Assembly: GCA_052386335.1 (NCBI GenBank) | Contig: JBQTKH010000105.1 | Coordinates: forward strand, 6,368-70,367 | Reading direction: 5' to 3' | Length of the DNA: 64,000 nucleotides | Origin: Microthrixaceae bacterium | GTDB lineage: Bacteria > Actinomycetota > Acidimicrobiia > Acidimicrobiales > VFJN01 | Part shown: positions 1 through 64,000 of the stretch, piece after piece | Numbering within the stretch: position 1 is the first letter of the stretch | Layout of the letters: the number at the start of each line of letters is the position of its first letter | Program-made: the position numbers and the translations under genes | Notes under the pieces: generated by a model | Told to the model about the DNA's origin: nothing | The model's input: the letters and a program-made list of their open reading frames with translations, nothing else | Databases searched by the model: none

Positions 1-182
1 TGCACCGATCCGCTCGTCGGTGTCTGCAGGCCGCAGATCACGTTGAAGAGGGTGGTCTTTCCAGCTCCGTTCGGTCCGATGAGCCCGGTGATGCAGCCCG
101 ACTCGGCGCACAGGCTGACCCCGTCCAGCGCCAGTCGTCCCCCGAACTGCACGGTGATGTCTCGCACCTCCAGAGCCGTCAT
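1..182 (-). CDS. ABC transporter ATP-binding protein, LivG-like (5' part only; gene runs off the window start)
   Basis: Minus-strand translation from ATG 182..180 reads [53 protein letters not shown], with Walker [13 protein letters not shown] start/stop overlap with the upstream permease gene. Confidence 0.85.
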
Positions 183-2332
183 GTGCGCGACCCCACCAGG
201 GTCTCGTGGTCGATGCCGAGCGCAGCGTCGATGCGGCGGAGCTCCTCGGGTGGGATCGGCGAGTCGATCCCCGCCCACTCCAGCGGCACGGCGCCACCAT
301 CGGCGCGTCGGCGGGCCAGGACGCGCTCGGCGACCTGAGGCCAGACGACGAGCGCACCCGCGCTGGCGAAGGTGAGCCCCCAGCCGGTGATCGCGTCGGT
401 GAGCGTCAGCGCGGCCGCGGCGGCGAGACTGACCAGGAGCGCCACCAGCGCGGGCGGCACCTCGAGCAGCACTCGGTACCGGAGCGCGATGTCGCGAACG
501 GCACCATTGGGGTTGCGGGCCAGGGCCACGCCCATCGTTCCGGGGAGCACCCGGTTGAGGTTGCTGAGGAAGGGCCAGATGCCCACCGCGATCGGAAACC
601 CGCCGAGGATGACCCCCGCGAAGATCGCGCCGGACGCCGCGCCGATGCCACCCACCACAGCGAGCAGCAGGAGCGGGAGGCTCTCGAAGAGGTTGAAGCG
701 CTCGTACCCCATCGAGCCGAGCGTGCCGGCGTAGAGCGCTCCCCCGACCCCCGCCATTGCGGCGGACAGCGAGAACACCGCGAGCTTGAGGCGCGTGACG
801 TCGATGCCGATGGTGGCGCACGCCGCCGGACTGTCCTTCATCGCGAGGAGCGAGTGTCCGAACGTGCTGCGTCGAACCGCCACCACGAGGAGGTAGGCAA
901 GGGCGAACACCACCGACAGGACGACGAGGTGCGTGGAGCGATCCGTCGTGTCGAGGCCGGGGAGGTCGACCGGCGACACTGCCAGCACCCCGAGGTCGAA
1001 GACCGCGATGTGAACCGGTCCGAGATCGAAGGCAGGCAAGGTGAAGAACCAGCGGTCCAGGAACACGGCGAAGGCAGCGGTGGACAGCGCGAGGTAGATC
1101 CCAGAGAGGCGCAGCGCAGGCAGCGCCACCACCGCACCGACGAGCCCGCAGACGAGCGCCGCGAGCACCACACCGGTTGGATCGCCGCCCTGCCCGTGGT
1201 GGGCCATGACGGTGGCCCCGATCCCGGCGAAGCTCATCTGGCACAGCGAGATCTGTCCCGCGAACCCGCTGAGGGGAACCAGTGAGAGAGCGATCAGGGC
1301 CAGCCCGGCGATCTTGGAGGCGCGAAGGGCGTCGGCATCGCTGAGGATTACAGCGAGGACCGCGGTGACCACGACGATCCCCAGCGCCGTGAGGAGCGCG
1401 GTGCGCCAGCGCGGCAGAGGGATGTCCTCCCGCGATGCGTACACCGCACGGGTGGGCAGCTGTGGGTTCGGGAGGACGAGCAGCACGATGTAGAGGACGA
1501 CGACGGGGATCACAAAGCGGAACGTTGAGAAGTACGCGTTGGAGCTGGGCACGTAGCCGATGGCATACGAGTCGGCCAGGCCGAGGAGCACAGCGCCGAC
1601 AAAGGTCATCGGCAGGCTTCGGAGGCGGCCGACCATCGCTGCCGCATAGGCGCTCACGATGAGCAGGGTGAGGTTCGTGTGCGAGAGCGTGCCGAGGGAC
1701 CCGGAAATGAGGATCCCCGCGAGTGCGGCGAGCGAGCAGCCGATGGCCCATGCCAGCGCCGCCGACCGGTCCGGTCGCGCGCCGTGGAGCATCGCCAGCG
1801 GGCGACTGTCCACCGCCGCTCGCATGTCGAGCCCCCATCTCGTGCGGAACAGCAGAAGGCGCAGACCAGCGGCGACGAGCAGCGCGACCGCGAACGAGCT
1901 CGCCTGGTGCCAGCTGATCCGCACCCCGAGCACGCTCACCGTGTGGCCGGGAAAGAGGCTCGGGGTGGCGTGCGGCTCCTGCGGGCTCCAGAGCCACACG
2001 CCGATGCCGAACAGCGCCACGAGCAAGCTGATCGTCACGACGATGCGGACCGTTTCCGGCGCGTCGACGAGCCCGCGCATGATGACGCGCTCGATGAGCA
2101 GCCCGAGCGCGGGGGCGAGCACGAGGAGCACCCCAGCGAGGGCAACGGGGACCGGCCAGCCCCACGCGACCTGAAGCTGCCAGTACGCGAACGCGCCGAG
2201 CATGCCGATCGCACCGTGGGCGAAGTTGAACACGCCTGTGGTCGTGTAGGTCAGCACCAGGCCGCTCGCCGCGAGGGCGAAGATCGACGCGGTGCACAAC
2301 CCTAGGATCGTCAGTCGCAGGAGCTCATCCAT
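179..2332 (-). CDS. branched-chain amino acid-type ABC transporter permease, fused LivH-LivM
   Basis: 717-aa very hydrophobic ORF. N-half is LivH-like ([20 protein letters not shown]). C-half is LivM-like ([37 protein letters not shown]). Lies between the SBP and ATPase genes. Confidence 0.9.
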
Positions 2333-2353
2333 GGGTGCGCCCTCGAGGATCGG

Positions 2354-3706
2354 TCACCCGCCAGTGAGCTCGATGACGTTCTCCGGGTCGCAGTTGTAGG
2401 TCGCCTCGGCAGCGTTCGTGGCCTCCGTGTTCAGCACGAACGCCTTTGCATCGGGGTCGACGCTCATCGCGAGCCAGCAGGAGCTCGGCTCGGTGTTGCC
2501 CGGCGTCTGTGGGGCATGCAGCCCACCGGCCGTCCAGTCGTTGGCCTTGGCTGCTTCCTCCAGGAGGCACGCCGCGGTGAGATCGGACCCGCAGGCCGTC
2601 GCTGCCTGCGCGAAGAGCAGCCAGGCGGAGATGCTCTGGGCTCCGAGGAGTGCCACCTTGCCACCGGGGTTGTAGGTCTCCATGAGATCCAGGTAGTCCT
2701 GGGTCGCCTGGTTGTCGGCGGCGAGCTCGAAGGGATGGAACTGCGACTGGATGTAGAGGTTGCCGGCGACATCCGCGGTCTCCGCCACGTAGTTGGCGTC
2801 GTAGAAGTTGCCGCTCAGCAGGATGACCTCTGGGTGCCATCCAGCGGTGTCCATGGCGCGGTTCAGCGCGGTGAGGTTCGACGGCTGACCGATGAACTCG
2901 AGGACCTTGATGTCCTTCGCCTTCATGTCGGCGACGAAGTTCGCCCAGCCGCTCTCCCCTGCCGGCGCGTAGTCGAGCTGGTAGTCGACCTCGAAGTCGA
3001 GCGAACGTGCGGTCTCGAGGAGCTGGTCGCGCACCAGGATGACCGCCGGGATGTTCGACGCCATGATGCCGAAGCTCTTGATGCCCTCGGGGAAGTCGCG
3101 CGCCGCGGCCCGGTAGCGACCGATGTTGATCTTGGCGAGCGGGTTCGGCAGCGGCTGGACCTGCAGCTTGGCGTTGCGCGCTGCGGCCGACACGACGTAG
3201 CCGGCGATGTTGGGCATGCCGCATCCGACGCGCACGCCATTGGGGTCCTCATCGAACACCGCGCCACCACCGACGAGCGCGAAGTCGCGGGTGCAGGCGT
3301 CGGTGAGCCGGGCCTCGTACTCCGTCAGGGCAGCATCGAGGTCGTCGACGACGATCTCGCGGCCGAGGATCCCGCCCTGCTCGTTGCACCATGCCGCGAA
3401 GGCCACCGCGGCGTCGTACATCTCCTTGTTCAGCCCGGCCGCGGCGGCGAAGCCCTTGTCGGTGACCGAGCCCACATGGATCTCGGTGTCGGTGACGCCG
3501 GTAGCGGTGGCACCTGCCGCGTCGCCGTCCTTGCAGACGCCGGTCAGGTCGCCGAAGTCGCCATTGTCGAGCGAGCTGGCCGGACCGGCGGCGGCAGTGG
3601 TGGTCGTCGTGTCGCCACCCGTCTCCGTGGAGTCGGAGCGTGAGCACGCCCCGGCGACGAGGAGCAGGCAGACGACGATCGACAGACGAGTGCGTGAGAG
3701 CGGCAC
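2354..3706 (-). CDS. ABC transporter substrate-binding lipoprotein (Leu/Ile/Val-binding protein family)
   Basis: 450-aa ORF. Lipobox-like signal LLLVAGACS, then a Thr-rich linker and a type-I periplasmic binding fold-like body. GTG start preceded by GGGGGA. First gene of the SBP-permease-ATPase operon. Confidence 0.85.
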   Translation of the reverse strand: MPLSRTRLSIVVCLLLVAGACSRSDSTETGGDTTTTTAAAGPASSLDNGDFGDLTGVCKDGDAAGATATGVTDTEIHVGSVTDKGFAAAAGLNKEMYDAAVAFAAWCNEQGGILGREIVVDDLDAALTEYEARLTDACTRDFALVGGGAVFDEDPNGVRVGCGMPNIAGYVVSAAARNAKLQVQPLPNPLAKINIGRYRAAARDFPEGIKSFGIMASNIPAVILVRDQLLETARSLDFEVDYQLDYAPAGESGWANFVADMKAKDIKVLEFIGQPSNLTALNRAMDTAGWHPEVILLSGNFYDANYVAETADVAGNLYIQSQFHPFELAADNQATQDYLDLMETYNPGGKVALLGAQSISAWLLFAQAATACGSDLTAACLLEEAAKANDWTAGGLHAPQTPGNTEPSSCWLAMSVDPDAKAFVLNTEATNAAEATYNCDPENVIELTGG

Positions 3707-3767
3707 AGGATCCCCCCGGATTGGTGTGTGGTGGAGCGTAGTGGTGTGTGTGGTTCGGTGATTCGGG

Positions 3768-4901
3768 TCAGGCGGTGGATGGTTGGGCGACGAGGCTCTG
3801 CCCGAGTCGGAGGAGCGACGGGCTCGCGCCGCCCAGGGTGAGCTCGAGCACCTTGGCCCACCGGAAGTAGCGATGGATCGGGTAGTCCAGGTCCATGCCG
3901 ATGCCGCCGTGGAGGTGCTGGGCTGCGTGGACCACGCGCTGAGCGGCCTCGGCTGCCCAGTACTTGGCCACCATCAGCTCGTCCTGGGCATCGATGCCCT
4001 CACTGAGCCGCCAGGTCGCCTGCAGCGAGGTGAGCCGGATCCCCTCGGTGTCGATGTACGCATCGGCGACGCGGTGCCCGACAGCCTGGAAGGTGCCCAG
4101 CTTGGAGCCGAACTGCTCGCGAGTGTTGACGTAGCGAGCAGTGATCGCGAGGGCTTCCTCGCACACACCGGTCTGCATGGCGCAGGCCGCCGCGATCAAT
4201 CGGTCGGCGATCCAGGCGGTGATCGCGGCACCCTGCTCCGGTCCGCCGAGCCGGGCGTCGTCGGCACAGGTCACGCCGGCAAGCGCGAAGCTCCACTGAG
4301 GTTCGCCGCTCACCGCTTCCTCGCGGAACAGGGTGACCCCTGGCGCGTGGGGATCGACGAGGAACAGCGCCGAGGTGGTCTCGCCGGTTCGAGCAGGAAC
4401 GAGCACTGCCGTCGCCCGATCCGCGGCCACGACGAAGGCCTTCGTCCCGTCGAGTCGCCATGCCTCACCCGCGCGCGTGGCTTGGGTGGCGGGCACCGAG
4501 GGCGGCGTCACCTCGCCGGGCTCGTAGAGCGCGACGGTGAGCATGGCGGAGCCGTCGATCAGGCCCGGCAGGTGCTGGGCCCGCTGCGCGGGGGTGCCGA
4601 ACTCGGCGAGGGCCAGACCGGCGCCGACGATGACCGACAGATAGGGCACCGGCGCCACCCTGCGACCGAGCTGCTCGGCGATGAGGCAGGCCTCCATGAG
4701 CCCGTAGCCACCCCCGCCATCCGCTTCGGGCAGGCAGATGCCGAGCAGACCGGACTTGGCCAGCTCGGACCACACGTCGTCGTCGAACCAGGCGTCGCCG
4801 GCCTCGAGCTCGCGCAGTCGCTCCGGCGGGAGCATCTCCTGGAGGATCCGCTCGGCCAGGGAGCGGATCTCGCCCTGCGCTTCGCTGAGGGTGAAGTCCA
4901 T
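3768..4901 (-). CDS. acyl-CoA dehydrogenase family protein (possible non-catalytic partner subunit)
   Basis: Start taken at ATG 4901 (MDFTLSEAQGEIRSLAERIL...), 377 aa. The longer 541-aa ORF extension is Arg/Pro/Gly-rich and overlaps the upstream gene. ACAD-like throughout. No Glu visible at either usual catalytic-base position (WIADRLIAAA; LELTLGGAS). Confidence 0.85.
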   Translation of the reverse strand: MDFTLSEAQGEIRSLAERILQEMLPPERLRELEAGDAWFDDDVWSELAKSGLLGICLPEADGGGGYGLMEACLIAEQLGRRVAPVPYLSVIVGAGLALAEFGTPAQRAQHLPGLIDGSAMLTVALYEPGEVTPPSVPATQATRAGEAWRLDGTKAFVVAADRATAVLVPARTGETTSALFLVDPHAPGVTLFREEAVSGEPQWSFALAGVTCADDARLGGPEQGAAITAWIADRLIAAACAMQTGVCEEALAITARYVNTREQFGSKLGTFQAVGHRVADAYIDTEGIRLTSLQATWRLSEGIDAQDELMVAKYWAAEAAQRVVHAAQHLHGGIGMDLDYPIHRYFRWAKVLELTLGGASPSLLRLGQSLVAQPSTA

Positions 4902-4912
4902 GCGGCCGCCCG

Positions 4913-6082
4913 TCAGGTCCGGGGCACGCGGGGCAGCCCGGCGCCGAAGAGTGCGATGAGGTCGCGCTGGACCTCGTTGACGCCACCGCCGAAGGTGAGG
5001 ATGAGGCAGCCCTGGAAGGCCCGCTCGAGGCGGCCCGCTAGCATGGCGCTGGTGGACGACCTCGTGAGGTAGGCCGACGGTCCGAGGATCTCCATGAGCA
5101 GCCGGTAGGCCTCGGTGTAGAACTCCGTGGCGAACACCTTCGTGGCGCTCGAGTCGGCGGGGTTCGTGCCTGCCGCGGCGGCGACCTTCCAGTTGATCAG
5201 CTTCACGAACTCGAGCTTGGCGTACACCCGTGCCAGGTTGAGCTGCACCCACTCCTGGTCGGCCACTCGCCGGCCATCCGGGAGCTTGGTGTCCTGCGTC
5301 CAGGCGAGCACCTCGTCGAACACGCGCTCCACCATGCCGGGCGGACCGAGCGAGACCCGCTCGTAGTTGAGCTGGTTGATGATGAGATCCCACCCGCGGT
5401 TGAGGCCGTAGACGAGCATGTCCTCACCCACGCGCACGTCGTCGTAGAAGGTGTTGTAGGTGCTGGCGTTGACCATCGTCTCGATCTTCGAGTACGAGAA
5501 GCCCGGGTCGGTGGTGGGCACGAGGAAGATGGAGATGCCCCGGTGCTTGCTCGCCTCGGGGTCGGTGCGCACCGCCAGCCAGATGTAGTCGGCGTAGCTC
5601 GCGAGCGAAGTGAAGATCTTCTGCCCGTTGATCACCCACTCGTCGCCGTCCTTCATCGCCTTCGTGGTGAGCGAGGCGAGGTCGGTGCCGGCGTTGGGCT
5701 CCGTGTAGCCGATCGAGAAGTGCAGCTCGCCGGCGAGGATCTTGGGCAGGAAGAAGCGGCGCTGCTCCTCGGATCCGAACTCCATGATCGTCTTGCCGAC
5801 GGTGTTGATCGACAGGAACGGGATGGGGGCGCCGGCCCGCCAGGCCTCGTTGAAGAAGATGAACTGCTCCACGTCGGTGCGGCCCTGGCCGCCGTACTCA
5901 GTGGGCCAGCCGATCCCGAGCCATCCGTCCCGGCCCATCTTGCGGACGGCCTCGAGACACGCCGGGCCGCCGGTGTCCCCGTGGGCGCACTCCGCCTCCA
6001 CCTCGGGCGTCATCAGGTCGGCGAAGTACTGCCGCAGCTCCCGCTGGAGCGCCTCCTGCTCCGCTGTGTAGGCGAGGTACAC
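4913..6082 (-). CDS. acyl-CoA dehydrogenase (FadE-like)
   Basis: 389-aa ORF with GTG start 9 nt after a GGAGG. ACAD motifs YTEPNAGTDLASL and QLNYERVSLG (Glu at the IVD-type base position). Lies 11 nt upstream of a second ACAD gene. Confidence 0.9.
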   Translation of the reverse strand: MYLAYTAEQEALQRELRQYFADLMTPEVEAECAHGDTGGPACLEAVRKMGRDGWLGIGWPTEYGGQGRTDVEQFIFFNEAWRAGAPIPFLSINTVGKTIMEFGSEEQRRFFLPKILAGELHFSIGYTEPNAGTDLASLTTKAMKDGDEWVINGQKIFTSLASYADYIWLAVRTDPEASKHRGISIFLVPTTDPGFSYSKIETMVNASTYNTFYDDVRVGEDMLVYGLNRGWDLIINQLNYERVSLGPPGMVERVFDEVLAWTQDTKLPDGRRVADQEWVQLNLARVYAKLEFVKLINWKVAAAAGTNPADSSATKVFATEFYTEAYRLLMEILGPSAYLTRSSTSAMLAGRLERAFQGCLILTFGGGVNEVQRDLIALFGAGLPRVPRT

Positions 6083-6104
6083 CCTGGTCGGCCTCCAACT
6101 GAAG

Positions 6105-6118
6105 TAGAACGCGTTCCA
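6105..6118. promoter_or_regulatory. KstR-type TetR operator candidate (TAGAACGCGTTCCA)
   Basis: 14-bp palindromic site that fits TnnAACnnGTTnnA exactly. Core GAACGCGTTC is a perfect palindrome. Located just upstream of the fadE SD/start, in the 142-bp divergent region shared with the SBP gene at 6225. Confidence 0.4.
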
Positions 6119-6224
6119 GTTTCTTCTAACACACCGTCAGATCGTCTGCCAGGATGGCGGAAGGTCCCGCCGGTCGCCGTGGCGAAAGGTTGCCGTACGG
6201 CTCGCGTCGCAAAAGGTTCACACC

Positions 6225-7631
6225 ATGATGCCGAAGAAGTCTGTGGTCCTTGCCCTCCTCGTCGTCCTCGCGCTCCTCGCCGCGGCCTGTGGATCCCGCC
6301 TGAGCGAGGAGCAGCGAGCGCTCGCCATCGCGGCGGGCCGAGGCGGAGCCGCCGCCGACGACGGCGGGGTCACCGGCGACGGCACGACCGACACCACGCT
6401 CGCGACGGGTGAGGCCGGCGCCGAGGGCGGCACCGGCGGTGGCACGATCACCCGTGGGGGCACCACCGGCGGGCAGGTGGGCGGCACCACAGGCACCGCT
6501 GCCGACGGCTGCAAGCCAGGCACGGCCACGAGCACGGGCGTGACCCCGACGGAGATCAAGGTCGGCAACGTCAGCCAGATCACCGGTCTCGTGCCTGGGT
6601 TCGCCCAGACCTCGGTGAACGGCGTGAAGGCCTACTTCAACATGATCAACAGCCAGGGCGGGGTGTGCGGGCGCAAGCTCACCCTCGTCACCGCCGACGA
6701 CCGCTTCCAGTCGGCCACCAACCGGGCCGAGACCGAGAAGATGGCAGGGCAGACGATCGCGCTCGTCGGCAGCCTGTCCGTGGTGGACGAGGGCGGTGCC
6801 CCGATCATCGACGCGAAGCAGATCGCGGACATCTCGCTCGCCACGACCGCGCCTCGCGTCGCGGCCGCCTTCAACTTCTCGCCGAACCCGATCGACCCCA
6901 CACCGAACGCGGGCAACGGGCTGGGGAAGATCCTCGAGTACTTCAAGTCCACCGCCGGCATCTCCAAGCCAGCGATCTTCTACCAGGACGTGGCCACCGG
7001 GAAGAACCAGGCCGACTCCTACAAGATCGACTTCGAGCGAGCGGGCATCCCGGTGGTCGCCACGTATCCCGTCGCGCCGACGGCCACGAACTTCAACACC
7101 CAGGCCAACGACATGAAGCGCTTGGGCGTCGACTTCGTGATCACCGTGGCCGAGGTGAACGCCATGGCCAACCTGGCGAAGGCCTTCGAGAGCGTGGGCT
7201 ACTTCCCCAAGGTCCCGTTCTACGGCGCCCAGGTGTATGGCCAGAAGTTCCTCAAGCTCGCCGGGCCCGCGGCGGAGGGCACGAAGGTGGGCCTCATCTT
7301 CGCCATCCCCGAGGAGGCCGCGGTCAACCCCGCGATCGGGGCCCTGTCCACCTGGTACGGGAAGACGGCGCCGGGCGCCGACCTCGACTTCTTCTCTGTC
7401 GTGGCCTGGCTGGCAGCAGACATGTTCGTGACCGCCCTCAGGGCGGCCGGCCCCGACCCCACGCAGGCCAAGATCGTCGCGGAGGTGAAGAAGTTCACCG
7501 CGTACACCGGCAACGGTCTCGTCGGCACGGTCAACCCGGCGCAGAAGAAGGCGCCGCAGTGCTTCAACGTGATCGAGGTCAAGGGTGGGAAGTGGGTGAA
7601 GACCTTCCCGGCCAAGGGCTTCCAGTGCTGA
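6225..7631 (+). CDS. ABC transporter substrate-binding lipoprotein (Leu/Ile/Val-binding protein family)
   Basis: 468-aa ORF. Signal plus lipobox LLAAACGS, then a long Gly/Thr-rich linker and an LIVBP-like body (TPTEIKVGNVSQITGLVPGF...). Confidence 0.85.
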   Translation: MMPKKSVVLALLVVLALLAAACGSRLSEEQRALAIAAGRGGAAADDGGVTGDGTTDTTLATGEAGAEGGTGGGTITRGGTTGGQVGGTTGTAADGCKPGTATSTGVTPTEIKVGNVSQITGLVPGFAQTSVNGVKAYFNMINSQGGVCGRKLTLVTADDRFQSATNRAETEKMAGQTIALVGSLSVVDEGGAPIIDAKQIADISLATTAPRVAAAFNFSPNPIDPTPNAGNGLGKILEYFKSTAGISKPAIFYQDVATGKNQADSYKIDFERAGIPVVATYPVAPTATNFNTQANDMKRLGVDFVITVAEVNAMANLAKAFESVGYFPKVPFYGAQVYGQKFLKLAGPAAEGTKVGLIFAIPEEAAVNPAIGALSTWYGKTAPGADLDFFSVVAWLAADMFVTALRAAGPDPTQAKIVAEVKKFTAYTGNGLVGTVNPAQKKAPQCFNVIEVKGGKWVKTFPAKGFQC

Positions 7632-9658
7632 CCACGCTGTTCGACCGCTTGCGCCGTGACCGCCACCTGGCCACCGGCGTGGTGGTCGGATCGGCTGGCT
7701 CGCTGCTCCTGCTCCTGCGGGCCTACAGCGGCGCCGGATCCTTCGGCTCGTTCATCCAGTTCACGCTCATCGGGATCAGCGCCGGGTGCGTGTTCGCCAT
7801 CGCTGCGAGCGGGCTCGTCCTCACCTACACCACCACCGGCGTGTTCAACTTCGCGCACGGCGCAGTCGGGATGGTCTCCGCGTTCGTGTACCACCAGCTC
7901 CGAGTCGACCTCGGCCTCCCGACACCGCTGGCGATGCTCCTGGTGCTGGGCGTGTTCGCTCCGCTGGTGGGCCTGGCCCTCGAGCGCACGATGCGCAGCT
8001 TCCGCAACGCGCCCGCGGGCACCACCCTCACCGTCACGATCGGCCTCACGATCCTCTTGATCGGCGTCGTGCAGTACCTCTACCAGTCGGATGGCGAGCA
8101 GCGCACGAGCAGCTACATCTTCGGTGATCGAGCGGTCTCGATCGTGGGTGCCCGCATCCGGTGGGACGAGCTCGCGTTCCTCGCCGTCGCGGTCGGGGTG
8201 GCCATCGGCCTGCGCTACCTCCTCAAGGCCACCCGCACCGGCGTGGCAATGCGAGCGGTGGTCGACAACGCGGACCTGGCCGGGCTCACTGGGGCACCAC
8301 CGCTGACGATCGCGCGCACGAGCTGGATCCTCGGGTCGGTCCTCGCCACCGTCGCCGGCATCCTCTACGCCCCCACGGCGGGCGCGCTCGACGCGATCAA
8401 CCTCACGTTCTTCGTGCTCGCCGCCTACGGCGCCGCGGTGTTCGGCCGCCTCAAGAGCCTCGCGCTCACCTTCGGGGGGGCGATCATGCTCGGCGTCGTC
8501 CAGGGGTACGCCCCAATCGCCTTCCCGCACACCGAGGTGTGGAACCACCTTCAGGTGGGCGTCCCGGGCGTGTTCTTGTTCCTCGTCCTGCTCGCGCTGC
8601 CCGACGAGAAGCTCTCCGTGGGCCGCATCGTGGGTCGCGACACGCCCGCCGTGCCCGGTCTCCGAACCAGCCTCACGCGAGCCGCGATCTTCGTGCCGGC
8701 CGTGGCGCTGCTCGCCAGCGTGGCGGGCGACAACATCCTCGACCTCAACCGTGCGCTCATCTACGGCGTCCTGCTCCTGTCGCTGGTGCTCCTCACCGGC
8801 TACTCCGGTCAGATCTCCCTCGCGCAGTACGTCTTCTTCGGCCTCGGCGCGTTCGCGATGGGCAAGGTCGCCGGCGGCGACAGCATCCTCGGCATGGGCG
8901 CTGCCGCGGCCATCGCCGTACCCTTTGGCGTGGTGATCGCGCTCCCCGCGTTGCGGCTCCAGGGGCTCTACCTGGCCCTCGTCACCTTCGCGCTGGCCCA
9001 GGTGTCGCGCGACGTGATCTTCCAGGACTCGCGCATCTACGGGCGTGGCTCGGTGCCGATCGGTCGACTCGACCTGTTCGGGATCAGCTTCGAAGGCGAC
9101 CGCGCGTTCGCGGTGCTGTGCGCCGTGGTGTTCGCGGCCGTGGCGATCGGCGTGCTCACCCTGCGACGAGGGCCGTTCGGGCGACGTCTCGCGGCCATGC
9201 GAGACAGCCAAGCCGCCTGTGCCACCCTCGGCCTCGATGTGCGGCGCACCAAGCTCACCGTGTTCGCGCTCTCCTCGGCCATCGCCGGCCTGGCAGGCGG
9301 TCTCTACGGCGGCTTGGGGTTCACGGCCAGCCAGCTCGACTTCGAGCCGCTCTACAACGTGCTGCTGTTCCTGTTCGCGTTCGTCGGTGGGATCACGACG
9401 ATCACCGGTGCGCTCCTCGGCGGCCTGCTCTTCGCGCTGCTCCCGCTGGTGCAATCGCAGAAGCCCGAGCTGGCCGGCCTCGTCTTCGCCGTGATCGCGG
9501 CGGTCGCCGTCGCTCTGGGCAAGCAGCCCAACGGCATGGCTGGGCTGCTGTTCTCACGATGGTCCACCTCCGCTCGACCCGCACCACCCACCACCGCTAC
9601 GCCGGGGCCGCCACCGGTCCAGCTCGCTCGCCCGGAGGCCGTAGATGCGCTCACCTGA
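7625..9658 (+). CDS. branched-chain amino acid-type ABC transporter permease, fused LivH-LivM
   Basis: Real gene is the 3' part of the 997-aa ORF 6665..9658. Proposed GTG start at 7625 overlaps the SBP stop (GTGCTGA). LivH-like [23 protein letters not shown] and LivM-like GYSGQISLAQYVFFGLGA, ALPALRLQGLYLALVTFAL. Start position uncertain. Confidence 0.85.
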   Translation: MLTTLFDRLRRDRHLATGVVVGSAGSLLLLLRAYSGAGSFGSFIQFTLIGISAGCVFAIAASGLVLTYTTTGVFNFAHGAVGMVSAFVYHQLRVDLGLPTPLAMLLVLGVFAPLVGLALERTMRSFRNAPAGTTLTVTIGLTILLIGVVQYLYQSDGEQRTSSYIFGDRAVSIVGARIRWDELAFLAVAVGVAIGLRYLLKATRTGVAMRAVVDNADLAGLTGAPPLTIARTSWILGSVLATVAGILYAPTAGALDAINLTFFVLAAYGAAVFGRLKSLALTFGGAIMLGVVQGYAPIAFPHTEVWNHLQVGVPGVFLFLVLLALPDEKLSVGRIVGRDTPAVPGLRTSLTRAAIFVPAVALLASVAGDNILDLNRALIYGVLLLSLVLLTGYSGQISLAQYVFFGLGAFAMGKVAGGDSILGMGAAAAIAVPFGVVIALPALRLQGLYLALVTFALAQVSRDVIFQDSRIYGRGSVPIGRLDLFGISFEGDRAFAVLCAVVFAAVAIGVLTLRRGPFGRRLAAMRDSQAACATLGLDVRRTKLTVFALSSAIAGLAGGLYGGLGFTASQLDFEPLYNVLLFLFAFVGGITTITGALLGGLLFALLPLVQSQKPELAGLVFAVIAAVAVALGKQPNGMAGLLFSRWSTSARPAPPTTATPGPPPVQLARPEAVDALT

Positions 9659-11189
9659 TCCCCGTCGCACCACCATCGGGCGCCGACGACGCCACCTGGC
9701 ACTGCTGATGGGCGCCGCGGCCCTGCTCGGCATGGGCGGCGGTGTCGCGGCCACCGCGCAGGACGCCCAGCCCACCGGCCCGACCGGTGACGAGCTGTTC
9801 GGCGTCTACCAGATGGAAGCGCGCGGGCTGGGCGTGCAGGGCACCTACCGGATCGAGGGCCTCATCCCCGGCGACACGCCGATCCTCGACCTGGCGCTCC
9901 CCGAGACCGTGGCCCGGCTTGCGTCGGGACCGTCCGGCTACGGACTCGCCTCCCTCGCCTATCCCGGCGGCATCATCGCTAACTTCGGAACGCTGGTCAC
10001 CCAGTCGGGCGGGCCCGGTGACGACCTACCGCCCTACCCGATCAAGGCCGAGGCGTTCTACCCGAGCGGTCCCACCACCGCTGAGCAGTCCCAGCAGGGC
10101 GGCAGCACCCAGAAGGTGGTGACCAGCGATCGCGCCGTCCACTCGGTGGGCTCGTTCCCGGGCATGGATGCGCCGCCCCTCGTGAACGTCGGGAGCATCA
10201 CCTCCGCGTCGCGCAGCTCCATCGACGGAGAGCTCGCCGTCAGCCGCAGCCGTGTCGTGCTCGGCAACGTGCGCATCCTCGGCGGTCTCATCACCATCGA
10301 GTCGCTCACCACGGACCTCGTCGCCGCCCACAACGGCCTCACCGGCTCGACCGCGGGCGGGACCTCCACCTCTGGCGTTCGCTTCCTCGGGCTCGACGCC
10401 GCGTTCACCGACGATGGGTTGGTGCTCAAGGAGGCACCGCCCACCGAGGGTCCCGGTGCGCCCCTGGGCGGAGCGCTCGGCGGTGCGGCGGCACCGCTCA
10501 GCAGCCTGACCGGTCCGGTGCAGGAGCAGCTCAATGCCGTGCTCGCTCAGGCCACCCCCAGCCTGGACGAGGTCCTCGCGCGGGCGGGGATCCACATCGA
10601 GCTGCTCTCGCCGCGCGATGCACAGGTCGACAGCGGCGCTGCCTCGCGCACCACCTCGGGCCTGTCGGTGACCTTCAGCTACGAGGGACGGGAGCAGGAG
10701 GCGATGGTGGAGCTGGTCAACAGCATCCCCCCTGAGCTCAAGCCGAACTTCGGGCCGATCCCGAACCCCGTGACCTTCCTCGCCGAGAACCACATCTACG
10801 GTCTGTCCCTCGGCCCGGCGAGCGTCAGCGCCCTGGCCACCCCGGCATTCGGATCCCTCGACCTGCCCATCGACGGAGATCTCCCAGCGCAGTTCCTTCC
10901 CGAGATCCCCGTGTCGGAGATCACCATCGACGGGTCCGGCTTCACCACCCGCCCCGCACCTCTCCCCGCGCCGTCGGCGGGCTCGAGCACCGGCGAAGCC
11001 ATCGACGGCGAACCGATCTCGAACGCGGTCGGCGCGGCCGTCCCGGCCATCCTCGTGGCGCTCGCGCTGCTGCTCTCACCGCTGTTCGGCCTGGGATCGA
11101 GTCGGCTGGCCGACAACGTGCTCGCGCCCGTCACCACCTCCTGTCCGATCGGGCTCGATGAGCCCCCTGCGCCCCCGAGGCCGTCGTGA
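9645..11189 (+). CDS. hypothetical secreted protein with C-terminal membrane anchor
   Basis: 514-aa ORF. N-terminal Arg-rich signal (GRRRRHLALLMGAAALLGMGGGVAATAQDA, possibly Tat-type). C-terminal TM helix (AVPAILVALALLLSPLFGLG). Start overlaps the permease stop by 14 nt. No family recognised. Confidence 0.7.
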   Translation: MRSPDPRRTTIGRRRRHLALLMGAAALLGMGGGVAATAQDAQPTGPTGDELFGVYQMEARGLGVQGTYRIEGLIPGDTPILDLALPETVARLASGPSGYGLASLAYPGGIIANFGTLVTQSGGPGDDLPPYPIKAEAFYPSGPTTAEQSQQGGSTQKVVTSDRAVHSVGSFPGMDAPPLVNVGSITSASRSSIDGELAVSRSRVVLGNVRILGGLITIESLTTDLVAAHNGLTGSTAGGTSTSGVRFLGLDAAFTDDGLVLKEAPPTEGPGAPLGGALGGAAAPLSSLTGPVQEQLNAVLAQATPSLDEVLARAGIHIELLSPRDAQVDSGAASRTTSGLSVTFSYEGREQEAMVELVNSIPPELKPNFGPIPNPVTFLAENHIYGLSLGPASVSALATPAFGSLDLPIDGDLPAQFLPEIPVSEITIDGSGFTTRPAPLPAPSAGSSTGEAIDGEPISNAVGAAVPAILVALALLLSPLFGLGSSRLADNVLAPVTTSCPIGLDEPPAPPRPS

Positions 11190-11839
11190 CCACCTCCACC
11201 TCCCCCGCCGCCAAGCGAGCCGCGCCGCTGCACGCCGTCGCCGACGAGGCCGTCGAGGTCGCGCCGGTCGAGGTCGTGCATGCCGCGATGAGCGATCCGG
11301 CCGTCACCGCGGCCCGCGACCAGCGCTTCGCCGATGGCGTGCGCACGCTGCGCGTCGGGGGCGCATCCTTGAAGCTCGAGGAGCACCTCCTCATGGTCCT
11401 CGGCGGCGTGATCGCACCGCTCGGGCTCGTCGTGGTGCTGCTCGGCTGGTGGGGGGCCGCCCACAGCCCCTACGTGTTCGAGCAGCTCCCCTATGTCATC
11501 TCGGGTGGCCTGCTCGGGGTGGGCATGATCTTCCTCGGTTCGTTCCTCTACTTCACCCACTGGTTGACGCAGCTGGTCAAGGAGCAACGCCTCCAGTCCG
11601 CGGCGGTGATCGAAGCGATCCAGCGACTCGAGGACAAGCTGGTCGCGACCGGTGACGTACCGCCGATCAGCGCAGGAACGAACGGCACCGGACCGAGCGG
11701 GGGGGCCGATCTCGTTGCCACCGCTCGCGGCACGATGGCCCATCGTCGCGACTGCGTGGTCGTCGCCGGGAAGTCCGGGTTGCGGCGAGTCGGGGCCGAC
11801 GACGGCCTCGACGTCTGCAAGCTGTGCGGCTCGGGCTAA
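11186..11839 (+). CDS. hypothetical membrane protein (2 TM helices, C-terminal His/Cys cluster)
   Basis: 217-aa ORF with ATGA overlap to the upstream gene. Two predicted TM helices (LLMVLGGVIAPLGLVVVLLGWW; VISGGLLGVGMIFLGSFLYF), a coiled-coil-like segment, and C-terminal HRRDC...CKLCGSG. Confidence 0.65.
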   Translation: MTTSTSPAAKRAAPLHAVADEAVEVAPVEVVHAAMSDPAVTAARDQRFADGVRTLRVGGASLKLEEHLLMVLGGVIAPLGLVVVLLGWWGAAHSPYVFEQLPYVISGGLLGVGMIFLGSFLYFTHWLTQLVKEQRLQSAAVIEAIQRLEDKLVATGDVPPISAGTNGTGPSGGADLVATARGTMAHRRDCVVVAGKSGLRRVGADDGLDVCKLCGSG

Positions 11840-12975
11840 CCCACCACGCCACGAGCGCGGAGCTCGACAACGTCCGACTGGGTGTAGCCGGCTTCGACGA
11901 GCAGCTCGTCGGTGTGCTGGCCGGGAGTCGAGGGCGGGCGCCGCAGCGCCGCGGGCGTGGCCGAGAAGCGTGGCGCAGGGGCCGGTTGGGGCACGCCGTC
12001 CACCGCCACGATGGTCTGACGAGCGGCGAGGTGCGGATGCGAGCCGGCTTCCCTCATCGTGAGCACCGGGGCGATGCACGCATCGCGACCTTCGGCCCGA
12101 TCGACCCACTCGGCCCGCGACCGCGTGGCCAGCGCGGCGCCGATCGACGCACGGAGCTCCGGCCACCGGTGCTGGTCGTCCTGGCCCGGGGTCGTGCTCG
12201 GATCGAGCTCGAGCAGGTCGAGCAGTGCCGCGAAGAACTGCGGCTCGATGGCGCCGACGGCGAGCTCGAGGCCGTCACCGCACCGGTACACGTCGTAGAA
12301 GGGCGCACCCGAATCGAGGAGGTTGGTGCCGCGCTCGTCGCTCCAGAACCCGATCGCACTGGCGCCGAAGAACGGAGCCATCAGCAGAGCCGTGCCGTCG
12401 ACCATCGCCGCGTCGATCACCTGTCCTTCGCCGGTGCGTTGGGCGTGGTGCATCCCGGCCAAGAGCCCGAGGGCGAGCAGCATGCCTCCCCCGCCAAAGT
12501 CGGCTACCAGGTTGAGCGGCGGCGTCGGCAGCTGCCCGGCACGACCGATGTGCGCGAGCGCCCCGGCCACTGACGCGTAGGTGATGTCGTGACCCGCCGC
12601 CTGGGCGAGCGGACCGTCCTGACCCCAACCGGTCATGCGGCCGTAGACGAGGCGCGGGTTGCGCGCCAGGCAGGGAGCGGGTCCGATGCCGAGCCGCTCG
12701 GCGACACCCGGCCGGAACCCCTCGAGCAGCGCATCCGCCCCCGCCACCAGGGCGAGCACGACCGCAGCACCGTCGTCGGTCTTCAGGTCCACCGCGATCG
12801 AGCGGCGCCCCCGACCGAGGACGTCGAACCGCGCGCTCGTCGGGTCGTTGGGGAGGCTCGAGGGCCGGTCGACGCGGATCACCTCAGCACCGAGATCCGC
12901 GAGCACCATCGCGCCGAAGGGCCCCGGCCCGATCCCCGCGATCTCGATCACCCGCAGCCCGGCGAGCGGTCCCAC
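11836..12975 (-). CDS. mcr: alpha-methylacyl-CoA racemase / family III CoA-transferase
   Basis: GPLAGLRVIEIAGIGPGPFGAMVLADLGAEVIRVDRP is the typical CaiB/BaiF/AMACR N-terminus. GTG at 12975 gives 379 aa and avoids overlap with the upstream hydrolase. The ORF is open up to 13110, so the start is uncertain. Confidence 0.85.
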   Translation of the reverse strand: MGPLAGLRVIEIAGIGPGPFGAMVLADLGAEVIRVDRPSSLPNDPTSARFDVLGRGRRSIAVDLKTDDGAAVVLALVAGADALLEGFRPGVAERLGIGPAPCLARNPRLVYGRMTGWGQDGPLAQAAGHDITYASVAGALAHIGRAGQLPTPPLNLVADFGGGGMLLALGLLAGMHHAQRTGEGQVIDAAMVDGTALLMAPFFGASAIGFWSDERGTNLLDSGAPFYDVYRCGDGLELAVGAIEPQFFAALLDLLELDPSTTPGQDDQHRWPELRASIGAALATRSRAEWVDRAEGRDACIAPVLTMREAGSHPHLAARQTIVAVDGVPQPAPAPRFSATPAALRRPPSTPGQHTDELLVEAGYTQSDVVELRARGVVG

Positions 12976-12991
12976 CGGGGGTGTGGCTGCG

Positions 12992-13879
12992 TCAGCGGGC
13001 AACGCGTCGGGCCGGCGCGGGGACCCGCTCGACCACCGACTGCACGGCACGTGCAAGGGCCGGACCGAACTCGCGCTTCGCGCAGGCGACGTGGCCATCG
13101 TCGATGTCATGCACGAGGGCGCCGGGTATGGCCGCAGCCATCCGCAGCTGTGCCTCCGGGCGGATCGCCCGATCCCGGCGGGTGACCATCACGGTGGTGG
13201 GCACGTCGATCTCGCCGATCCACCGACGGGCGCTGTAGCTCCCGATGGCCTGACCCGCCTCCATGATCTTCACCATGTCGTGCCGGCGCATCTCGCCCGC
13301 TGCCCAGCCGCGGAAGTTCGTCGGCCGGGCTGGGGTGGGCCCCTGGGGCCACGTGCGCATGAGCGGGCTGCGCCCAACCCACGCGCCTGTGCGCGTCGTG
13401 CCCGCGGCGGTCGCCATCATCGAACCGAAGATCAGCCGCTCCCTGCCCCCGGCGACGAATCGGTCGGCGGTGGCGCACAGGACGAGGCCGGCCGCGAGCT
13501 CGGGGTGCCGACGCCAGAGGAGCTGCGCCACAGGGCCACCCATCGAGTATCCGACGGCGATCACCGGACCGGTGCCGCGGTGCTCGAGGAGCGCAGCGAC
13601 GTCGTCGGCGCAATCGGCGAGGCGGAACCGGCGACGGCTGCGGATCCCGCGCCCGTGACCGCGGAGGTCGGGTGCGAGGACGCTGAAGCGCTGCGCGAGG
13701 GGTTCGAAGGCGGTGAACCAGTTGAGTCCTCCGCTGGCGATCCACCCGTGCAGCAACACGACGGTGGGGGCTCCGGGCGGACCTTCGACGGCCCGCACGA
13801 ACGTGGTGCCCCGTCCGGGGAGCTCCACGCGCTCGCCGAGCGGGAGAGGGGGCTCGGGGAGCAGCACCGGCGCGGTCAT
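12992..13879 (-). CDS. alpha/beta hydrolase
   Basis: 295-aa ORF with HG oxyanion motif (VVLLHGW) and nucleophile elbow GYSMGG. Confidence 0.85.
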   Translation of the reverse strand: MTAPVLLPEPPLPLGERVELPGRGTTFVRAVEGPPGAPTVVLLHGWIASGGLNWFTAFEPLAQRFSVLAPDLRGHGRGIRSRRRFRLADCADDVAALLEHRGTGPVIAVGYSMGGPVAQLLWRRHPELAAGLVLCATADRFVAGGRERLIFGSMMATAAGTTRTGAWVGRSPLMRTWPQGPTPARPTNFRGWAAGEMRRHDMVKIMEAGQAIGSYSARRWIGEIDVPTTVMVTRRDRAIRPEAQLRMAAAIPGALVHDIDDGHVACAKREFGPALARAVQSVVERVPAPARRVAR

Positions 13880-14000
13880 CGCGGCCAGCCTAAGGCGCGG
13901 ACGTGTCCGAACCGCGCACCCGACCCGGCACTAGGGTGCCGCCGATGACCCCGGTCTCGCACCCCTGCGTCCGTCTGCTCTGGGGCGGCTGAGCACAACC

Positions 14001-14474
14001 GTGCGAATCACCGCCAAGGTCGACTACGCGCTGCGAGCGGGCGCCGAGCTCGCTGCCGCGCAGGCGGGTGCCGACCGTGAGCGTGCACTCGTGAAGGGGG
14101 ACGCGCTGGCGACGGCCCAGGGCATACCGGGTCGGTTCCTGGAGGGGATCCTCGGCGACCTGCGCCGAGCGGGGATCGTCGGGAGTCAGCGAGGCTCCGA
14201 CGGTGGCTACTGGCTGGCCAAGCCCGCCGAGCAGGTGAGCGTGGCCGACATCATCCGCGCCGTGGAGGGTCCGCTCGCCGACGTGCACGGCGAGGCGCCC
14301 GAGCAGGTCACCTATCAGGGTCCGGCCCGGGAGGTGCAGCGCGTGTGGATCGCCACCAGGGTGGCGCTGCGCGAGGTGCTCGAGGAGACGAGCCTCGCCG
14401 CGATCGCTGCGGCCGACCTGCCGGCGAGGGTGATCGAGCTCGCCGATCGACCCGGTGGGTGGTCTCGCCGCTGA
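14001..14474 (+). CDS. Rrf2 family transcriptional regulator (no Cys ligands)
   Basis: 157-aa ORF with GTG start. MRITAKVDYALRAGAELA... is the typical Rrf2 wHTH N-terminus. The protein contains no cysteine, so it is not an Fe-S type like IscR/NsrR. Confidence 0.85.
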   Translation: MRITAKVDYALRAGAELAAAQAGADRERALVKGDALATAQGIPGRFLEGILGDLRRAGIVGSQRGSDGGYWLAKPAEQVSVADIIRAVEGPLADVHGEAPEQVTYQGPAREVQRVWIATRVALREVLEETSLAAIAAADLPARVIELADRPGGWSRR

Positions 14475-14580
14475 GCGAACCCCGGGCATTGGGGCCTTCT
14501 GACGGTGGCGAGTACGGTTGTCCACCCCGACGCCCCACACCGGAGTGAGTCGTCCGACACCGCTTCTGGAGCCCGCTCCC

Positions 14581-16143
14581 ATGCCCCGCAGGATCGACAT
14601 CGAGCTGACGAGCTCGCGAGACGACGGCACGTGGACGTGGCGAGCCGCTGGCGCCAAGGCACCCAAGGGCACGGTCGCCGCGACGGTGCTTCCCGCGGAG
14701 GCCAAGGTCGGCGACGTGCTCAAGGTCGACGCCGACTTCTTCGTTGACGGCATCTCGATCACCGGCGTGGTTCCCGACAAGGGCGGGCGCAAGGAGCCCG
14801 AGCGGCTCGAGCTGATCGCCCCGGCAGGCAAGGACGAGCCGCTCGTCACCACGACCTTGGCGTCACGGTCGCGTGACGACCGCGGACCCCGTCGTGACGG
14901 CCCGCGTCGTGACGGCCCGCGCCGCGAGGGCGCTGGGCGAGGCGGGCCCCGCCGCGAGGGAGCGGGCCGCGACGGTGCGCAGCGCGAGGGCGGCGGCCGC
15001 GAGGGCGAGCGTGCGGGTGGCAACCGGCCCGGCGGCAGCGATCGGCGCCCGCGCCGTGACGGTGACGACACCAAGGGTCGCGACGGCGCCGCTCGGTCGC
15101 CGCGCCGCACGCGCCCGGAGCCGCCGCCCATGCCGGCCGTCGAGCGCCCGAAGGCCAAGCGCCTTCGCGCCGGCAAGGCGCATCGCAGCGCCCTGCTCGA
15201 GTCGCTCCCCGAAGCGCACCGGCCCATCGCGGAGCAGGTCGTCCTCGGCGGGCTCCCGGCGGTCCGCCAGGCCATTGCGAAGCAGAACGCCGAGCGGGCC
15301 GCGGCCGGCGAGGCCCCGATCACGGCCGACCCGCTGCTCGACATCGCGGAGAAGCTCGTGCCCAAGGTGCGCGCCGCGGAGTGGCTGGACCGTGCCGAAG
15401 CGGCCCTGCGCGATCTCGAGCACCTCGACCTGCGCGATCTGCGCTCGGTCGTGTCCACTGCCGATGCCGGTGGCAAGGGCGAGGAGGCGCGGGCACTTGC
15501 CCAAGCCCTCCGGGAAGGGCTGACTGCCCGAGTCGACGCGGAGCATGCCGCGTGGCTCGCGGAGCTCACCGCCACACTCGACGTCGGCCGCATCGTCCGC
15601 GCCCTGCGGGTCAGCTCTCGCCCGCCCAAGGCAGGCGCCCCCCTGCCGGCGGAGATCTCCACCCGTCTCATCGAGGGCGCGGGCGAGGCGCTCACCGCCG
15701 ACGCGGCACCGGAGCGTTGGGTGGCGGTCCTCGATGCGCTGGCGTTCGCGCCCGTGCGCGACAAGGTGATCCCGGCATCGCTGCCCAAGGAGCTCCACGC
15801 CGACGTGCAGGCGACGATCGCCCGCCTCGCCACCCGCATCCCGAAGATCGCCCACATCTTCGAGATCACCCCCGACCGCAGTGCCCCCCGCCCGAAGGTG
15901 GAGCGCCGTCGCCCGCCCAAGCCCAAGCTCGACAAGCCCAAGCCTGCGAAGCCGGGCAAGCCCACGCAGGACGAGGCCAAGTCCGCCGAGGCCGAGGTCG
16001 AGCCCGCAGCCGACGCGCCCACGGAACCAGTCGCGGCAGCCGATGTGGAACCGGTCGACGGCTCCGAGGTGGAGGCTCCATCCGAGCACGCTGCCGCAGT
16101 CGGGCCCCCAGTGGCAGACATCGACGCCGTCTCCGGCGACTAG
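14581..16143 (+). CDS. hypothetical protein with Arg/Gly-rich repeat linker
   Basis: ATG at 14581 (MPRRIDIELTSSRDDGTWTWRAAGAKAPKG...). The ORF is open from TTG 14518. N-terminal small beta-rich-looking domain, then a GPRRDGPRRDGPRREGAGRGGPRREGAGRDG repeat region, then a ~330-aa helical C-terminal region. The opposite-strand 743-aa ORF is a shadow. Confidence 0.75.
   Translation: MPRRIDIELTSSRDDGTWTWRAAGAKAPKGTVAATVLPAEAKVGDVLKVDADFFVDGISITGVVPDKGGRKEPERLELIAPAGKDEPLVTTTLASRSRDDRGPRRDGPRRDGPRREGAGRGGPRREGAGRDGAQREGGGREGERAGGNRPGGSDRRPRRDGDDTKGRDGAARSPRRTRPEPPPMPAVERPKAKRLRAGKAHRSALLESLPEAHRPIAEQVVLGGLPAVRQAIAKQNAERAAAGEAPITADPLLDIAEKLVPKVRAAEWLDRAEAALRDLEHLDLRDLRSVVSTADAGGKGEEARALAQALREGLTARVDAEHAAWLAELTATLDVGRIVRALRVSSRPPKAGAPLPAEISTRLIEGAGEALTADAAPERWVAVLDALAFAPVRDKVIPASLPKELHADVQATIARLATRIPKIAHIFEITPDRSAPRPKVERRRPPKPKLDKPKPAKPGKPTQDEAKSAEAEVEPAADAPTEPVAAADVEPVDGSEVEAPSEHAAAVGPPVADIDAVSGD
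14878..15018 (+). repeat. imperfect tandem repeats (15- and 30-nt units) encoding an Arg/Gly/Asp/Glu linker
   Basis: ggcccgcgtcgtgac-like units recur back to back. They translate to (G)PRRDG/PRREGAGRGG repeats inside the CDS above. Confidence 0.7.
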
Positions 16144-16621
16144 CGCGCACCGCCGCAGGGTCAGCATGCACGACGCCGCTCCGGCCTTCGTCGACTTCGA
16201 GCTCCGCATGGTGGCGGACGGACACGAACTCGCGGTCGGACGCGAATCGCACGCGTTGTCCGCAGTGGCTTCAGCCGCGGGCGACCGCTTCCATGCTCTT
16301 GGAGCGACGACGAGTGCGAGCATTCCGCTGCCACCTGTTCGACGAGGGCGAGCGAACCGCCTCCGCGGTGGTCCAGCTTCGACGGGTCCCGGACCTCTCT
16401 GGCCTGACACCCCCGCCCGGCAACCAGGACGCTGCCGCCGCTTGGCAACAGGTGACCGAGGGCGGGGCGACGTTGGTCACCACCTACCTCGCGGCTGATG
16501 GGTCATTGGTGGCGAACGACTACGGCGGGGCGTGGGCGGTCCGCCGCTGAGTGCATCGTGCCGGGCCGTGTTCTCAGTCCGGGATTCGTGAGGCGCGGCG
16601 AGGCACCGGACGACTCGGTTT

Positions 16622-16690
16622 GTTCAGCGTTTGAGCGACAATCCCAAACGTCCGTGACGTGGACGACGAATTGTCGCTCCAACGCTGAAC
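16622..16690. repeat. 21-bp imperfect inverted repeat (long hairpin) in a lower-GC intergenic region
   Basis: GTTCAGCGTTTGAGCGACAAT (16622-16642) pairs with ATTGTCGCTCCAACGCTGAAC (16670-16690), 20/21 complementary, with a 27-nt spacer. Lies between convergent coding regions. Confidence 0.7.
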
Positions 16691-16733
16691 AGATCGATGC
16701 CCGGAGTGGTTGGTGCAACTCCCCGAGCGGCCC

Positions 16734-16934
16734 TCAGTACTCGCGGGGCGTGACGGCTGACTCCTTGGCGCTGCGGCCCTTGTAGTCGCCGCTGACCGGA
16801 TCCTCGTCCCAGCGGGCACCGCAGGAGGCGCAGGCGCACGAATCGAGGCGCAGGGAGGCGAGGTAGAGCCGCTCGACCTCGTAGGTCTCGCAGAAGGGGC
16901 ACTGGAGGTGCCTCGATCGCTCGTTCGTCGCCAT
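16734..16934 (-). CDS. small zinc-ribbon protein (hypothetical)
   Basis: 66-aa ORF with CPFC...CACASC (two Cys pairs). Protein-like composition in an otherwise gene-poor stretch. Confidence 0.55.
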   Translation of the reverse strand: MATNERSRHLQCPFCETYEVERLYLASLRLDSCACASCGARWDEDPVSGDYKGRSAKESAVTPREY

Positions 16935-16983
16935 CGTCCAGCCCGCCCTGAGTCCGCCGCCGTTGCGGTGAGGTTACTGCGCC

Positions 16984-17766
16984 ATGGCTAACGTGCCGAC
17001 CATGTCTGTCGACTTCGAGCAACGGGGGCCGTTCGCGGTCATCACCATCAACCGGCCAGAGGCCCGCAACGCCGTGAACGGCGACGTCGCCAACGGCATC
17101 GAGGCGGCCATCGACAAGATCGAGGCCGATGATTCCATCTGGGTGGGCATCCTCACCGGGGTGCCCCCCGTGTTCTGCGCGGGGGCTGATCTCAAGGAGA
17201 TCAACGCCGGCAACGCGGGATCGCTCGCCACCGCCAAGGGCGGGTTCGGGGGGTTCGTGCAGCGCGACCGCGTGAAGCCGATCATCGCCGCCGTCGACGG
17301 CCCGGCCCTCGCGGGCGGCACCGAGCTCGTCCTGGCCTCCGATCTCGTCGTGGCATCGACCACCGCCACCTTCGGCATCCCCGAGGTGAAGCGCTCGCTC
17401 GTCGCAGCGGCTGGCGGCCTGTTCCGGCTCGGCCGGAAGATCCCCCTCAACATCGCGATGGAGCTCACCCTCACCGGGGACCCCATCGACGCCACCCGGG
17501 CCCACCACTTCGGCCTCGTCAACCGGCTCGTGGAGCCCGGCCAGGCCCTCGACGAGGCCGTGAAGCTGGCGGAGCAGATCTGTGCCAACGCGCCGGTGGC
17601 GGTGCGCGAGTCGCGCAAGATCGTGCTCGAGGCCACGAACGCTCCCGACGACGTCGGGTGGAAGATGTCGCTCGAGGGCATGGGCATCGCCATGCAGTCC
17701 GAGGACTTCTCCGAGGGCCTGATGGCCTTCATCGAGAAGCGCCCGCCGGCATGGAAGGGTCGCTGA
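16984..17766 (+). CDS. enoyl-CoA hydratase/isomerase (crotonase family)
   Basis: 260-aa ORF with FAVITINRPEARNAVNG, FCAGADLKE and GGGTELVLASDL-type crotonase motifs. Alternative start is ATG 17002. Confidence 0.9.
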   Translation: MANVPTMSVDFEQRGPFAVITINRPEARNAVNGDVANGIEAAIDKIEADDSIWVGILTGVPPVFCAGADLKEINAGNAGSLATAKGGFGGFVQRDRVKPIIAAVDGPALAGGTELVLASDLVVASTTATFGIPEVKRSLVAAAGGLFRLGRKIPLNIAMELTLTGDPIDATRAHHFGLVNRLVEPGQALDEAVKLAEQICANAPVAVRESRKIVLEATNAPDDVGWKMSLEGMGIAMQSEDFSEGLMAFIEKRPPAWKGR

Positions 17767-17790
17767 CCCGACTCAGCTGGGGTGGGCTCG

Positions 17791-18201
17791 TCAGGTGAAG
17801 GTGCGGATGACGCCGTGGTCGTGCAGGAACTCGGCCAACCCGTCCACCAGCGACATCGCTGCCACCTCGTGCAACGGCACCCAGCGCGCCTCCGCTGCGT
17901 CATCGCCCGCCACGGGCTGATCTCCCCCGACCACGGTCACCTCGTAGTCGAGGATCACGAAGTGATCGTGGTCGTCGATCCGCTCCACGAGCCCGACGAA
18001 CGGTCCGCACACGCCGTCGAGCCCCGTCTCCTCGCGCAGCTCGCGCGTGACCGCCTCGGCGAGGGTCTCCCCTGCCTCGACGCGACCACCCGGGACCGAC
18101 CACGCGCCAGCGGCGGGCCCATGGCCGCGACGCACGAGCAGCAGCCGGTCGTCGTCGACCACCACGGCACCCACCGCGAGGACCGGCTGGGGCGCGCTCA
18201 C
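17791..18201 (-). CDS. NUDIX hydrolase
   Basis: GTG 18201 overlaps the GNAT stop (GTGA). Nudix box GGRVEAGETLAEAVTRELREETGL. The upstream part of the 288-aa ORF is a shadow over the GNAT gene. Confidence 0.85.
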   Translation of the reverse strand: MSAPQPVLAVGAVVVDDDRLLLVRRGHGPAAGAWSVPGGRVEAGETLAEAVTRELREETGLDGVCGPFVGLVERIDDHDHFVILDYEVTVVGGDQPVAGDDAAEARWVPLHEVAAMSLVDGLAEFLHDHGVIRTFT

Positions 18202-18683
18202 CGCAGCGGGCGGTGCACGATGATGCCGCGCGCCACCAGCCCGAAGGACTCGAAGAAGTTCTTCGTGTGACGATCGCCGGGAAGCGCCATGCTGTCCACG
18301 CCGAAGCAGCCTCGCTCCGTGCACCAGTCCACGAGCGCGTGCATCACGATCTCCCCGAGCCCGAGCGCCCGCGCCTCCGGCTCGGTGTAGAGGTCGTCCA
18401 CGACGCCGAGCAAGCCGCCATCGGCCAGCACCTCGATGCGGGCTACCCCGTAGGCCAGCACGACGTCGTCGAGGGTGCCGACGACCACGAGGTGGTCGGG
18501 GTCGGCGATCTCGGCCTCGAGGCGCGCTTCGAAGGGGGCGACCCGCGCTCGCTGGCGAGCCCACACCGCACCACCGCGCACCTCCTGGAGCTCCGCGATG
18601 GCCTGTTCCACCAGCGCCGCGAGGCGGGGAACGTCGGCCGCCTGTGCGGGCCGGCACGCCTCCTCGGGGGCGGCGGAGCCCAT
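18198..18683 (-). CDS. GNAT family N-acetyltransferase
   Basis: 161-aa ORF with an acetyl-CoA binding-type segment (EARALGLGEIVMHALVDWCTERG). 1-nt overlap with the upstream gene. Confidence 0.8.
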   Translation of the reverse strand: MGSAAPEEACRPAQAADVPRLAALVEQAIAELQEVRGGAVWARQRARVAPFEARLEAEIADPDHLVVVGTLDDVVLAYGVARIEVLADGGLLGVVDDLYTEPEARALGLGEIVMHALVDWCTERGCFGVDSMALPGDRHTKNFFESFGLVARGIIVHRPLR

Positions 18684-19360
18684 CAGCTCGCCTGCAGCTG
18701 GGCGACCTTCGAGAGGATCGTCTTGCGGCCCCGGTTGGCCGCCTCGTACTGACGAACGGCCTCGAGCTCGATCGACGACAGCCCTGCGAGCCGGTTCACG
18801 ACGTGGGATGCCGACAACCCGTCGTAGTCCGGGATGGCCAGGTCGACCGGCGCGGCAGCTGCCGGCGTGGCCGCAGCCGCCGTGGTGGCCTTCGGTGTTG
18901 TGGCCTTCGGTGCCGCGCTGGCGGTCGCAACCCCCGCGACCTTGCGCGCAGCGGCTCGGGCCGCACCGGGGGCCTTGGAGGGTCGCGTGGCGGCGGAGGC
19001 GGTTCGGGCGGGCGCAGCGGGCGCCGTCGGCGTGGGCGTGGGCGTGACGCTCCCGCCGATGAAGTCGAGCACGCCCGCCGCCTGGTCGCCGAGCTTGGTG
19101 GCGGCCTTCGTGGCCTCGCCTTTGCCCTGCTCCAGCGCGAACTTCCCGATCATCCGGGCCATGGTGACCTGGTTGCGGCCCTTCTCGACCAGCTGTGGGA
19201 GCAGCGACGCCCCTTCGAAGAGCAGCCCGATCGGGGCGTAGATGAAGGTCTCGACCGCGTGCTCCACGGCCGCCTCCGCGGGCGTCTTGGCGGGCTGATC
19301 GTTCGGCTGGTCGGTCACCGGTCCATCCTGGCTGGTCGAGACTGCGGCAGGAAAGCTCAC
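18683..19360 (-). CDS. hypothetical protein with Ala/Pro/Thr-rich linker and conserved C-terminal helical domain
   Basis: 225-aa ORF with GTGA overlap to the DUF4193 gene. N-terminal helical region, a low-complexity PTPTPTAPAAPA...KATTPKATTAAAA linker, and C-terminal DLAIPDYDGLSASHVVNRLAGLSSIELEAVRQYE (Rho-N/SAP-like helix-hairpin flavour). Confidence 0.7.
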   Translation of the reverse strand: MSFPAAVSTSQDGPVTDQPNDQPAKTPAEAAVEHAVETFIYAPIGLLFEGASLLPQLVEKGRNQVTMARMIGKFALEQGKGEATKAATKLGDQAAGVLDFIGGSVTPTPTPTAPAAPARTASAATRPSKAPGAARAAARKVAGVATASAAPKATTPKATTAAAATPAAAAPVDLAIPDYDGLSASHVVNRLAGLSSIELEAVRQYEAANRGRKTILSKVAQLQAS

Positions 19361-19842
19361 ACGCAGTCGGCGCAGAGGCGGTGCTTCGCGTCCGCGAGCT
19401 GGCTCGGGTGCTTCACGAGGAAGCAGGACTGGCAGACGAACTCACCGGGGCGCTTGGGCTGGATCCGGCCGGTCCCGTCAGCGCGCTCCTCCGGCTCGGG
19501 AGCGGCCTCCTCCTCGTCGTCTTCCTCTTCCTCGGCTGCCGCCAACCGATCCTTCAGGATGGCGTCGAGGTCGGCCTCGACATCGTCGGGGTCGGCGTCG
19601 TCATCGTCCTCTGCGTCGTCGTCGTCATCGTCACGCTTGGCCTTGACCGGCGCGACGACGGCGTCGACGTCGTCTTCGTCCTCGTCGTCCACGACAACGA
19701 CGTCCTCATCGAGGTCGTCGTCCACCACGACCAAGTCGTCCACATCGAGCTCGTCGTCGTCGTCGAGGTCGTCCGGCTCCTCGTCGAGGTCGTCCGGCTC
19801 ATCGAGCTCTTCTTCCTCGATGACCTCGTCGTCGTCAGCCAT
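19357..19842 (-). CDS. DUF4193-like protein (hyper-acidic N-terminus plus C-terminal zinc ribbon)
   Basis: 161-aa ORF. The first ~115 aa are mostly Asp/Glu. C-terminus is PGEFVCQSCFLVKHPSQLADAKHRLCADCV (CxxC...CxxC), as in actinobacterial DUF4193 proteins. Confidence 0.8.
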   Translation of the reverse strand: MADDDEVIEEEELDEPDDLDEEPDDLDDDDELDVDDLVVVDDDLDEDVVVVDDEDEDDVDAVVAPVKAKRDDDDDDAEDDDDADPDDVEADLDAILKDRLAAAEEEEDDEEEAAPEPEERADGTGRIQPKRPGEFVCQSCFLVKHPSQLADAKHRLCADCV

Positions 19843-19999
19843 GCCTGTCCTCGTTGGGGGGTGTCGGGGGGGTGTGCGGCGGGATCATAGGCCCGCGCCT
19901 CCACGATGAGGCAACCCTTGCCAGGGCGCCCGCGCGGGGCCGCTCAGGGTATCGAGGTCGACGCCGAACCGGCGATGCGGCCGAGGGATCGGGGAGCGG

Positions 20000-21190
20000 T
20001 CAGCAGGCCGCGCTGATGCGAGGGTACGGGTTGACCGCCGCACCGCCGCCTGGGTGCACCTCGAAGTGCACGTGGGTGGCGCCGCCGGCGGCGTTGCCGG
20101 AGCTCCCGACGTAGCCGATCACGGCCCCGGCGCTCACGCGCCCACCGGTGCCGAACTGATCCAGGTGGGTGTAGTAGTACGACACCCCGTCGTCACCGGT
20201 GAGCTTCACCTGCTTGCCGCCGATCCGACCCACCGTCTGGAGTGCCGTCCCTGCCACCACCGCTACGGCGGGAGTACCCCGAGCCGCGAAGAGGTCGTTG
20301 CCCTCGTGGAACCGCCCGCCGGATCGCGGAAAGCCCCAGTCGTTCATGTGGCGCATCGGACCCTGGATCGGGCAGACCAGGCTGGTCGAGCCTCCCGAGG
20401 TGCTCGGGATCTTGAGCTCCTGGCCCACCACCACCAGGTCGGGATCCGTGATCCCGTTGGCGTCCTGGATGGCCCGGATCGTGGTGCCATAGCGCTGCGC
20501 GACGCTCGACAGCGTCTGACCAGGAGCGATCGTGTGGGTGACGCCAGCGGCCCCGGCGGCGGGGGCGGGGGTGGCGCTGGTGCTGGGAACGAGCGCGAGG
20601 CGCTGACCGACGTACACGCGGCCGTCGGTGAGGCCGTTGGCAGCGATCAGCTGCACCTGGCTGATCGCATAGCGCGTCGCGATGCCGCTGATCGTCTCGC
20701 CTGACCGAACGACGTGGTGGGTTGCCCCACCCGCGGGCGCCTTGGTGGCCGTGGGGGCGGCGGGTGGCGCCGACGGAGCAGCTGCGCCCGCGGCGGCGAC
20801 CGGGACGGACAGCACCTGCCCGATCCGGACGAGGTTCGGGTTCTTGATGCCGTTCAGCGCGACGAGGCTGGCGATGCTCGTGCCTGCCTTGCTGGCGATG
20901 CTGCCCAGCGTGTCGCCCCGCTGGACTCGGTAGGTGCTCGTCGCCGGGGCAGGGGCAGCCGCGGCCGTGGGAGCGGCGCCGGGGAGCGTCAGGCGCGTAC
21001 CGACGAGGATCCGGTTGGGGTTGCTGATCCCATTGGCCTGGACCAGGGCGGCGACGGTGGTGTCGTGCCCGGCGGCGATGCCGGCGAGGGTCTCACCCCG
21101 GCTGACCGTGTGGGTGCCGGTGCCGAGGAGGGCGAGGAAGGCCAGGACGACGACGGAGCTCGTCGTGGAGAGGGTTCGATGGGCGCGCAT
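20000..21190 (-). CDS. secreted LysM-repeat M23 family peptidoglycan endopeptidase
   Basis: ATG 21190 preceded by GGAGG. Signal peptide (MRAHRTLSTTSSVVVLAFLALLG). Four LysM repeats (e.g. HTVSRGETLAGIAAGHDTTVAALVQANGI). C-terminal M23 motifs HEGNDLFA and HVHFEVH. Confidence 0.9.
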   Translation of the reverse strand: MRAHRTLSTTSSVVVLAFLALLGTGTHTVSRGETLAGIAAGHDTTVAALVQANGISNPNRILVGTRLTLPGAAPTAAAAPAPATSTYRVQRGDTLGSIASKAGTSIASLVALNGIKNPNLVRIGQVLSVPVAAAGAAAPSAPPAAPTATKAPAGGATHHVVRSGETISGIATRYAISQVQLIAANGLTDGRVYVGQRLALVPSTSATPAPAAGAAGVTHTIAPGQTLSSVAQRYGTTIRAIQDANGITDPDLVVVGQELKIPSTSGGSTSLVCPIQGPMRHMNDWGFPRSGGRFHEGNDLFAARGTPAVAVVAGTALQTVGRIGGKQVKLTGDDGVSYYYTHLDQFGTGGRVSAGAVIGYVGSSGNAAGGATHVHFEVHPGGGAAVNPYPRISAAC

Positions 21191-21279
21191 GGATCCTCCG
21201 GGTCTCCGCCCGCCTGGTCGGAACCTACCTGTCCCCCACCTGCCCCACAAGCCCCTTGCGCAACACCAGCCTCAGGGGG

Positions 21280-22887
21280 TCAGCGAGACTGGCGCCGAGT
21301 CTCGGCCCGCCGCTCGGCCTCCAGGCGCTCGAGGGTGGGCTCCGGTGAGTGGTCCACGTGGCGCATCGCCTCGGCGACGGCCACATGGCCGGCCTGCTCG
21401 GCGATGAGCCGGTGCATGTCCTGGCCCACGATGCGGTACGCCGGATGGCCCTGCGGGGTCGTGCGCAGCTCCAGCATGTGCATGGCCTCGCGGGCGTTGA
21501 GGTGGAGGTAGAAGCGCACGCGGTAGGCGAGGGACACCGCGTAGGCCGCCTGGGCGGGGAAGCGCTCGACGAGGGCGTCGTGGAGATCGGCGGACCGCTC
21601 CATCGCCTCGTCGAAGCGGGCCGCGCAACCGGCCATCTCCACCGCCTCCGGACGGGTGAACCCATGGCGAGGGCTCAGCTGCTGCCACTCGATCGACAGC
21701 ATGCGGTGGCGCTGGAGGTCTCGGAACGCCCCGTAGTCGGCCAAGACGTCGAACCGGTAGGTGAGCCGCTCGAAGGCGCGCCCGGGCTTGTGACGCCGAT
21801 TCGCCCGATCACCGACGTACGCGCGAATCACCGACAGGCGCTCCTCGGTGGTCATCGCCCGCACCCGCTGGTCGAGCACTGCCTCGCTCAGGTGGGTGTG
21901 CGAGTAGAGGATGGCGGCGACCAGCTTCACCTCGCCGTCGGGATCCCAGTCGACCAGGGCCACCGACGGCGCTTCCGGGGTGGGGTCGACGGGGGGCACG
22001 AGCTGTTGGGCCAGCTCCTCCACGGCCGACCGGGTGCTGGCGAGGTACGTGCTCCAGGCAACGCCCCGGTCGTCGAGGTCGACCCGCTTGAGGAAGCTGG
22101 GGATGACCTTGCGCAGCTCCGTGAGCATCAGATCCGCATAGGCCCGGGCCTCCGGAAGCGGGTGCGACCGCATGCGCAGGAGCAGCGCCTCGTAGCCCTG
22201 ACCGGTGCCGTAGATCCCGACGTTGGAGAGCGACGCGGCCGGGAGCACGCCACGGACCGCGTCGAAGGCCTTGGCTCGGATGGCCTGGCGGTAGACGAAG
22301 TCGGAGTCGGCCGGGTCCTTCGGGAACTGCTCCCGGTAGAAGTCGGACATGATCGGCACGAGCTCGGCGTAGGAGTCGAACAGGCGGTCCATGTCGCCGA
22401 TGTAGCGGAGACCGAGACCCGAGCCCAGCACCTCAGGGTCGCGGAAGTAGCGGTAGCGCCCCCCGAGACGGGTGTCGTAGGCGATGTAGCGGGTGGACTG
22501 CTCGAGGTAGGCCATCAGCCGGCCCCACTCGAGGACCTTCGTGAGGAGGTTCGAGGCCTGCTCGCAGGCGAGGTGCACGCCGCCGAGCTGGGCGACGGAG
22601 TCGTCGCCGTACTCGAAGAACACCCGGTCGTAGAGCTCCTCTGCTCGACGCAGGCCCACCGTGGCATCGATCGTGGTGTCGCCGGTGATGTCGAGATCGC
22701 CGACGAACTCGTCCAGGAACAGGCGGCGCAGGCTCTTGGAGCTGCGGGAGTACCGGGCGAACAGCGCCCCCTTCACCACCTCGGGGAGGTTCACCAGGGC
22801 GAAGACCGGACCATCGAGGTTCGTGAAGTACCGGCGGAGGATGTCGGCCTCGTCGGCCGTGAACTCCTCGGCGATGTAGACGGTCAT
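21280..22887 (-). CDS. thyX: long ThyX-like FAD-dependent thymidylate synthase family protein
   Basis: 535-aa ORF. ThyX signature RHRMLS near the C-terminal third (FRDLQRHRMLSIEWQ). N-terminal ALFARYSRSSKSLRRLF. About twice the length of canonical ThyX. Confidence 0.7.
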   Translation of the reverse strand: MTVYIAEEFTADEADILRRYFTNLDGPVFALVNLPEVVKGALFARYSRSSKSLRRLFLDEFVGDLDITGDTTIDATVGLRRAEELYDRVFFEYGDDSVAQLGGVHLACEQASNLLTKVLEWGRLMAYLEQSTRYIAYDTRLGGRYRYFRDPEVLGSGLGLRYIGDMDRLFDSYAELVPIMSDFYREQFPKDPADSDFVYRQAIRAKAFDAVRGVLPAASLSNVGIYGTGQGYEALLLRMRSHPLPEARAYADLMLTELRKVIPSFLKRVDLDDRGVAWSTYLASTRSAVEELAQQLVPPVDPTPEAPSVALVDWDPDGEVKLVAAILYSHTHLSEAVLDQRVRAMTTEERLSVIRAYVGDRANRRHKPGRAFERLTYRFDVLADYGAFRDLQRHRMLSIEWQQLSPRHGFTRPEAVEMAGCAARFDEAMERSADLHDALVERFPAQAAYAVSLAYRVRFYLHLNAREAMHMLELRTTPQGHPAYRIVGQDMHRLIAEQAGHVAVAEAMRHVDHSPEPTLERLEAERRAETRRQSR

Positions 22888-22932
22888 CGGGCGATCCTGG
22901 GGCGAGTGGGGATCCAGATCGTACGCCCGGCC

Positions 22933-24159
22933 TCACCCACCGATCGCGGACCTTCGAGCCTCCGGGCCCACACGGGCCATCGTGGCTGCAAACTCGGCCT
23001 CCACGGCGGCCAGGGCCCCGTCGGCCAGCCACAGATCGGCGACGGTCCAGGCCATGGCGATGGCACCGTCGATCACCGCTCGGTCACCGGGCTCGCTGAT
23101 CGCATGACCCGCGAACTCTGGGGTGTGGATCGGCACGCCGGCCGGTGCGGCCTGGATCATGGGGTGGATCGAGGGCACGACGTAGCTGACGTTGCCCATG
23201 TCGGTGCTGCCCACCACGGAGAAGGCCGGATCGGGGTTGGCGAGGTCGCGGCCAAGGGCTTCGGCGTTCGCTCGGTACAGGTCGACCATCACCTCGTTGT
23301 CGAGCATGTCCGCGTAGACCACCGACTTCCACGCGATGTCGACGTCGCATCCGGCTGCTGCGGCACCCGCTCGGAGACAGGCCTCGACGCGTTCCTTGAG
23401 GGGCGCAAGGGTGCGGATGCTCCGCGACCGCACCATCCACTCGGTACGGGCCATCGACGGCACGATGTTCGGCTTGTCGCCCCCCGCGGTGATGATGCCG
23501 TGCACCCGCTCGTTGGGGCGGATGTGCTGGCGGAGGGCGGCCACGTTCAGGTAGCCGAGCACCGCTGCGTCGAGGGCGTTGCGACCCCGATGCGGGAACG
23601 CGGCGGCGTGGGCTGCCTCGCCGGTGTAGGTCGCGGTGACCTCCTGCACGGCGATGACATCCATGCGGGCGAGGTCGGCACCGGCCGGGTGCACCATCAG
23701 GGCCGCGTCGACGCCGTCGAACGCGCCCCGCTGCGCCATGACGATCTTCCCGCCGCCGCCCTCTTCGGCCGGCGTGCCGAGCACGACGACCTGGCCGCCG
23801 GCCTCCTCGGCCAGCGCTGCGGCGGCCAGACCGGCACCGAGGCCCGCAGTGGCGATGATGTTGTGGCCGCACGCGTGGCCGATGCCCGGCAGGGCGTCGT
23901 ACTCCAGGAGCACCGCGATCGACGGCCCGGTCGAGCCAGCCCGAGCCACGAAGGCCGTGTCGAGATCGAACGCCCCGCGCTCGACGGCGAGGCCCTCTCC
24001 TGCGAGCACCTCGGTGAGCAGGTCGTGGGCGAAGTGCTCGTCGAAGTTCAGCTCGGGGTGGGCGTGGATCTGGTGGGAGGCATCGAGGAGCACCTCGGCG
24101 CGGGCCTCCACCTCGGAGCGAAGGCGTTCCTTGAGGTCGGCGAGGTCCACGTCGGGCAC
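22933..24159 (-). CDS. M20 family metallo-hydrolase / amidohydrolase
   Basis: 408-aa ORF with HPELNFDEHFAH, DALPGIGHACGHNI and PAEEGGGGK metal-site-like motifs typical of M20D amidohydrolases. Confidence 0.85.
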   Translation of the reverse strand: MPDVDLADLKERLRSEVEARAEVLLDASHQIHAHPELNFDEHFAHDLLTEVLAGEGLAVERGAFDLDTAFVARAGSTGPSIAVLLEYDALPGIGHACGHNIIATAGLGAGLAAAALAEEAGGQVVVLGTPAEEGGGGKIVMAQRGAFDGVDAALMVHPAGADLARMDVIAVQEVTATYTGEAAHAAAFPHRGRNALDAAVLGYLNVAALRQHIRPNERVHGIITAGGDKPNIVPSMARTEWMVRSRSIRTLAPLKERVEACLRAGAAAAGCDVDIAWKSVVYADMLDNEVMVDLYRANAEALGRDLANPDPAFSVVGSTDMGNVSYVVPSIHPMIQAAPAGVPIHTPEFAGHAISEPGDRAVIDGAIAMAWTVADLWLADGALAAVEAEFAATMARVGPEARRSAIGG

Positions 24160-24160
24160 C

Positions 24161-25144
24161 CTACTGGTGCGACAGCACCACCTTGCCGAGCTGGGCGGCA
24201 GACTCCAGGCGCTTCAAGGCCGCGGGGTACTCGTCGAGGGACATGACGGCATCGACGGCCACCGGGAGGCCCTGCGCCACGAGCCGCGTGACCTCCGCGA
24301 ACTCGGGGTACGACCCCATCGTCGAGCCGATGATCTCCACCTGCTTGAAGAACAGCTTCGGCAGGTTGAGCTCCACCGTCTGGCCGGAGGTGCCGCCGCA
24401 GACGGCCAGCCGCCCACCGGGGACCAGGGCACCGATGGACTGCTCCCAGGTGGCAGGGCCCACGCTCTCCACCACCACATGGGCCTTCACCGGCCACGGC
24501 CCGGCCGAGTCGTAGGCCCCGACCGCGCCCCATCCGAGGGCCGCCTCACGCTTGGCGGGGTCCCGTGACGTCACGTGCACCTCGGCCCCCATCCGCACAG
24601 CGAGGTGGAGCGCGGCAGCGCTCACCCCGCCGCCCACGCCAACGATCAGGCAGCACTCCCCCGCCGCCAGGCGCGCCCGTCGGAGCATCCGCCAAGCGGT
24701 GAGGGTGGCCAGCGGGTAGGCGGCGCACTCCTCCCAGGTGCGCCCGGCGGGCTTGGGCAGCACGTTGCGGGCCGGGACGACGACCTCCGCGCCGTGCCCA
24801 CCCCACCGTTGCTCACCCAGGATCTGGAAGCCGCGGCCGAGCGGAGCGTCGACACCCAGGGCGACCACCGCCTCGAGCGGGCACACCGCGGGGTTCACCA
24901 CGACCTCGTCGCCAACGACGACGTTGGTCACCTCGCGCCCCACGGCCGAGACCGTGCCAGCGACATCGCAGCCGGGCACGTGTGGCAGCCGCGGGCGCGG
25001 CCGACCGCGGGTGAGCCAGAGGTCCATGTGGTTCAGCGCGCTCGCCATCGGACGGACGGCGACGTCGTCGGGCCCCACCTCGGGGGCGTCGATCTCGCCC
25101 CCCCGGTAGTCACCCGGCGACTCATCGAGGATCCATGCGCGCAT
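24161..25144 (-). CDS. zinc-type alcohol dehydrogenase / quinone oxidoreductase (MDR superfamily)
   Basis: 327-aa ORF. GroES-like N-domain and a Rossmann segment (CLIVGVGGGVSAAALHLAVRMGAEV). Confidence 0.85.
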   Translation of the reverse strand: MRAWILDESPGDYRGGEIDAPEVGPDDVAVRPMASALNHMDLWLTRGRPRPRLPHVPGCDVAGTVSAVGREVTNVVVGDEVVVNPAVCPLEAVVALGVDAPLGRGFQILGEQRWGGHGAEVVVPARNVLPKPAGRTWEECAAYPLATLTAWRMLRRARLAAGECCLIVGVGGGVSAAALHLAVRMGAEVHVTSRDPAKREAALGWGAVGAYDSAGPWPVKAHVVVESVGPATWEQSIGALVPGGRLAVCGGTSGQTVELNLPKLFFKQVEIIGSTMGSYPEFAEVTRLVAQGLPVAVDAVMSLDEYPAALKRLESAAQLGKVVLSHQ

Positions 25145-25164
25145 GGCGAGACGGTACAGGCGGC

Positions 25165-25776
25165 TCAGATCACACAGCGCAGCGCGTCGGGCTCAACCCG
25201 GATCGACAGGCTCCGTGCGGCGCCCACCGACTCACCATCGAGGATCACCGGCGTCGGCCGCTCGAAGTCGACCTGCACCGCGTGGACCCGTCGCACCTCG
25301 ATCCCCGGGTGGGGCACGTGCGTGCCCAGCGGGAGACGGCGTCGGGCGATGATCCGCTGGCCGAACGGGAGATCCCCGTCGAGCAGGTCGAGGTAGCCGT
25401 CGTTGGGATGCCCCTTCGGCGCGACGTCCCAGTCACCCAGGTACTGCGCGTTCATGGCCGCGACGACTCGCCCGACCCACCAGCTGCGCTTGGCGACGAG
25501 GTGGGCCGCGAACCAGTGCAGCCGGCCATCCACGAGCACCGAGCCCAGGTCGACGGGGAGCGTGACCGCGTCGGCGCCGTGGAGGTGCGCCTCGTCACCT
25601 CGGCCGCCGAGGGTCCGACACAGGTCGCCCCCGAGCAGACCGAGCACGGGGATCGACGCCCCTCGGCGTCGGGCGTCGGTGATCGCGGCTCGCAGCTCGG
25701 CATCTGAGCGCACCACCACGCCGTCGGCAGGAAGGGCACCGGGAGCGCCCCACGCCTCCCCCTTGCGGATCGTCAC
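25165..25776 (-). CDS. hypothetical protein (weak resemblance to lipid-kinase accessory domain)
   Basis: 203-aa ORF with a 4-nt overlap to the helY stop. Contains HPNDGYLDLLDG. No confident family assignment. Confidence 0.6.
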   Translation of the reverse strand: MTIRKGEAWGAPGALPADGVVVRSDAELRAAITDARRRGASIPVLGLLGGDLCRTLGGRGDEAHLHGADAVTLPVDLGSVLVDGRLHWFAAHLVAKRSWWVGRVVAAMNAQYLGDWDVAPKGHPNDGYLDLLDGDLPFGQRIIARRRLPLGTHVPHPGIEVRRVHAVQVDFERPTPVILDGESVGAARSLSIRVEPDALRCVI

Positions 25777-28448
25777 TCGCCCGCCTCTGCGGGACCGCCG
25801 TCGGGATCCCCGACGTCGAGCGCCGAGGTGGCCGTGACAACGCCGCGCTGGATCGCCTCGGCAGCCTGTCTGGCTCGGGCGGCGGTGGCGGGGACCGGGG
25901 CAACGTCACCGATGCCGCGCAGCAGGTCGATGAGCTGCTTGACGTTGCGGACGAAGTCGCCTCCGGAGAGCTCCTCGTCCTCGAGCACCGACGCCAGCCC
26001 GCCACCCGAGGCCCACGCATGGGCGAGGTGCACGAACCCCGGATCGGGAGGGCGGGTGACCGGTAGGCCAGCCGACTCCTCGTCGGCCGCCAGCTCGCTC
26101 GACAGCGCCTCCAGGGTCCGAAAGCGATCGCGCAGTGTGGAGGACGGAAAGCGAGGATCGGGCGGACGATCGCGACTGCGGTGCTCATAGGTGAAGCACG
26201 AGGCCAACGCCGCCAGCGACGCGACATCCAGGTCGTCGAGGAGGCCCGTGGTCAGCGCCTCGGCCACGAGAAGATCCGACTCGTGGTAGGTGCGGGCGAG
26301 CACCTCGCCCGCGTCGGTGAGGGCCCAGCCGTCGAGGTACCCCCAGGCCTCGAGCAACCGCAGCACCCGATCGAACCGGCGAGCCAGCGACTCGGTGCGC
26401 CCGCGCACCTGGCGGTGCAGGTCGTCGATCTCGCGCGCCACCCGCTCGGCCTGCACCGACGCCCGGACGTGGGCCTCGCGGTCAGGGCAGTCGGCCACCG
26501 GGTGACCCTCGGCGGCCCGGAACGCCTGCTCGACGACATCGTCAGCGGCCGTGTCGTCCGCGGGCTCGGAGGCGGGCTGGCCCGGGCCGAGGCGCGCCTG
26601 GCGGAGGGCGTTGCCGACCTGCTGCTGGAACGCCCGGCTGTTCGGGTTGTACGGGAGCGGGAGCTCCACGCTGCCAAGGGCGCGGGGCTCCTCGACGAGG
26701 TCGTCGGCGTTGATGGTGCGGGGCTTGTCACGCTCGTCCACCAGGTGGAGCCGGGGCTGGCCCTTGCGATGGGCCACGCTGAGCACCGCGAGCCGCATCC
26801 CGTCGATCATCACGACATCGCCAGGTGTGAGGCGGGTGAGGGCGGCGTGCACCCGCGAGACCGTGCCCCGGGGGGCAGCGCTGCCGGAGCTCCGACGGGT
26901 CGTCTCCAGGTCGGCGCGCAGCCTCCGGTACTCGACCACGTCGCCGCGCTCGCAGCTCGCCTCCTCCTGGAGCCGCTCGTGGCGAGTGCGCTGCCGCTCG
27001 AGTCGGGCCTCGATCCGCACCACGGCCTGATCGGCCTGGAACTGCGCAAAGGACAGGTTGAGGAGGTGGTGGGCCTGCTCCGGCGGGTAGACCCGCACGA
27101 GGTTGACCGCCATGTTGAACGTGGGGCGAAAGGCCGATCGCAGTGCGTAGGTGCGACTCGAGGCGAGTGCCGCCACCTGCTCGAAGGGCACGAACGGCGA
27201 CCAGAGCACGATCGCGTACCCGACGTCGTCGATCCCACGCCGGCCAGCGCGCCCGGTGACCTGGGTGTACTCCCCAGGGGTCAGCAGCTCCCGTCGCTCA
27301 CCGGTGAACTTCGTCAGGCGGTCGATCACGACCGAGCGAGCCGGCATGTTCACGCCCAGGGCGAGCGTCTCCGTGGCGAACACGGCCTTGGTGAGCCCCT
27401 CGGTGAAGCACGCCTCGACGGCCTCCTTGAACGGCGGGACCATGCCGGCGTGATGCGCAGCGACGCCTGCCTCGAGCCCAGCGAGGAAGCGATCGAAGCC
27501 GAGGACGTCCAGATCCGCGTCGGCCAGACCGGCGGTGCGCTCGTCGACGATGGCTCGCACCCGTGCTCGCTCCTCCGGCGTGGTCAGGCGCAGCCCGGCG
27601 TCGAGGCACACGTCGCGGGCCTCGTCACAGGCCTTCCGGCTGAAGATGAACGTGATGGCAGGCAGCATCCCCTCCTCCTGGAGCCGTTCGATCACCTCGA
27701 CCCGTCGGGGGGTGAAGAACCGGCGCCTCGGGCGCCCCCGCTGCCCTCGACCGCTGGTGTGCAGCGCCTCGTCGTCGAGACGGGCCGCCTCGGGGTTGGG
27801 GTGCCCATCGACGAGGGTGGGGAGCAGGTGCATCTCCTCGCTCGTCTTGTCGCCCACGCAGTAGAGGTTCTGCAGCTCGACCGGACGTCGCTCCTCGATC
27901 ACCGCATCCGTGACCCCCCGCACGGTGGAGATCCACTCGGCGAGCTCCTCGGCGTTGGAGACCGTCGCTGACAGGCAGACCAGTCGCACGTCGCCGGGGA
28001 GGTGGATGATGACCTCCTCCCACACCGGTCCTCGATAGGCGTCCTGGAGGTAGTGGACCTCGTCGAGCACGACGTACTGGAGGCCATCGAGGGCGTCGGA
28101 CCCCGCGTAGACCATGTTGCGGAGGACCTCGGTGGTCATGACCACGATCGGCGCGTCGCCGTTGATCGAGTTGTCGCCCGTGAGGAGACCGACCTGGTCG
28201 CTTCCGTGTCGCCGCGCGAGATCGGTGTACTTCTGGTTCGAGAGGGCCTTGATCGGGGCCGTGTAGAAGGCCTTGCCCCCCTCCGCCAGGGCCTTGGCCA
28301 CCGCGTACTCTGCGACGACGGTCTTCCCGGATCCGGTGGGCGCGGCGACGAGCACCGATCGGCCCGCGTCGATGGCGCTGATGGCGCGGAGCTGGAAGGG
28401 GTCGAGCGCGAAGTCGTAGCTCGCGACGAGATCCACAGGCCGGGCCAT
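25773..28448 (-). CDS. helY: Ski2-like DEAD/DEAH-box RNA helicase HelY
   Basis: 891-aa ORF with Walker A AAPTGSGKT, DEVH box (LDEVHYL), SAT (LSATV) and a DSHCT-like C-terminal domain. Syntenic with tatC/tatA as in mycobacteria. Confidence 0.92.
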   Translation of the reverse strand: MARPVDLVASYDFALDPFQLRAISAIDAGRSVLVAAPTGSGKTVVAEYAVAKALAEGGKAFYTAPIKALSNQKYTDLARRHGSDQVGLLTGDNSINGDAPIVVMTTEVLRNMVYAGSDALDGLQYVVLDEVHYLQDAYRGPVWEEVIIHLPGDVRLVCLSATVSNAEELAEWISTVRGVTDAVIEERRPVELQNLYCVGDKTSEEMHLLPTLVDGHPNPEAARLDDEALHTSGRGQRGRPRRRFFTPRRVEVIERLQEEGMLPAITFIFSRKACDEARDVCLDAGLRLTTPEERARVRAIVDERTAGLADADLDVLGFDRFLAGLEAGVAAHHAGMVPPFKEAVEACFTEGLTKAVFATETLALGVNMPARSVVIDRLTKFTGERRELLTPGEYTQVTGRAGRRGIDDVGYAIVLWSPFVPFEQVAALASSRTYALRSAFRPTFNMAVNLVRVYPPEQAHHLLNLSFAQFQADQAVVRIEARLERQRTRHERLQEEASCERGDVVEYRRLRADLETTRRSSGSAAPRGTVSRVHAALTRLTPGDVVMIDGMRLAVLSVAHRKGQPRLHLVDERDKPRTINADDLVEEPRALGSVELPLPYNPNSRAFQQQVGNALRQARLGPGQPASEPADDTAADDVVEQAFRAAEGHPVADCPDREAHVRASVQAERVAREIDDLHRQVRGRTESLARRFDRVLRLLEAWGYLDGWALTDAGEVLARTYHESDLLVAEALTTGLLDDLDVASLAALASCFTYEHRSRDRPPDPRFPSSTLRDRFRTLEALSSELAADEESAGLPVTRPPDPGFVHLAHAWASGGGLASVLEDEELSGGDFVRNVKQLIDLLRGIGDVAPVPATAARARQAAEAIQRGVVTATSALDVGDPDGGPAEAGE

Positions 28449-29236
28449 CAGGTGGCCGCAGCGCCCGCCCGCCGTCGCTCGATCAACCAGCCGGCCAAGA
28501 TCGAGGCCTCGTAGAACGCCACCATCGGGACGGACAGCATCAGCATGCTGATGGGGTCACCCGACGGGGTGATCACGGCAACGACGATGCAGATCCCCAC
28601 CACCGCGTAGCGGCGGGCGCGGCGCAGCGATCGCGAGGTCACGATCCCGGCCATCTGGAGGAACACGAGCAGGATCGGGAACTCGAACCCGATCCCGAAG
28701 GCCAGCATCATGTAGGTGATCAGCGAGAAGTACTTCTGGGGGGCGAACGCGGTGACGAAGTTGTCCTCACCACCGATCGCCACGAGGAAGTCGAGGGCCT
28801 GGGGCAGCGTGTAGTACGCGAGGCCGGCGCCCAGCACGAACAAGGTCAGCGCGGAGACCATGAACGGGATGGCGTACCGCTTCTCGTGGGCGTAGAGGCC
28901 GGGCGTGACGAAGCGCCAGATCTGCCAGAGGATCACGGGCATGGCGAGCCCGATGCCGCCGTAGGCCGCGAGCTTCATGCGGATCGCGAAGCCCTCGAGC
29001 GGGTCGATCTGGAGCAGCTTCCCGTCGTTGAGCGTTGCGCCCGGGCGGCTGGCGGCGACGTCCTTGTACGGCCCGAGGAGGACGTCGAAGATCTGCTCGT
29101 AGAGGAAGAACGCGACGACCATCCCGAGCACCACCGCGACCGCGACCTTGATGAGCCGGTTCCGGAGCTCGGTGAGGTGCTCGACCAGCGACATGCGGGC
29201 GTCGTCAGCGGACATCCTGATCGTCGCGATGCTCAT
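28448..29236 (-). CDS. tatC: twin-arginine translocase subunit TatC
   Basis: 262-aa polytopic ORF. LVEHLTELRNRLIK is the typical TatC N-terminus. ATGA overlap with tatA. Confidence 0.92.
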   Translation of the reverse strand: MSIATIRMSADDARMSLVEHLTELRNRLIKVAVAVVLGMVVAFFLYEQIFDVLLGPYKDVAASRPGATLNDGKLLQIDPLEGFAIRMKLAAYGGIGLAMPVILWQIWRFVTPGLYAHEKRYAIPFMVSALTLFVLGAGLAYYTLPQALDFLVAIGGEDNFVTAFAPQKYFSLITYMMLAFGIGFEFPILLVFLQMAGIVTSRSLRRARRYAVVGICIVVAVITPSGDPISMLMLSVPMVAFYEASILAGWLIERRRAGAAAT

Positions 29237-29607
29237 GCGCCCTTGCCGCGGGGCTTGGTGCCCTTCGGCAACGGCGATGCGGTCTTCCTGTTGTTGGCGG
29301 GCGCAGCTCGCAGCGGCTCTCGCCGCCTCGGCGCCTGTCCGCTCACCGACTCGACTGCAGCGGGGGGCGCGGTGTGCACCGGAGGCTGGGCCAGGACGTC
29401 ACGCCGCGGCGCATCCGCGACGGGGCTGGTGAGCTCGGCATCGGAGAACGCGTCGCGGAGCTCGTTCTGGAACCCCGAGGACAGGCGCCGAAGCTCCCCG
29501 ATCGCCTTCCCGGCCTGCCGGGCGGCATCCGGGAGCCGTTGCGGGCCCAGGACGATGAGGGCGATGAAGGCGATCACCAACACCTCGCCCCCACCGACGT
29601 TGAACAT
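29233..29607 (-). CDS. tatA: twin-arginine translocase TatA/TatB family protein
   Basis: 124-aa ORF. MFNVGGGEVLVIAFIALIVLGPQRLPDAARQAGKAIGELRR is the TM plus amphipathic-helix signature. Confidence 0.9.
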   Translation of the reverse strand: MFNVGGGEVLVIAFIALIVLGPQRLPDAARQAGKAIGELRRLSSGFQNELRDAFSDAELTSPVADAPRRDVLAQPPVHTAPPAAVESVSGQAPRRREPLRAAPANNRKTASPLPKGTKPRGKGA

Positions 29608-29633
29608 GGCGGCGAGTGTACTGGGGGGTCAGA

Positions 29634-29837
29634 TCAGCGAGATCGCAGGTCGTGCAGAGAGGCGCGGGCCCGAGCAGACTCAGCCCGCACATCGGCGACC
29701 GCGACGCGCACCTCGTCGAGGCGGCGCAGCTGCATCGCGAGCGCGTCGGTGGCCTCGGCCATCGCGCGCATCTGGAGGAGGACGATCGCGACCGCAGCGG
29801 TCACAGCGACCGGCGGCACCGCCCAGAGGAGGGACAT
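29634..29837 (-). CDS. hypothetical small membrane protein
   Basis: 67-aa ORF with one N-terminal TM helix (LLWAVPPVAVTAAVAIVLL) followed by a helical Ala/Arg-rich tail. Lies just upstream of tatA on the same strand. Confidence 0.5.
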   Translation of the reverse strand: MSLLWAVPPVAVTAAVAIVLLQMRAMAEATDALAMQLRRLDEVRVAVADVRAESARARASLHDLRSR

Positions 29838-29857
29838 GACCGCGACCGTAACCCGGC

Positions 29858-30193
29858 TCAGCCGGATGCGGGCAGCTGGGCGACGGCCTCGAACCAGTCA
29901 GGCGACTGGAGGAGGCGGTGGAAGTCGATCAGGTCGTCGTGGCTGATCGCGTCGCCATCGTGAGCCTCGAAGAGCTCGGCCGGCAGGTGCCACTCGATGA
30001 GCTCGACACCGGATGCGACCAGGAGGTCGATGATGCGCTGCTCGGCGGGCTTGGCCACCGACATCTGGCAGGTCGGGCATCGGAAGACGTACGTGCCCTG
30101 CGTCGCCGCGGTGCAGACCCGGACGCTGAGCTCGCTCACTCCCAGCTCCACGTCGCCGCACTCCATGCAGCTCGCCTTGATGACTGTCGCCAT
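29858..30193 (-). CDS. small zinc-ribbon protein (hypothetical)
   Basis: Start at ATG 30193 (MATVIKASCMECGDVEL...), 111 aa. CMEC...CPTC Cys pairs. The longer 152-aa ORF extension looks non-coding. Confidence 0.6.
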   Translation of the reverse strand: MATVIKASCMECGDVELGVSELSVRVCTAATQGTYVFRCPTCQMSVAKPAEQRIIDLLVASGVELIEWHLPAELFEAHDGDAISHDDLIDFHRLLQSPDWFEAVAQLPASG

Positions 30194-30287
30194 GTTCGCC
30201 CGATCCTCCCGATCGCCTCGCTTCATCGATGTGGTTGTCGGCTCCGTCACCTTTCCGCTTGAGCGGTCTCTGGCACAATGGGCCGTC

Positions 30288-31004
30288 GTGCCCACTCGGC
30301 TGCCCCCGCTCCGCACACCTCAGATCGGGTTCGCCCATCGCGGTGCTCGTGCGAATGCACCTGAGAACACACGGGAAGCATTCACGTTGGCTGTCAAGCT
30401 GGGCGCGACGGGCCTGGAGAGCGACGTGTGGCTCACCGCTGACGGCGAGGCCGTGCTCGACCACGACGGCGTCGTCCGCCGGGGGGTGCGCAAGCAGCCG
30501 ATCTCGGGCTTTCGTCGAGCCGAGCTCCCCGCCCACATCCCCACCCTCGCTGAGCTCTACGACCTCGTGGGGACGGGGCTCGAGATCTCCCTGGACGTGA
30601 AGGACACTGCGGCGTTCGACCGCGTCGTCGAGGTGGCTCGGGCTGCGGGTGGCGACGCCCTGTCGCGCCTGTGGCTGTGCCATCACCGGAGCACGCAGGT
30701 GGCCGCATGGCGTCAGCGGTGCACAGAGGTCCGACTCGTCGACTCGACCTTCCTCGGCCACATGCCCCATGGACCAGAGCGCCGGGCCGCTGAGCTGGCC
30801 GAGGCGGGCGTCGATGCGGTCAACCTGCACCACACGGAGTGGAACGGGGGCCTCACCGCGCTGTTCCACCGCTTCGGGGTGCTCTGCTTCGGTTGGGACG
30901 CCCAACACGACCGCATCCTCGACAACCTGCTCGATGCGGGTCTCGACGCCGTGTACAGCGACCACGTCGATCGCATGGTCGACGCCCTTGCCCGCGCGGT
31001 GTGA
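30288..31004 (+). CDS. glycerophosphodiester phosphodiesterase family protein
   Basis: GDPD motifs IGFAHRGARANAPENT and GLESDVWLTADGEAVLDHD. Start uncertain: GTG 30288 proposed, and the ORF is open from 29997 but would overlap the divergent gene. Confidence 0.8.
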   Translation: MPTRLPPLRTPQIGFAHRGARANAPENTREAFTLAVKLGATGLESDVWLTADGEAVLDHDGVVRRGVRKQPISGFRRAELPAHIPTLAELYDLVGTGLEISLDVKDTAAFDRVVEVARAAGGDALSRLWLCHHRSTQVAAWRQRCTEVRLVDSTFLGHMPHGPERRAAELAEAGVDAVNLHHTEWNGGLTALFHRFGVLCFGWDAQHDRILDNLLDAGLDAVYSDHVDRMVDALARAV

Positions 31005-31008
31005 CGAG

Positions 31009-31662
31009 CTACAGGCGCCCGATCTTGCCCGGTGGCCACACGAGGACGAAAGCGCGGCCAACGATCGAATCGATCGGGATCGGACCGCGATCCGCGTACC
31101 GGCTGTCGTGAGAGTTGGCGCGGTTGTCGCCCATGACGAACACCTTGTCGTCGGGGACGACTTGCCGCTCGATCGGCGGGTTGTTGCCGTCGGCTGGATC
31201 CCCCGTCATCGTCCCCTCAGAGAGATACGGCTCGCTGAGCAGCTCGTCGTTCACGTACACCCGGCCCTCGCGACTCTCGATCGTGTCCCCCGGCAAGCCG
31301 ATCACCCGCTTGATCAGATCCTTGATGCCGTCCACCCCGACCGCCTCGCGGGGGATCTCGAACACCACCACGTCGCCACGGCGCACGTCGTGGAGGTCGT
31401 AGCTCACCTTGTTGACGAGCACCCGATCGCCCTTCTCGAGGGTGGGCTCCATCGACGCGGACGGGATGTAGAACGCCTGGAAGAGGAAGGTCTTGACCAC
31501 GAGCGCCACGACCAGCGCTCCCACGATGACGGCCACCCACTCGACCATCGACCGAACGCGCTCGTTCCCGTCGCCTTCGGGATCGGCGGCCGCGTCGGTG
31601 GTGGCGGCGTCCGGGTCGGTCTCGGGAGGAGGGGAGGTCTCAGGACCGGGGGCGTCGCTCAC
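31009..31662 (-). CDS. lepB: signal peptidase I
   Basis: 217-aa ORF with an N-terminal TM helix, catalytic Ser box IPSASMEPTL, and GDNRANSHDSRY. Confidence 0.92.
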   Translation of the reverse strand: MSDAPGPETSPPPETDPDAATTDAAADPEGDGNERVRSMVEWVAVIVGALVVALVVKTFLFQAFYIPSASMEPTLEKGDRVLVNKVSYDLHDVRRGDVVVFEIPREAVGVDGIKDLIKRVIGLPGDTIESREGRVYVNDELLSEPYLSEGTMTGDPADGNNPPIERQVVPDDKVFVMGDNRANSHDSRYADRGPIPIDSIVGRAFVLVWPPGKIGRL

Positions 31663-31668
31663 GTCGGG

Positions 31669-32634
31669 TCAACGGTAGCGGTCGAGGATGCGCGCAGCGG
31701 CGCGACCTCCGGCGCCTCGTAGCTCCGGTGGCGCGTCCACAACCTCCGCGTCCGGACCGAGGTTCACGAGGAGTCGCTCCAACCAGGGCTCCGCCGCGAT
31801 GGCCATGGTGACCAGCAGTGAGCCATCGGGCTGCGGGTCGACCTCCTCGACCGGGTAGGCCTCCGAGACCCACGCCGCTGCACTCGCGAGGCGCAGGACC
31901 ACCCGAGGGTCGTCGTCGTCAGGTTGGAACACCCCGACGCTGACGCCGTCGGGGGACGGCTCGAACTGATCATCGAGGAGCGTCGCGGCGAGGATGCGAT
32001 CCAGCCGGAAGCGGCGCTCCCCGCGTGCGAGGTGGCAGTACCCCAGCAGGTAGAGACTGCCGTCGGCGGCATGGACGAGGTACGGGTCGACGTCGCGCTC
32101 GGTGCGGGTGTCGCGGCCGTACGAGTAGTAGTCGAGGTGCACGCGCCGCCGCTCGCGCACGGCCGTGCGCACCACGTCGAGGATCTCGACCTGAGCGCCC
32201 CCCAGGTTGATGTCGAGCACCTGCGCCGCATCGACGCCGAGCACCGCCGCCAGCTTCGTGACACCGCGGGCCAGCGCGCTGTCGTGATCTGCGCCCGGCA
32301 GCGCGAGGACCGAGGCGCCGGCCGCCAGCAGCGCCACGGCCTGGTCGGGGGTGAGGCGCTGGGGGGTGGCGAACACGTCCGCGTAGTGGATCCACACGCG
32401 GTCGCCCTCCTGGACGACGTCGATCAGCGCGTCGGGCGTGTAGGGCGGCAGCCCGACCAGCCACACCACCTCGAGGTCGGCGGCGAGCTGGGTGGCGGTG
32501 ATGCCAAACCGGGCGCGCACCTCGTCGAGGGTTGGGCCGTCGTGTGCGGCGATCCACGGCACCATCGCGAGCAGCCGTTGGAGGCGCGCCCCCGAGGCCT
32601 GGTTGGCCGGCTTCACGACACCTGGTCCAACCAC
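31669..32634 (-). CDS. pafC: WYL-domain transcriptional regulator PafC
   Basis: ARLQRLLAMVPWIAAHDGPTLDEVRARFGIT (HTH) followed by a WYL-type domain. Second of the tandem pafBC pair. An alternative GTG start at 32616 forms a GTGA overlap with the pafB stop. Confidence 0.88.
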   Translation of the reverse strand: MVGPGVVKPANQASGARLQRLLAMVPWIAAHDGPTLDEVRARFGITATQLAADLEVVWLVGLPPYTPDALIDVVQEGDRVWIHYADVFATPQRLTPDQAVALLAAGASVLALPGADHDSALARGVTKLAAVLGVDAAQVLDINLGGAQVEILDVVRTAVRERRRVHLDYYSYGRDTRTERDVDPYLVHAADGSLYLLGYCHLARGERRFRLDRILAATLLDDQFEPSPDGVSVGVFQPDDDDPRVVLRLASAAAWVSEAYPVEEVDPQPDGSLLVTMAIAAEPWLERLLVNLGPDAEVVDAPPELRGAGGRAAARILDRYR

Positions 32635-33557
32635 GCGATGAGGTCGGCGCGCAGATCCGGCGGTTCCAGGAGCTCCGCGTGCTCGAGGAACGACAGCACG
32701 AACGAGCGGAGCGCCGCCCGGTTGGCCACCGGCAGCTCGATGACGACCACCGGATCGCTTCCGTCGGTCGGAACCTCCACCGAACGCACTTGGTCCGGGC
32801 CGACGTGTTGCATGGCCCAGCGCGCCTGTGGACCGTCGATGCGCACGAGCGCTTGCACCGGCTCCTCGCCGCCGAGCTCCCAGACGCCGCGGGCACGGCC
32901 GGGAACGGTGGTCTCAGGGGGCGAGAAGCTCGGGAGGTCGGTCGCGGCGACGCGGCCCTCGATGCGATCGAGCCGGTAGTTCCGCTCCTCGTCCCGCAGG
33001 TGGTCGTACCCGGTGAGATACCAGCGTCCCCGCTGGAACTCGAGGCGGTACGGGTCGATGGTGCGCTCCTGGTCGTGGTAGCGCAGCGCGACCGGCGTGC
33101 GGGAGGCAACCGCGCTGAAGAGCACCGCGAGGTTCGGATCCGACGGCAGTGGGGCAACGTGCACCCCGAGGTCGCCAGGGGCGGGGTCGCCCACCAGGCC
33201 GCCGAGCTTGAGCAGCCCTTCGGTGGCGGGGAGCCCCTCGACCTGCACCGCTGACGCGGCGAGGTGGAGAGCGGCCAGCTCGTCGGGCGCGAGCCCGGGA
33301 TCGCGCAGGGCGTACTCCTCGCGCGGGATCCGGTAGCCATCCACCGCCGGCATCGTGCCGGGCACCTTCTCCACCCGCAGCGGGATGCCCATCGATCTGA
33401 GCTCGTCCTTGTCGCGCTCGAAGGCGCGCCGGAAGGCCCCCTGCTCACGCGGGTAGGTCTCCAGCTGGGCCTGGATGACCTCGGCCGAGATCGGACGAGC
33501 GGTGTCGAGCAGGAGTGCGGTGAGGTTGAGCAGGCGCTCGAGCTTGACGGCCGACAT
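32613..33557 (-). CDS. pafB: WYL-domain transcriptional regulator PafB
   Basis: Start at ATG 33557 (MSAVKLERLLNLTALLLDTARPISAEVIQAQL...AFERDKDELRSMGIPL), 314 aa. The upstream part of the 412-aa ORF is a shadow. Confidence 0.88.
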   Translation of the reverse strand: MSAVKLERLLNLTALLLDTARPISAEVIQAQLETYPREQGAFRRAFERDKDELRSMGIPLRVEKVPGTMPAVDGYRIPREEYALRDPGLAPDELAALHLAASAVQVEGLPATEGLLKLGGLVGDPAPGDLGVHVAPLPSDPNLAVLFSAVASRTPVALRYHDQERTIDPYRLEFQRGRWYLTGYDHLRDEERNYRLDRIEGRVAATDLPSFSPPETTVPGRARGVWELGGEEPVQALVRIDGPQARWAMQHVGPDQVRSVEVPTDGSDPVVVIELPVANRAALRSFVLSFLEHAELLEPPDLRADLIAWLDQVS

Positions 33558-33567
33558 CGTCTGGACC

Positions 33568-34578
33568 CTACCGACCGACCGGGAGCACCTGGGCTGCGAG
33601 CGCGCCGGCGGCGCCTGCCGCCTCGAAGAAGAGCGGGTCGTCGTCCGGACCGCGACCCATCGTCGTGACCGTGAGCCCGGCATCGTGGAGCAGCATCGAC
33701 ATCGGCGGCGGGACCACCCGGCGAACATCGTGACGCTGGTCGGCGAACGCGCCGTCGGCGGGACTGGCAACGAGCACGCGCGAGCGCGCGAGCTCCAAGG
33801 CGGTGCGCGAGTGGTGGCTGACCCCTCGATGGCGATCGCGCTCGTCGGCACTGCTCATGCGGAGTGCGGCGATGGGCTGGCCCCCGAGCGCGGCGGCGGC
33901 ATCGAGGATGGCCGCCACCTCCACCGCGGTCGTGCCGAGCCGCGAGCCCGTTCCCACCACACCTGGGCCCATCGCCACGACGGTGACGTCGGCGCCGAGC
34001 ACGTGGCGGGCCAGCAGGAGCGCGGAGGGCACCGACACCGCCTCGAGGTCGCCACCGAAGGCGTGACCTGCGGTGACCGTGGCGGCCACGAGACCCGAGG
34101 CCTCCATGGCGAGCACCAGGTCGGACAGCGCCATCGGGAGGGCGGCGCCATCGGTCATCACGTAGACCACCCGCGCGGTGGGAACCGCGCCCACGACCGC
34201 GGCCGCGACGCACGGCACCTGGCTGTGGAGGCTGCACGCCACGACAGGCATGCCCCCGAGATCTTCGGGCAGGTCAGGATGGGATTCCTCTGCCGCGCCG
34301 GTGTCGACCTGGAGGCTCGTGTATCGCAGCTTCATGATGTGCCCTGGCCCCGGTTCGCTCCACGCGTCTCGTTCGAGGTTCCAGTGGACGACGTGCCAGC
34401 CCCCGGTGCCGAGCCCGAGCTCGACCGCTGTGGTGTTGAGCACCACGCGGTCGCCCACCGCCACAGGGCCGGTGAGGCCCGTGAGCACGTACGCGCGGCC
34501 GACATCGGTGGTGACGCGCTGGAGCCCCAGCCGCTCCACGAGCACCTCGGTGACCGTGCCGGTGCGATAACTGGGCAC
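33568..34578 (-). CDS. DUF3866-like protein
   Basis: 336-aa ORF with GTG start overlapping the pafA stop by 1 nt. Contains VLNTTAVELGLGTGGWHVVHWN. Assignment to DUF3866 is from memory of the family pattern, not a search. Confidence 0.7.
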   Translation of the reverse strand: MPSYRTGTVTEVLVERLGLQRVTTDVGRAYVLTGLTGPVAVGDRVVLNTTAVELGLGTGGWHVVHWNLERDAWSEPGPGHIMKLRYTSLQVDTGAAEESHPDLPEDLGGMPVVACSLHSQVPCVAAAVVGAVPTARVVYVMTDGAALPMALSDLVLAMEASGLVAATVTAGHAFGGDLEAVSVPSALLLARHVLGADVTVVAMGPGVVGTGSRLGTTAVEVAAILDAAAALGGQPIAALRMSSADERDRHRGVSHHSRTALELARSRVLVASPADGAFADQRHDVRRVVPPPMSMLLHDAGLTVTTMGRGPDDDPLFFEAAGAAGALAAQVLPVGR

Positions 34579-35936
34579 TAGAGCGAGGCGATGAGCTTCT
34601 CGACCCGTTCGTCACGGGAGCGGAACGGGTCCTTGCACAGCACGGTCCGCTGGGCCTGATCGTTGAGCTTCAGGTGGACCCAGTCGACCGTGTAGTCGCG
34701 CTTGCGCTCCTTGGCCCGCCGGATGAACTCGCCGCGCAGCCGAGCCCGAGTGGTCTGCGGGGGCGTCTCGACGGCTTCGTCGATGTCCGCGTCGGTGCAC
34801 GTGCGCTCGACGAGGCCGGCGTCTTGCATCTTGTAGAAGAGCCCGCGGTCGCGGCTGATGTCGTGGTACTGCAGGTCGATGAGGGCCACCTTCGGGTGGG
34901 TCAGTGCCAGATCGTGCTTAGCCCGGTAGCCCTCGATCAGCTTGTGCTTGATCACCCAGTCGCACTCGCGGTCGAGGTCCATCGGATCACGTTCGATCGT
35001 GGACACGCAGTGCTCCCACATGCCGAGCGCCTGCTTCTCGAGCGGGCTCACGCCCTTGCTCTCGGCGTACTTGAGCGCCTTCGCGAGGTACTCGCTCTGG
35101 ATGTCGAGTGCCGACAGCTCACGGCCATTGGCGAGGCGCACCTTGCGCCGGCAGGTCGTGTCGTGGCTGATCTCACGGATGGCCCGGATCGGGTTCTCGA
35201 GCGTGAGGTCGCGGAGCACCTGACTCGGGTCCTCGAGCATCCGCAGCAGGATCGAGGTCGCCCCCACCTTGAGGAAGGTGGCGTACTCGCTCATGTTCGA
35301 GTCACCCACGATCACATGCAGGCGCCGGTATCGCTCGGCGTCGGCATGGGGCTCGTCCCGGGTGTTGATGATCGGGCGGCTCCGCGTCGTGGCGGAGCTC
35401 ACGCCCTCCCAGATGTGCTCGGCCCGCTGCGAGATGCAGTACATCGCGCCGCGCGCGGTCTGCAGCACCTTGCCAGCTCCCGCGTAGATCTGGCGCGACA
35501 CGAAGAACGGGATGAGCACCTCGGCGTAGTGGCCGAAGGCGTCGCGCCGAGAGGTGAGGGCGTTCTCGTGCCAGCCCTAGCTGTTGCCCGCGGAGTCGGT
35601 GTTGTTCTTGAAGAGGTAGATGACGCCGCGAATCCCCTCTTCGCGGAGGCGCTGCTCCGCCGAACCGAGCAGCTGCTCGAGGATCCGCTCCCCCGCCTTG
35701 TCGTGGGTGACGAGATCGAGGATGGAGTCGCACTCGGGGGTGGCGTACTCGGGGTGGGAGCCCACATCGAGGTAGAGGCGAGCGCCGTTGGCGAGGAACA
35801 CGTTGCTGCTCCGCCCCCAGGACACCACGCGACGGAAGAGGTAGCGCGCCACCTCGTCGGGGCTCAGGCGGCGTTGGCCCCGAAGCGTGCACGTGACTCC
35901 GTACTCGTTCTCGAGTCCGAAGATCCGCCGCTCCAT
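34578..35936 (-). pseudogene. pafA: Pup ligase PafA interrupted by one in-frame TAG (codon 120 of 452)
   Basis: [16 protein letters not shown]...[53 protein letters not shown]...[29 protein letters not shown]. Both pieces (35577..35993 and 34578..35519 in the ORF track) are in the same frame. Total length of 452 codons equals mycobacterial PafA as I recall it. The stop at 35577-35579 replaces the Tyr of the motif I recall as invariant, YGCHENY. Confidence 0.85.
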
Positions 35937-36029
35937 GTCGAGCAACCTATCGCTGCTTTGGTCACTCGTAGCGGAGGGCCTCGCGCACTTCACCCGAGCG
36001 GCAGAACGAGCCAGCGAATGCGGCAGTCG

Positions 36030-37436
36030 TCAGGGGACGAGTGCCGCGCTGAGCGCTCCCACAGGTCTGGCCGTCAGAGCGGGATCGCCAGAGGAGGCGA
36101 GCCGGCAGAACTGTCGTTCACCTTCCGCAAGCGGGTTCACCGCACTGAGGTTGGCAAGCCATGACTGGTCGATCGCCTCGACTGACGGAATGAGGTCGGG
36201 CGAAGGGCTGAATTTCAGGATGTCGATGCCCCGCTGGTAGTCGATCGTGTAGATGTACTCATCGTCTATCCAGTGGGCGGCCGAGGCGGAGCCGACGCCG
36301 GGCTGCCACCAGCCGAGCTGGCTGATCACGCCGGTGGCTCCATCGACCTTGAGGATGCGGGTGCCGTGCTCATACCACGCCCCCGCGACGATCTGGTCGT
36401 TCCCCTCCGTGCGCGACGTGAACCAGTGCCCCGAGCAACCCAGCTCGTTCACGGCCGGATCGCCGTTGGTGTAGGAGCCGCTCACCGGACGAAGCACATC
36501 GGCAACGGTCATCATGGTTCCCTTCGTGACGTTGACGGCCTTCCAGGTCGCGAACGGTCCGGAGCCCGAGTTGCACACGCCAGAGAAGTTGGTCTCGCCG
36601 TTACCCAGCACGAGCTCGCCGGGGCGGAGGGGGTAGTTGGTTCCCTCAGCCTCAGACCGCTCGATGTACTCGTCAGCGCGAGGACGCAGGTTGTTGTGCT
36701 GGTAGGCGGTCTTGTAGGTCCCGTGCTGGGCGGTGCTCGAGGTGGCGATCCTCCGCGGTGCTAGTGGGTTGGAGATGTCGGCGAACACCATCGGACGAGT
36801 GTCGGTCATGGCATAGCCAGCAGCATCGATGTTCACGTTGTGACCAGGGCCCACGAAGAGCTGCGAGGTCCAGGTCGTGGAGAGGAACACGGGGTTGGCC
36901 TTGTCACGCAGGTCGAGGATCTCGCCATCCGAGCCCCACACGACATCACAAGCAGGATCCATGCAGTCAGCGATGTGGCCGGCCGCCCGGAACGGCACGG
37001 TGGACTTCAGAACCGGGAGCGTGGGATCGGAAACGTCGATCACGTGCACGTAGAAGATGTTCATGAACTCGGTCATCAGGGCCGTCTTGCCGTCGGCCGA
37101 GACCGTGATGTCCTCGTTCTCCCAGTTCGGCATCGGAAGATGACTGAGCAGCAGGGGCTCAGCGGGGCTGCTGAGGTCGTAGATCGAGAGCCCCGGTACA
37201 CCGGACACGTACATGAGGCGACGGCCCTGATCGTCGGTGCGGAGATGGGCGCCCACACCTGGCGAATCGAGGGGGATGGTGCCCACGTAGTCCACGTTGG
37301 GCGATGCGAACCCCGGGTTCACCGGTAGATCCACCAACGGCACCGGCACCCCCTGGTGCAGGTCGGCATTGGCCGGGTTGACCATCGCGATCAACCCGAT
37401 GACGGCAATTAGCGCAATTGTCCTGGTTCGCACCAC
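36030..37436 (-). CDS. secreted LVIVD-repeat beta-propeller protein
   Basis: 468-aa ORF. Signal peptide (MVRTRTIALIAVIGLIAMVNPANA). Repeated LxxxDxSxPxxP units (LSIYDLSSPAEP, YVHVIDVSDPTLP, MVFADISNPLAP). Visibly lower GC than the neighbours. Confidence 0.8.
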   Translation of the reverse strand: MVRTRTIALIAVIGLIAMVNPANADLHQGVPVPLVDLPVNPGFASPNVDYVGTIPLDSPGVGAHLRTDDQGRRLMYVSGVPGLSIYDLSSPAEPLLLSHLPMPNWENEDITVSADGKTALMTEFMNIFYVHVIDVSDPTLPVLKSTVPFRAAGHIADCMDPACDVVWGSDGEILDLRDKANPVFLSTTWTSQLFVGPGHNVNIDAAGYAMTDTRPMVFADISNPLAPRRIATSSTAQHGTYKTAYQHNNLRPRADEYIERSEAEGTNYPLRPGELVLGNGETNFSGVCNSGSGPFATWKAVNVTKGTMMTVADVLRPVSGSYTNGDPAVNELGCSGHWFTSRTEGNDQIVAGAWYEHGTRILKVDGATGVISQLGWWQPGVGSASAAHWIDDEYIYTIDYQRGIDILKFSPSPDLIPSVEAIDQSWLANLSAVNPLAEGERQFCRLASSGDPALTARPVGALSAALVP

Positions 37437-37491
37437 CAGAGATTAGGCACGGACGCGGGGACTCCTGCGCGGAGCGTCAACTTCTTGCTGG

Positions 37492-38175
37492 TCAGCCGGC
37501 GGGCAACAGCGTGGTCAGCTCGGCATCCTCCACGCGGCGGAAGGCTCTGCGCCCGTTGCTGCGGGACAGCACTGCCACCTCGAGCTCTTCCGGCGCGATC
37601 ACACGATCCGGCCCCGCCAGCGCCGACACGGCCGCGTTGAGGGCCCCACCGAGATCGAGATCTGGCTGGAAGAGCTCATCCAGTCGTGAGCCGATGGCCT
37701 CGGCGTCGCCGCCGATCACGCTGAAGCGGTCCTCGTCCACGACGGAGCCGTCGTAGACGATGTGGAAGATCTGATCGTCGCTCGAGGCGGCGCCGACCTC
37801 GGCGACGAGGATCTCCACCTCCATCGGCTTCATCTCATGCGTGAAGATCTGGCCGAGCATCTGGGCGTAGGCATTGGCCAGGCTGCGAGCGTCGACGTCC
37901 TCCCGGCTGTAGCTGTAGCCCTTGAGATCGGCGTGACGCACACCAGCGATGCGGAGCTGGTCGAACTCGTTGTACTTGCCGACGCCCGCGAAGGCGATGC
38001 GGTCGTAGATCTCGCTGACCTTGTGCAAGGTGCCTGACGTGTTCTCGGCCGCGATCAGGATGCCGTCGGCGTAGAGGATGGCTGCCGCGCTGCGACCCCG
38101 GGCGATGCCCTTGCGGGCGTAGTCGGCCCGGTCCTTCATCACCTGCTCGGGTGCGACGTAGAAGGGCATGCTCAT
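37492..38175 (-). CDS. prcA: 20S proteasome alpha subunit
   Basis: 227-aa ORF. MSMPFYVAPEQVMKDRADYARKGIARGRS... is the typical bacterial PrcA N-terminus. ATGA overlap with prcB. Confidence 0.95.
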   Translation of the reverse strand: MSMPFYVAPEQVMKDRADYARKGIARGRSAAAILYADGILIAAENTSGTLHKVSEIYDRIAFAGVGKYNEFDQLRIAGVRHADLKGYSYSREDVDARSLANAYAQMLGQIFTHEMKPMEVEILVAEVGAASSDDQIFHIVYDGSVVDEDRFSVIGGDAEAIGSRLDELFQPDLDLGGALNAAVSALAGPDRVIAPEELEVAVLSRSNGRRAFRRVEDAELTTLLPAG

Positions 38176-38954
38176 CGTGCATCACCTCTCTCGACGAGCG
38201 CCTCGACACGCGTGCGGAGCTCGTCGTCGTCGACCCTCGTGTAGCCCTCGGCGGTGATCGTGGCGACGACGGGGAAGATGCCACGGATGAGGTCGGGACC
38301 GCCGGTGGCGGAGTCGGCGTCGGCCGCTTGGTACAGCGCGTTCACGACCAGGTCGATTGCTTCGTTCCGACTGAGGCCATCTCGGAAGCCGAGCTTCACG
38401 ACGGTGCCGGCATGGAGGCTGCCGGAGCCCGATGCGATGTGGTCGAGCTCCTCGTAGCGTCCGCCGGTGACGTCATAGCTGAAGAGCCGTCCGACCTGTC
38501 GCCGGAGGTCGAAGCCGGCGAACAGCGGAACCACGGCCATGCCCTGCATCGCGGCGGGCAGGTGGCCGCGCACCATCGTGCTGAGCTGGTTGGCCTTGCC
38601 CTCCAGGCTCAGGACCTGGCCCTCGACCTTCTCGTAGTGCTCGAGCTGGAGCTGGAAGAGCTTCACCATCTCGACAGCGGGGCCGGCGGCCCCAGCGATC
38701 GCGACGCCACTGAAGCGGTCGGCCGGGAACACCTTCTCCATCGTCTTGTGGGCGATGAGGTTGCCAGCGGTGGCGCGACGATCGCCGGCCATCACCACGC
38801 CATCGGCGTACTTCACACCCAGCACCGTGGTGCCGTGGGTGATCGTCAGCGGCGGCGTTCCCTCCGGGAGTGCCGTCTGTGGGCGCACCCGAGCGAGGAG
38901 CTCTGCGAACGAGGGACCGGGATCGTCGGAGGCCGAGAAGATCGGAAGGGTCAT
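38172..38954 (-). CDS. prcB: 20S proteasome beta subunit (with propeptide)
   Basis: 260-aa ORF. Propeptide followed by the catalytic Thr context ITHG-TTVLGVKYADGVVMAGDRRAT. Confidence 0.95.
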   Translation of the reverse strand: MTLPIFSASDDPGPSFAELLARVRPQTALPEGTPPLTITHGTTVLGVKYADGVVMAGDRRATAGNLIAHKTMEKVFPADRFSGVAIAGAAGPAVEMVKLFQLQLEHYEKVEGQVLSLEGKANQLSTMVRGHLPAAMQGMAVVPLFAGFDLRRQVGRLFSYDVTGGRYEELDHIASGSGSLHAGTVVKLGFRDGLSRNEAIDLVVNALYQAADADSATGGPDLIRGIFPVVATITAEGYTRVDDDELRTRVEALVERGDAR

Positions 38955-39020
38955 ACGGCGCCGAGGCTAGCGACATCCGACGACTAGATGGTTCGTCCCG
39001 GCAGGGGCTAGACCGTCGCC

Positions 39021-39470
39021 ATGATCGAAGGCTCCGCCACCGTCACCATCAGCCGTCCCGCCACGGAGGTGTTCGCTGCCATCTCCGACATCACCCGCAT
39101 GGGTGAGTGGAGCCCCGAGTGCACGGGAGGGCGCTGGGTCGCACCGGCCACCGGTCCCGCGGTCGGCGCGACGTTCGAAGGCGACAACGCCTTCCGGGTT
39201 GGTGGGATCACGCTGAAGCGATGGACCACGACCTCGGAGGTCACCGAGTGCGTGCCCGACAAGGTCTTCGAGTTCGTGGCCGAGGGCTACTCCACCTGGC
39301 GCTACGAGCTGACCGAAGCAGCCGGGGCCACGACGGTCACCGAGTCGTTCAGCCACAAGCCGGCCCAAGGCGCCCAGAAGCTCCTCTACGCGGCAGCTCG
39401 ACGCGACACCGCACTCGTCAAGGGCATGCAGAAGACCCTCGACCGAATCAAGGCCGCCCTCGAGCGCTGA
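39021..39470 (+). CDS. SRPBCC family protein (polyketide cyclase/dehydrase-like)
   Basis: 149-aa ORF. MIEGSATVTISRPATEVFAAISDITRMGEWSPEC is the typical SRPBCC N-terminus. It is on the opposite strand to the surrounding proteasome genes. Confidence 0.8.
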   Translation: MIEGSATVTISRPATEVFAAISDITRMGEWSPECTGGRWVAPATGPAVGATFEGDNAFRVGGITLKRWTTTSEVTECVPDKVFEFVAEGYSTWRYELTEAAGATTVTESFSHKPAQGAQKLLYAAARRDTALVKGMQKTLDRIKAALER

Positions 39471-39527
39471 CCACGCGGGATCGCGCGACGGTTCATCCGC
39501 CGCACGCCCGTCGATGCACCAGTGCGC

Positions 39528-40070
39528 CTACAGCGCTGCCGCGACGACGTGAAGCCGTGCTCCCATCCAGCGGTAGGGGTCGTGCCGGCCGGCAAGGTCC
39601 TCGGCATCGAGCAGCAGCGCGAGCTCCCCGTCGTCAGGGACGACCGTGTCAGCCGGGATCGCATCGTTGAAGATCCGCACGAGGAGCCCGTGGGCGCACA
39701 CCACGTCGAAGCGGCGCTGCGGGAGCAGCTCGTCGAGGTCCTCGATCCGGCCTTCGATGAGCTCGACATCGAGGCCAGCGGTGGACGCGCCCGAGGCGAA
39801 GCAGTCGAGCAGCTCCGGGGACGGGTCGACGCCCGTGACGTGACAGCCGTGGGAGGCCAACCGCAAGGCCTGGGTGCCCTGCCCACAGCCGACGTCGAGC
39901 ACGCTCATGCCAGGACTGACGTGGTCAGCGAGCTGGCGACCGATCACTTCCTGCCGAATCACGTTGCGCAGCTTGTCCAGGCCCTCGATCCAACGTTGCT
40001 CGCCAACACCGAACCCGCTCACCTCGCCATCCTCCTCCACGACCGGGGCAGGTCGTGCCGGCCAGGTCAC
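39528..40070 (-). CDS. class I SAM-dependent methyltransferase (short)
   Basis: 180-aa ORF with motif I VLDVGCGQGTQALRLA and motif-II-like FDVVCAHGLL. GTGA overlap with the upstream endonuclease VII gene. No DPPY/NPPY-type DNA-MTase motif. Confidence 0.75.
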   Translation of the reverse strand: MTWPARPAPVVEEDGEVSGFGVGEQRWIEGLDKLRNVIRQEVIGRQLADHVSPGMSVLDVGCGQGTQALRLASHGCHVTGVDPSPELLDCFASGASTAGLDVELIEGRIEDLDELLPQRRFDVVCAHGLLVRIFNDAIPADTVVPDDGELALLLDAEDLAGRHDPYRWMGARLHVVAAAL

Positions 40071-40570
40071 GCAGCGCTGCGTTGGCGGAGGTACACGATC
40101 GCACGCAGCAACATCGCGGGGTCGTCGCGGAACTGGCCGAGGCCCCTGTTGCAGCTCAGGCAGAGCAGGCCCCGCAGGTGGCCGTGCTCGTGGTCGTGGT
40201 CGACGTGCATCGACGCGAGCCGCTCGGGCTTCTCACCACAGATCGCGCACCCACCGTTCTGCGCCTCGAGCATCTCATCGACCTCGTCAGCAGAGATCCC
40301 GTACGTCCGTCGGTAGTACATGTCGCGCTGCTTGCGCTTGATCTCCGGTCGCGCGTTGCCATCGCGTCGGTAGTCCCTCATGCGGTCCGGATTCTCACCC
40401 TGCCAGCGCCGAACCATGCCGATGTACTTGCCGGGGTCAGCGGCGTAGCGCTCGCGCTTGGCGGCCTGGTTGCAGGCCTTGCACTCGCTGCGATATCCGT
40501 CTCGCATGCCCTTGGCCCGATAGAACTCGTCGAGTGACTTCGTCTGCTGGCAGCTTGAGCACACCTTCAT
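40067..40570 (-). CDS. endonuclease VII (recombination endonuclease, HNH-like) domain protein
   Basis: 167-aa ORF. N-terminal Cys-rich CSSCQQTKSLDEF...ECKACN. C-terminal CAICG...HVDHDHEHGHLRGLLCLSCNRGLGQFRDD, the phage T4 endo VII-type signature. Lower GC than the flanks. Confidence 0.85.
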   Translation of the reverse strand: MKVCSSCQQTKSLDEFYRAKGMRDGYRSECKACNQAAKRERYAADPGKYIGMVRRWQGENPDRMRDYRRDGNARPEIKRKQRDMYYRRTYGISADEVDEMLEAQNGGCAICGEKPERLASMHVDHDHEHGHLRGLLCLSCNRGLGQFRDDPAMLLRAIVYLRQRSAA

Positions 40571-40615
40571 GTCTTCAGGATAGAAACGCCCTCTGACGGT
40601 AGGTATCCCTAACGC

Positions 40616-40810
40616 CTACTGTCCACCCTTCTGAACATAGGATTTAACAAAATCCTCTGCGTTCGACTCGAGGACCTCGTCGATGTCGTCGAGGATGTCG
40701 TCGAGCTCGGCCTTGATCTTCTCGCCTTGCTCGGACTTCGCGGGGACGTCCTCGACGACCTCGTCGGTCTTGGCGGGGGCTTGCTTCTTCTTCTGCTCAC
40801 GTTCGGCCAT
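40616..40810 (-). CDS. pup: prokaryotic ubiquitin-like protein Pup (C-terminal GGQ)
   Basis: 64-aa ORF: [23 protein letters not shown]...[29 protein letters not shown]. Lies 15 nt downstream of dop. Confidence 0.95.
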
Positions 40811-40825
40811 CAGTGGTTCCTCGGT

Positions 40826-42337
40826 CTATTGCCCCAGCTTCTGGAGCAGATCGGCGGCGCTCTCGCACTCGTCGATGAGGCTACCCACATGGGCCTTGGT
40901 TCCACGCAAGGGCTCCATCATCGGCACCCGGCGCAACGGGTCGCCGCCCACGTCGAACACGAGGGAGTCCCAGTTGGCGGCGACGATGCTCTCGGGCCAT
41001 CGCTGCAGGCAACGACCCCGGAAGAAGGCCCGCGTGTCGGGCGGGGGCTCGGTGACCGCGAGCGCGATCTCCTCGTCGGTGCAGATGCGCTCGAGCCCCA
41101 CGCGCGCGGCGAGCGACTTCGACGGACGCAGGTCGTGGTACTGGATGCACATCGCGGCAAGACGCGCGTCGTCCCAGCGCAGGTCGTGGCGGGCGCGGTA
41201 GCCGTCGATGACGCGGTGCTTGGCCACCCAGTCGACCTGGTCGGCGACCCGGCCCGGATCGGTCTCGAGGGCGGTGAGGACCTCCTCCCAGCGCCGCAGC
41301 ACCTCCTCCCCCACGTCCGCCCCGCCGACGCACTCGAGGCCTCGCTCGTCCGCGAACTTCCGAGCCCGGCCGTGCAGCTCCCACTGGGCGTCGAGCGCCG
41401 TGATCGACGAGCCGTCGGCGAGCTCGATCGGACGGGCGAGGGTGAGGTCGTAGGAGACCTGACGCAGCGCCTGGACCGGCCGCGCCGGGAGCAGGTCGCG
41501 GGTGAGCCAGTCGTCCTCGATCATCGACAGGACGAGGGCAGTGGTGCCCACCTTCAAGAACGTGGCCACCTCGGACAGGTTCGCGTCGCCGACGATGACG
41601 TGGAGGCGTCGGTACTTCTGCGGGTCGGCGTGCGGCTCGTCGCGCGTGTTGACGATCGGGCGCTTGAGCGTGGTCTCGAGGCCGACCTCCTCCTCGAAGA
41701 AGTCAGCCCGCTGCGTGAGCTGGAACGGCACATCGGCGCTCGTGAGACCGGCCGCCTCGGTGCCCACCTTGCCCGCGCCGGTGTAGATCTGCCGCGTGAT
41801 GAAGTGCGGCATCACGTGGGACACGATCGTCGAGAACGGCACCTGGCGGTCCATCAGGTAGTTCTCGTGGCACCCGTAGCTGTTGCCCTTGCGATCCGAG
41901 TTGTTCTTGTAGACCACGATCTCCTGACCCGCAGGCAGGAGCGCGGTGGCCGCGTCCATCGAACGCTGCAGGATCACCTCGGCGGCCCGGTCGTAGACGA
42001 CGATCGATCGCGGATCGGCGCACTCGGGCGTGGACAGCTCGGGATGCGCGTGGTCGACGTAGTACCGAGCGCCGTTGGTGAGGACCGCGTTGACGAGGTG
42101 CGTCTCGACCTCGGGCGGCATCGCGCCCGCAGCGCTGAAGCCGCGGGCGTCGTTGCCCGGCTGCTCGTCCTCGAAGTCCCAGCCGATGCGCGACGACCCC
42201 GTGGCCGAGCCCGCGCGGGCCAGCTCCTGGACGTAGGCGTTGATCAAGACGGACGAGGCCGCGATCGGGTTCGAGTCGCCGCCACGGATGACGATGCCGT
42301 ACTCCGTCTCGATGCCGAGCACCTTGGGGATCGCCAT
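40826..42337 (-). CDS. dop: Pup deamidase/depupylase Dop
   Basis: Start at ATG 42337 (MAIPKVLGIETEYGIVIRG...), 503 aa. Intact GNSYGCHENYLM motif and a Dop-type loop insertion. The 822-aa ORF extension is a shadow over arc. Confidence 0.93.
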   Translation of the reverse strand: MAIPKVLGIETEYGIVIRGGDSNPIAASSVLINAYVQELARAGSATGSSRIGWDFEDEQPGNDARGFSAAGAMPPEVETHLVNAVLTNGARYYVDHAHPELSTPECADPRSIVVYDRAAEVILQRSMDAATALLPAGQEIVVYKNNSDRKGNSYGCHENYLMDRQVPFSTIVSHVMPHFITRQIYTGAGKVGTEAAGLTSADVPFQLTQRADFFEEEVGLETTLKRPIVNTRDEPHADPQKYRRLHVIVGDANLSEVATFLKVGTTALVLSMIEDDWLTRDLLPARPVQALRQVSYDLTLARPIELADGSSITALDAQWELHGRARKFADERGLECVGGADVGEEVLRRWEEVLTALETDPGRVADQVDWVAKHRVIDGYRARHDLRWDDARLAAMCIQYHDLRPSKSLAARVGLERICTDEEIALAVTEPPPDTRAFFRGRCLQRWPESIVAANWDSLVFDVGGDPLRRVPMMEPLRGTKAHVGSLIDECESAADLLQKLGQ

Positions 42338-42351
42338 CTCGCGTGCCGGCC

Positions 42352-44121
42352 TCAGAGGTACTGGCCGGTGGCGACCCGCTCGATGGAGCGACCACCGCGG
42401 GGCTCGGCATCGCTGGTGTGCTGGACGATCGTGCGCACGTAGACGATCCGCTCGCCCTTCTTGCCGGAGATCTTGGCCCAGTCGTCGGGGTTGGTGGTGT
42501 TGGGGAGGTCTTCGTGCTCCTTGTACTCCTGGTGGATCGACTCGATGAGGTCGTCCACCTGGATCCCCTTGGTGCCACCGTCGAGCAGGCGCTTGATGGC
42601 CAGCTTCTTCGCCCGCCGCACGATGTTCTCGATCATGGCCCCGGACGAGAAGTCCTTGAAGTACATGATCTCCTTGTCGCCGTTCTGGTAGGTGACCTCG
42701 AGGAACTGGTTCGCCTCGTCGGTGCGGTACATCTCCGCGGCGGTGGTCTCGATCATCGCCTGGACGGCCTTCTCGCGGTCGCCTCCGCCGAGGCTGGTCA
42801 CCTCGGCCTCGTCGAGGGGGAGGTCGGCGGTGAGGTAGCGGGCGAAGATCTGCGCGGCAGCCTGCTCGGTGGGGCGCTCGATCTTGATCTTCACGTCGAG
42901 GCGACCAGGCCGCAGGATGGCGGGATCGATGAGGTCTTCGCGGTTGGACGCGCCGATCACGATGACGTTCTTGAGCGACTCGACGCCGACGATCTCGACG
43001 AGGAGCTGCGGCACGATCGTGCTCTCCATGTCGGAGCTGATGCCCGTGCCGCGGGTGCGGAACATGGAGTCCATCTCGTCGAAGAAGATGATGACCGGCC
43101 AGCCCTCTTCGGACTTCTCCCGGGCCCGCTGGAACACCAGACGGATCTGGCGCTCGGTCTCGCCGACGTACTTGTTGAGCAGCTCGGGGCCCTTGATGTT
43201 GAAGAAGTACGACCGAGCGGTGTCGCCGGTAACCGCCGCGACCTTCTTGGCCAGGCTGTTGGCGACGGCCTTCGCGATGAGCGTCTTCCCACAACCCGGG
43301 GGGCCGTAGAGGAGGATGCCCTTGGGTGCCGGCAGCTTGTGCTCCAGGAACAGCTCCTGGTGCAGGAACGGCAGCTCGACCGCGTCGGCGATCTGCTCGA
43401 TCTGCTCGTCGAGGCCGCCGATGTCCTCGTAGTCGATGTCGGGCACCTCCTCGAGAGCGAGGTCCTCGACCTCGGGCCGAGGCAGCTTCTCGAGCACGAG
43501 ACCCGAGCGCGGGTCGAGCAGAAGGGTGTCGCCGTTGCGGAGCTTCGTGTCATGGAGCTCGTCGATCAGCTCCACCACGCGCTCCTCGTCGGCACGCCCG
43601 ACGATGAGCACGCGGTTGCCGTCGAGGCGCTCCTTCATCGAGACGACCTCACCCGTGAGGTCGGCCCCCCGCGACAGGACGACGTTCAGCGACTCGTTGA
43701 GCACCACCTCGTCGCCGCGGCGCAGCGGGTCGTCACCCAGCTCGGGGTGCACCGCCACCCGCACCTTGCGACCGCCGGTGAACACGTCGACGGTGCCGTC
43801 GTCGTTGCTCCCGAGCAGCGTGCCGTAGGCCGACGGCGGCTGCGTGAGCTTGTCGACCTCCTCGCGGAGCGCGGCGATGTGGTCACGCGCTTCCCGGAGG
43901 GTGTAGGTGAGCTTCTCGTTCTGGGACACGGCCTGCGAGAGCTGGCCCTTGGTCTCGAGGAGGCGCTCCTCGAGGGTGCGGACGCGCTTGGGCGCGTCCT
44001 GCAAGCGCCGACGAAGGGAGATGACCTCTTCCTCGAGCTCGAGGGTGCGCGCCGCGTCGGTCGCGTCCGCCTCGCTCGCCGGCGCTGACGCCTGATCGTC
44101 CGACTCCGTGACGGGGACCAC
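42352..44121 (-). CDS. arc: proteasome-associated AAA+ ATPase ARC/Mpa
   Basis: N-terminal coiled coil, OB domains, Walker A GPPGCGKT, Walker B IIFFDEMD, and the C-terminal docking motif ...ATGQYL. GTG 44121 is proposed as the start. The ORF is open to ATG 44175, so the start is uncertain. Confidence 0.93.
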
Positions 44122-44261
44122 CTCCTGTGCATCGTGCCTGCGCGGGACCCTACACCTGTGCTCCCCCACCGCCACGCAGGGTTTCCCCCGTAGTTGCCGC
44201 GTTAATTCGTCGGCGCGCTAGGGTGGAGGACACCCCGATTCCTACACGAGGTAGCCCCACC

Positions 44262-44501
44262 ATGAAGGTCTGGATCGACCAGGATCTCTGCACCGGCGAC
44301 GGACTCTGCGAGGAGATCGCCCCGATCGTGTTCACCCTCCTCGACGACGGCCTCGCCTACGTCAAGGACGGTGCCAAGGTGCTCTCCGATCCGGGTGGGG
44401 CCGAGGCGATCGCGCCCGTGCCCGCCGGGCAGGAAGAGGCCACCATCGAGTCCGCTGAAGAGTGCCCGGGCGAGTGCATCTTCATCGAGGTCGACGGCTG
44501 A
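44262..44501 (+). CDS. small ferredoxin (single [3Fe-4S]/[4Fe-4S] cluster type)
   Basis: 79 aa from ATG 44262: MKVWIDQDLCTGDGLCEEIAP...ESAEECPGECIFIE (CxxxxxC...CP pattern). Divergent from arc. Confidence 0.8.
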   Translation: MKVWIDQDLCTGDGLCEEIAPIVFTLLDDGLAYVKDGAKVLSDPGGAEAIAPVPAGQEEATIESAEECPGECIFIEVDG

Positions 44502-44508
44502 AGTAGCC

Positions 44509-44631
44509 CGTGCTGCGGGCGTCGCTGGGCGTCGTGCGTCTTCGGGCGTCGCTGCGCTCCTGCCTACGACTGCGCTGCTCCTGCCTCCGCACGTGCCTCC
44601 CGGCGACCGGCGAAGCCGGATCGCCTCCGGC
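44509..44631 (+). repeat. 123-bp intergenic repeat element, copy A
   Basis: 116/123 identical to 45971-46093. Begins 7 nt after the ferredoxin TGA. Ends in the hairpin GGCGACCGGC-GAA-GCCGG(A)TCGCC. Contains internal short direct repeats (GGGCGTCGCTG x2; CTGCGCT(GC)CCTGCCT x2). Confidence 0.85.
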
Positions 44632-44660
44632 CAGCGGCTGAGGCGCCCTTACGCAGGAAC

Positions 44661-44684
44661 GATGGGGCCCCGATGGGCCCCATC
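44661..44684 (+). terminator. GC-rich hairpin, candidate intrinsic terminator (no U-tract)
   Basis: GATGGGGCCC-cgat-GGGCCCCATC is a perfect 10-bp stem with a 4-nt loop, followed by TTCGCGTTC. Lies between the ferredoxin gene and the MgtE-like gene. Confidence 0.4.
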
Positions 44685-44760
44685 TTCGCGTTCGGGGCCG
44701 TGTCGGCGGTAACGTGCTCGCCGTGCCGCGCCAGCCAACCACCTCCTCGGGACGGCCCCC

Positions 44761-45963
44761 ATGGCCTCCCACCGCCTGCTGCCTGGTGCTGATGCCCGGC
44801 AGGGGCTCGTCGCGCTCGCACTGAACTCCTCCACGAGCCTGGTGGCGGGCGCCATCTTGGGCTCGCTCACCGAGACCTTCGAGCGCCGACCGGGCCTGCT
44901 CCTCCTCGTGCCTGCCGCCATCGGTCTGCGCGGCAACGTGTTCGGCTCGCTCGGCAACCGGGTGTCCACGTCGATCCACGCAGGTGAGCTCCACCTCCGG
45001 TTGCGCCGCTCGACGATGCTCGGCCAGAACGTGCTGGCAGCCGGCGCGCTCACGCTCGGGATGTCGGTCGTGCTCGTGGCGCTCGCGGCCCTCATCTCGG
45101 TCGGGCTCGGCCTCGGATCGACGATCGGCCTCGCCGACCTCGCCCTCGTGTCGGTCGGGGGCGGTGCCCTGGCCTCGCTCCCCGTGCTGGCGGCCACGCT
45201 CGGGCTCGCGGCGGGCGCCGTGCGCTTCGGGTGGGACCTCGACAACGTGACCGCGCCCCTGGTGTCCACCCTGGGCGATGTGCTCACGCTGCCGGCGCTC
45301 TGGCTCGCCACCGGTCTGCTCGGCTTCGGGATCGTCACCTCGGGCGCTGGATGGGTGCTGGCCCTGCTCGCCCTGGGAGCCCTCGTCGCCGGCATCGCCA
45401 CGTCGTGGCCTCAGGTGCGCCGGATCGTCCGGACCTCGATCCCGGTGCTCGTGCTCGCGGGCGTCGTGAGCAGCCTCGCCGGCGTCGCCCTCGAGCACCG
45501 CCTCGTGACCTTCACGGCCCTCCCGGCGTTGCTGATCCTCGTGCCGGCGCACCTCTCGAGCGCGGGTGCGCTCGGGGGGATCCTCTCGGGCCGGCTCTCG
45601 AGCACGCTGCTCCTCGGCCTCGCCCCGCCGACCGCGCTCCCGGCTCACGCGGCCCGCGCCGACCTCAGCTTCGTGGCCGCGCTGAGCGTCCCGGTGTTCG
45701 CTGCCAACGGCCTGGGGGCCCACCTTGTGGCGCGAGCACTCGGCCAGGAGTCGCCGGGTCTGGCCCAGCTGGTGGCCGCCTCGATGCTCGGCGGCGCCGC
45801 GGCGATGGTGGTGGTGCTCGCCATCGCGTACTACGGCACGATCGTCGCGGTCCGCTCCCACATCGATCCGGACACCTACGGCATCCCGATCGTGAGCTCG
45901 ACGGTCGACCTGGTGGGAGCGCTCACCCTGATCGTGGCGATCACCACGCTCGGACTGACCTGA
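44761..45963 (+). CDS. divalent cation (Mg2+) transporter, tandem MgtE-type membrane domains
   Basis: 400-aa polytopic ORF with an internally duplicated pattern (LVPAAIGLRGNVFGSLGNRVST... and LVPAHLSSAGALGGILSGRLSS...). Lacks the cytosolic MgtE N/CBS domains. Confidence 0.8.
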   Translation: MASHRLLPGADARQGLVALALNSSTSLVAGAILGSLTETFERRPGLLLLVPAAIGLRGNVFGSLGNRVSTSIHAGELHLRLRRSTMLGQNVLAAGALTLGMSVVLVALAALISVGLGLGSTIGLADLALVSVGGGALASLPVLAATLGLAAGAVRFGWDLDNVTAPLVSTLGDVLTLPALWLATGLLGFGIVTSGAGWVLALLALGALVAGIATSWPQVRRIVRTSIPVLVLAGVVSSLAGVALEHRLVTFTALPALLILVPAHLSSAGALGGILSGRLSSTLLLGLAPPTALPAHAARADLSFVAALSVPVFAANGLGAHLVARALGQESPGLAQLVAASMLGGAAAMVVVLAIAYYGTIVAVRSHIDPDTYGIPIVSSTVDLVGALTLIVAITTLGLT

Positions 45964-45970
45964 ACACATG

Positions 45971-46093
45971 CGTGCTGCGGGCGTCGCTGCGCCTCGTGCG
46001 TCTTCGGGCGTCGCTGCGCTCCTGCCTACGACTGCGCTGCTCCTGCCTTCGCACGTGCCTCCCGGCGACCGGCAATGCCGGCTCGCCTTCGGC
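45971..46093 (+). repeat. 123-bp intergenic repeat element, copy B
   Basis: 116/123 identical to 44509-44631. Begins 7 nt after the MgtE-like TGA. Terminal hairpin GGCGACCGGC-AAT-GCCGG(C)TCGCC: the stem is conserved while the loop and bulge differ. Confidence 0.85.
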
Positions 46094-46111
46094 TGACGCG
46101 GTGCCGGCCGG

Positions 46112-47275
46112 TCAGCTCAGGCAAGGACCGGTGTCGACCTCGCGACTGAGATCGCCCGCCAGCATCGGCAGCAGCTCTTCCACGTCGAGGGCGTACGCCA
46201 CTCCCGGCTGGTCGGGTGCGATCGCGAAGGCGACGCCCACGATCCGACCCTGCGCGTCGATCAGACCTCCGCCGGAGTCGCCCGGCGCCAGGCTCGACGC
46301 CAGGATCAGGATCTTGCGCTCGGTTCGCTCGCGGTCGTAGATGTCGCGCCCGGTGGCGGTGGTGGTGCGGCCCACCTCGAAGGGTGCGGCCCGCAGCGCG
46401 CCACCGCCGGGGTGGCCGAACACGGCGCCCGTCCCGCCCTGCTCGACGTCGACGATGGGTAGCGGCTGGCGGTTCAGGCCGGGCGCGTGGAGGATCGCGA
46501 GATCACGACGCGGGTCGAAGGCCACCACGGTGGCGCGCACGTCGGTGCCGTCGCTTCGCTGGACCACCGTCTCAGTCTCGCCGGACACGACGTGCGCGTT
46601 CGTCACGACGAGGTCGGTGCCGGCCACGAAGCCGCTCCCCTCCTGGATGCGCCGGCAGGCCACGCCCTCCACCTTGACGGTGGACGGCACGACGGCGTCC
46701 ACGACCGACTGAGGGATGCCGGTGACCGACGGTGGTGGCCCGAGGTCGGGCGCGGCGTGCAGGCCGTCGAACACGCTCGGGAACTGGTCGCCCCCCACCA
46801 GGCGGCTGAGCGTTGCCATCGTGTCGGGTGCGGGCGGAAAGGTCTGGTCGACCCACCTGGCCACCGCTGAGGTTCGGGCCTGCACCGCGAACCATCCAGG
46901 GACATCGGCCATGAGTGGCAGGAGCAGCCAGAGGCCCACGAGCACCCCTGCCGCGCCGGCGACAGCGCCCGCCCCGCGATCAGCGGAGCGCACGGTCGCC
47001 CCGGGGAGGGCCACGTGGGCACGCGCGCCGATGAAGAGCCCGAGGGCCTGCCCGATGAACGCCATGCCGAGCAGGACCCCCATCGTGATGAAGAGGAGCT
47101 GTGCGTCCGAGGCGTCCTCGACGGTGCGGAGCACCGGAGGGAGGATGAGCGCACCGACGACGGTCCCCGCGGCCATGCCGATCCACGAGGTGACCCGGGC
47201 GAGCAAGCCGAGCCGGTACCCACCGAAGGCGGCACCTACCCCAGCCGCGAGGACGAGGAAGTCGAGCGAGTTCAC
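46112..47275 (-). CDS. marP: MarP-type membrane-anchored serine protease (CvpA-like TM domain plus trypsin-like domain)
   Basis: 387-aa ORF. Four N-terminal TM helices, then an S1 protease with TNAHVV (His), RDLAIL (Asp) and GDSGGG (Ser). Confidence 0.88.
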   Translation of the reverse strand: MNSLDFLVLAAGVGAAFGGYRLGLLARVTSWIGMAAGTVVGALILPPVLRTVEDASDAQLLFITMGVLLGMAFIGQALGLFIGARAHVALPGATVRSADRGAGAVAGAAGVLVGLWLLLPLMADVPGWFAVQARTSAVARWVDQTFPPAPDTMATLSRLVGGDQFPSVFDGLHAAPDLGPPPSVTGIPQSVVDAVVPSTVKVEGVACRRIQEGSGFVAGTDLVVTNAHVVSGETETVVQRSDGTDVRATVVAFDPRRDLAILHAPGLNRQPLPIVDVEQGGTGAVFGHPGGGALRAAPFEVGRTTTATGRDIYDRERTERKILILASSLAPGDSGGGLIDAQGRIVGVAFAIAPDQPGVAYALDVEELLPMLAGDLSREVDTGPCLS

Positions 47276-47287
47276 GATCGGGGGCGC

Positions 47288-48073
47288 CTAGGCGGCCGCG
47301 GGCGGGCCGAGGAGCCGGGCGTGGGTGAGGAAGCCCGTGTGGGCCACCATGCGATGGTCGGGGCGCACGGACAGCCCTTCGATGTGCCACCCTCGATGGA
47401 GCACCTCGACGGTCTCGGCCATCCCGAAGGCGCTCGCGAGGAGCGTCTCCTGGAGCTGGACGGCCTGGGTGATCTGCGGGGTGTAGGCGAGCAGGATCCC
47501 TCCGGGGTGCAGCGCGCGCTCGGCGTGCTTCACCACCTGCCACGGCTCCGGCAGGTCGAGCACCACGCGATCGAGGTCGGCCTCCTCGATCCCCTCATAG
47601 CAGTCACGCACCTCCACTCGGTAGCGATCGAGCACGCCATCGCCCAGGAACCCGGTGACGTTCTTCACGGCTCGGGCGGCGAAGTCGTCCCGGAGCTCGT
47701 AGCCGACGATGTCGGCGCCGCTGCGGAGCATCGTCATCGAAAGGGCCCCTGACCCGACGCCGGACTCCAGCACCCGCGCCCCCGGGAAGATGTCAGCCAT
47801 CATGAGGATCGCCCCGAGATCCTTCGGGTAGATCACCTGCGCGCCGCGGGGCATCTTCAGGATGAACTCCGACAGCGTGGGCCGGATCACCGTGTAGTAC
47901 ATCCCATGGCTCGAGCGGAACGTGGTGCCCTCGGCAGACCCGATCACGGCGTCGTGGGCGACGGTGCCGGAATGGGAGTGGAACTCCTTCCCAGCCACCA
48001 GCGTGATGAGGTAGCGCCGCTTCTTGGTGTCGATGAGCAGCACCTGTTCGCCTTCGACGAAGAGGCGACTCAT
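47288..48073 (-). CDS. trmI: tRNA (adenine58-N1)-methyltransferase TrmI
   Basis: Start at ATG 48073 (ATGA overlap with ttuA), 261 aa. Contains KKRRYLITLVAGKEFHSHSGTV and the SAM motif VLESGVGSGALSM. Same position relative to the proteasome locus as mycobacterial Rv2118c. Confidence 0.9.
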   Translation of the reverse strand: MSRLFVEGEQVLLIDTKKRRYLITLVAGKEFHSHSGTVAHDAVIGSAEGTTFRSSHGMYYTVIRPTLSEFILKMPRGAQVIYPKDLGAILMMADIFPGARVLESGVGSGALSMTMLRSGADIVGYELRDDFAARAVKNVTGFLGDGVLDRYRVEVRDCYEGIEEADLDRVVLDLPEPWQVVKHAERALHPGGILLAYTPQITQAVQLQETLLASAFGMAETVEVLHRGWHIEGLSVRPDHRMVAHTGFLTHARLLGPPAAA

Positions 48074-49002
48074 CGACGTCGCCCGAGCTCGACGGGCACC
48101 GAGGAGGTGGCGCGCGCCACGAGCTTGCAGAAGGCGCAGATCTCGCCCGTGGTGGGTGCACCACACTGTTCGCAGGGTCGAAGGCTCTTTCGATCGGCGG
48201 TGGCTTCGGGCGTGAAGCGCTCCGAGGCGCGGGCGAGGAAGCCGAAGTAGAAGTCGTGCTTCGTGCCTGGCGAGGTGGCTTCGATGGCGTTGAGCGCCTC
48301 CTTGTACCCGAGGTGCTTGTTGCCAGCAGCCATCGGGCACTCCTCGACGATGTAGTCGATGCCGCGAAGCACGCAGTAGGCCGCCATCTCCCGCTCCCCG
48401 AGGCGCACGAGGGGCTTCACCTTGCGAGGGAAGCCATCGCGAGCGGGCAGCACGGGCAGCTGACGGCCGAGGTAGTCGGTCTGCCAGTGGAGCACGTTGC
48501 CGAAGAGGACCGCGGCCTCGTCGTCGAGGTTGTGACCCGTCACCACGACGTCGTACCCGCCGGTGCGGGCGGCCTCGTCGAAGAGGTGGCGCTTGGAGAG
48601 ACCGCAGGCCGAGCATGGGACCCGCTTGGCCGCCTTGGCCCCGGAGGGGATGTCGAAGCCGTGGTCGGTCGGCAGGTCGACCTCGATGAGGCGCAGCCCC
48701 CGGTCGCGCGCGAACGAGCGGGCCTGCTCCCCTGACGCATCGCTGTAATCGCCGATCCCCAGGCCCAGGTAGAGGCCGTCCGCGGCGTACCCGAGCTCGC
48801 GCAAGATGTCCCACACGGCCAACGAGTCCTTGCCGCCGGACACCGCCACCAGCACCCGGTCGCCCGGCTCCAGCATGCTGAAGTCCTTGATGGCCTTGGC
48901 CACCTGGTCACGGCAGAGCCGCAGGAAGTGGGTCGCGCAGAAGTTCGCGTTGTGCCGGCGAACGTCGATCACCGCCGGTTCCTTGCACACCGTGCACTTC
49001 AT
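48070..49002 (-). CDS. ttuA: tRNA 2-thiolation PP-loop ATPase, TtuA-like
   Basis: 310-aa ORF. N-terminal Zn finger CTVC...C..H, PP-loop SGGKDS, central CSAC plus ECP Cys triad (Fe-S ligands in TtuA), and C-terminal Zn finger CEQC...CAFC. Confidence 0.85.
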   Translation of the reverse strand: MKCTVCKEPAVIDVRRHNANFCATHFLRLCRDQVAKAIKDFSMLEPGDRVLVAVSGGKDSLAVWDILRELGYAADGLYLGLGIGDYSDASGEQARSFARDRGLRLIEVDLPTDHGFDIPSGAKAAKRVPCSACGLSKRHLFDEAARTGGYDVVVTGHNLDDEAAVLFGNVLHWQTDYLGRQLPVLPARDGFPRKVKPLVRLGEREMAAYCVLRGIDYIVEECPMAAGNKHLGYKEALNAIEATSPGTKHDFYFGFLARASERFTPEATADRKSLRPCEQCGAPTTGEICAFCKLVARATSSVPVELGRRR

Positions 49003-49223
49003 GCTGCGCCTCCGGAGATCACGGGACGGATCTCCACCACGTCGGTGTCCTCGAGGAGCACATCGCCGGGCACCAGGGTGTCCCCGCGGATCACGAGCAC
49101 CGACTCGCGGTTCATCTCCAGGCGCTCGAGCAGGGCGTGCACGCGCACCGGCCCATCGACCTCCAGCTCGCGCTTGGGGTTGCGCAGCAGCACCCTCACC
49201 TCAACCTCGAGGGTCGGGGGCAT
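48999..49223 (-). CDS. ThiS/MoaD-family ubiquitin-like sulfur carrier (TtuB-like), C-terminus ...ISGGAA
   Basis: 74-aa ORF, or 66 aa from GTG 49199 (MRVLLRNPKRELEVDG...). Beta-grasp-like length and pattern. 4-nt overlap with ttuA. The Gly-Gly is followed by two Ala. Confidence 0.75.
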   Translation of the reverse strand: MPPTLEVEVRVLLRNPKRELEVDGPVRVHALLERLEMNRESVLVIRGDTLVPGDVLLEDTDVVEIRPVISGGAA

Positions 49224-49401
49224 GGGAGATCACGATCGTCTCCCCCGGCTTGAGCTCCTCGCGCAGCACCGACTCGTGCCGGTGGGCGCGCTGCTTGTAC
49301 AGCCGGAGGAGGAACGCGGCGAAGGCCACGGCACTCCAGGCGGGGTGTGCCCCCGGCCGGCGCCGGCGGCGCGCCAGCATCTCCAGCGTGCGGAGCAGCA
49401 T
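49201..49401 (-). CDS. hypothetical small membrane protein
   Basis: 66-aa ORF with one hydrophobic helix (AWSAVAFAAFLLRLY). Start overlaps the upstream stop (TGATG). The call relies on translational coupling only. Confidence 0.4.
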   Translation of the reverse strand: MLLRTLEMLARRRRRPGAHPAWSAVAFAAFLLRLYKQRAHRHESVLREELKPGETIVISHAPDPRG

Positions 49402-49622
49402 CAGACGCGACGGACCTCGACCACCGTCGTGCGGCGCCGGCCCTTGCGTCGCCCGGCGAGGAACGCGATCGCGATGACGCCCACCGCCACCACGGCGCCG
49501 ACGGTGATGAGCATCGTCGTCGCCGACTCGCGGGTGTCGGTGACACCGCCCTCGAGCTCTCGGAACTTGGCCTCGATCGTGTCGCGGGTGATCGGTGTGG
49601 CGTGTGCCTGGGCTGCGGTCAT
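49401..49622 (-). CDS. hypothetical small C-tail-anchored membrane protein
   Basis: 73 aa from ATG 49622 (MTAAQAHATPITRDTIEAKFRELEGG...MLITVGAVVAVGVIAIAFLAGRRKGRR). ATGA overlap with the upstream gene. Confidence 0.55.
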   Translation of the reverse strand: MTAAQAHATPITRDTIEAKFRELEGGVTDTRESATTMLITVGAVVAVGVIAIAFLAGRRKGRRRTTVVEVRRV

Positions 49623-49987
49623 GCGCCTGGTCCCTTCCTCTTGGTGACTCGGAGGAGCGCGAGCGCGATCAGCACCGCTCCCGCGGCCACGACGATCAGA
49701 TACGGCGCCCAGGAGAGGTTGCCCGTGAAGGTGGTGCTCGTCTCGGTCTGGAGGGCGCGCAGGCCGGCGAGCAGGAGGAGGACGACGCCCACCCCCAGGA
49801 CGATCGCACCGCCGACGCCGAAGCCCAGGAACCGGCCGAGCCCCTTGAGGGGGTCGATCGTCTCCTGCTTCGCGTAGCTCGTGGTGAGCTCCCACAGGTC
49901 GGAGACGACCTCAGGGATGCTCTTGGTGCCGCCGTGCGGCTCGGCATCAGCCGAGGCAGGGTCGCGAAGGTCAGATCGGGGGGCCAC
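49619..49987 (-). CDS. membrane protein resembling actinobacterial 'phage holin family / Holin-X' proteins
   Basis: 122-aa ORF. N-terminal amphipathic segment (SIPEVVSDLWELTTSYAKQE), then two TM helices (FLGFGVGGAIVLGVGVVLLLLAGL; YLIVVAAGAVLIALALL). Confidence 0.6.
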   Translation of the reverse strand: MAPRSDLRDPASADAEPHGGTKSIPEVVSDLWELTTSYAKQETIDPLKGLGRFLGFGVGGAIVLGVGVVLLLLAGLRALQTETSTTFTGNLSWAPYLIVVAAGAVLIALALLRVTKRKGPGA

Positions 49988-50063
49988 GGGTGGTGGACCC
50001 TACTACCCGGTCGTACAGGGGTCAGCGCTCGGCATGGTCACGGTCGAGCAGTCGCCCCGGGCC

Positions 50064-51533
50064 TCAGCGGGTGCGGGCGGCCCGGTGCCTGGCCCTGCGC
50101 CACAGGTGCTCGAGGGCGACGACGGCGCGATCGGCCGACGGGTAGCAGAGCCGTCCCGTGGCGCGCACCGCGCGGGGCCCGGCGTTGTCGGGGTGCGTCA
50201 CCGTGAGCTCGGTGGCGGTGAGCACCGGCTTGTCGTACCGCTCCGAGGCCTCGGCGGCAGCCTCCGCGAACCGGGCGTCCTGGCGCTCGTGGTAGTCGAC
50301 GATCCGCTCGAGCCCGTGATCGGGGTAGAAGCGCCCGGACCGCATCAGCGCGGCCTGGTTCGACTGGATGCCGAGACCGAGGTAGATCACCGCGTCCACC
50401 TCTGGGTGAGCGACGATGAGGTCGAGCACCTCGGGGATCGTGTCACGCGTCTCGGCGCCCGCGAGGTCGACGGGGTTGTTCCGACTCCAGCGGGGCGGGA
50501 GCTTGCCGTCGAGGGCAGCCCGCAGGTCGTCCGGGAGCGCGACGAGATCGAGCGAGGATCGGGTGATGGCGTCGGCCGTGACGACGCCCCAGCCGCCCGC
50601 TGTTGTGAGCACCACCACACGGTTGCCCCGAGGCAAGGGCTGCGTGGCGAAGGTGGCGGCCGCCTCGAAGGCCTCCTCGATGGTGGCCGCGCGATTGATG
50701 CCCGCCTGCCGACACATGCCGTCGAAGACGCGGTCGTCGCTGGCCAGCGATCCGGTGTGGGATGCCGCGGCTCGCTGACCGCCCGAGGTCGCACCCCCCT
50801 TGACGACCACGAGTGGCTTCCGCGCGGCGACCGCCCGCGCCCGTTCGAAGAAGTCCCGTCCATTCGGAACGCCCTCCACGTAGGCGAGTGCCACGCGCGT
50901 GGCGTCGTCGGACGCGTAGTGCTCCAGGTAGTCGGCGATCGTGACCGCAGCGGCGTTGCCAGCCGAGACCGCCCGGCTCACACCGGCTCCCGTCTGCACG
51001 GCGTAGTTCATGAACGACGAGATGAAGTTGCCTGACTGGCTGGCGATGCCGATGCCACCCGCCGGCGGGTAGGGGGCGACGATCTGGGCGCACAGCTTCG
51101 CCGGCGTGGAGACCACGCCTTGCCCGTTGGGACCAGCGATGAGCATGCCGAGCTCCTCGCCGAGCGCCACCAGCTCGGCCTGCATCTGCTGGCCCTCGTC
51201 GCCGGCCTCGCCGTACCCCGCCGACGCGATGAAGGCGGCACGGATCCCCTTCTTGGCGCATGCCCGGAGCAGGTCGAGGTTCGCGCTTGCGGGCGTGCAC
51301 ACGAAGACGAGGTCGATCTCACCGTCGGGAAGCGCCTCGATCGAGTCGACGACGAGCACGCCCAGCACCTCACCGGCCTCGCGACTGGAGCCGAACACCG
51401 CCCCCTCGTACCCCGACGCGAGGATGTTGTGGAGGCTGACGTACCCGAACTTGCCAGGGTGGGTGGACACCCCGGCCACCAACACCCCACGTGGTTCGAA
51501 CAGGGCGCGAAACCCCTCGGCGTCCACGGTCAC
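50064..51533 (-). CDS. ADP-forming acyl/acetyl-CoA synthetase, CoA-binding (alpha) subunit
   Basis: 489-aa ORF. CoA-binding Rossmann domain (PRGVLVAGVSTHPGKFGYV), succinyl-CoA-synthetase-like flavodoxin domains, and a phosphohistidine-like context (RAAASHTGSLA). Confidence 0.85.
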   Translation of the reverse strand: MTVDAEGFRALFEPRGVLVAGVSTHPGKFGYVSLHNILASGYEGAVFGSSREAGEVLGVLVVDSIEALPDGEIDLVFVCTPASANLDLLRACAKKGIRAAFIASAGYGEAGDEGQQMQAELVALGEELGMLIAGPNGQGVVSTPAKLCAQIVAPYPPAGGIGIASQSGNFISSFMNYAVQTGAGVSRAVSAGNAAAVTIADYLEHYASDDATRVALAYVEGVPNGRDFFERARAVAARKPLVVVKGGATSGGQRAAASHTGSLASDDRVFDGMCRQAGINRAATIEEAFEAAATFATQPLPRGNRVVVLTTAGGWGVVTADAITRSSLDLVALPDDLRAALDGKLPPRWSRNNPVDLAGAETRDTIPEVLDLIVAHPEVDAVIYLGLGIQSNQAALMRSGRFYPDHGLERIVDYHERQDARFAEAAAEASERYDKPVLTATELTVTHPDNAGPRAVRATGRLCYPSADRAVVALEHLWRRARHRAARTR

Positions 51534-52174
51534 GCGGAGACCTCCACGAGGGCGTCGACCGCCACGGGTCGACCGTCCACGACGATGAGCGGGTTGAGGT
51601 CCGCGGCCACGATCGACGGATCGGCCTCTGCGGCATCGCTCAGTGCGACGAGGACATCGACGAGCGCGTCGCGGTCGACCGCTGGCTCACCCCGAAGGGG
51701 CCCGAGCAGTGCCTGGGTGGCGAGGTCGTCGATCATCTCGGCCGCGTCGAGTCGGCTGATCGGCACGAGTCGAAAGGCCACGTCGGCCAGCGCCTCCGCG
51801 AGGATCCCGCCGACCCCCAGCATGACCGTCATGCCGAACTGGGCGTCGAGGTGCAGGCCGGCGATGAGCTCGCGGTTGCCTCGCAGCATCGGGGCCACGA
51901 GCAGGTGCACCGTGCCGTCCTCGGGGCGGGCCGCCGCGAGGAGGGCGGTCGCCGCATCGGCAACGGCCGCCGCATCCGCCAGGCCGAGGCGCACCAGCCC
52001 GCGCTCGGTCTTGTGGGCGATCAGGGCACCTCCCAGCTTCGCGACCACCGGGTACCCGACCGCCTCGGCCGCCTCCACAGCGCCCTCCATGGTGTCGACC
52101 TGCCGCGCCACGGGGAACACCACGCCGTGCTGGGCCAGGAGCCGCTTCGAATCGGCCTCGGAGAGGGTGGGCAT
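51530..52174 (-). CDS. ADP-forming acyl/acetyl-CoA synthetase, ATP-grasp (beta) subunit
   Basis: 214-aa ORF. SEADSKRLLAQHGVVFP...GYPVVAKLGG..IAHKTERGLVRLGL is an ATP-grasp pattern. 4-nt overlap with the alpha subunit gene. Confidence 0.85.
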   Translation of the reverse strand: MPTLSEADSKRLLAQHGVVFPVARQVDTMEGAVEAAEAVGYPVVAKLGGALIAHKTERGLVRLGLADAAAVADAATALLAAARPEDGTVHLLVAPMLRGNRELIAGLHLDAQFGMTVMLGVGGILAEALADVAFRLVPISRLDAAEMIDDLATQALLGPLRGEPAVDRDALVDVLVALSDAAEADPSIVAADLNPLIVVDGRPVAVDALVEVSA

Positions 52175-52185
52175 CGGCGCGGAGG

Positions 52186-52800
52186 TTACGGCTCGAGCGC
52201 GGCGCGGAAGAACTCGCGGAGATGGGCCAGGCGCGCGGTGAGCATCTCATCGGAGAGCGGGTCTTGGCCGAGGGCCCCCTGCCAGAACGGGATGTCCGAG
52301 AAGTAGCCGAGGATCGCGCTCGTGCCCGTGATGATGAGCTGCTCGCTGTCGTGCTTGCGGAAGCGTCCCTCGCCCATCTCCGCGTCGAAGAACGACCGGG
52401 CCCGTTCGAAGAACGGCTTGAGGACGGTGCCGAGATCGACCCCGAGGTGGCCATGCCCGTCGAGCGCCTCGCGTCGCATGATGCGCACGAAGTCTGGGTT
52501 GTCGGCGAAGAAGTCGAAGGCCGTCGTGACGACGTGGTCGACCTTGCTCCAGCCCTCCTGGTCGCGCACCTCGACGGCGGCCTCCACCCGTTGCATCCAA
52601 TCCGAAAGGCTCGTCTCGAAGACCTCGCGGTAGATGGCCTCCTTGGAGGGAAAGTGGTGCAGGAGGCTCGGCTTGCGGATGCCGACGCCCGCCGCGATGT
52701 CGTTGAGCGACGTGCCCGAGAACCCCTGCTCGGCGAAGCAGCGACGGGCCTCGATGAGGATCGCGTCACGCGTCGAGAGAGCAGGGTCGGACGCGTTCAC
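52186..52800 (-). CDS. TetR family transcriptional regulator
   Basis: 204-aa ORF with the N-terminal [47 protein letters not shown]. Confidence 0.9.
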
Positions 52801-52853
52801 CCTCCGAGGGTACCCAGTGAGGTCGCCTCGAGGGGCTCTTGTAGGGTGGGCGG

Positions 52854-54821
<1,968 letters not shown>

Positions 54822-54822
54822 G

Positions 54823-55941
54823 ATGACCGCGACGACCGACAAGGCCGACAACCTCGCCGCCCTCCTGGCTCAGGGCCAGAGTCCGTGGCTGGACAACCTG
54901 CGCCGCGGCTGGCTCACCAGCGGCGAGCTCGCGCGGTGGATCGACCGCGGCATCCGCGGGCTCACGTCCAACCCATCGATCTTCCAGAAGGCGATCAGCT
55001 CCGGGCCGGACTACGACGAGCAGTTCGGTGACCTCATCACCGGCGGCACTTCGGTCGGCGATGCGTACTGGGATCTCGTCACCACCGACATCCAGGGTGC
55101 GCTGGCGCTGCTCCGCCCCGTCTATGACGCCACCGATGGTCTCGACGGCTACGTGTCAGTGGAGGTGGCGCCAGAGCTGGCTCACGATGCCGCTGGCACG
55201 GAGGCGGCCGCCCGCCACCTCCACACCACCATCGACGAACCAAACCTGTACGTGAAGATCCCTGGCACGGCCGCCGGACTGGCGCCGATCGAGGCGATGA
55301 TCGCCGAACGGCGCAGCATCAACGTCACGCTCATCTTCAGCCTCGAGCGCTATGCCGCGGTGATGGAGGCCTACCTCAGCGGACTCGAGGCGGCGGAGGG
55401 CGACCTGTCGCCGGTCTCGAGCGTGGCGAGCTTCTTCATCTCACGAGTCGACACGGAGATCGACCGCCGTCTCGACGCGATCGGCAGCCCCGACGCGCTC
55501 GCCCTGCGCGGCAAGGGCGCCGTGGCCCAGGCCCAGGTTGCCTATCAGCGCTTCACGGAGACCTTCTCGGGTCCGCGTTGGGAGGCGCTGACCGCACGGG
55601 GGGCGCGAGTGCAGCGACCGCTGTGGGCCTCGACGTCGACCAAGAACCCGGCCTATCCCGACACGACCTACGTCGATCTGCTCATCGGTCCGCACACGGT
55701 GAACACGATGCCCGAGGACACGATCGAGGCGTTCGTCGACCACGGCACCGTGGCTCGCACCATCGATGCAGATCCCGCCGCCGCCCAGGCCACGCTCGAT
55801 GCGCTGGCCGCGGTCGGCGTCGACCTCGTCGACGTCGGCGAGACGCTCGAGGAGCAGGGCGTGGCCGCGTTCGCGAAGTCGTTCGACGAGCTGATCGGCG
55901 CCCTCGACACGAAGGCCGCCGAGCTCAGAGCGGCGGGCTGA
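54823..55941 (+). CDS. tal: transaldolase (long actinobacterial type)
   Basis: 372-aa ORF with QSPWLDNLRRGWLTSGEL, TSNPSIF and the catalytic Lys context YVKIPGT. Confidence 0.95.
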   Translation: MTATTDKADNLAALLAQGQSPWLDNLRRGWLTSGELARWIDRGIRGLTSNPSIFQKAISSGPDYDEQFGDLITGGTSVGDAYWDLVTTDIQGALALLRPVYDATDGLDGYVSVEVAPELAHDAAGTEAAARHLHTTIDEPNLYVKIPGTAAGLAPIEAMIAERRSINVTLIFSLERYAAVMEAYLSGLEAAEGDLSPVSSVASFFISRVDTEIDRRLDAIGSPDALALRGKGAVAQAQVAYQRFTETFSGPRWEALTARGARVQRPLWASTSTKNPAYPDTTYVDLLIGPHTVNTMPEDTIEAFVDHGTVARTIDADPAAAQATLDALAAVGVDLVDVGETLEEQGVAAFAKSFDELIGALDTKAAELRAAG

Positions 55942-55949
55942 CCCCAGCC

Positions 55950-56621
55950 GTGCACGGTGATCTCGTCATCGTCGACGACGTGCAAGGCGAGTTCGCCGAG
56001 CGCGTCATCGAGGCCTTCCATGCCCGCCCCAACGACGGGTTCTCCCTGGCCGTGTCCGGCGGACCGACCGCGCGCTCCTGCTACGAGCGTCTCGCGGAGG
56101 ATGCCGGCACCCAGATCGACTGGTGGAAGGTCGACGTGTACTGGGGCGACGAGCGCTGCGTGCCGCACGATTCGCCCGACTCGAACTACCACCTCGTACG
56201 GGAGGCCCTCCTCGAGCAGGTGGGCGCCGTCAACGCCAACTATCCCATGTTCTGTGAGGAGGGGGCCGACCCGTACCAGCTTCGCCTCGGCGAGCTCGGC
56301 AAGCTCGACGTCGTCCACCTCGGCCTCGGCGCGGACGGTCACGTGGCATCCCTCTTCCCGGGATCGAGCGGCGCCACGGCGGACCCTGGTCGCCTGGTCG
56401 TGATGAACGAGGACCCGACCGGGGTCAACCCCCACCCCCGGATGACGCTCACGCTCGCGGGGATCGCTCGGGCGCGCCTCGTGCTGGTCACGGTCACCGG
56501 CGAGGCAAAGCGGGACGCCCTCGCTCGGGTGACAGCGGGCGACCCCACGTGCGTGGGATCGCTCGTCAACGCCGACAAGGTGATCTGGATCGTCGACCGC
56601 GACGCCGCCGGCACGCGCTGA
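55950..56621 (+). CDS. pgl: 6-phosphogluconolactonase
   Basis: GTG 55950, 223 aa. Contains LAVSGGPTARSCYERL, VYWGDERCVP and LGLGADGHVASLFPG. The ORF's upstream extension overlaps tal out of frame. Confidence 0.9.
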   Translation: MHGDLVIVDDVQGEFAERVIEAFHARPNDGFSLAVSGGPTARSCYERLAEDAGTQIDWWKVDVYWGDERCVPHDSPDSNYHLVREALLEQVGAVNANYPMFCEEGADPYQLRLGELGKLDVVHLGLGADGHVASLFPGSSGATADPGRLVVMNEDPTGVNPHPRMTLTLAGIARARLVLVTVTGEAKRDALARVTAGDPTCVGSLVNADKVIWIVDRDAAGTR

Positions 56622-56658
56622 GCGCCGCGCCACTCGAGCCCGACGATAGGGTGCCGCC

Positions 56659-59040
56659 ATGTCCGGCTCGGCGCGGCTCGATCCCGAGCTTGCCTCCATC
56701 CCGCTCCCCGAGCTCATGCAGTGGGCGCGGGCGGTCCGAGACGATGCCCACGGGCGGCGCGTCACGTACTCCCCGAAGGTGTTCATCCCCCTGACGATGC
56801 TCTGCCGCGACCGCTGCGGCTACTGCACGTTCGCGCAGCCCCCCGCCCGCCTCGAGTCGCCGTACCTCACCCCTGAGCAGGTCGTGGCCATCGCCACCTC
56901 TGGTGCCATGGCCGGCTGCCACGAGGCGCTGTTCACCCTCGGCGAGGGCCCCGAGGACCGCTACCCCGTCGCCGCCGAGTGGCTCGCCACGCACGGGTAC
57001 GCGAGCACCGTGGACTACCTCGCTGCGATGTGCGCACTCGTCACCGCGGAGACCGGGCTGCTGCCCCATGCCAACGCCGGGGCGTTGTCGACTGACGACC
57101 TCGCCGCGCTGCGCGCCGTCGCCCCGAGCCAGGGGATGATGATCGAGTCGCTCCGCGCCGACCTCGACTGTCACCGAGGCGCTCCCGACAAGACGCCGGA
57201 CCGTCGCCTCGCCACGCTGGAGGCCGCCGGTGCCCTCGACATCCCGTTCACGACGGGGATCCTGGTGGGGATCGGCGAGACGGTCGCCGATCGCATCGAG
57301 GCCCTGGAGGCCATCGCCGCATCCCATCGTCGCTACGGCCACGTCCAAGAGGTCATCGTCCAGAACTTCCTGCCCAAGGCCGGCACGGCGATGCACGGAG
57401 CATCTCCGTGCCCGGCCGATGACTACCTCCAGGCCATCGCGCTGGCCCGCGTGATCCTCCCGTCGGAGATCCACCTGCAGGCCCCGCCGAACCTCTCCGA
57501 CGACTTCGGGGTGCTCCTCGACGCCGGCATCGACGACTGGGGCGGTGTCTCGCCGATCACCGCGGACCACGTCAACCCTGAGCGTCCCTGGCCTGCGCTC
57601 GACCAGCTGCGCGCGGTCACCGAGGCACACGGCTTCTCACTGGCGCCGCGCCTCACGGTGTACCCCACCTATGCCCTGGACCCGGATCGCTGGCTCGACC
57701 CCCGCATGCACTTCCCGGTCCTCGACCGCAGCGATGCCGAGGGCCTCGGGCGCGACGACCCGGGCAGCGTGCTCCCTGAGCAGATCAAGGCCGCACTCGA
57801 GGCCGGAACCGGTGCCGAGGTCATCCAGATCGGTCGCCGCAACACCGCGTGGTACTCCGGCGCGCCCGTCGCCCCCGTGCCGCTGGTGCCCGGGCGCCCC
57901 AGCGACGGCTGGCACGGTCCCGTCGGTGAGGTGCTCGAGGGCGTGCTCAGCGGCCAGGAGGTCGGCGAGGACGAGATCACCACGCTCTTCTCCGCCCGCG
58001 GCACCGAGGTCGCCGCGGTCGCCCAGGTCGCCGACGAGCTGCGGCGCGCGTCGATCGGCGACGTCGTCACGTACGTGCGGAACCGCAACATCAACTACAC
58101 GAACGTCTGCACGTTCAAGTGCCGGTTCTGCGGCTTCTCGAAGGGGCCGCTGTCGCTCAACCTGCGCGGCACGCCCTACCTCCTCACCCTCGAGGACATC
58201 CAAGGCCGGGTGCTCGAGGCGGTGGCGCAGGGTGCCACCGAGGTTTGCCTGCAGGGCGGCATCCACCCGGACTTCGACGGCGACTACTACATCGACGTCG
58301 CTCGCGCTGTGCACGACGTCGCCCCCGAGATCCACATCCACGGCTTCACCGCGCTCGAGGTCACCGAGGGGGCCAAGCGCCTCGGCGAGCCGCTCGCCGA
58401 CTACCTCCGTCGCTGCATGCAGGCGGGGCTCAAGACCCTGCCGGGCACCGCCGCCGAGATCCTCGACGACCCGATCCGCGATCTGCTCTGCCCCGACAAG
58501 ATCAACAGCGAGGAGTGGTTGGAGGCCCACCGGGTGGCCCACTCCGTGGGGCTGCGCTCCAACATCACGATCATGTTCGGCGCCGTGGAGCAGCCCCGCT
58601 CCTGGGCTCGTCACATCGTTCGCACCAGGGCACTCCAGAAGGAGACCGGGGGGTTCACCGAGTTCGTGCCCCTCCCGTTCGTGCACATGGCAGCGCCGAT
58701 CTACCTCCAGCGCAAGGCGCGGCGCGGCCCGACGTTCCGAGAGGCCCTCCTCATGCACGCGGTCGGTCGGATCGCCTACCGGGGCTGGATCGACAACATC
58801 CAGGTGTCCTGGGTGAAGATGGGCCACGGGGGCGCGGTGCAGATCCTCCAAGCCGGCGCGAACGACCTCGGCGGCACGCTCATGGACGAGAACATCTCCC
58901 GCGCCGCGGGCGCCTCGCACGGCACGATGATGGACGAGGCCGGGTTCCGGGGTTGGGTGGAGCCGATCGGGCGCACGCTCGAGCAGCGCACCACGCTGTA
59001 CGGCCGGGTGCACACCGCCGACGTGGGCGGCAACGAGTAG
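56659..59040 (+). CDS. fbiC: FO synthase (7,8-didemethyl-8-hydroxy-5-deazariboflavin synthase), fused CofG-CofH
   Basis: 793-aa ORF with two radical-SAM CxxxCxxC motifs (CRDRCGYC and CTFKCRFC), one in each half. Confidence 0.93.
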   Translation: MSGSARLDPELASIPLPELMQWARAVRDDAHGRRVTYSPKVFIPLTMLCRDRCGYCTFAQPPARLESPYLTPEQVVAIATSGAMAGCHEALFTLGEGPEDRYPVAAEWLATHGYASTVDYLAAMCALVTAETGLLPHANAGALSTDDLAALRAVAPSQGMMIESLRADLDCHRGAPDKTPDRRLATLEAAGALDIPFTTGILVGIGETVADRIEALEAIAASHRRYGHVQEVIVQNFLPKAGTAMHGASPCPADDYLQAIALARVILPSEIHLQAPPNLSDDFGVLLDAGIDDWGGVSPITADHVNPERPWPALDQLRAVTEAHGFSLAPRLTVYPTYALDPDRWLDPRMHFPVLDRSDAEGLGRDDPGSVLPEQIKAALEAGTGAEVIQIGRRNTAWYSGAPVAPVPLVPGRPSDGWHGPVGEVLEGVLSGQEVGEDEITTLFSARGTEVAAVAQVADELRRASIGDVVTYVRNRNINYTNVCTFKCRFCGFSKGPLSLNLRGTPYLLTLEDIQGRVLEAVAQGATEVCLQGGIHPDFDGDYYIDVARAVHDVAPEIHIHGFTALEVTEGAKRLGEPLADYLRRCMQAGLKTLPGTAAEILDDPIRDLLCPDKINSEEWLEAHRVAHSVGLRSNITIMFGAVEQPRSWARHIVRTRALQKETGGFTEFVPLPFVHMAAPIYLQRKARRGPTFREALLMHAVGRIAYRGWIDNIQVSWVKMGHGGAVQILQAGANDLGGTLMDENISRAAGASHGTMMDEAGFRGWVEPIGRTLEQRTTLYGRVHTADVGGNE

Positions 59041-59043
59041 CGG

Positions 59044-59262
59044 TCAGGTCCACCAGGTCTCGTCGAGCTTCGCCTCGATCTCACGCACGTGCTCGCGCGT
59101 GCAGCCCTCGCACATGATCTCCACGCCACGGGGCGACGACGCCGTCGACCAGCCGAGCGGCACCGACTCCTCATCGGAGGTCCCCGCGCTCGACGCGCCG
59201 CAACGAGTGCACGACCGGGCCACGCCACGGAACCTAGCGCCGTGCCAGGCTGAGGGGGCCAT
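59044..59262 (-). CDS. small zinc-ribbon protein (hypothetical)
   Basis: CTRCG...MCEGC Cys pairs and a conserved-looking tail HVREIEAKLDETWWT. The real start may be GTG 59223 (59 aa), because ATG 59262 would overlap the divergent LOG-like start. Confidence 0.5.
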   Translation of the reverse strand: MAPSAWHGARFRGVARSCTRCGASSAGTSDEESVPLGWSTASSPRGVEIMCEGCTREHVREIEAKLDETWWT

Positions 59263-60322
59263 GACCGCTGACCCCCAGCATCACCCCGCGTCCACCCACA
59301 CGGCCGGGCGCGTCGCCGACCTCATCCAGCAGCTCCTCGACGCCTCAGGGGCCCGAGCCAACCGGGACGTGCTGCGCGACATCCTGCGCTCGGCCGCCGG
59401 CCTGGCGGGCGACGAGGCGGACCGCCTCGACCTCAAGATCACCGCGGCGGCGCTCAAGGAGATGCGCGCGGCCTTCAAGATGTTCATGCCCCTCGAGGGC
59501 ACGCCGAAGGTGACGGTGTTCGGATCGGCCCGCACCGCCCCCGACGATCCGCTGTACGACCAGGCTCGGCGGCTGGCCGCGCACCTGGCGGGGGCCGGGT
59601 GGATGGTGATCACCGGAGCCGGACCCGGGATCATGGCAGCGGCGGCCGAGGGCGCCGGTCGAGAGCAGTCGATCGGCATCAGCATCCGTCTGCCCTTCGA
59701 GGAAGCACCCAGCGACATCATCGCCGGCGACAACAAGGTCGTCGCGATGAAGTACTTCTTCACGCGCAAGCTGATGCTGATCAAGGAGTCCTCCGCCTTC
59801 GTCTGCCTGCCGGGCGGGTTCGGCACGCTCGACGAGACCTTCGAGCTGTTCACCCTGCTCCAGACCGGCAAGGCCAGTCCGGCCCCGATCGTCCTGCTCG
59901 ACATCCCCGGCGGGAGCTACTGGACCCGCTGGCGCGAGTACATCGACGCTGAGCTCGTCATCGGCGGGCTCGTGTCTCCTGAGGACCACGAGCTCTTCCT
60001 CATCACTGATGACGTCGACGCGGCCGTCGAGGAGATCAACCACTTCTGGCGGAGCTACCACTCGATTCGCTGGGCTGGCGACCAGCTCATCGTGCGACTC
60101 CGTCACGAGCCCACCGACCACGAGGTCGCCCAGCTCAACACGACCTTCGAGGACCTCCTCGTCCGAGGCTCGATCACGCGCAGCGAGCCGCTGCCCGCCG
60201 AGCTGTCGGATCGAGACCACCTCGAGCTGCCGCGGCTCGTCATGACCTACGACCCGCGCCGTGCGGGACGGCTCCGAGGGTTGATCAACGCCCTCAACGA
60301 CCTCCCCAGCGCCCAGACCTGA
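59261..60322 (+). CDS. LOG / TIGR00730-family Rossmann protein (long form)
   Basis: ATG 59261, 353 aa. Contains VTVFGSAR, ITGAGPGIMAAA and the PGGFGTLDE motif, with N- and C-terminal extensions relative to short LOG proteins. Confidence 0.8.
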   Translation: MTADPQHHPASTHTAGRVADLIQQLLDASGARANRDVLRDILRSAAGLAGDEADRLDLKITAAALKEMRAAFKMFMPLEGTPKVTVFGSARTAPDDPLYDQARRLAAHLAGAGWMVITGAGPGIMAAAAEGAGREQSIGISIRLPFEEAPSDIIAGDNKVVAMKYFFTRKLMLIKESSAFVCLPGGFGTLDETFELFTLLQTGKASPAPIVLLDIPGGSYWTRWREYIDAELVIGGLVSPEDHELFLITDDVDAAVEEINHFWRSYHSIRWAGDQLIVRLRHEPTDHEVAQLNTTFEDLLVRGSITRSEPLPAELSDRDHLELPRLVMTYDPRRAGRLRGLINALNDLPSAQT

Positions 60323-60347
60323 CGCCGAGGCACGCATCCGGATCGAC

Positions 60348-60557
60348 TCAATCGAAGTTGTCGGGCGCTCGGAGGATCCCGATGGCCTTCTCCACGGCCC
60401 GTCGAGCGCGCGCGAGGCGCCGCTCGTCGACCGGCAGCTCGTGGCCGCCAGCGTCGATCGACTCCTTGATCCGCGCGATGGCCAGATCGGCCAGCTCTTC
60501 CGAGATCGCCTCAAGTCGCCCGCGGATCTGGTCGAACTCCCCTGCCATGAGGGGCAA
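60348..60557 (-). CDS. hypothetical small helical protein
   Basis: 69-aa ORF with protein-like composition (MPLMAGEFDQIRGRLEAISEELADLAIARIKE...). No family recognised. Confidence 0.5.
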   Translation of the reverse strand: MPLMAGEFDQIRGRLEAISEELADLAIARIKESIDAGGHELPVDERRLARARRAVEKAIGILRAPDNFD

Positions 60558-60598
60558 CCCTAGGCAACTACTGTGACAAGCCCCGACCAGGAGCCGAT

Positions 60599-61330
60599 GT
60601 GCCCGAAGATCTCCATGAATGGGTCTCGTTCGAGGACCCCGATGAGGACCGAACCTGGGTGTTCGACGTGACCTTCTTGACGAGCCCGTGGACCTGCATC
60701 TACGGCCGCGGCTGCCAGGGCGTGCTCACGGGTCCTGCGGAGGAGATGGAGCAGGGCTGCTGCAGCTACGGGGCCCACTTCGTCGACGAGGACGACGAGG
60801 CCAACACCCTCGCCCACGCGGAGCGGCTCACCGATGAGCAGTGGCAGTTCCGTGACGTGGCCCGCCGCAAGGGTGGGCCCACGAAGGTGAACAAGGCCGG
60901 CGAGATCAAGAGCCGACTCGTGGACAGCGCGTGCATCTTCCTCAACCGACCCGGCTTCGAGGGCGGCATCGGCTGCGCCCTCCACAAGGGAGCCCTCGAC
61001 GCGGGTGAGCGCCCGCTCGACTGGAAGCCCGCCGTGTGCTGGCAGCTCCCGCTCCGGCTCGAGGACGCCACCGAAGAAGAGGACGGTCACGTCACCTCCA
61101 CCCTGCGCGAGTGGAAGCGGCGCGACTGGGGCGAGGGCGGCGCCGAGTTCCACTGGTGGTGCACCGAGGACCCGGAGGCCTTCGTGGACTCGAAGCCCGT
61201 GTACGAGACGTTGCGCGACGAGATCGTCGAGATGGTCGGAAAGCCCGCCCACGACCTGCTCGTCGACCACCTTCGGGCACGACACGACCACGCGCAGTAC
61301 CTTCCTCACCCGGCGCTTCGACGCCGGTGA
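60599..61330 (+). CDS. Cys-rich hypothetical protein (YkgJ-like putative Fe/Zn-chelating motifs)
   Basis: 243-aa ORF with GTG start. Contains WTCIYGRGCQGV...QGCCSYGAHF and ACIFLNRPGF..GIGCALH...PAVCWQLP. Confidence 0.7.
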   Translation: MPEDLHEWVSFEDPDEDRTWVFDVTFLTSPWTCIYGRGCQGVLTGPAEEMEQGCCSYGAHFVDEDDEANTLAHAERLTDEQWQFRDVARRKGGPTKVNKAGEIKSRLVDSACIFLNRPGFEGGIGCALHKGALDAGERPLDWKPAVCWQLPLRLEDATEEEDGHVTSTLREWKRRDWGEGGAEFHWWCTEDPEAFVDSKPVYETLRDEIVEMVGKPAHDLLVDHLRARHDHAQYLPHPALRRR

Positions 61331-61373
61331 CGATCGCGCGACCGTCGCAGGGCGACCAGCAAAGGACTCGGAC

Positions 61374-62306
61374 ATGAACTTCACTGCCGAGGAGCTGGCG
61401 TTCGCGGCCAAGCGCAACGGGCTCGCCTTCCCCGATCACGTGCTCGACCAGCTCGTGGCCGCCATCGACTCCGGCAAGCACGTCGTGCTCACCGGTCCTC
61501 CCGGCACGGGCAAGACCACCCTCGCCTACCTGGCTGCGGAAGTGGCTCAGAAGGCGATGCTCTGCACCGGCTACCTGCCCACCACCGCCACGACGGAGTG
61601 GACCACCTTCGAGACGATCGGGGGCTTCCAGCCCACCGCCGAGGGCCTGATCTTCCGGCCGGGCATGTTCGTCGATGCGATCGAGTCGGGCCGCTGGCTC
61701 GTGATCGACGAGCTCAACCGGTCGAACTTCGACCGGGCGTTCGGGCAGCTCTTCACCGTGCTGTCCGGGCAGGCGGTGATCCTGCCGTTCAAGCGCGGCG
61801 GGCGCGTCGCGCCGATCTCCCTCGTGCCCCCGGGGGTCGACGCCCCTCAGGACACCGACGCCATCAAGCTGCCCGCATCGTGGCGGATCATCGCCACGAT
61901 GAACGTCTTCGACAAGAACCTGCTCTTCGAGATGTCCTACGCGCTGATGCGGCGCTTCGCCTTCATCGAGGTGACCTGCCCGTCTGACGAGGCGTACTAC
62001 GACCTCCTCGCCGGTCCGGGCGACGTCGTGCGCGAGCTGCTCCCGCTGCGCAAGTTCCGTGACCTCGGACCGGCGGTCTACCTCGACGCGGCCAAGTACG
62101 CCGTGCGTCGCCAGGAGGACGATCCCACTCGGTCACGACTCATCTACGAGCTGTTCTACGCCTACTTCCTCCCCCAGTTCGAGGGGATCGACGACGAGCA
62201 GGCGATCGACCTCTACCACACCGTCGCACAGCATCTCGATCCTGCTGAGCAGGCCGAGGCTCGTCGCACGATCGGCGAGGTGCTCGGCACGGCCCTCGCC
62301 ATCTGA
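61374..62306 (+). CDS. McrB-like AAA+ NTPase (AAA_5 type), no N-terminal DNA-binding domain
   Basis: ATG 61374, 310 aa. Walker A GPPGTGKTT, Walker B VIDELNRSN, McrB-type signature IIATMNVFDKN (NxxD) and MRRFAFIEV. Confidence 0.8.
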   Translation: MNFTAEELAFAAKRNGLAFPDHVLDQLVAAIDSGKHVVLTGPPGTGKTTLAYLAAEVAQKAMLCTGYLPTTATTEWTTFETIGGFQPTAEGLIFRPGMFVDAIESGRWLVIDELNRSNFDRAFGQLFTVLSGQAVILPFKRGGRVAPISLVPPGVDAPQDTDAIKLPASWRIIATMNVFDKNLLFEMSYALMRRFAFIEVTCPSDEAYYDLLAGPGDVVRELLPLRKFRDLGPAVYLDAAKYAVRRQEDDPTRSRLIYELFYAYFLPQFEGIDDEQAIDLYHTVAQHLDPAEQAEARRTIGEVLGTALAI

Positions 62307-62309
62307 GCC

Positions 62310-63185
62310 ATGGAGGCGACATCCGCGGTCGAGCCCGACACCGGCACGGCCCGCGTGCTGGCGCGCCTGACTCGCCCCTACGAGCCGGTGCGAGCTGCGG
62401 GGGCACTGGTCGGACTTCCCCACCGCGCCGCGAGCATGCTCGTCGGCACCGTGGTCGCCACCTGTGACGAGACCGAAGACCTGCTCGCCGCGATGCCCCG
62501 GATCCTCCGATCTCTGGCCATCGCCACCACCGACCGCCCCGAGCGCTGCCATGGCGAGCTGCGCGGCCCGGTGCTCTGGTCCGAGACGATGTCGGCACGA
62601 TCCGCGTCAGTGGGCGATCCGGGGCTCTTCGTGTGCGCGACCACCACGAAGGCCTACGACACCGCCGAGAACCGGATCCTGAAGGCCGCCTTGGCCGTGA
62701 TCGAACGGGCCGGCCACGCCGCCACCCACGGTGTCGATCTCCACGGAGACGACCGGCTCCGTCGAGCTCGCCACAACGAGCATCAAGCTCGCCACCTGCT
62801 TGAGCACCGGGCCCTGTCGGGAGTTCCGCTCGGCCGGATCAGCAGCCGGTCGATCCGGCGCACGGCCACGGGCAGCCGTCGAGCCACCTACCGGCCCGCG
62901 ATGGCGCTGCTTGCCCGGTCCCAGGATCCGCTGCGGGCCGAGCACCTGCGAGCGCGAGCGTCGACGGCAGCCCTCGCCGACCACGATCTCCTCGCCGCCT
63001 GCCTCGACGCACTCAGCCGACGCGGCGAGGCGCCGCCCCTGCTCAACGACCGCGGCGGGCTCGTCGCCGGCCCGATCCGCTACGACCACCTCGGCGGCGT
63101 CACGATCGCGGGGCGGCACATCACCGATGGCGCGCAGATCGAGCCCGCGCTGGATCGGGCCTCAGCCCGCTCCTCGTCGCCCTGA
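62310..63185 (+). CDS. McrC-like partner protein lacking a recognisable nuclease domain
   Basis: 291-aa ORF starting 4 nt after the AAA+ gene. YDTAENRILKAALAV resembles the (D/E)TxxNRxxK helix of McrC (E. coli NEDTLANRIIKSTL). No PD-(D/E)xK-like motif and no Lys at all downstream of that helix. Confidence 0.6.
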   Translation: MEATSAVEPDTGTARVLARLTRPYEPVRAAGALVGLPHRAASMLVGTVVATCDETEDLLAAMPRILRSLAIATTDRPERCHGELRGPVLWSETMSARSASVGDPGLFVCATTTKAYDTAENRILKAALAVIERAGHAATHGVDLHGDDRLRRARHNEHQARHLLEHRALSGVPLGRISSRSIRRTATGSRRATYRPAMALLARSQDPLRAEHLRARASTAALADHDLLAACLDALSRRGEAPPLLNDRGGLVAGPIRYDHLGGVTIAGRHITDGAQIEPALDRASARSSSP

Positions 63186-63191
63186 GCGCCC

Positions 63192-63389
63192 CTAGTCGTC
63201 GTCGTCGGACGGCTCGTCGTCCAGCGCTCCGTACTTCCGGGCGATGGCCGCGTAGTCGTCGTCCTCGACATCACTGTCGGAGGGGGTGTCGTCGGGGGGC
63301 CGGATCACGTCATTGCTGAACAAGAACTCCGGACCCGACTGCTTGAGCTTGCGCGCTTCTTCGAAGCGGCGATGGCGTCCCTTCTTCAC
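63192..63389 (-). CDS. small acidic protein (hypothetical)
   Basis: GTG 63389, 65 aa: MKKGRHRRFEEARKLKQSGPEFLFSNDV...YAAIARKYGALDDEPSDDDD. The rest of the 266-aa ORF 63192..63992 is antisense to the GH13 gene and rejected. Confidence 0.45.
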   Translation of the reverse strand: MKKGRHRRFEEARKLKQSGPEFLFSNDVIRPPDDTPSDSDVEDDDYAAIARKYGALDDEPSDDDD

Positions 63390-63485
63390 GGAACGGCTCC
63401 CGAGGCTCGCAGGGGTGAAGGTGGACCGCCACCATAGCGCGGGCGACCCCCGATCGTGCACCTCGCGGACAACTAGGTTGACCGC

Positions 63486-64000
63486 GTGACGCGCGCCCGC
63501 TCCGAGGTCCCCTGGTGGCACTGCGGTGTCGTGTACCAGGTGTACCCCCGGTCCTTCGCTGATGCCGACGGGGATGGCGTCGGCGATCTCGCCGGGGTGC
63601 GGGACCACCTCGACCACCTGGCGTGGCTCGGCGTCGACGCCGTCTGGCTGTCGCCGTTCTACCGGTCCCCGATGGCCGACTTCGGCTACGACGTCGCCGA
63701 CTTCTGCGACGTCGACCCCCTCTTCGGAGACCTCGAGGGCTTCGATCGCCTCCTCGCCGACGCCCACGCCCTCGGGATCAAGGTGGTGGTCGACCTTGTC
63801 CCCAACCACACATCGGACCAGCACCCGTGGTTCCAGGCCTCCCGGAGCAGCCGGGACGACCCGAAGCGGGACTGGTACGTCTGGCACGACGGTGGCGGGC
63901 CCGACGAGCCCCCCAACAACTGGGTGGGGGCGTTCATCCAGGGTGGCCGGGCCTGGACGTGGGACGAGCCCACCGAGCAGTGGTACCTCCACCAGTTCCT
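63486..64000 (+). CDS. GH13 alpha-glucosidase / oligo-1,6-glucosidase family protein (5' part; runs off window end)
   Basis: My own translation from GTG 63486: VTRARSEVPWWHCGVVYQVYPRSFADADGDGVGDLAGVRDHLDHLAWLGVDAVWLSPFYRSPMADFGYDVADFCDVDPLFG...VVVDLVPNHTSDQHPWF. These are GH13 regions. Not in the ORF track because the frame has no stop before the window end. Confidence 0.88.
   Translation, partial: MTRARSEVPWWHCGVVYQVYPRSFADADGDGVGDLAGVRDHLDHLAWLGVDAVWLSPFYRSPMADFGYDVADFCDVDPLFGDLEGFDRLLADAHALGIKVVVDLVPNHTSDQHPWFQASRSSRDDPKRDWYVWHDGGGPDEPPNNWVGAFIQGGRAWTWDEPTEQWYLHQF

Follow-up and report, generated by a model that had tools for sequence, protein, structure and literature searches.

Clustered changes around an in-frame amber codon in pafA of a Microthrixaceae bacterium look more like a local assembly or sequencing error than recent gene loss or stop-codon recoding

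The literature presents PafA (NCBIfam TIGR03686, Pfam PF03136) as the only ligase for Pup (PMC7947786; PMC5952411). Its conserved GNSYGCHENY strand has been assigned roles in the groove for the Pup C-terminus and, through its His residue, in metal binding (PMC5952411, PMC8599861), and D57N is cited as an inactivating PafA mutant (PMC5952411). With regard to sequencing, clustered, reproducible and context-dependent Illumina miscalls have been described, with a frequency of about one per 500 bp in genomes of 65-68% GC (PMC3141275), and sites of such miscalls also produce graph branching (Nakamura et al. 2011, PMC3141275).

The locus described here lies in a 64,000-nt stretch (hereafter the window) of contig JBQTKH010000105.1, from a metagenome-assembled genome (MAG) of a Microthrixaceae bacterium. 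It resembles canonical PafA in its equivalog score, in its 97% identity and in sharing an operon with arc, dop, pup, prcBA and pafBC, but it differs in a frame broken at codon 120, in the changes C122W, Y126A and D133A, and in lacking a deposited product. Taken together, the sequence comparisons suggest that the stop and its three neighbours are most likely no property of the living organism, and that a local assembly or sequencing error accounts for the pattern better than a very recent mutation or a new decoding of the stop codon.

The pafA gene and the Pup-proteasome cluster

The disrupted pafA gene (Pup--protein ligase; 34578..35936, minus strand) is a conceptual frame of 452 codons that runs from ATG at 35936 to its own TAG terminator (34578-34580), with TAG at codon 120 (35577..35579) as the sole interruption. 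Re-reading of the sequence thus confirms the in-frame amber codon reported in the first-pass annotation. Translated with X at the stop, the frame scores 682 bits against the TIGR03686 PafA equivalog (cut-off 551) and 398 bits against the TIGR03688 Dop model, which is below the cut-off of 492. The translation and the equivalog score also bear out the earlier description of pafA as otherwise PafA-like and held in one frame of 452 codons. The translation is 97% identical to full-length PafA proteins and colinear from end to end with PDB 4B0T/4BJR. The N-terminal catalytic residues E9, E11 and D57 (M. tuberculosis numbering) are retained, and GLENEYG is present. Around the stop, the minus strand reads AAG AAC AAC ACC GAC TCC GCG GGC AAC AGC TAG GGC TGG CAC GAG AAC GCC CTC, so the conserved strand GNSYGCHENY appears as GNS*GWHENA, and the uninterrupted frame of ~450 codons that characterizes PafA is broken at this point.

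The deposited protein numbering, under locus tags ACT452_*, passes from MGQ0432885.1 to MGQ0432886.1, skipping pafA, and the source record has no PafA product; the gene was therefore handled as a pseudogene by the depositors. The translatable N-terminal fragment of 119 aa (MERRIFG...AGNS; 35577..35936, minus strand) keeps E9, E11 and D57 and is without the remainder of the active-site sheet. An identical 119-aa product is recorded in three other contigs. Downstream of the stop, an ORF of 313 aa is predicted from an internal GTG start (34578..35519, minus strand); it lacks the N-terminal catalytic residues, and its product has no exact match in the contig index or among deposited proteins.

The gene is located within the Pup-proteasome gene cluster, as expected for PafA. 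The order arc-dop-pup-(two inserted genes)-prcB-prcA-(one inserted gene)-pafA-DUF3866-pafB-pafC matches that of the related locus L103, and the downstream order DUF3866-pafB-pafC is found in L083, L085 and L103. All these genes of the window are on the minus strand. The proteasome ATPase gene arc/mpa (42352..44109, start approximate) is full length and passes the TIGR03689 cut-off with 764 bits. The depupylase/deamidase gene dop (40826..42337; MGQ0432893.1) is intact, with 563 bits against the TIGR03688 cut-off of 492 and the wild-type segment GNSYGCHENYLM. The pup gene (40616..40810; MGQ0432892.1) encodes 64 aa ending in QKGGQ, followed by TAG, and passes its NCBIfam cut-off. Both 20S genes, prcB (38172-38954; MGQ0432888.1) and prcA (37492-38175; MGQ0432887.1), are intact and pass their NCBIfam equivalog cut-offs. 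Downstream of pafA, DUF3866 (33568-34578) has a Pfam match and a GTG start that overlaps the pafA stop, while pafB (ORF 32613-33851, probably starting further inside) and pafC (31669-32634) carry the expected Pfam domains. Exact copies of PrcA and Pup of the window were not found in the contig index.

The Dop segment and the GGQ end of Pup are therefore present as annotated at first pass. The broader statement that the rest of the Pup system is intact holds for dop, pup, prcB and prcA, all full length, and for the pafB and pafC domains, with one qualification in arc, where a private D374V (42988-42990) affects the AAA+ EIDG motif at a column invariant in ~60 relatives.

Clustering of the altered codons and comparison with relatives

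In total, four codons and five bases of pafA are altered, spread over 39 nt. Codon 120, TAC or TAT (Tyr) in relatives, is TAG, with G as the next base. By comparison with relatives, codon 122 (35571..35573, minus strand) has changed from TGC (Cys) to TGG (Trp), the new G being absent at that position in 16 relatives. At codon 126 (35559..35561, minus strand) two adjacent bases have changed, TAC (Tyr) to GCC (Ala), and at codon 133 (35538..35540, minus strand) GAC (Asp) has become GCC (Ala). The replacements of Cys by Trp and of Tyr by Ala had been listed beside the stop before and both are confirmed; D133A had been missed, so that count was incomplete.

These four are the only private amino-acid changes in pafA, all inside 14 of its 452 codons and none elsewhere, whereas pafA genes of close relatives have 0-1 each. 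Such clustering far exceeds chance. A hand calculation, 4 x (14/452)^3, gives a probability of ~1e-4, in agreement with the earlier remark that so many hits in a short motif are unusual for random decay. In 88 loci, three of the four changes strike columns with a conservation of 97% or more. Across these 88 loci and 118 homologues, Y120 and Y126 never vary and C122 is kept in 95% or more, and the ~225 other invariant columns contain no private change. The comparison of dN/dS in the two halves, proposed at first pass, gave 0.00-0.06 both before and after the stop. Codons 1-119 have values of 0.00-0.015 and codons 134-452 of 0.024-0.064, with pairwise dS at ~0.5-0.7. A genuine pseudogene is expected to have dN/dS moving towards 1 and scattered changes; in pafA there is constraint on both sides and the changes are clustered. 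One local artefact or one complex event is favoured, because independent decay would scatter changes.

The wild-type segment GNSYGCHENYL was read in 118 close homologues and ~90 genomic loci, as well as in C. glutamicum PafA (PDB 4B0T/4BJR), so the motif NSYGCHENYL, given for mycobacterial PafA at first pass, is indeed the PafA norm. The alignment with orthologues of relatives, which had also been advised, shows TAC or TAT at codon 120 everywhere save in contig L091. This 716-nt soil contig from an independent project (ERR1051325) has two base changes in common with pafA of the window, at nt 360 (C>G) and nt 377 (A>C), which are positions 503 and 520 of the contig. Its codon 120 is accordingly TAG instead of TAC, and its codon 126 has changed from TAC to TCC (Ser), sharing the second-position A>C with the window. 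Contig L091 is 92-93% identical to L083, L084 and L089, as against 89.6% to the window, and is therefore not a sister of the window lineage. All three of these relatives have a normal TAC at codon 120, with the wild-type motif in L083 and L084 and the end of the contig at codon 119 in L089. A recombined patch common to the window and L091 was ruled out, since synonymous sites within the patch differ.

Among the matches listed, the closest pafA relatives reach ~89% DNA identity at most, and the best genome locus, L001, reaches 88%. The closest lineage found is L104, with 95% identity in DUF3866, in which pafA is limited to its final 34 codons.

The exact mutant motif had zero matches in a first metagenome scan. 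A broader scan through 241 million JGI metagenome records disclosed no stop at this codon in PafA or Dop genes; its hits were due to chance or came from distant homologues in which Trp occurs naturally. In no clade was the amber codon found to be conserved, the window and L091 being isolated tips, and no excess of odd variants at this motif was seen among GTDB genome loci. In the 118 best full-length homologues, the only radical singletons of the N-terminal half are G121C and L127C; together with C122S, they lie in one and the same 21-mer block as the changes described above. In addition, contig-cut N-terminal PafA fragments gather at 112-127 aa (7 of 15; p ~0.02-0.05, post hoc and weakly significant), and two contigs terminate exactly at codon 119/120.

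The shared sequence block as a possible source of error

The most widely shared 21-mer block of pafA comprises coding nt 357-382 (35555..35580, minus strand) and holds four of the five aberrant bases. Exact 21-mers of this block occur in 44 of 104 loci, which places it in the top 1.5% of gene positions, and both changes of L091 fall inside it too. Compared with dop, 33 nt are nearly identical, with one mismatch. Highly shared k-mer blocks include neither the remaining change, D133A at nt 398, nor D374V of arc.

Based on this distribution, we lean towards a local artefact as the probable source of the stop and its neighbours, originating in the reads or their assembly and not in the cell. The block, near-exact in dop and in pafA of many co-occurring Acidimicrobiia, would act as an inter-genome repeat in the assembly graph. 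At such a repeat, assembly paths may become tangled and contigs would often end. A path built from erroneous or very rare reads, sharing no k-mers with the tangle, could then be the only unambiguous route and enter the contig. In the organism itself, PafA would then be normal and the Pup-proteasome system functional. In this genome, the inferred wild-type pafA and dop share exact identity over only 15 and 17 nt, under the usual assembler k, and therefore any tangle would have to stem from other genomes in the sample. The source contig, 86.8 kb long, is typical of a short-read MAG, and the surrounding region is clean, with the other genes of the system full length.

In the first-pass annotation an error had been discounted on the grounds that it would not by itself explain the neighbouring substitutions. 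This argument is not upheld: clustering within 39 nt, recurrence in L091 and the shared 21-mer block all point the opposite way.

The changes share with published Illumina error clusters (PMC3141275) the grouping of substitutions, reproducible positions, high GC and a nearby inverted repeat, in this case of 7 bp (35520-35526 / 35545-35551). Moreover, two changes recur in the independent data set of L091, and contigs end at the same spot. They differ from those clusters in that the GGC trigger is not enriched and in that the repeat is 7 bp long, compared with >8 bp used in PMC3141275. GGC is present within 10 nt upstream, in either direction, at two of the five altered sites, against a base rate of 0.28. 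That no transitions occur is of little weight, since transversions make up ~60% of the natural differences in pafA. Arguments for Illumina error from the GGC trigger and from transition/transversion counts were consequently set aside as uninformative, with no enrichment over the base rate.

If the artefact is real, the DNA blocks most conserved across genomes would be the least trustworthy spots of metagenome assemblies, and a "pseudogene" in such a block, even in a long and clean contig, would not be evidence of pathway loss. The MAG should in that case be credited with a full Pup-proteasome system.

Gene loss, a second copy and recoding as alternatives

A genuine recent loss of the Pup ligase is a serious but less probable explanation. 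Here a single complex event, for example an error-prone repair patch, would have occurred in the dominant population, cutting PafA at residue 119 and abolishing pupylation, with decay yet to reach dop, pup, arc and the 20S genes. Early termination could also reduce expression of the translationally coupled DUF3866-pafBC. Consistent with such a loss, the altered bases belong to the consensus deposited for a contig as long as 86.8 kb, the depositors' annotation has no PafA product, and the specific tests of Illumina error models were unsupportive. The private, non-conservative D374V in arc would agree with a pathway at the start of its decay. Many actinobacteria, besides, tolerate the loss of the Pup-proteasome system.

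The position and number of the changes argue against it. Pseudogene changes are expected gene-wide, and here all are within 14 codons, with dN/dS of at most 0.06 in both halves; one hit suffices to inactivate the gene, so that four would need a special mechanism. Identical changes at two positions in the non-sister L091 are not expected from independent mutation, and placement in the most widely shared k-mer block is left without explanation. The search for such a mechanism yielded neither a donor sequence nor a quasi-palindromic template. A templated mutation was rejected, as mutant k-mers of at least 13 nt occur nowhere else in the window and hairpin energies are barely apart (-17.7 vs -16.4 kcal/mol). 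A new 5-bp complementarity, AGGGC/GCCCT, needs edits on both arms, unlike a single template switch. Gene conversion from dop was rejected as well, given that dop has the wild-type bases and the changes take pafA further from it.

The very recent inactivation suggested at first pass is less likely than an artefact and, if real, must be extremely recent, because constraint is unrelaxed on both sides of the stop and there is no other private change in the gene. By a hand estimate, a real inactivation would date to about the last 2% of the terminal branch. The locus is comparable to routine internal-stop pseudogenes of MAGs in having a single in-frame stop in an orthologous gene that is skipped in protein numbering; unlike them, it has no scattered decay, its changes are confined to 39 nt, with two found again in an unrelated assembly. 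If the loss is real, the organism would have been caught very shortly after losing its only Pup ligase, at a stage when Pup, Dop, the ATPase and the 20S proteasome are all still encoded, and would be a modest but clean natural case of pathway decay starting at the ligase.

A second intact pafA elsewhere in the genome, making the copy in the window a redundant pseudogene, is very improbable: the disrupted gene occupies the canonical position prcA - pafA - DUF3866 - pafBC, as in all relatives, its constraint is not relaxed, and related loci of ~20 kb each show one pafA and one dop.

Still less credible is a programmed decoding, in which read-through, a suppressor tRNA or a non-standard amino acid at the amber codon would still allow full-length PafA to be made, perhaps under regulation. 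The locus has in common with amber read-through and pyrrolysine recoding an in-frame TAG within a conserved, otherwise open frame. The frame beyond TAG is highly conserved, and TAG at the same Tyr codon is combined with a small residue 126 (Ala in the window, Ser in L091) in two unrelated lineages. That this combination arose twice in Acidimicrobiales, either as programmed decoding, by suppression or with a non-standard amino acid in the Pup-binding groove of the ligase, or as a biological hotspot of mutation by which some of the population reversibly turns pupylation off, appears very far-fetched, and any wide interest of the locus is limited to this unlikely recoding, if true. The stop is conserved in no clade and had no PafA or Dop match in the JGI records, and the window contains no tRNA gene, Rfam family, Pyl or other recoding gene, or relevant Pfam domain. 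Furthermore, C122W, Y126A and D133A strike residues that are invariant or nearly so in the strand for Pup and metal binding (PMC5952411, PMC8599861), and a read-through product would probably be inactive because these three are destroyed as well. The read-through or suppression considered at first pass is also contradicted by the use of TAG as a normal terminator. This codon ends 9 of the 41 confident genes in the window, including dop, pafA and pup, the last of which encodes a protein whose chemistry requires an exact GGQ C-terminus.

The interrupted pafA frame and its gene cluster

On the minus strand, pafA extends from an ATG at 35936 to a TAG terminator at 34578-34580, a frame of 452 codons which in translation shows a single interruption, the in-frame TAG of codon 120 (35579..35577). 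Against the NCBIfam equivalog TIGR03686, which has a cut-off of 551 bits, the conceptual product reaches 682 bits; with the Dop model it falls short, at 398 bits where 492 are required. Its alignment with C. glutamicum PafA (4B0T/4BJR) runs from one end to the other, and many full-length PafA proteins of 452 aa from Acidimicrobiales share 97% identity with it. By these comparisons the product is PafA, and the single PafA-like frame of about 450 codons described in the first-pass annotation is confirmed. The motif segment reads AGNSYGCHENYLTSRRDDFGHY in the full-length Acidimicrobiales proteins and in C. glutamicum PafA. The window departs from it, and all three changes noticed there previously (TAG, Cys to Trp and Tyr to Ala) are real; to these a fourth altered residue, D133A, is added. 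On the coding strand, numbered from the ATG, there are five base changes within 39 nt: C>G at nt 360, C>G at 366, T>G at 376, A>C at 377, and A>C at 398.

Genes of the cluster are arranged on the minus strand as arc (42352-44109), dop (40826-42337, MGQ0432893.1), pup (40616-40810, MGQ0432892.1), a gene with a recombination endonuclease VII domain (40067-40570), a SAM-dependent methyltransferase gene (39528-40070), prcB (MGQ0432888.1), prcA (MGQ0432887.1), a 468-aa ORF (36030-37436) without Pfam domains, pafA, the DUF3866 gene (MGQ0432885.1), pafB and pafC. The product of the ORF is 100% identical to MGQ0432886.1 (ACT452_10845, hypothetical protein). All genes but pafA are full length, and those of the system exceed curated cut-offs. 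As had been read, Pup ends in GGQ and Dop carries the wild-type motif. The accompanying statement that dop, arc, prcB, prcA and pafBC are intact stands with regard to length and cut-offs, but arc, the gene of the proteasome ATPase Arc/Mpa, carries a private non-conservative change, D374V, in EIDG. Its codon 374 (42988-42990) is GTC for Val, while Asp occupies this position of the AAA+ motif QLLxEIDG in all of about 60 relatives; no other private change of this kind at an invariant column was found in the cluster outside pafA.

In the deposited record, which includes the stop in its sequence, pafA falls between the proteins MGQ0432885.1 and MGQ0432886.1 and has no PafA product. This numbering suggests that the depositors treated it as a pseudogene.

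The endonuclease VII and methyltransferase genes (39528-40570) are inserted between pup and prcB, unlike in most relatives, and the 468-aa ORF parts prcA from pafA, which in most relatives are about 25 nt apart. Homologues of the ORF are widespread in Actinomycetota, a few of them with PF08309 (LVIVD repeat). Both insertions recur in the farmland scaffold L103 (endonuclease and methyltransferase genes at 458-1460, the ORF in the same place), whose PafA is intact and keeps the wild-type motif. L103 represents a different species, 88.8% identical in pafA and about 80% overall; the closest pafA sequences among the matches listed reach about 89% DNA identity. Much closer is contig L104, with a DUF3866 gene 95% identical, and it covers just the last 34 pafA codons. 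The DUF3866 gene begins at a GTG that shares bases with the pafA terminator (cTAGTG), and in all close relatives (L083, L085, L103) it is flanked by pafA and pafB. The overlap and the kept position suggest translational coupling of the two genes and point to DUF3866 as a conserved, uncharacterised operon member. Elsewhere in the window, a 550-codon stop-to-stop frame (21280-22932, minus strand) has two ThyX (Thy1) domain matches and may encode a flavin-dependent thymidylate synthase with tandem or duplicated domains.

Clustering of the changes and a second contig with the same stop

Compared with nine relatives, the four altered residues are the only private amino-acid changes of the window PafA, close relatives having 0-1 each. 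Among 228 columns conserved at ≥97% across 88 loci, the window differs at three, all inside seven codons, and by hand calculation four changes would land within a span of 14 of the 452 codons with a chance of about 1e-4. The packing had been called unusual for random decay, and rightly so: decay would scatter changes and not pile them up beside the stop. dN/dS of the two halves, proposed earlier as a check, is low both before the stop (codons 1-119, 0.00-0.015) and after the cluster (codons 134-452, 0.024-0.064), where pairwise dS is about 0.5-0.7, and gives no sign of decay. Outside the cluster pafA is under strong constraint on either side of the stop. Private changes at the remaining ~225 invariant columns are zero, so that a real inactivation would be confined to roughly the last 2% of the terminal branch (hand estimate).

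The 119-aa N-terminal PafA product of the window has exact matches in three contigs. Two of them, L089 (end at 4358) and L090 (end at 1073), come from different projects and stop exactly at codon 119/120, which could stem from looking up the exact product or could reflect assemblies breaking at the conserved block there. The remaining one, L091 (716 nt, from soil project PRJEB10725; ENA ERZ923669, run ERR1051325), has an internal TAG at codon 120, and its motif reads GNS*GCHENSL (Y126S). Two of its private bases are non-synonymous, and both match changes in the window, C>G (nt 360) and A>C (nt 377). L091 is 92-93% identical to L083, L084 and L089, all with the normal TAC at codon 120 (where L089 ends), and 89.6% identical to the window; judged by these values, it is not the window's sister lineage. 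A recombined patch common to both is ruled out by the synonymous sites of the patch, at which L091 and the window disagree (AGC/TCC, CTC/CTG, ACC/ACG, TCT/AGC). Consequently, the two identical changes arose twice, and such a double appearance needs a deterministic cause.

A proposed local consensus error in a widely shared block

We consider it somewhat probable that the pafA changes are a local consensus error in a MAG, ordinary in kind. Sequence-specific Illumina errors form clusters, are reproducible across experiments, are frequent in high-GC genomes and cause branching of assembly graphs (PMC3141275). The window fits these general features, but not the specific trigger, as two of the five sites have GGC within 10 nt upstream, the base rate being 0.28. 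The lack of transitions is uninformative, since about 60% of natural pafA differences are transversions.

For each 21-mer of the reverted pafA, we counted how many of the 104 fetched loci hold an exact copy. Coding nt 357-382 (35580-35555) form the sharing maximum of the whole gene (44 loci, top 1.5% of positions), and this block holds four of the five aberrant window bases and both of L091's. Location in a widely shared block is what an inter-genome repeat predicts, and the prediction held. In metagenome assembly graphs the block would act as such a repeat, at which contigs would either break or thread through rare or miscalled reads whose path lacks the k-mers of the tangle. That assembly produced the changes is an inference from this location. 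PafA contig-end fragments bunch at lengths 112-127, a weak post hoc signal (p about 0.02-0.05) that would fit such breakage. Counting against a complete explanation by artefact, the nt 398 change and arc D374V lie outside widely shared blocks.

Among 118 full-length homologues, the few radical singletons of the N-terminal half, G121C and L127C (CTC>TGC), also fall into the block at coding nt 357-382, as does C122S; these rare variants of GNSYGCHENYL occur in otherwise conserved metagenome PafA (L081 (P0001), P0010, P0061). In L084 (8412-12088; ENA ERZ25039456 contig_4827, 1.3 Mb), prcA and pafA are fused in one 695-aa ORF, and dop and arc are cut to 158 and 420 aa. The contig has the look of a long-read assembly riddled with indels, and illustrates how often Pup-proteasome genes of MAGs appear broken for technical reasons. 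The PafA homologue P0004 (ENA, 553 aa, 72.5-kb contig) has an exact internal tandem duplication of ~100 residues (PEEKQSLDMWEH...PPQTTRA twice), which is either real or an artefact of repeat assembly.

Less likely readings: recent mutation, a second ligase and read-through

A very recent complex inactivating mutation of pafA, likewise ordinary in kind, is a possibility we hold tentatively. The aberrant bases stand in the consensus of a long (86,791-nt) contig, and a second early lesion may be seen in arc D374V; however, no mechanism is evident, and the independent recurrence in L091 has no explanation under mutation. In a template search, no mutant k-mer of at least 13 nt recurs within the window. 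The recurring wild-type k-mers are those of dop, and as the changes take pafA further from it, dop is ruled out as their template. Hairpin stability is nearly unchanged by the mutations. That pafA is a redundant pseudogene, with a second ligase elsewhere in the genome, is very unlikely.

Read-through of the amber codon with PafA still being made is hardly to be expected. General amber suppression would lengthen Pup past the GGQ end required by its chemistry, and TAG ends 9 of 41 confident genes in the window, including pup, dop and pafA itself. A search of the 64-kb window for tRNAs, Rfam families, recoding-related domains and reverse-transcriptase domains found none. Conserved recoding would be expected to mark a clade, but a codon-degenerate scan of JGI metagenomes for TAG, TAA, TGA or TGG at codon 120 in the context GNSxG[C/W]HEN found a stop there in no PafA or Dop gene; it matched six places by chance, none of them in a coding context, and five distant members of the Pup-ligase family in which the Trp is natural. 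The PafA strand beside Ser119, lining the groove for the C-terminus of Pup (PMC5952411), also contains a His that corresponds to a Mg ligand of Dop (PMC8599861). The three substitutions fall on this strand, and a read-through PafA would probably be inactive.

Follow-up and report, generated by a model that had tools for sequence, protein, structure and literature searches.

A single gene enclosed by two near-identical direct repeats raises the question of whether the repeats brought the gene to its place or are themselves the newcomers. Such an arrangement is found in the DNA of a Microthrixaceae bacterium analysed here as a window of 64,000 nt (the whole stretch considered), in which a ferredoxin gene (fdx) is followed by copy A, an MgtE-like divalent cation transporter gene (mgtE) by copy B, and the latter by the convergent gene of a MarP-like membrane serine protease (marP); the features of the locus are collected in Table 1. 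The repeat search recovered the two copies at a spacing of 1462 nt with 94% identity over 123 nt (blastn E=1e-50), and the stop codons, at 44499–44501 for fdx and 45961–45963 for mgtE, place the beginning of each copy 7 nt past a TGA, in full agreement with the preliminary description of this DNA, which had also correctly recorded the CTGAA that precedes both copies and the short direct repeats inside them, whose spacing is 27 and 21 nt. Both copies are co-directional with the gene upstream. They differ at seven positions (44528, 44531, 44587, 44612, 44614, 44620 and 44627), two of which, as had been described, lie in the loop and one in the bulge of a terminal hairpin, and none in its stem. 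If a 7-nt indel (CAGCGGC) is allowed, the similarity stretches rightward past the 123 nt and takes in TGAsGCG at 44639–44645 and 46094–46100. An assembly artefact was ruled out by an independent Logan contig (L005), which reproduces both junctions with site-specific variants and terminates within copy A and within copy B.

Table 1. Coordinates of the repeat copies, their parts and the adjoining genes (positions in the window)
Feature	Position	Strand	Description
Ferredoxin gene (fdx)	44262–44501	+	79 aa, Fer4_15/Fer4_13 (Pfam); ends ...EVDG-TGA
Linker, fdx stop to copy A	44502–44508	+	AGTAGCC, 7 nt; not common to copy B
Repeat copy A	44509–44631	+	123 nt; duplicated 27-nt and 21-nt units, pyrimidine-rich tract, terminal hairpin
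27-nt unit, duplicated in copy A	44513–44539, 44540–44566	+	CTkCGGGCGTCGCTGsGC...
21-nt unit, duplicated in copy A	44556–44576, 44577–44597	+	GCTCCTGCCTmCG...
Terminal hairpin, copy A	44602–44625	+	GGCGACCGGC GAA GCCGG A TCGCC; -18.4 kcal/mol, z -1.6
Right border, copy A	44632–44645	+	CAGCGGC, then TGAGGCG (compare TGACGCG after copy B)
Native strong hairpin, outside the repeat	44661–44684	+	GATGGGGCCCC-GA-TGGGCCCCATC; -27.5 kcal/mol, z -4.4
MgtE-like divalent cation transporter gene (mgtE)	44761–45963	+	400 aa, two PF01769 stretches (Pfam); between the repeats
Linker, mgtE stop to copy B	45964–45970	+	ACACATG, 7 nt; identical in L005
Repeat copy B	45971–46093	+	123 nt, seven differences from copy A; in the convergent mgtE/marP spacer
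Terminal hairpin, copy B	46064–46087	+	GGCGACCGGC AAT GCCGG C TCGCC; -18.4 kcal/mol, z -2.35
Right border, copy B	46094–46111	+	TGACGCG (homologous to the copy A border), then native spacer GTGCCGGCCGG to the marP stop
MarP-like membrane serine protease gene (marP)	46112–47275	-	Colicin_V and Trypsin_2 (Pfam); convergent with mgtE

The comparison with relatives answers the question for the transporter. The order fdx-mgtE-marP is present in all four relatives fetched (L001, L002, L004 and L012), with the fdx-mgtE spacer measuring 123 nt in L001 and L002 versus 259 nt in the window, and the mgtE-marP spacer 13 nt in L012, 28 nt in L002 and 21 nt in L004 versus 148 nt in the window. Neither copy is present in relatives at about 81% identity; copy B is missing from L012, L002 and L004, and its start is present in L005. 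Since the gene order is kept in repeat-free relatives, the suggestion that the repeats are the footprint of an event that delivered the MgtE-like gene is refuted, and with it the most eye-catching reading of the locus is gone: the gene is ancestral between fdx and marP, and both copies are young, lineage-specific insertions. The MgtE-like protein has 2603 homologues, the top matches being 400-aa proteins of Acidimicrobiales and Microthrixaceae.

Furthermore, the number of internal units varies between close relatives. At site A, L012 carries a 75-nt short form corresponding to copy A of the window minus one 27-nt and one 21-nt unit, that is, exactly the periods of the direct repeats inside copy A. 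In the tree of mgtE nucleotide identity the three lineages group as (window,(L005,L012)), the window being about 90% identical to either and L005 and L012 being 96.4% identical to each other; the visible L005 ends are identical to the window at 30 of 30 positions in copy A and at 29 of 29 in copy B. The carriers share a change in the upstream gene as well: fdx in the window has an extra C-terminal Gly codon (GGC) and likewise ends GGC TGA in L012, the carrier of the short form, whereas in repeat-free relatives it ends ...EVD-TGA.

The borders of the insertions are less sharply defined. CTGA stands on either side of both copies, forming a CTGA...CTGA direct repeat around copy A, and on the left it is set off from the copy by a non-homologous 7-nt linker. 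The two linkers differ from each other at six of seven positions; that of copy A has three matches and four mismatches to its L012 orthologue CGAGACC, and that of copy B resembles CCACGTC of the empty L012 site. On the right of copy A, CTCCGGC is repeated in tandem as the diverged CAGCGGC (L005 and L012 have a perfect CTCCGGC CTCCGGC), and the second TGA, at 44639–44641, is TTA in both of these relatives; the native spacer after copy B is comparable to CGGCCGG of L012. When the empty L012 site is set against the filled one, two border models fit about equally, and the second TGA (44639–44641 and 46094–46096) could be either the ancestral stop, with insertion at the stop, or the right end of a block inserted 7 nt past it.

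A closely related array exists at an unlinked locus. The contig L006 (JGI Ga0190275, from another metagenome), the only one matched in the scan of JGI metagenomes, carries beside a MaoC gene a tandem array of 2.3 copies with a period of 72 nt, the last unit of which is 96.7% identical to window positions 44536–44596 over 61 nt (E=1e-24). The array is oriented opposite to its flanking genes and is absent from the homologous locus in L008, L009 and L011, which thus provide the empty sites for this locus, as L001, L002, L004 and L012 do for that of the window. The sequence common to the family ends before the hairpin, and what follows in L006 is a hairpin native to that spacer and homologous to the L011 spacer. 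A CTCCGGCTAG stretch of L006 recalls the right border of the window copies, but, belonging to the sequence homologous to the native L011 spacer, it is probably a coincidental likeness. Another MaoC locus (P0122/L010) proved to be a different paralogue, irrelevant to that of L006.

Further copies were sought on several scales. In the window, the repeat search, blastn, nhmmer and a mismatch-tolerant 20-mer scan gave no third copy, the 20-mer core with up to three mismatches occurring twice versus 0.02 expected. The 20-nt core of the unit reads GTCGCTGCGCTCCTGCCTAC. Blastn and a family profile run with nhmmer on the window, and on related loci of about 110 kb in all, returned no further or diverged copies. 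The genome collections were scanned with two queries of 20–21 nt: in 185,579 species-representative genomes TGCCTACGACTGCGCTGCTC had no match and CGTCTTCGGGCGTCGCTGCGC a single one, rejected as a chance match in a coding region of Hyphomicrobiaceae (L007). Three scans of viral contigs and a distant search of a plasmid collection yielded nothing. In total, with 64 kb of the source genome covered, three sites are known: after fdx, after mgtE and beside the MaoC gene.

As regards the nature of the element, its description as 'structured' holds only in part. The terminal hairpin, with a 10-bp stem and one bulge, is stable, and its stem is the same in A and B while loop and bulge differ; the fold of the whole element, instead, does not stand out from that of shuffled sequence (z -0.8 and +0.4), so that structure is a property of the terminal hairpin only. 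All four substitutions in the last 30 nt fall outside the 20 stem positions (p=0.008 in a post hoc test). Past the stem, the bases are TCCGGCC in copy A and TTCGGCT in copy B, with no U-tract, and a scan of 43800–46600 gave no terminator-like site; none resembling a promoter was found by scan either. The pyrimidine-rich tract of copy A contains three CCTCC motifs, and the second half of the element has a GC skew of -0.2 to -0.29 and an AT skew of -0.65 to -0.77. An inverted-repeat search of each copy with its flanks (seed 6) gave one 9-nt pair per copy, at chance level, and no terminal pair. A known RNA family was rejected, Rfam 15 giving no match to the whole window at gathering thresholds and only chance-level ones at E up to 10 in 44400–46200 (13.7–21 bits, E 0.5–8.7); an origin from tRNA or tmRNA was likewise rejected.

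Nor do the copies look coding. Six-frame translation of A and B gave no ORF with start and stop consistent between them; of the seven substitutions, none is synonymous in one open frame and at most three are so in the others, with no excess of synonymous changes in any frame. When the element and the L006 array were translated in six frames and the concatenated products searched against 5.8 billion proteins, none of 8000 candidates reached E<=1.

Taken with the filled and empty sites that are polymorphic among relatives, the variation in unit number and the array of L006 point to an interspersed intergenic repeat built like a minisatellite. We therefore consider it probable, with restrained confidence, that the 123-nt unit belongs to a small, lineage-restricted, non-coding family of interspersed intergenic repeats with slippage-prone sub-units, having periods of 27 and 21 nt and, in L006, of 72 nt. 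Its status as a family rests on a small sample of three sites, and neither a transposase nor a terminal inverted repeat nor any other mobility signature was found, which speaks against it. The hairpin and the right border (TGAsGCG) are common to A and B but not to L006, which suggests that copy B is a copy, about 135–140 nt long, of the site-A region with its hairpin. The element would first have arisen or landed directly past the fdx stop and then grown there through duplication of its internal units; later a block of about 135–140 nt, containing the site-A hairpin and some bases of flank besides the core, would have been copied 1.46 kb downstream into the mgtE/marP spacer. The CTGA around both filled sites would be compatible with a short target duplication as well as with microhomology-mediated template switching.

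Once in place, the copies would be passively transcribed as 3' UTRs of fdx and mgtE. To judge from its composition, the unstructured tract, rich in C and U and poor in G, would together with the stable GC hairpin behind it most likely favour Rho-dependent termination and protection of the 3' end, with a modest effect, and copy B would insulate mgtE from marP, the stops of which would otherwise lie 13–28 nt apart. Against a role in termination or insulation stand the missing U-tract, the negative terminator scan and the inverted orientation of the L006 array.

In its organisation, and with no claim of sequence homology, such a repeat family would stand closer to MIRU or BrickBuilt than to a classical MITE or REP. 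MIRUs, in the account given in PMC3184786, are intergenic units of about 40–100 bp, with empty sites in relatives and tetranucleotide direct repeats as flanks, and their small ORFs reach into the stop and start codons of the neighbouring operon genes, 40–50 being present per genome (Supply et al., 1997, via PMC3184786). Both are actinobacterial, non-coding and GC-rich, with internal GC-rich inverted repeats and units of tens of bases found at several intergenic loci, either single or as tandem arrays. In both, the unit number varies in close relatives (2+2 units in copy A of the window versus 1+1 in L012, and 2.3 copies in L006), homologous sites are empty (here for three sites, a small number), a tetranucleotide stands on both sides of the filled site (here CTGA, on the left beyond the 7-nt linker) and co-transcription with the adjacent genes is known or, for the 123-nt element, presumed. 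They differ in abundance, with three sites in all in our case, and in the small ORF coupled to the flanking genes, of which the translations of A and B give no sign, copy B lying moreover between convergent genes. BrickBuilt of Porphyromonas gingivalis is a minisatellite-containing MITE (PMC4596501); it shares with our element the restriction to a species or lineage, the intergenic location and a short unit repeated in tandem a variable number of times, with no spacers, between a non-repeated 'leader' and 'tail', but it ends in small inverted repeats, is present 19 times per genome and shows promoter activity, whereas neither end of the 123-nt element bears an inverted repeat.

The enterobacterial REP/BIME sequences offer a further comparison. 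They can stabilise the upstream mRNA and mark 3' ends. As in our case, they form GC-rich hairpins outside genes, be it in a 3' UTR or in the gap of a convergent pair, and are conserved across strains; however, a REP is an imperfect palindrome of 20–40 nt whose head is conserved, it occurs in hundreds of copies and it is associated with RAYT transposases, while the part common to the three loci here is non-palindromic and the hairpin, which is a different one in L006, is site-specific baggage. The preliminary idea of a dispersed REP/MITE-like element thus retains its lineage-specific insertions and its unlinked array, and loses the terminal inverted repeats, the REP-type organisation, any abundance beyond three sites and, for copy B, which looks copied locally from site A, independent transposition. 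An intrinsic terminator would also have a stable GC hairpin past the stop, as here, but the U-tract is lacking, about 100 nt separate the hairpin from the stop and a stronger native hairpin stands at 44661–44684. Integron attC sites and gene cassettes were rejected, as the ends have no GTTRRRY/RYYYAAC, the whole fold is at the level of shuffles and mgtE is conserved at the locus.

The strongest alternative, to which we give a real but minor chance, is that the element serves as a functional RNA module of the 3' UTR, maintained by selection and duplicated for its usefulness behind both genes, either as a terminator or insulator made of a C-rich rut-like tract and a pausing or protective hairpin, or as an sRNA whose single-stranded CCUCC/CUCCU, similar to an anti-Shine-Dalgarno sequence, would pair with the ribosome-binding sites of target mRNAs. 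The conservation of the site-A copy speaks in its favour: between the window and L012 the element has 74 matches and one mismatch and its flanks 115 and 19 (Fisher p=0.0023), so that about 14% of the flanking non-coding positions differ, and 29–38% of the 4-fold sites of mgtE and marP differ between the lineages compared. A copy better conserved than its flanks is not expected of purely neutral or selfish DNA, and the identical L005 ends, the spared stem, the co-directional placement 7 nt past both stops and the pyrimidine-rich tract with its CCTCC motifs point the same way. The module would not be expected, however, to fold at the level of shuffles, to have neither U-tract nor promoter-like site nor any Rfam family, or to be inverted relative to its neighbours in L006; copy B is dispensable in L012, both copies are missing at about 81% identity, and the 27-nt and 21-nt units are gained and lost among relatives.

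Rather improbable, in our judgement, is a non-autonomous element mobilised by a transposase (a MITE, a PATE of the IS200/IS605 type or a REP) that targets CTGA/TGA stops and regenerates the stop. It would fit the CTGA...(GG)CTGA around both filled sites, the constant offset from the stop, the GGC codon gained by fdx exactly at the junction in the carrier lineages, the bulged base of the subterminal hairpin, the filled/empty polymorphism among close relatives and the copy at an unlinked locus. It accords poorly with the lack of terminal inverted repeats and of a second hairpin at the left end, with the end of the family-shared sequence before the hairpin in L006, and with the absence of a transposase gene nearby and of any other copy in the 64 kb. 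Moreover, linkers that diverge after the first TGA, next to sequence that is 94% identical, look like native flank, which puts the insertion point past the linker and not at the stop.

A combination of these two readings appears to us a shade more speculative still: a mobile 3'-UTR module that seeks out TGA stops by way of a CTGA target, regenerates the stop and is kept by selection for an RNA that influences translation or termination, whether in trans or in cis. It would account for the 7-nt offset, the shared frame and the extra Gly codon of fdx, and its RNA would be made up of single-stranded CCUCC motifs of anti-Shine-Dalgarno type, several in number, with a bulged GC hairpin behind them. 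If this were true, the module would amount to a regulatory 3' UTR that spreads by itself, a type undescribed in Actinobacteria.

We hold it for very unlikely that the pair is simply a one-off local segmental duplication of the 3' flank of fdx, with L006 representing the same slippage-prone sequence, displaced a single time through recombination or horizontal transfer. This would suit two copies only in 64 kb, 1.46 kb apart in the same orientation, the site-A flanking features (hairpin and right border) found again in copy B, and genome-wide scans that are almost empty, but the core of L006 stands at an unrelated locus, expanded to an array, and site A is itself an insertion with respect to relatives at about 81% identity. 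Finally, scarcely any credit is left to recombination sites or scars (attC-like, cassette-like) of an insertion of the MgtE-like gene, or to a small peptide or stop read-through extension, as the enclosed single gene, the common frame of A and B relative to the upstream TGA and periods (27, 21 and 72 nt) that are all multiples of three are outweighed by mgtE being in place without repeats in relatives, by the lack of attC core sites and of an element-long imperfect hairpin, and by the negative ORF, synonymous-change and protein searches.

The element is thus of a fairly ordinary bacterial repeat type and of modest interest. In the Microthrixaceae (Acidimicrobiia), a poorly studied uncultured lineage, it offers a young intergenic repeat at three stages, namely empty, short, and expanded and copied. 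Such elements are useful as VNTR-like markers for strain typing; they break short-read assemblies, the Logan contigs stopping exactly there, and can create new 3' UTRs between closely packed convergent genes. A look at metatranscriptomes is warranted by one feature only, namely that the orthologous site-A copy is conserved to an unexpectedly high degree. Outside the repeat, the strong hairpin at 44661–44684 is kept in L001, L002, L004, L005 and L012, with or without the element, and is probably the original 3' hairpin of fdx or a leader element of mgtE.

A repeat search of the window returned a single two-copy family of 123-nt direct repeats with 94% identity and a spacing of 1462 nt, one following the ferredoxin gene fdx (copy A, at site A) and the other lying between the convergent genes mgtE, encoding an MgtE-like transporter, and marP (copy B, at site B); no further copies, exact or diverged, occur within the 64-kb window. 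From the positions of the two stop codons it follows that both copies start 7 nt 3′ of a TGA, and CTGAA is found upstream of each. The coordinates, the seven differences (44528, 44531, 44587, 44612, 44614, 44620 and 44627) and the shared CTGAA of a preliminary description are thus confirmed, as are its internal short direct repeats, with periods of 27 and 21 nt in the window copies, and its terminal hairpin with an untouched stem, in which two loop bases and one bulge base differ between the copies. The similarity extends rightward to TGAsGCG if a 7-nt indel is allowed.

Coordinates of the repeat copies and of other features of the window
Feature	Position	Remark
Copy A	44509-44631	123 nt
Copy B	45971-46093	123 nt
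Ferredoxin stop	44499-44501	
MgtE-like stop	45961-45963	
Terminal hairpin, copy A	44602-44625	10-bp stem, identical in both copies
Terminal hairpin, copy B	46064-46087	10-bp stem, identical in both copies
fdx end	44496-44501	
fdx-mgtE spacer hairpin	44661-44684	
MgtE-like protein	44761-45963	
Antisense ORF	44482-45969	minus strand
Degenerate repeat cluster	19553-19801	

The flanking genes encode, by Pfam, a proteasomal ARC/Mpa ATPase, a single-cluster ferredoxin, an MgtE-family transporter of only 400 aa and a MarP-like Colicin_V+Trypsin_2 protease. The transporter, whose homologues number in the thousands, the closest being named Microthrixaceae or Acidimicrobiales, shows the membrane domain PF01769 in two stretches and matched no further Pfam family, hence no cytosolic N-terminal or CBS domain. 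Its sequence is 100% identical to a cluster member encoded by an NCBI Microthrixaceae MAG (MGQ0432896.1), so that the window derives from this MAG or from a strain identical to it. The genes mgtE, fdx and marP sit between the arc (Mpa) ATPase gene and trmI, in a Pup-proteasome neighbourhood whose order is conserved across Acidimicrobiales MAGs. In particular, the order arc-fdx-mgtE-marP-trmI is the same in four related loci, L001, L002 and L004 (mgtE about 81% identical to the window in nucleotides) and L012 (about 90%). The fdx-mgtE spacer measures 123 nt in L001 and L002 versus 259 nt in the window, and the mgtE-marP spacer 28 nt in L002, 21 nt in L004 and 13 nt in L012 versus 148 nt. Given the short spacers and the same gene order, both copies are therefore insertions into an ancestral arrangement; the proposal that they are the footprint of the delivery of the transporter gene is refuted, since mgtE lay between fdx and marP before the repeats and without them.

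By nucleotide identity of mgtE the tree is (window,(L005,L012)), with about 90% between the window and either relative and 96.4% between L005 and L012. L005, an independent Logan contig of 1393 nt, begins within the end of copy A and ends within the start of copy B, with A-type variants at the former end and B-type variants at the latter; its lineage therefore has both copies, with the contig breaking off at the repeat. In its close sister L012, site B is empty (TGA-CCACGTCGGCCGG-TCA), so that close relatives differ in whether they have copy B, and site A holds a 75-nt version of the element, which aligns as window copy A minus one 27-nt and one 21-nt unit. These are exactly both internal repeat periods, and the element therefore behaves like a minisatellite, acquiring and shedding internal units.

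A 20-mer of the conserved centre had no match in 185,579 species-representative genomes and matched one JGI metagenome contig, L006. This contig terminates in an array of 72-nt period (2.3 copies), whose last unit is 96.7% identical to window 44536-44596 over 61 nt (E=1e-24), and which adjoins a MaoC-family dehydratase gene in orientation opposite to the neighbouring genes. At the homologous locus of L008 (88% nucleotide identity), L009 and L011, an abhydrolase lipoprotein gene comes after MaoC, either immediately or at a distance of 81 nt, and the array is absent from all three; the core is therefore interspersed and not just locally duplicated. The sequence common to L006 and the window ends at ...CTGCCTCCGC, and the next hairpin of L006 is homologous to the native spacer of L011. 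Because the window copies, unlike L006, have the hairpin and right border in common, we infer from these alignments that copy B was copied from about 135-140 nt of the site-A region, and that the bare core did not insert there independently.

The reading that we favour, with a confidence somewhat better than even, is that of an interspersed intergenic repeat of minisatellite build, a passive passenger in two 3′ UTRs. Its second half, pyrimidine-rich and G-poor on the plus strand (GC skew to -0.29, AT skew to -0.77), contains three CCTCC motifs and precedes the hairpin; as a plausible side-effect, the repeat could act in Rho-type termination, 3′-end protection and insulation of the otherwise nearly abutting mgtE/marP pair. 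The closest known kinds are the MIRUs (PMC3184786) and the minisatellite MITE BrickBuilt (PMC4596501). MIRUs, from intergenic regions of actinobacteria, vary in their number of units, have empty sites in related genomes and are flanked by repeated tetranucleotides. The element lacks the ORFs overlapping neighbouring genes of MIRUs, the terminal inverted repeats of MITEs and the palindromic conserved unit of REPs. The earlier suggestion of a dispersed REP/MITE-like element is thus partly supported, the dispersal being borne out by the L006 core at an unlinked locus; the element fits best as a new member of the broad class of interspersed intergenic repeats of bacteria, outside any named family.

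The main competing explanation, an RNA function in the 3′ UTR under selection, such as the sRNA or stability element previously proposed, is possible although distinctly less probable. Conservation of the orthologous copy A in L012 is striking (74 matches and 1 mismatch to the window) next to that of the linker and right flank (115 matches, 19 mismatches; Fisher p=0.0023), and differences at 4-fold sites reach 29% in mgtE and 38% in marP; furthermore, none of the four substitutions within the final 30 nt of copy B falls in the stem (p=0.008, post hoc test). These hints of constraint in the alignments are offset by the dispensability of copy B in L012, the free variation of the internal units and the lack of structure beyond one modest hairpin (-18.4 kcal/mol in both copies, z -1.6 and -2.35). 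The whole element folds no better than shuffled sequence (plus strand, z -0.8 and +0.4), with no structural signal outside that hairpin; a scan found no promoter-like or terminator-like site at the element, nor was a tRNA found in it, and relaxing the threshold to E=10 still gave no Rfam family. Two features alone are out of the ordinary: conservation above background, and a position next to stop codons in a frame common to both copies.

A MITE- or PATE-like element targeting CTGA is rather unlikely: CTGA does bracket both filled sites (the stop codon at the left, ...GGCTGA at the right), but an inverted-repeat search shows that no terminal inverted repeats exist. The borders fit two models about equally well: an insertion at the stop codon, with the TGA duplicated and the 7-nt linker part of the insert, although the linker differs between A and B at six of seven positions, or an insertion 7 nt past the stop, with the right-hand TGA part of the insert, in which case the linker ACACATG matches CCACGTC of the empty L012 site at 4/7. 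The data do not support mobilisation by a transposase; copying through microhomology and a short duplication of the target are both possible. The ferredoxin ends in ...EVDG* in the element carriers, namely the window and L012 (2251-2256), versus ...EVD* in L001, L002 and L004, the extra GGC (Gly) codon lying exactly at the insertion junction. A one-off duplication, in keeping with the derivation of copy B from site A but not with the core in L006, is less likely still. Cassette or coding readings are very improbable, since the element fails all attC features, no ORF has consistent ends in both copies, a six-frame protein search gave no matches, and the A/B substitutions, 7/7 non-synonymous in one open frame and at most three synonymous in the others, make coding unlikely.

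The fdx-mgtE spacer also holds a native, very stable hairpin, GATGGGGCCCC-GA-TGGGCCCCATC (-27.5 kcal/mol, z -4.4), stronger than that of the element and kept in all relatives, whether or not they carry the repeat; it probably represents either the terminator-like hairpin that fdx had originally or a leader element of mgtE. A 495-aa, Arg/Glu/His-rich ORF antisense to the entire mgtE, reaching into both repeat copies, looks like a typical high-GC shadow ORF and not a gene. The L004 ferredoxin has an in-frame TGA (GAG TGA ATC, about 9827-9829) in place of the TGC that encodes the Cys of ...CPGEC... in the window and other relatives, and the gene caller cut the protein short at 71 aa; a sequencing error, a pseudogene or a Cys/Sec substitution could each account for it. 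The whole-window repeat search also returned degenerate GTCGTCGAGG-like repeats, densely clustered and phased at 9 and 12 nt, which look like minus-strand sequence coding for an acidic, low-complexity segment. Finally, the mgtE-marP spacer of L001 (11204-11528) carries a different, unrelated 325-nt insert, in which 81-82 nt are duplicated in tandem (81% identity) and the tail is rich in CCGCGCC, versus 28 nt in its sister L002 (5019-5046; mgtE nucleotide identity 96%); lineage-specific repeats thus seem to have landed or expanded repeatedly in this convergent spacer.
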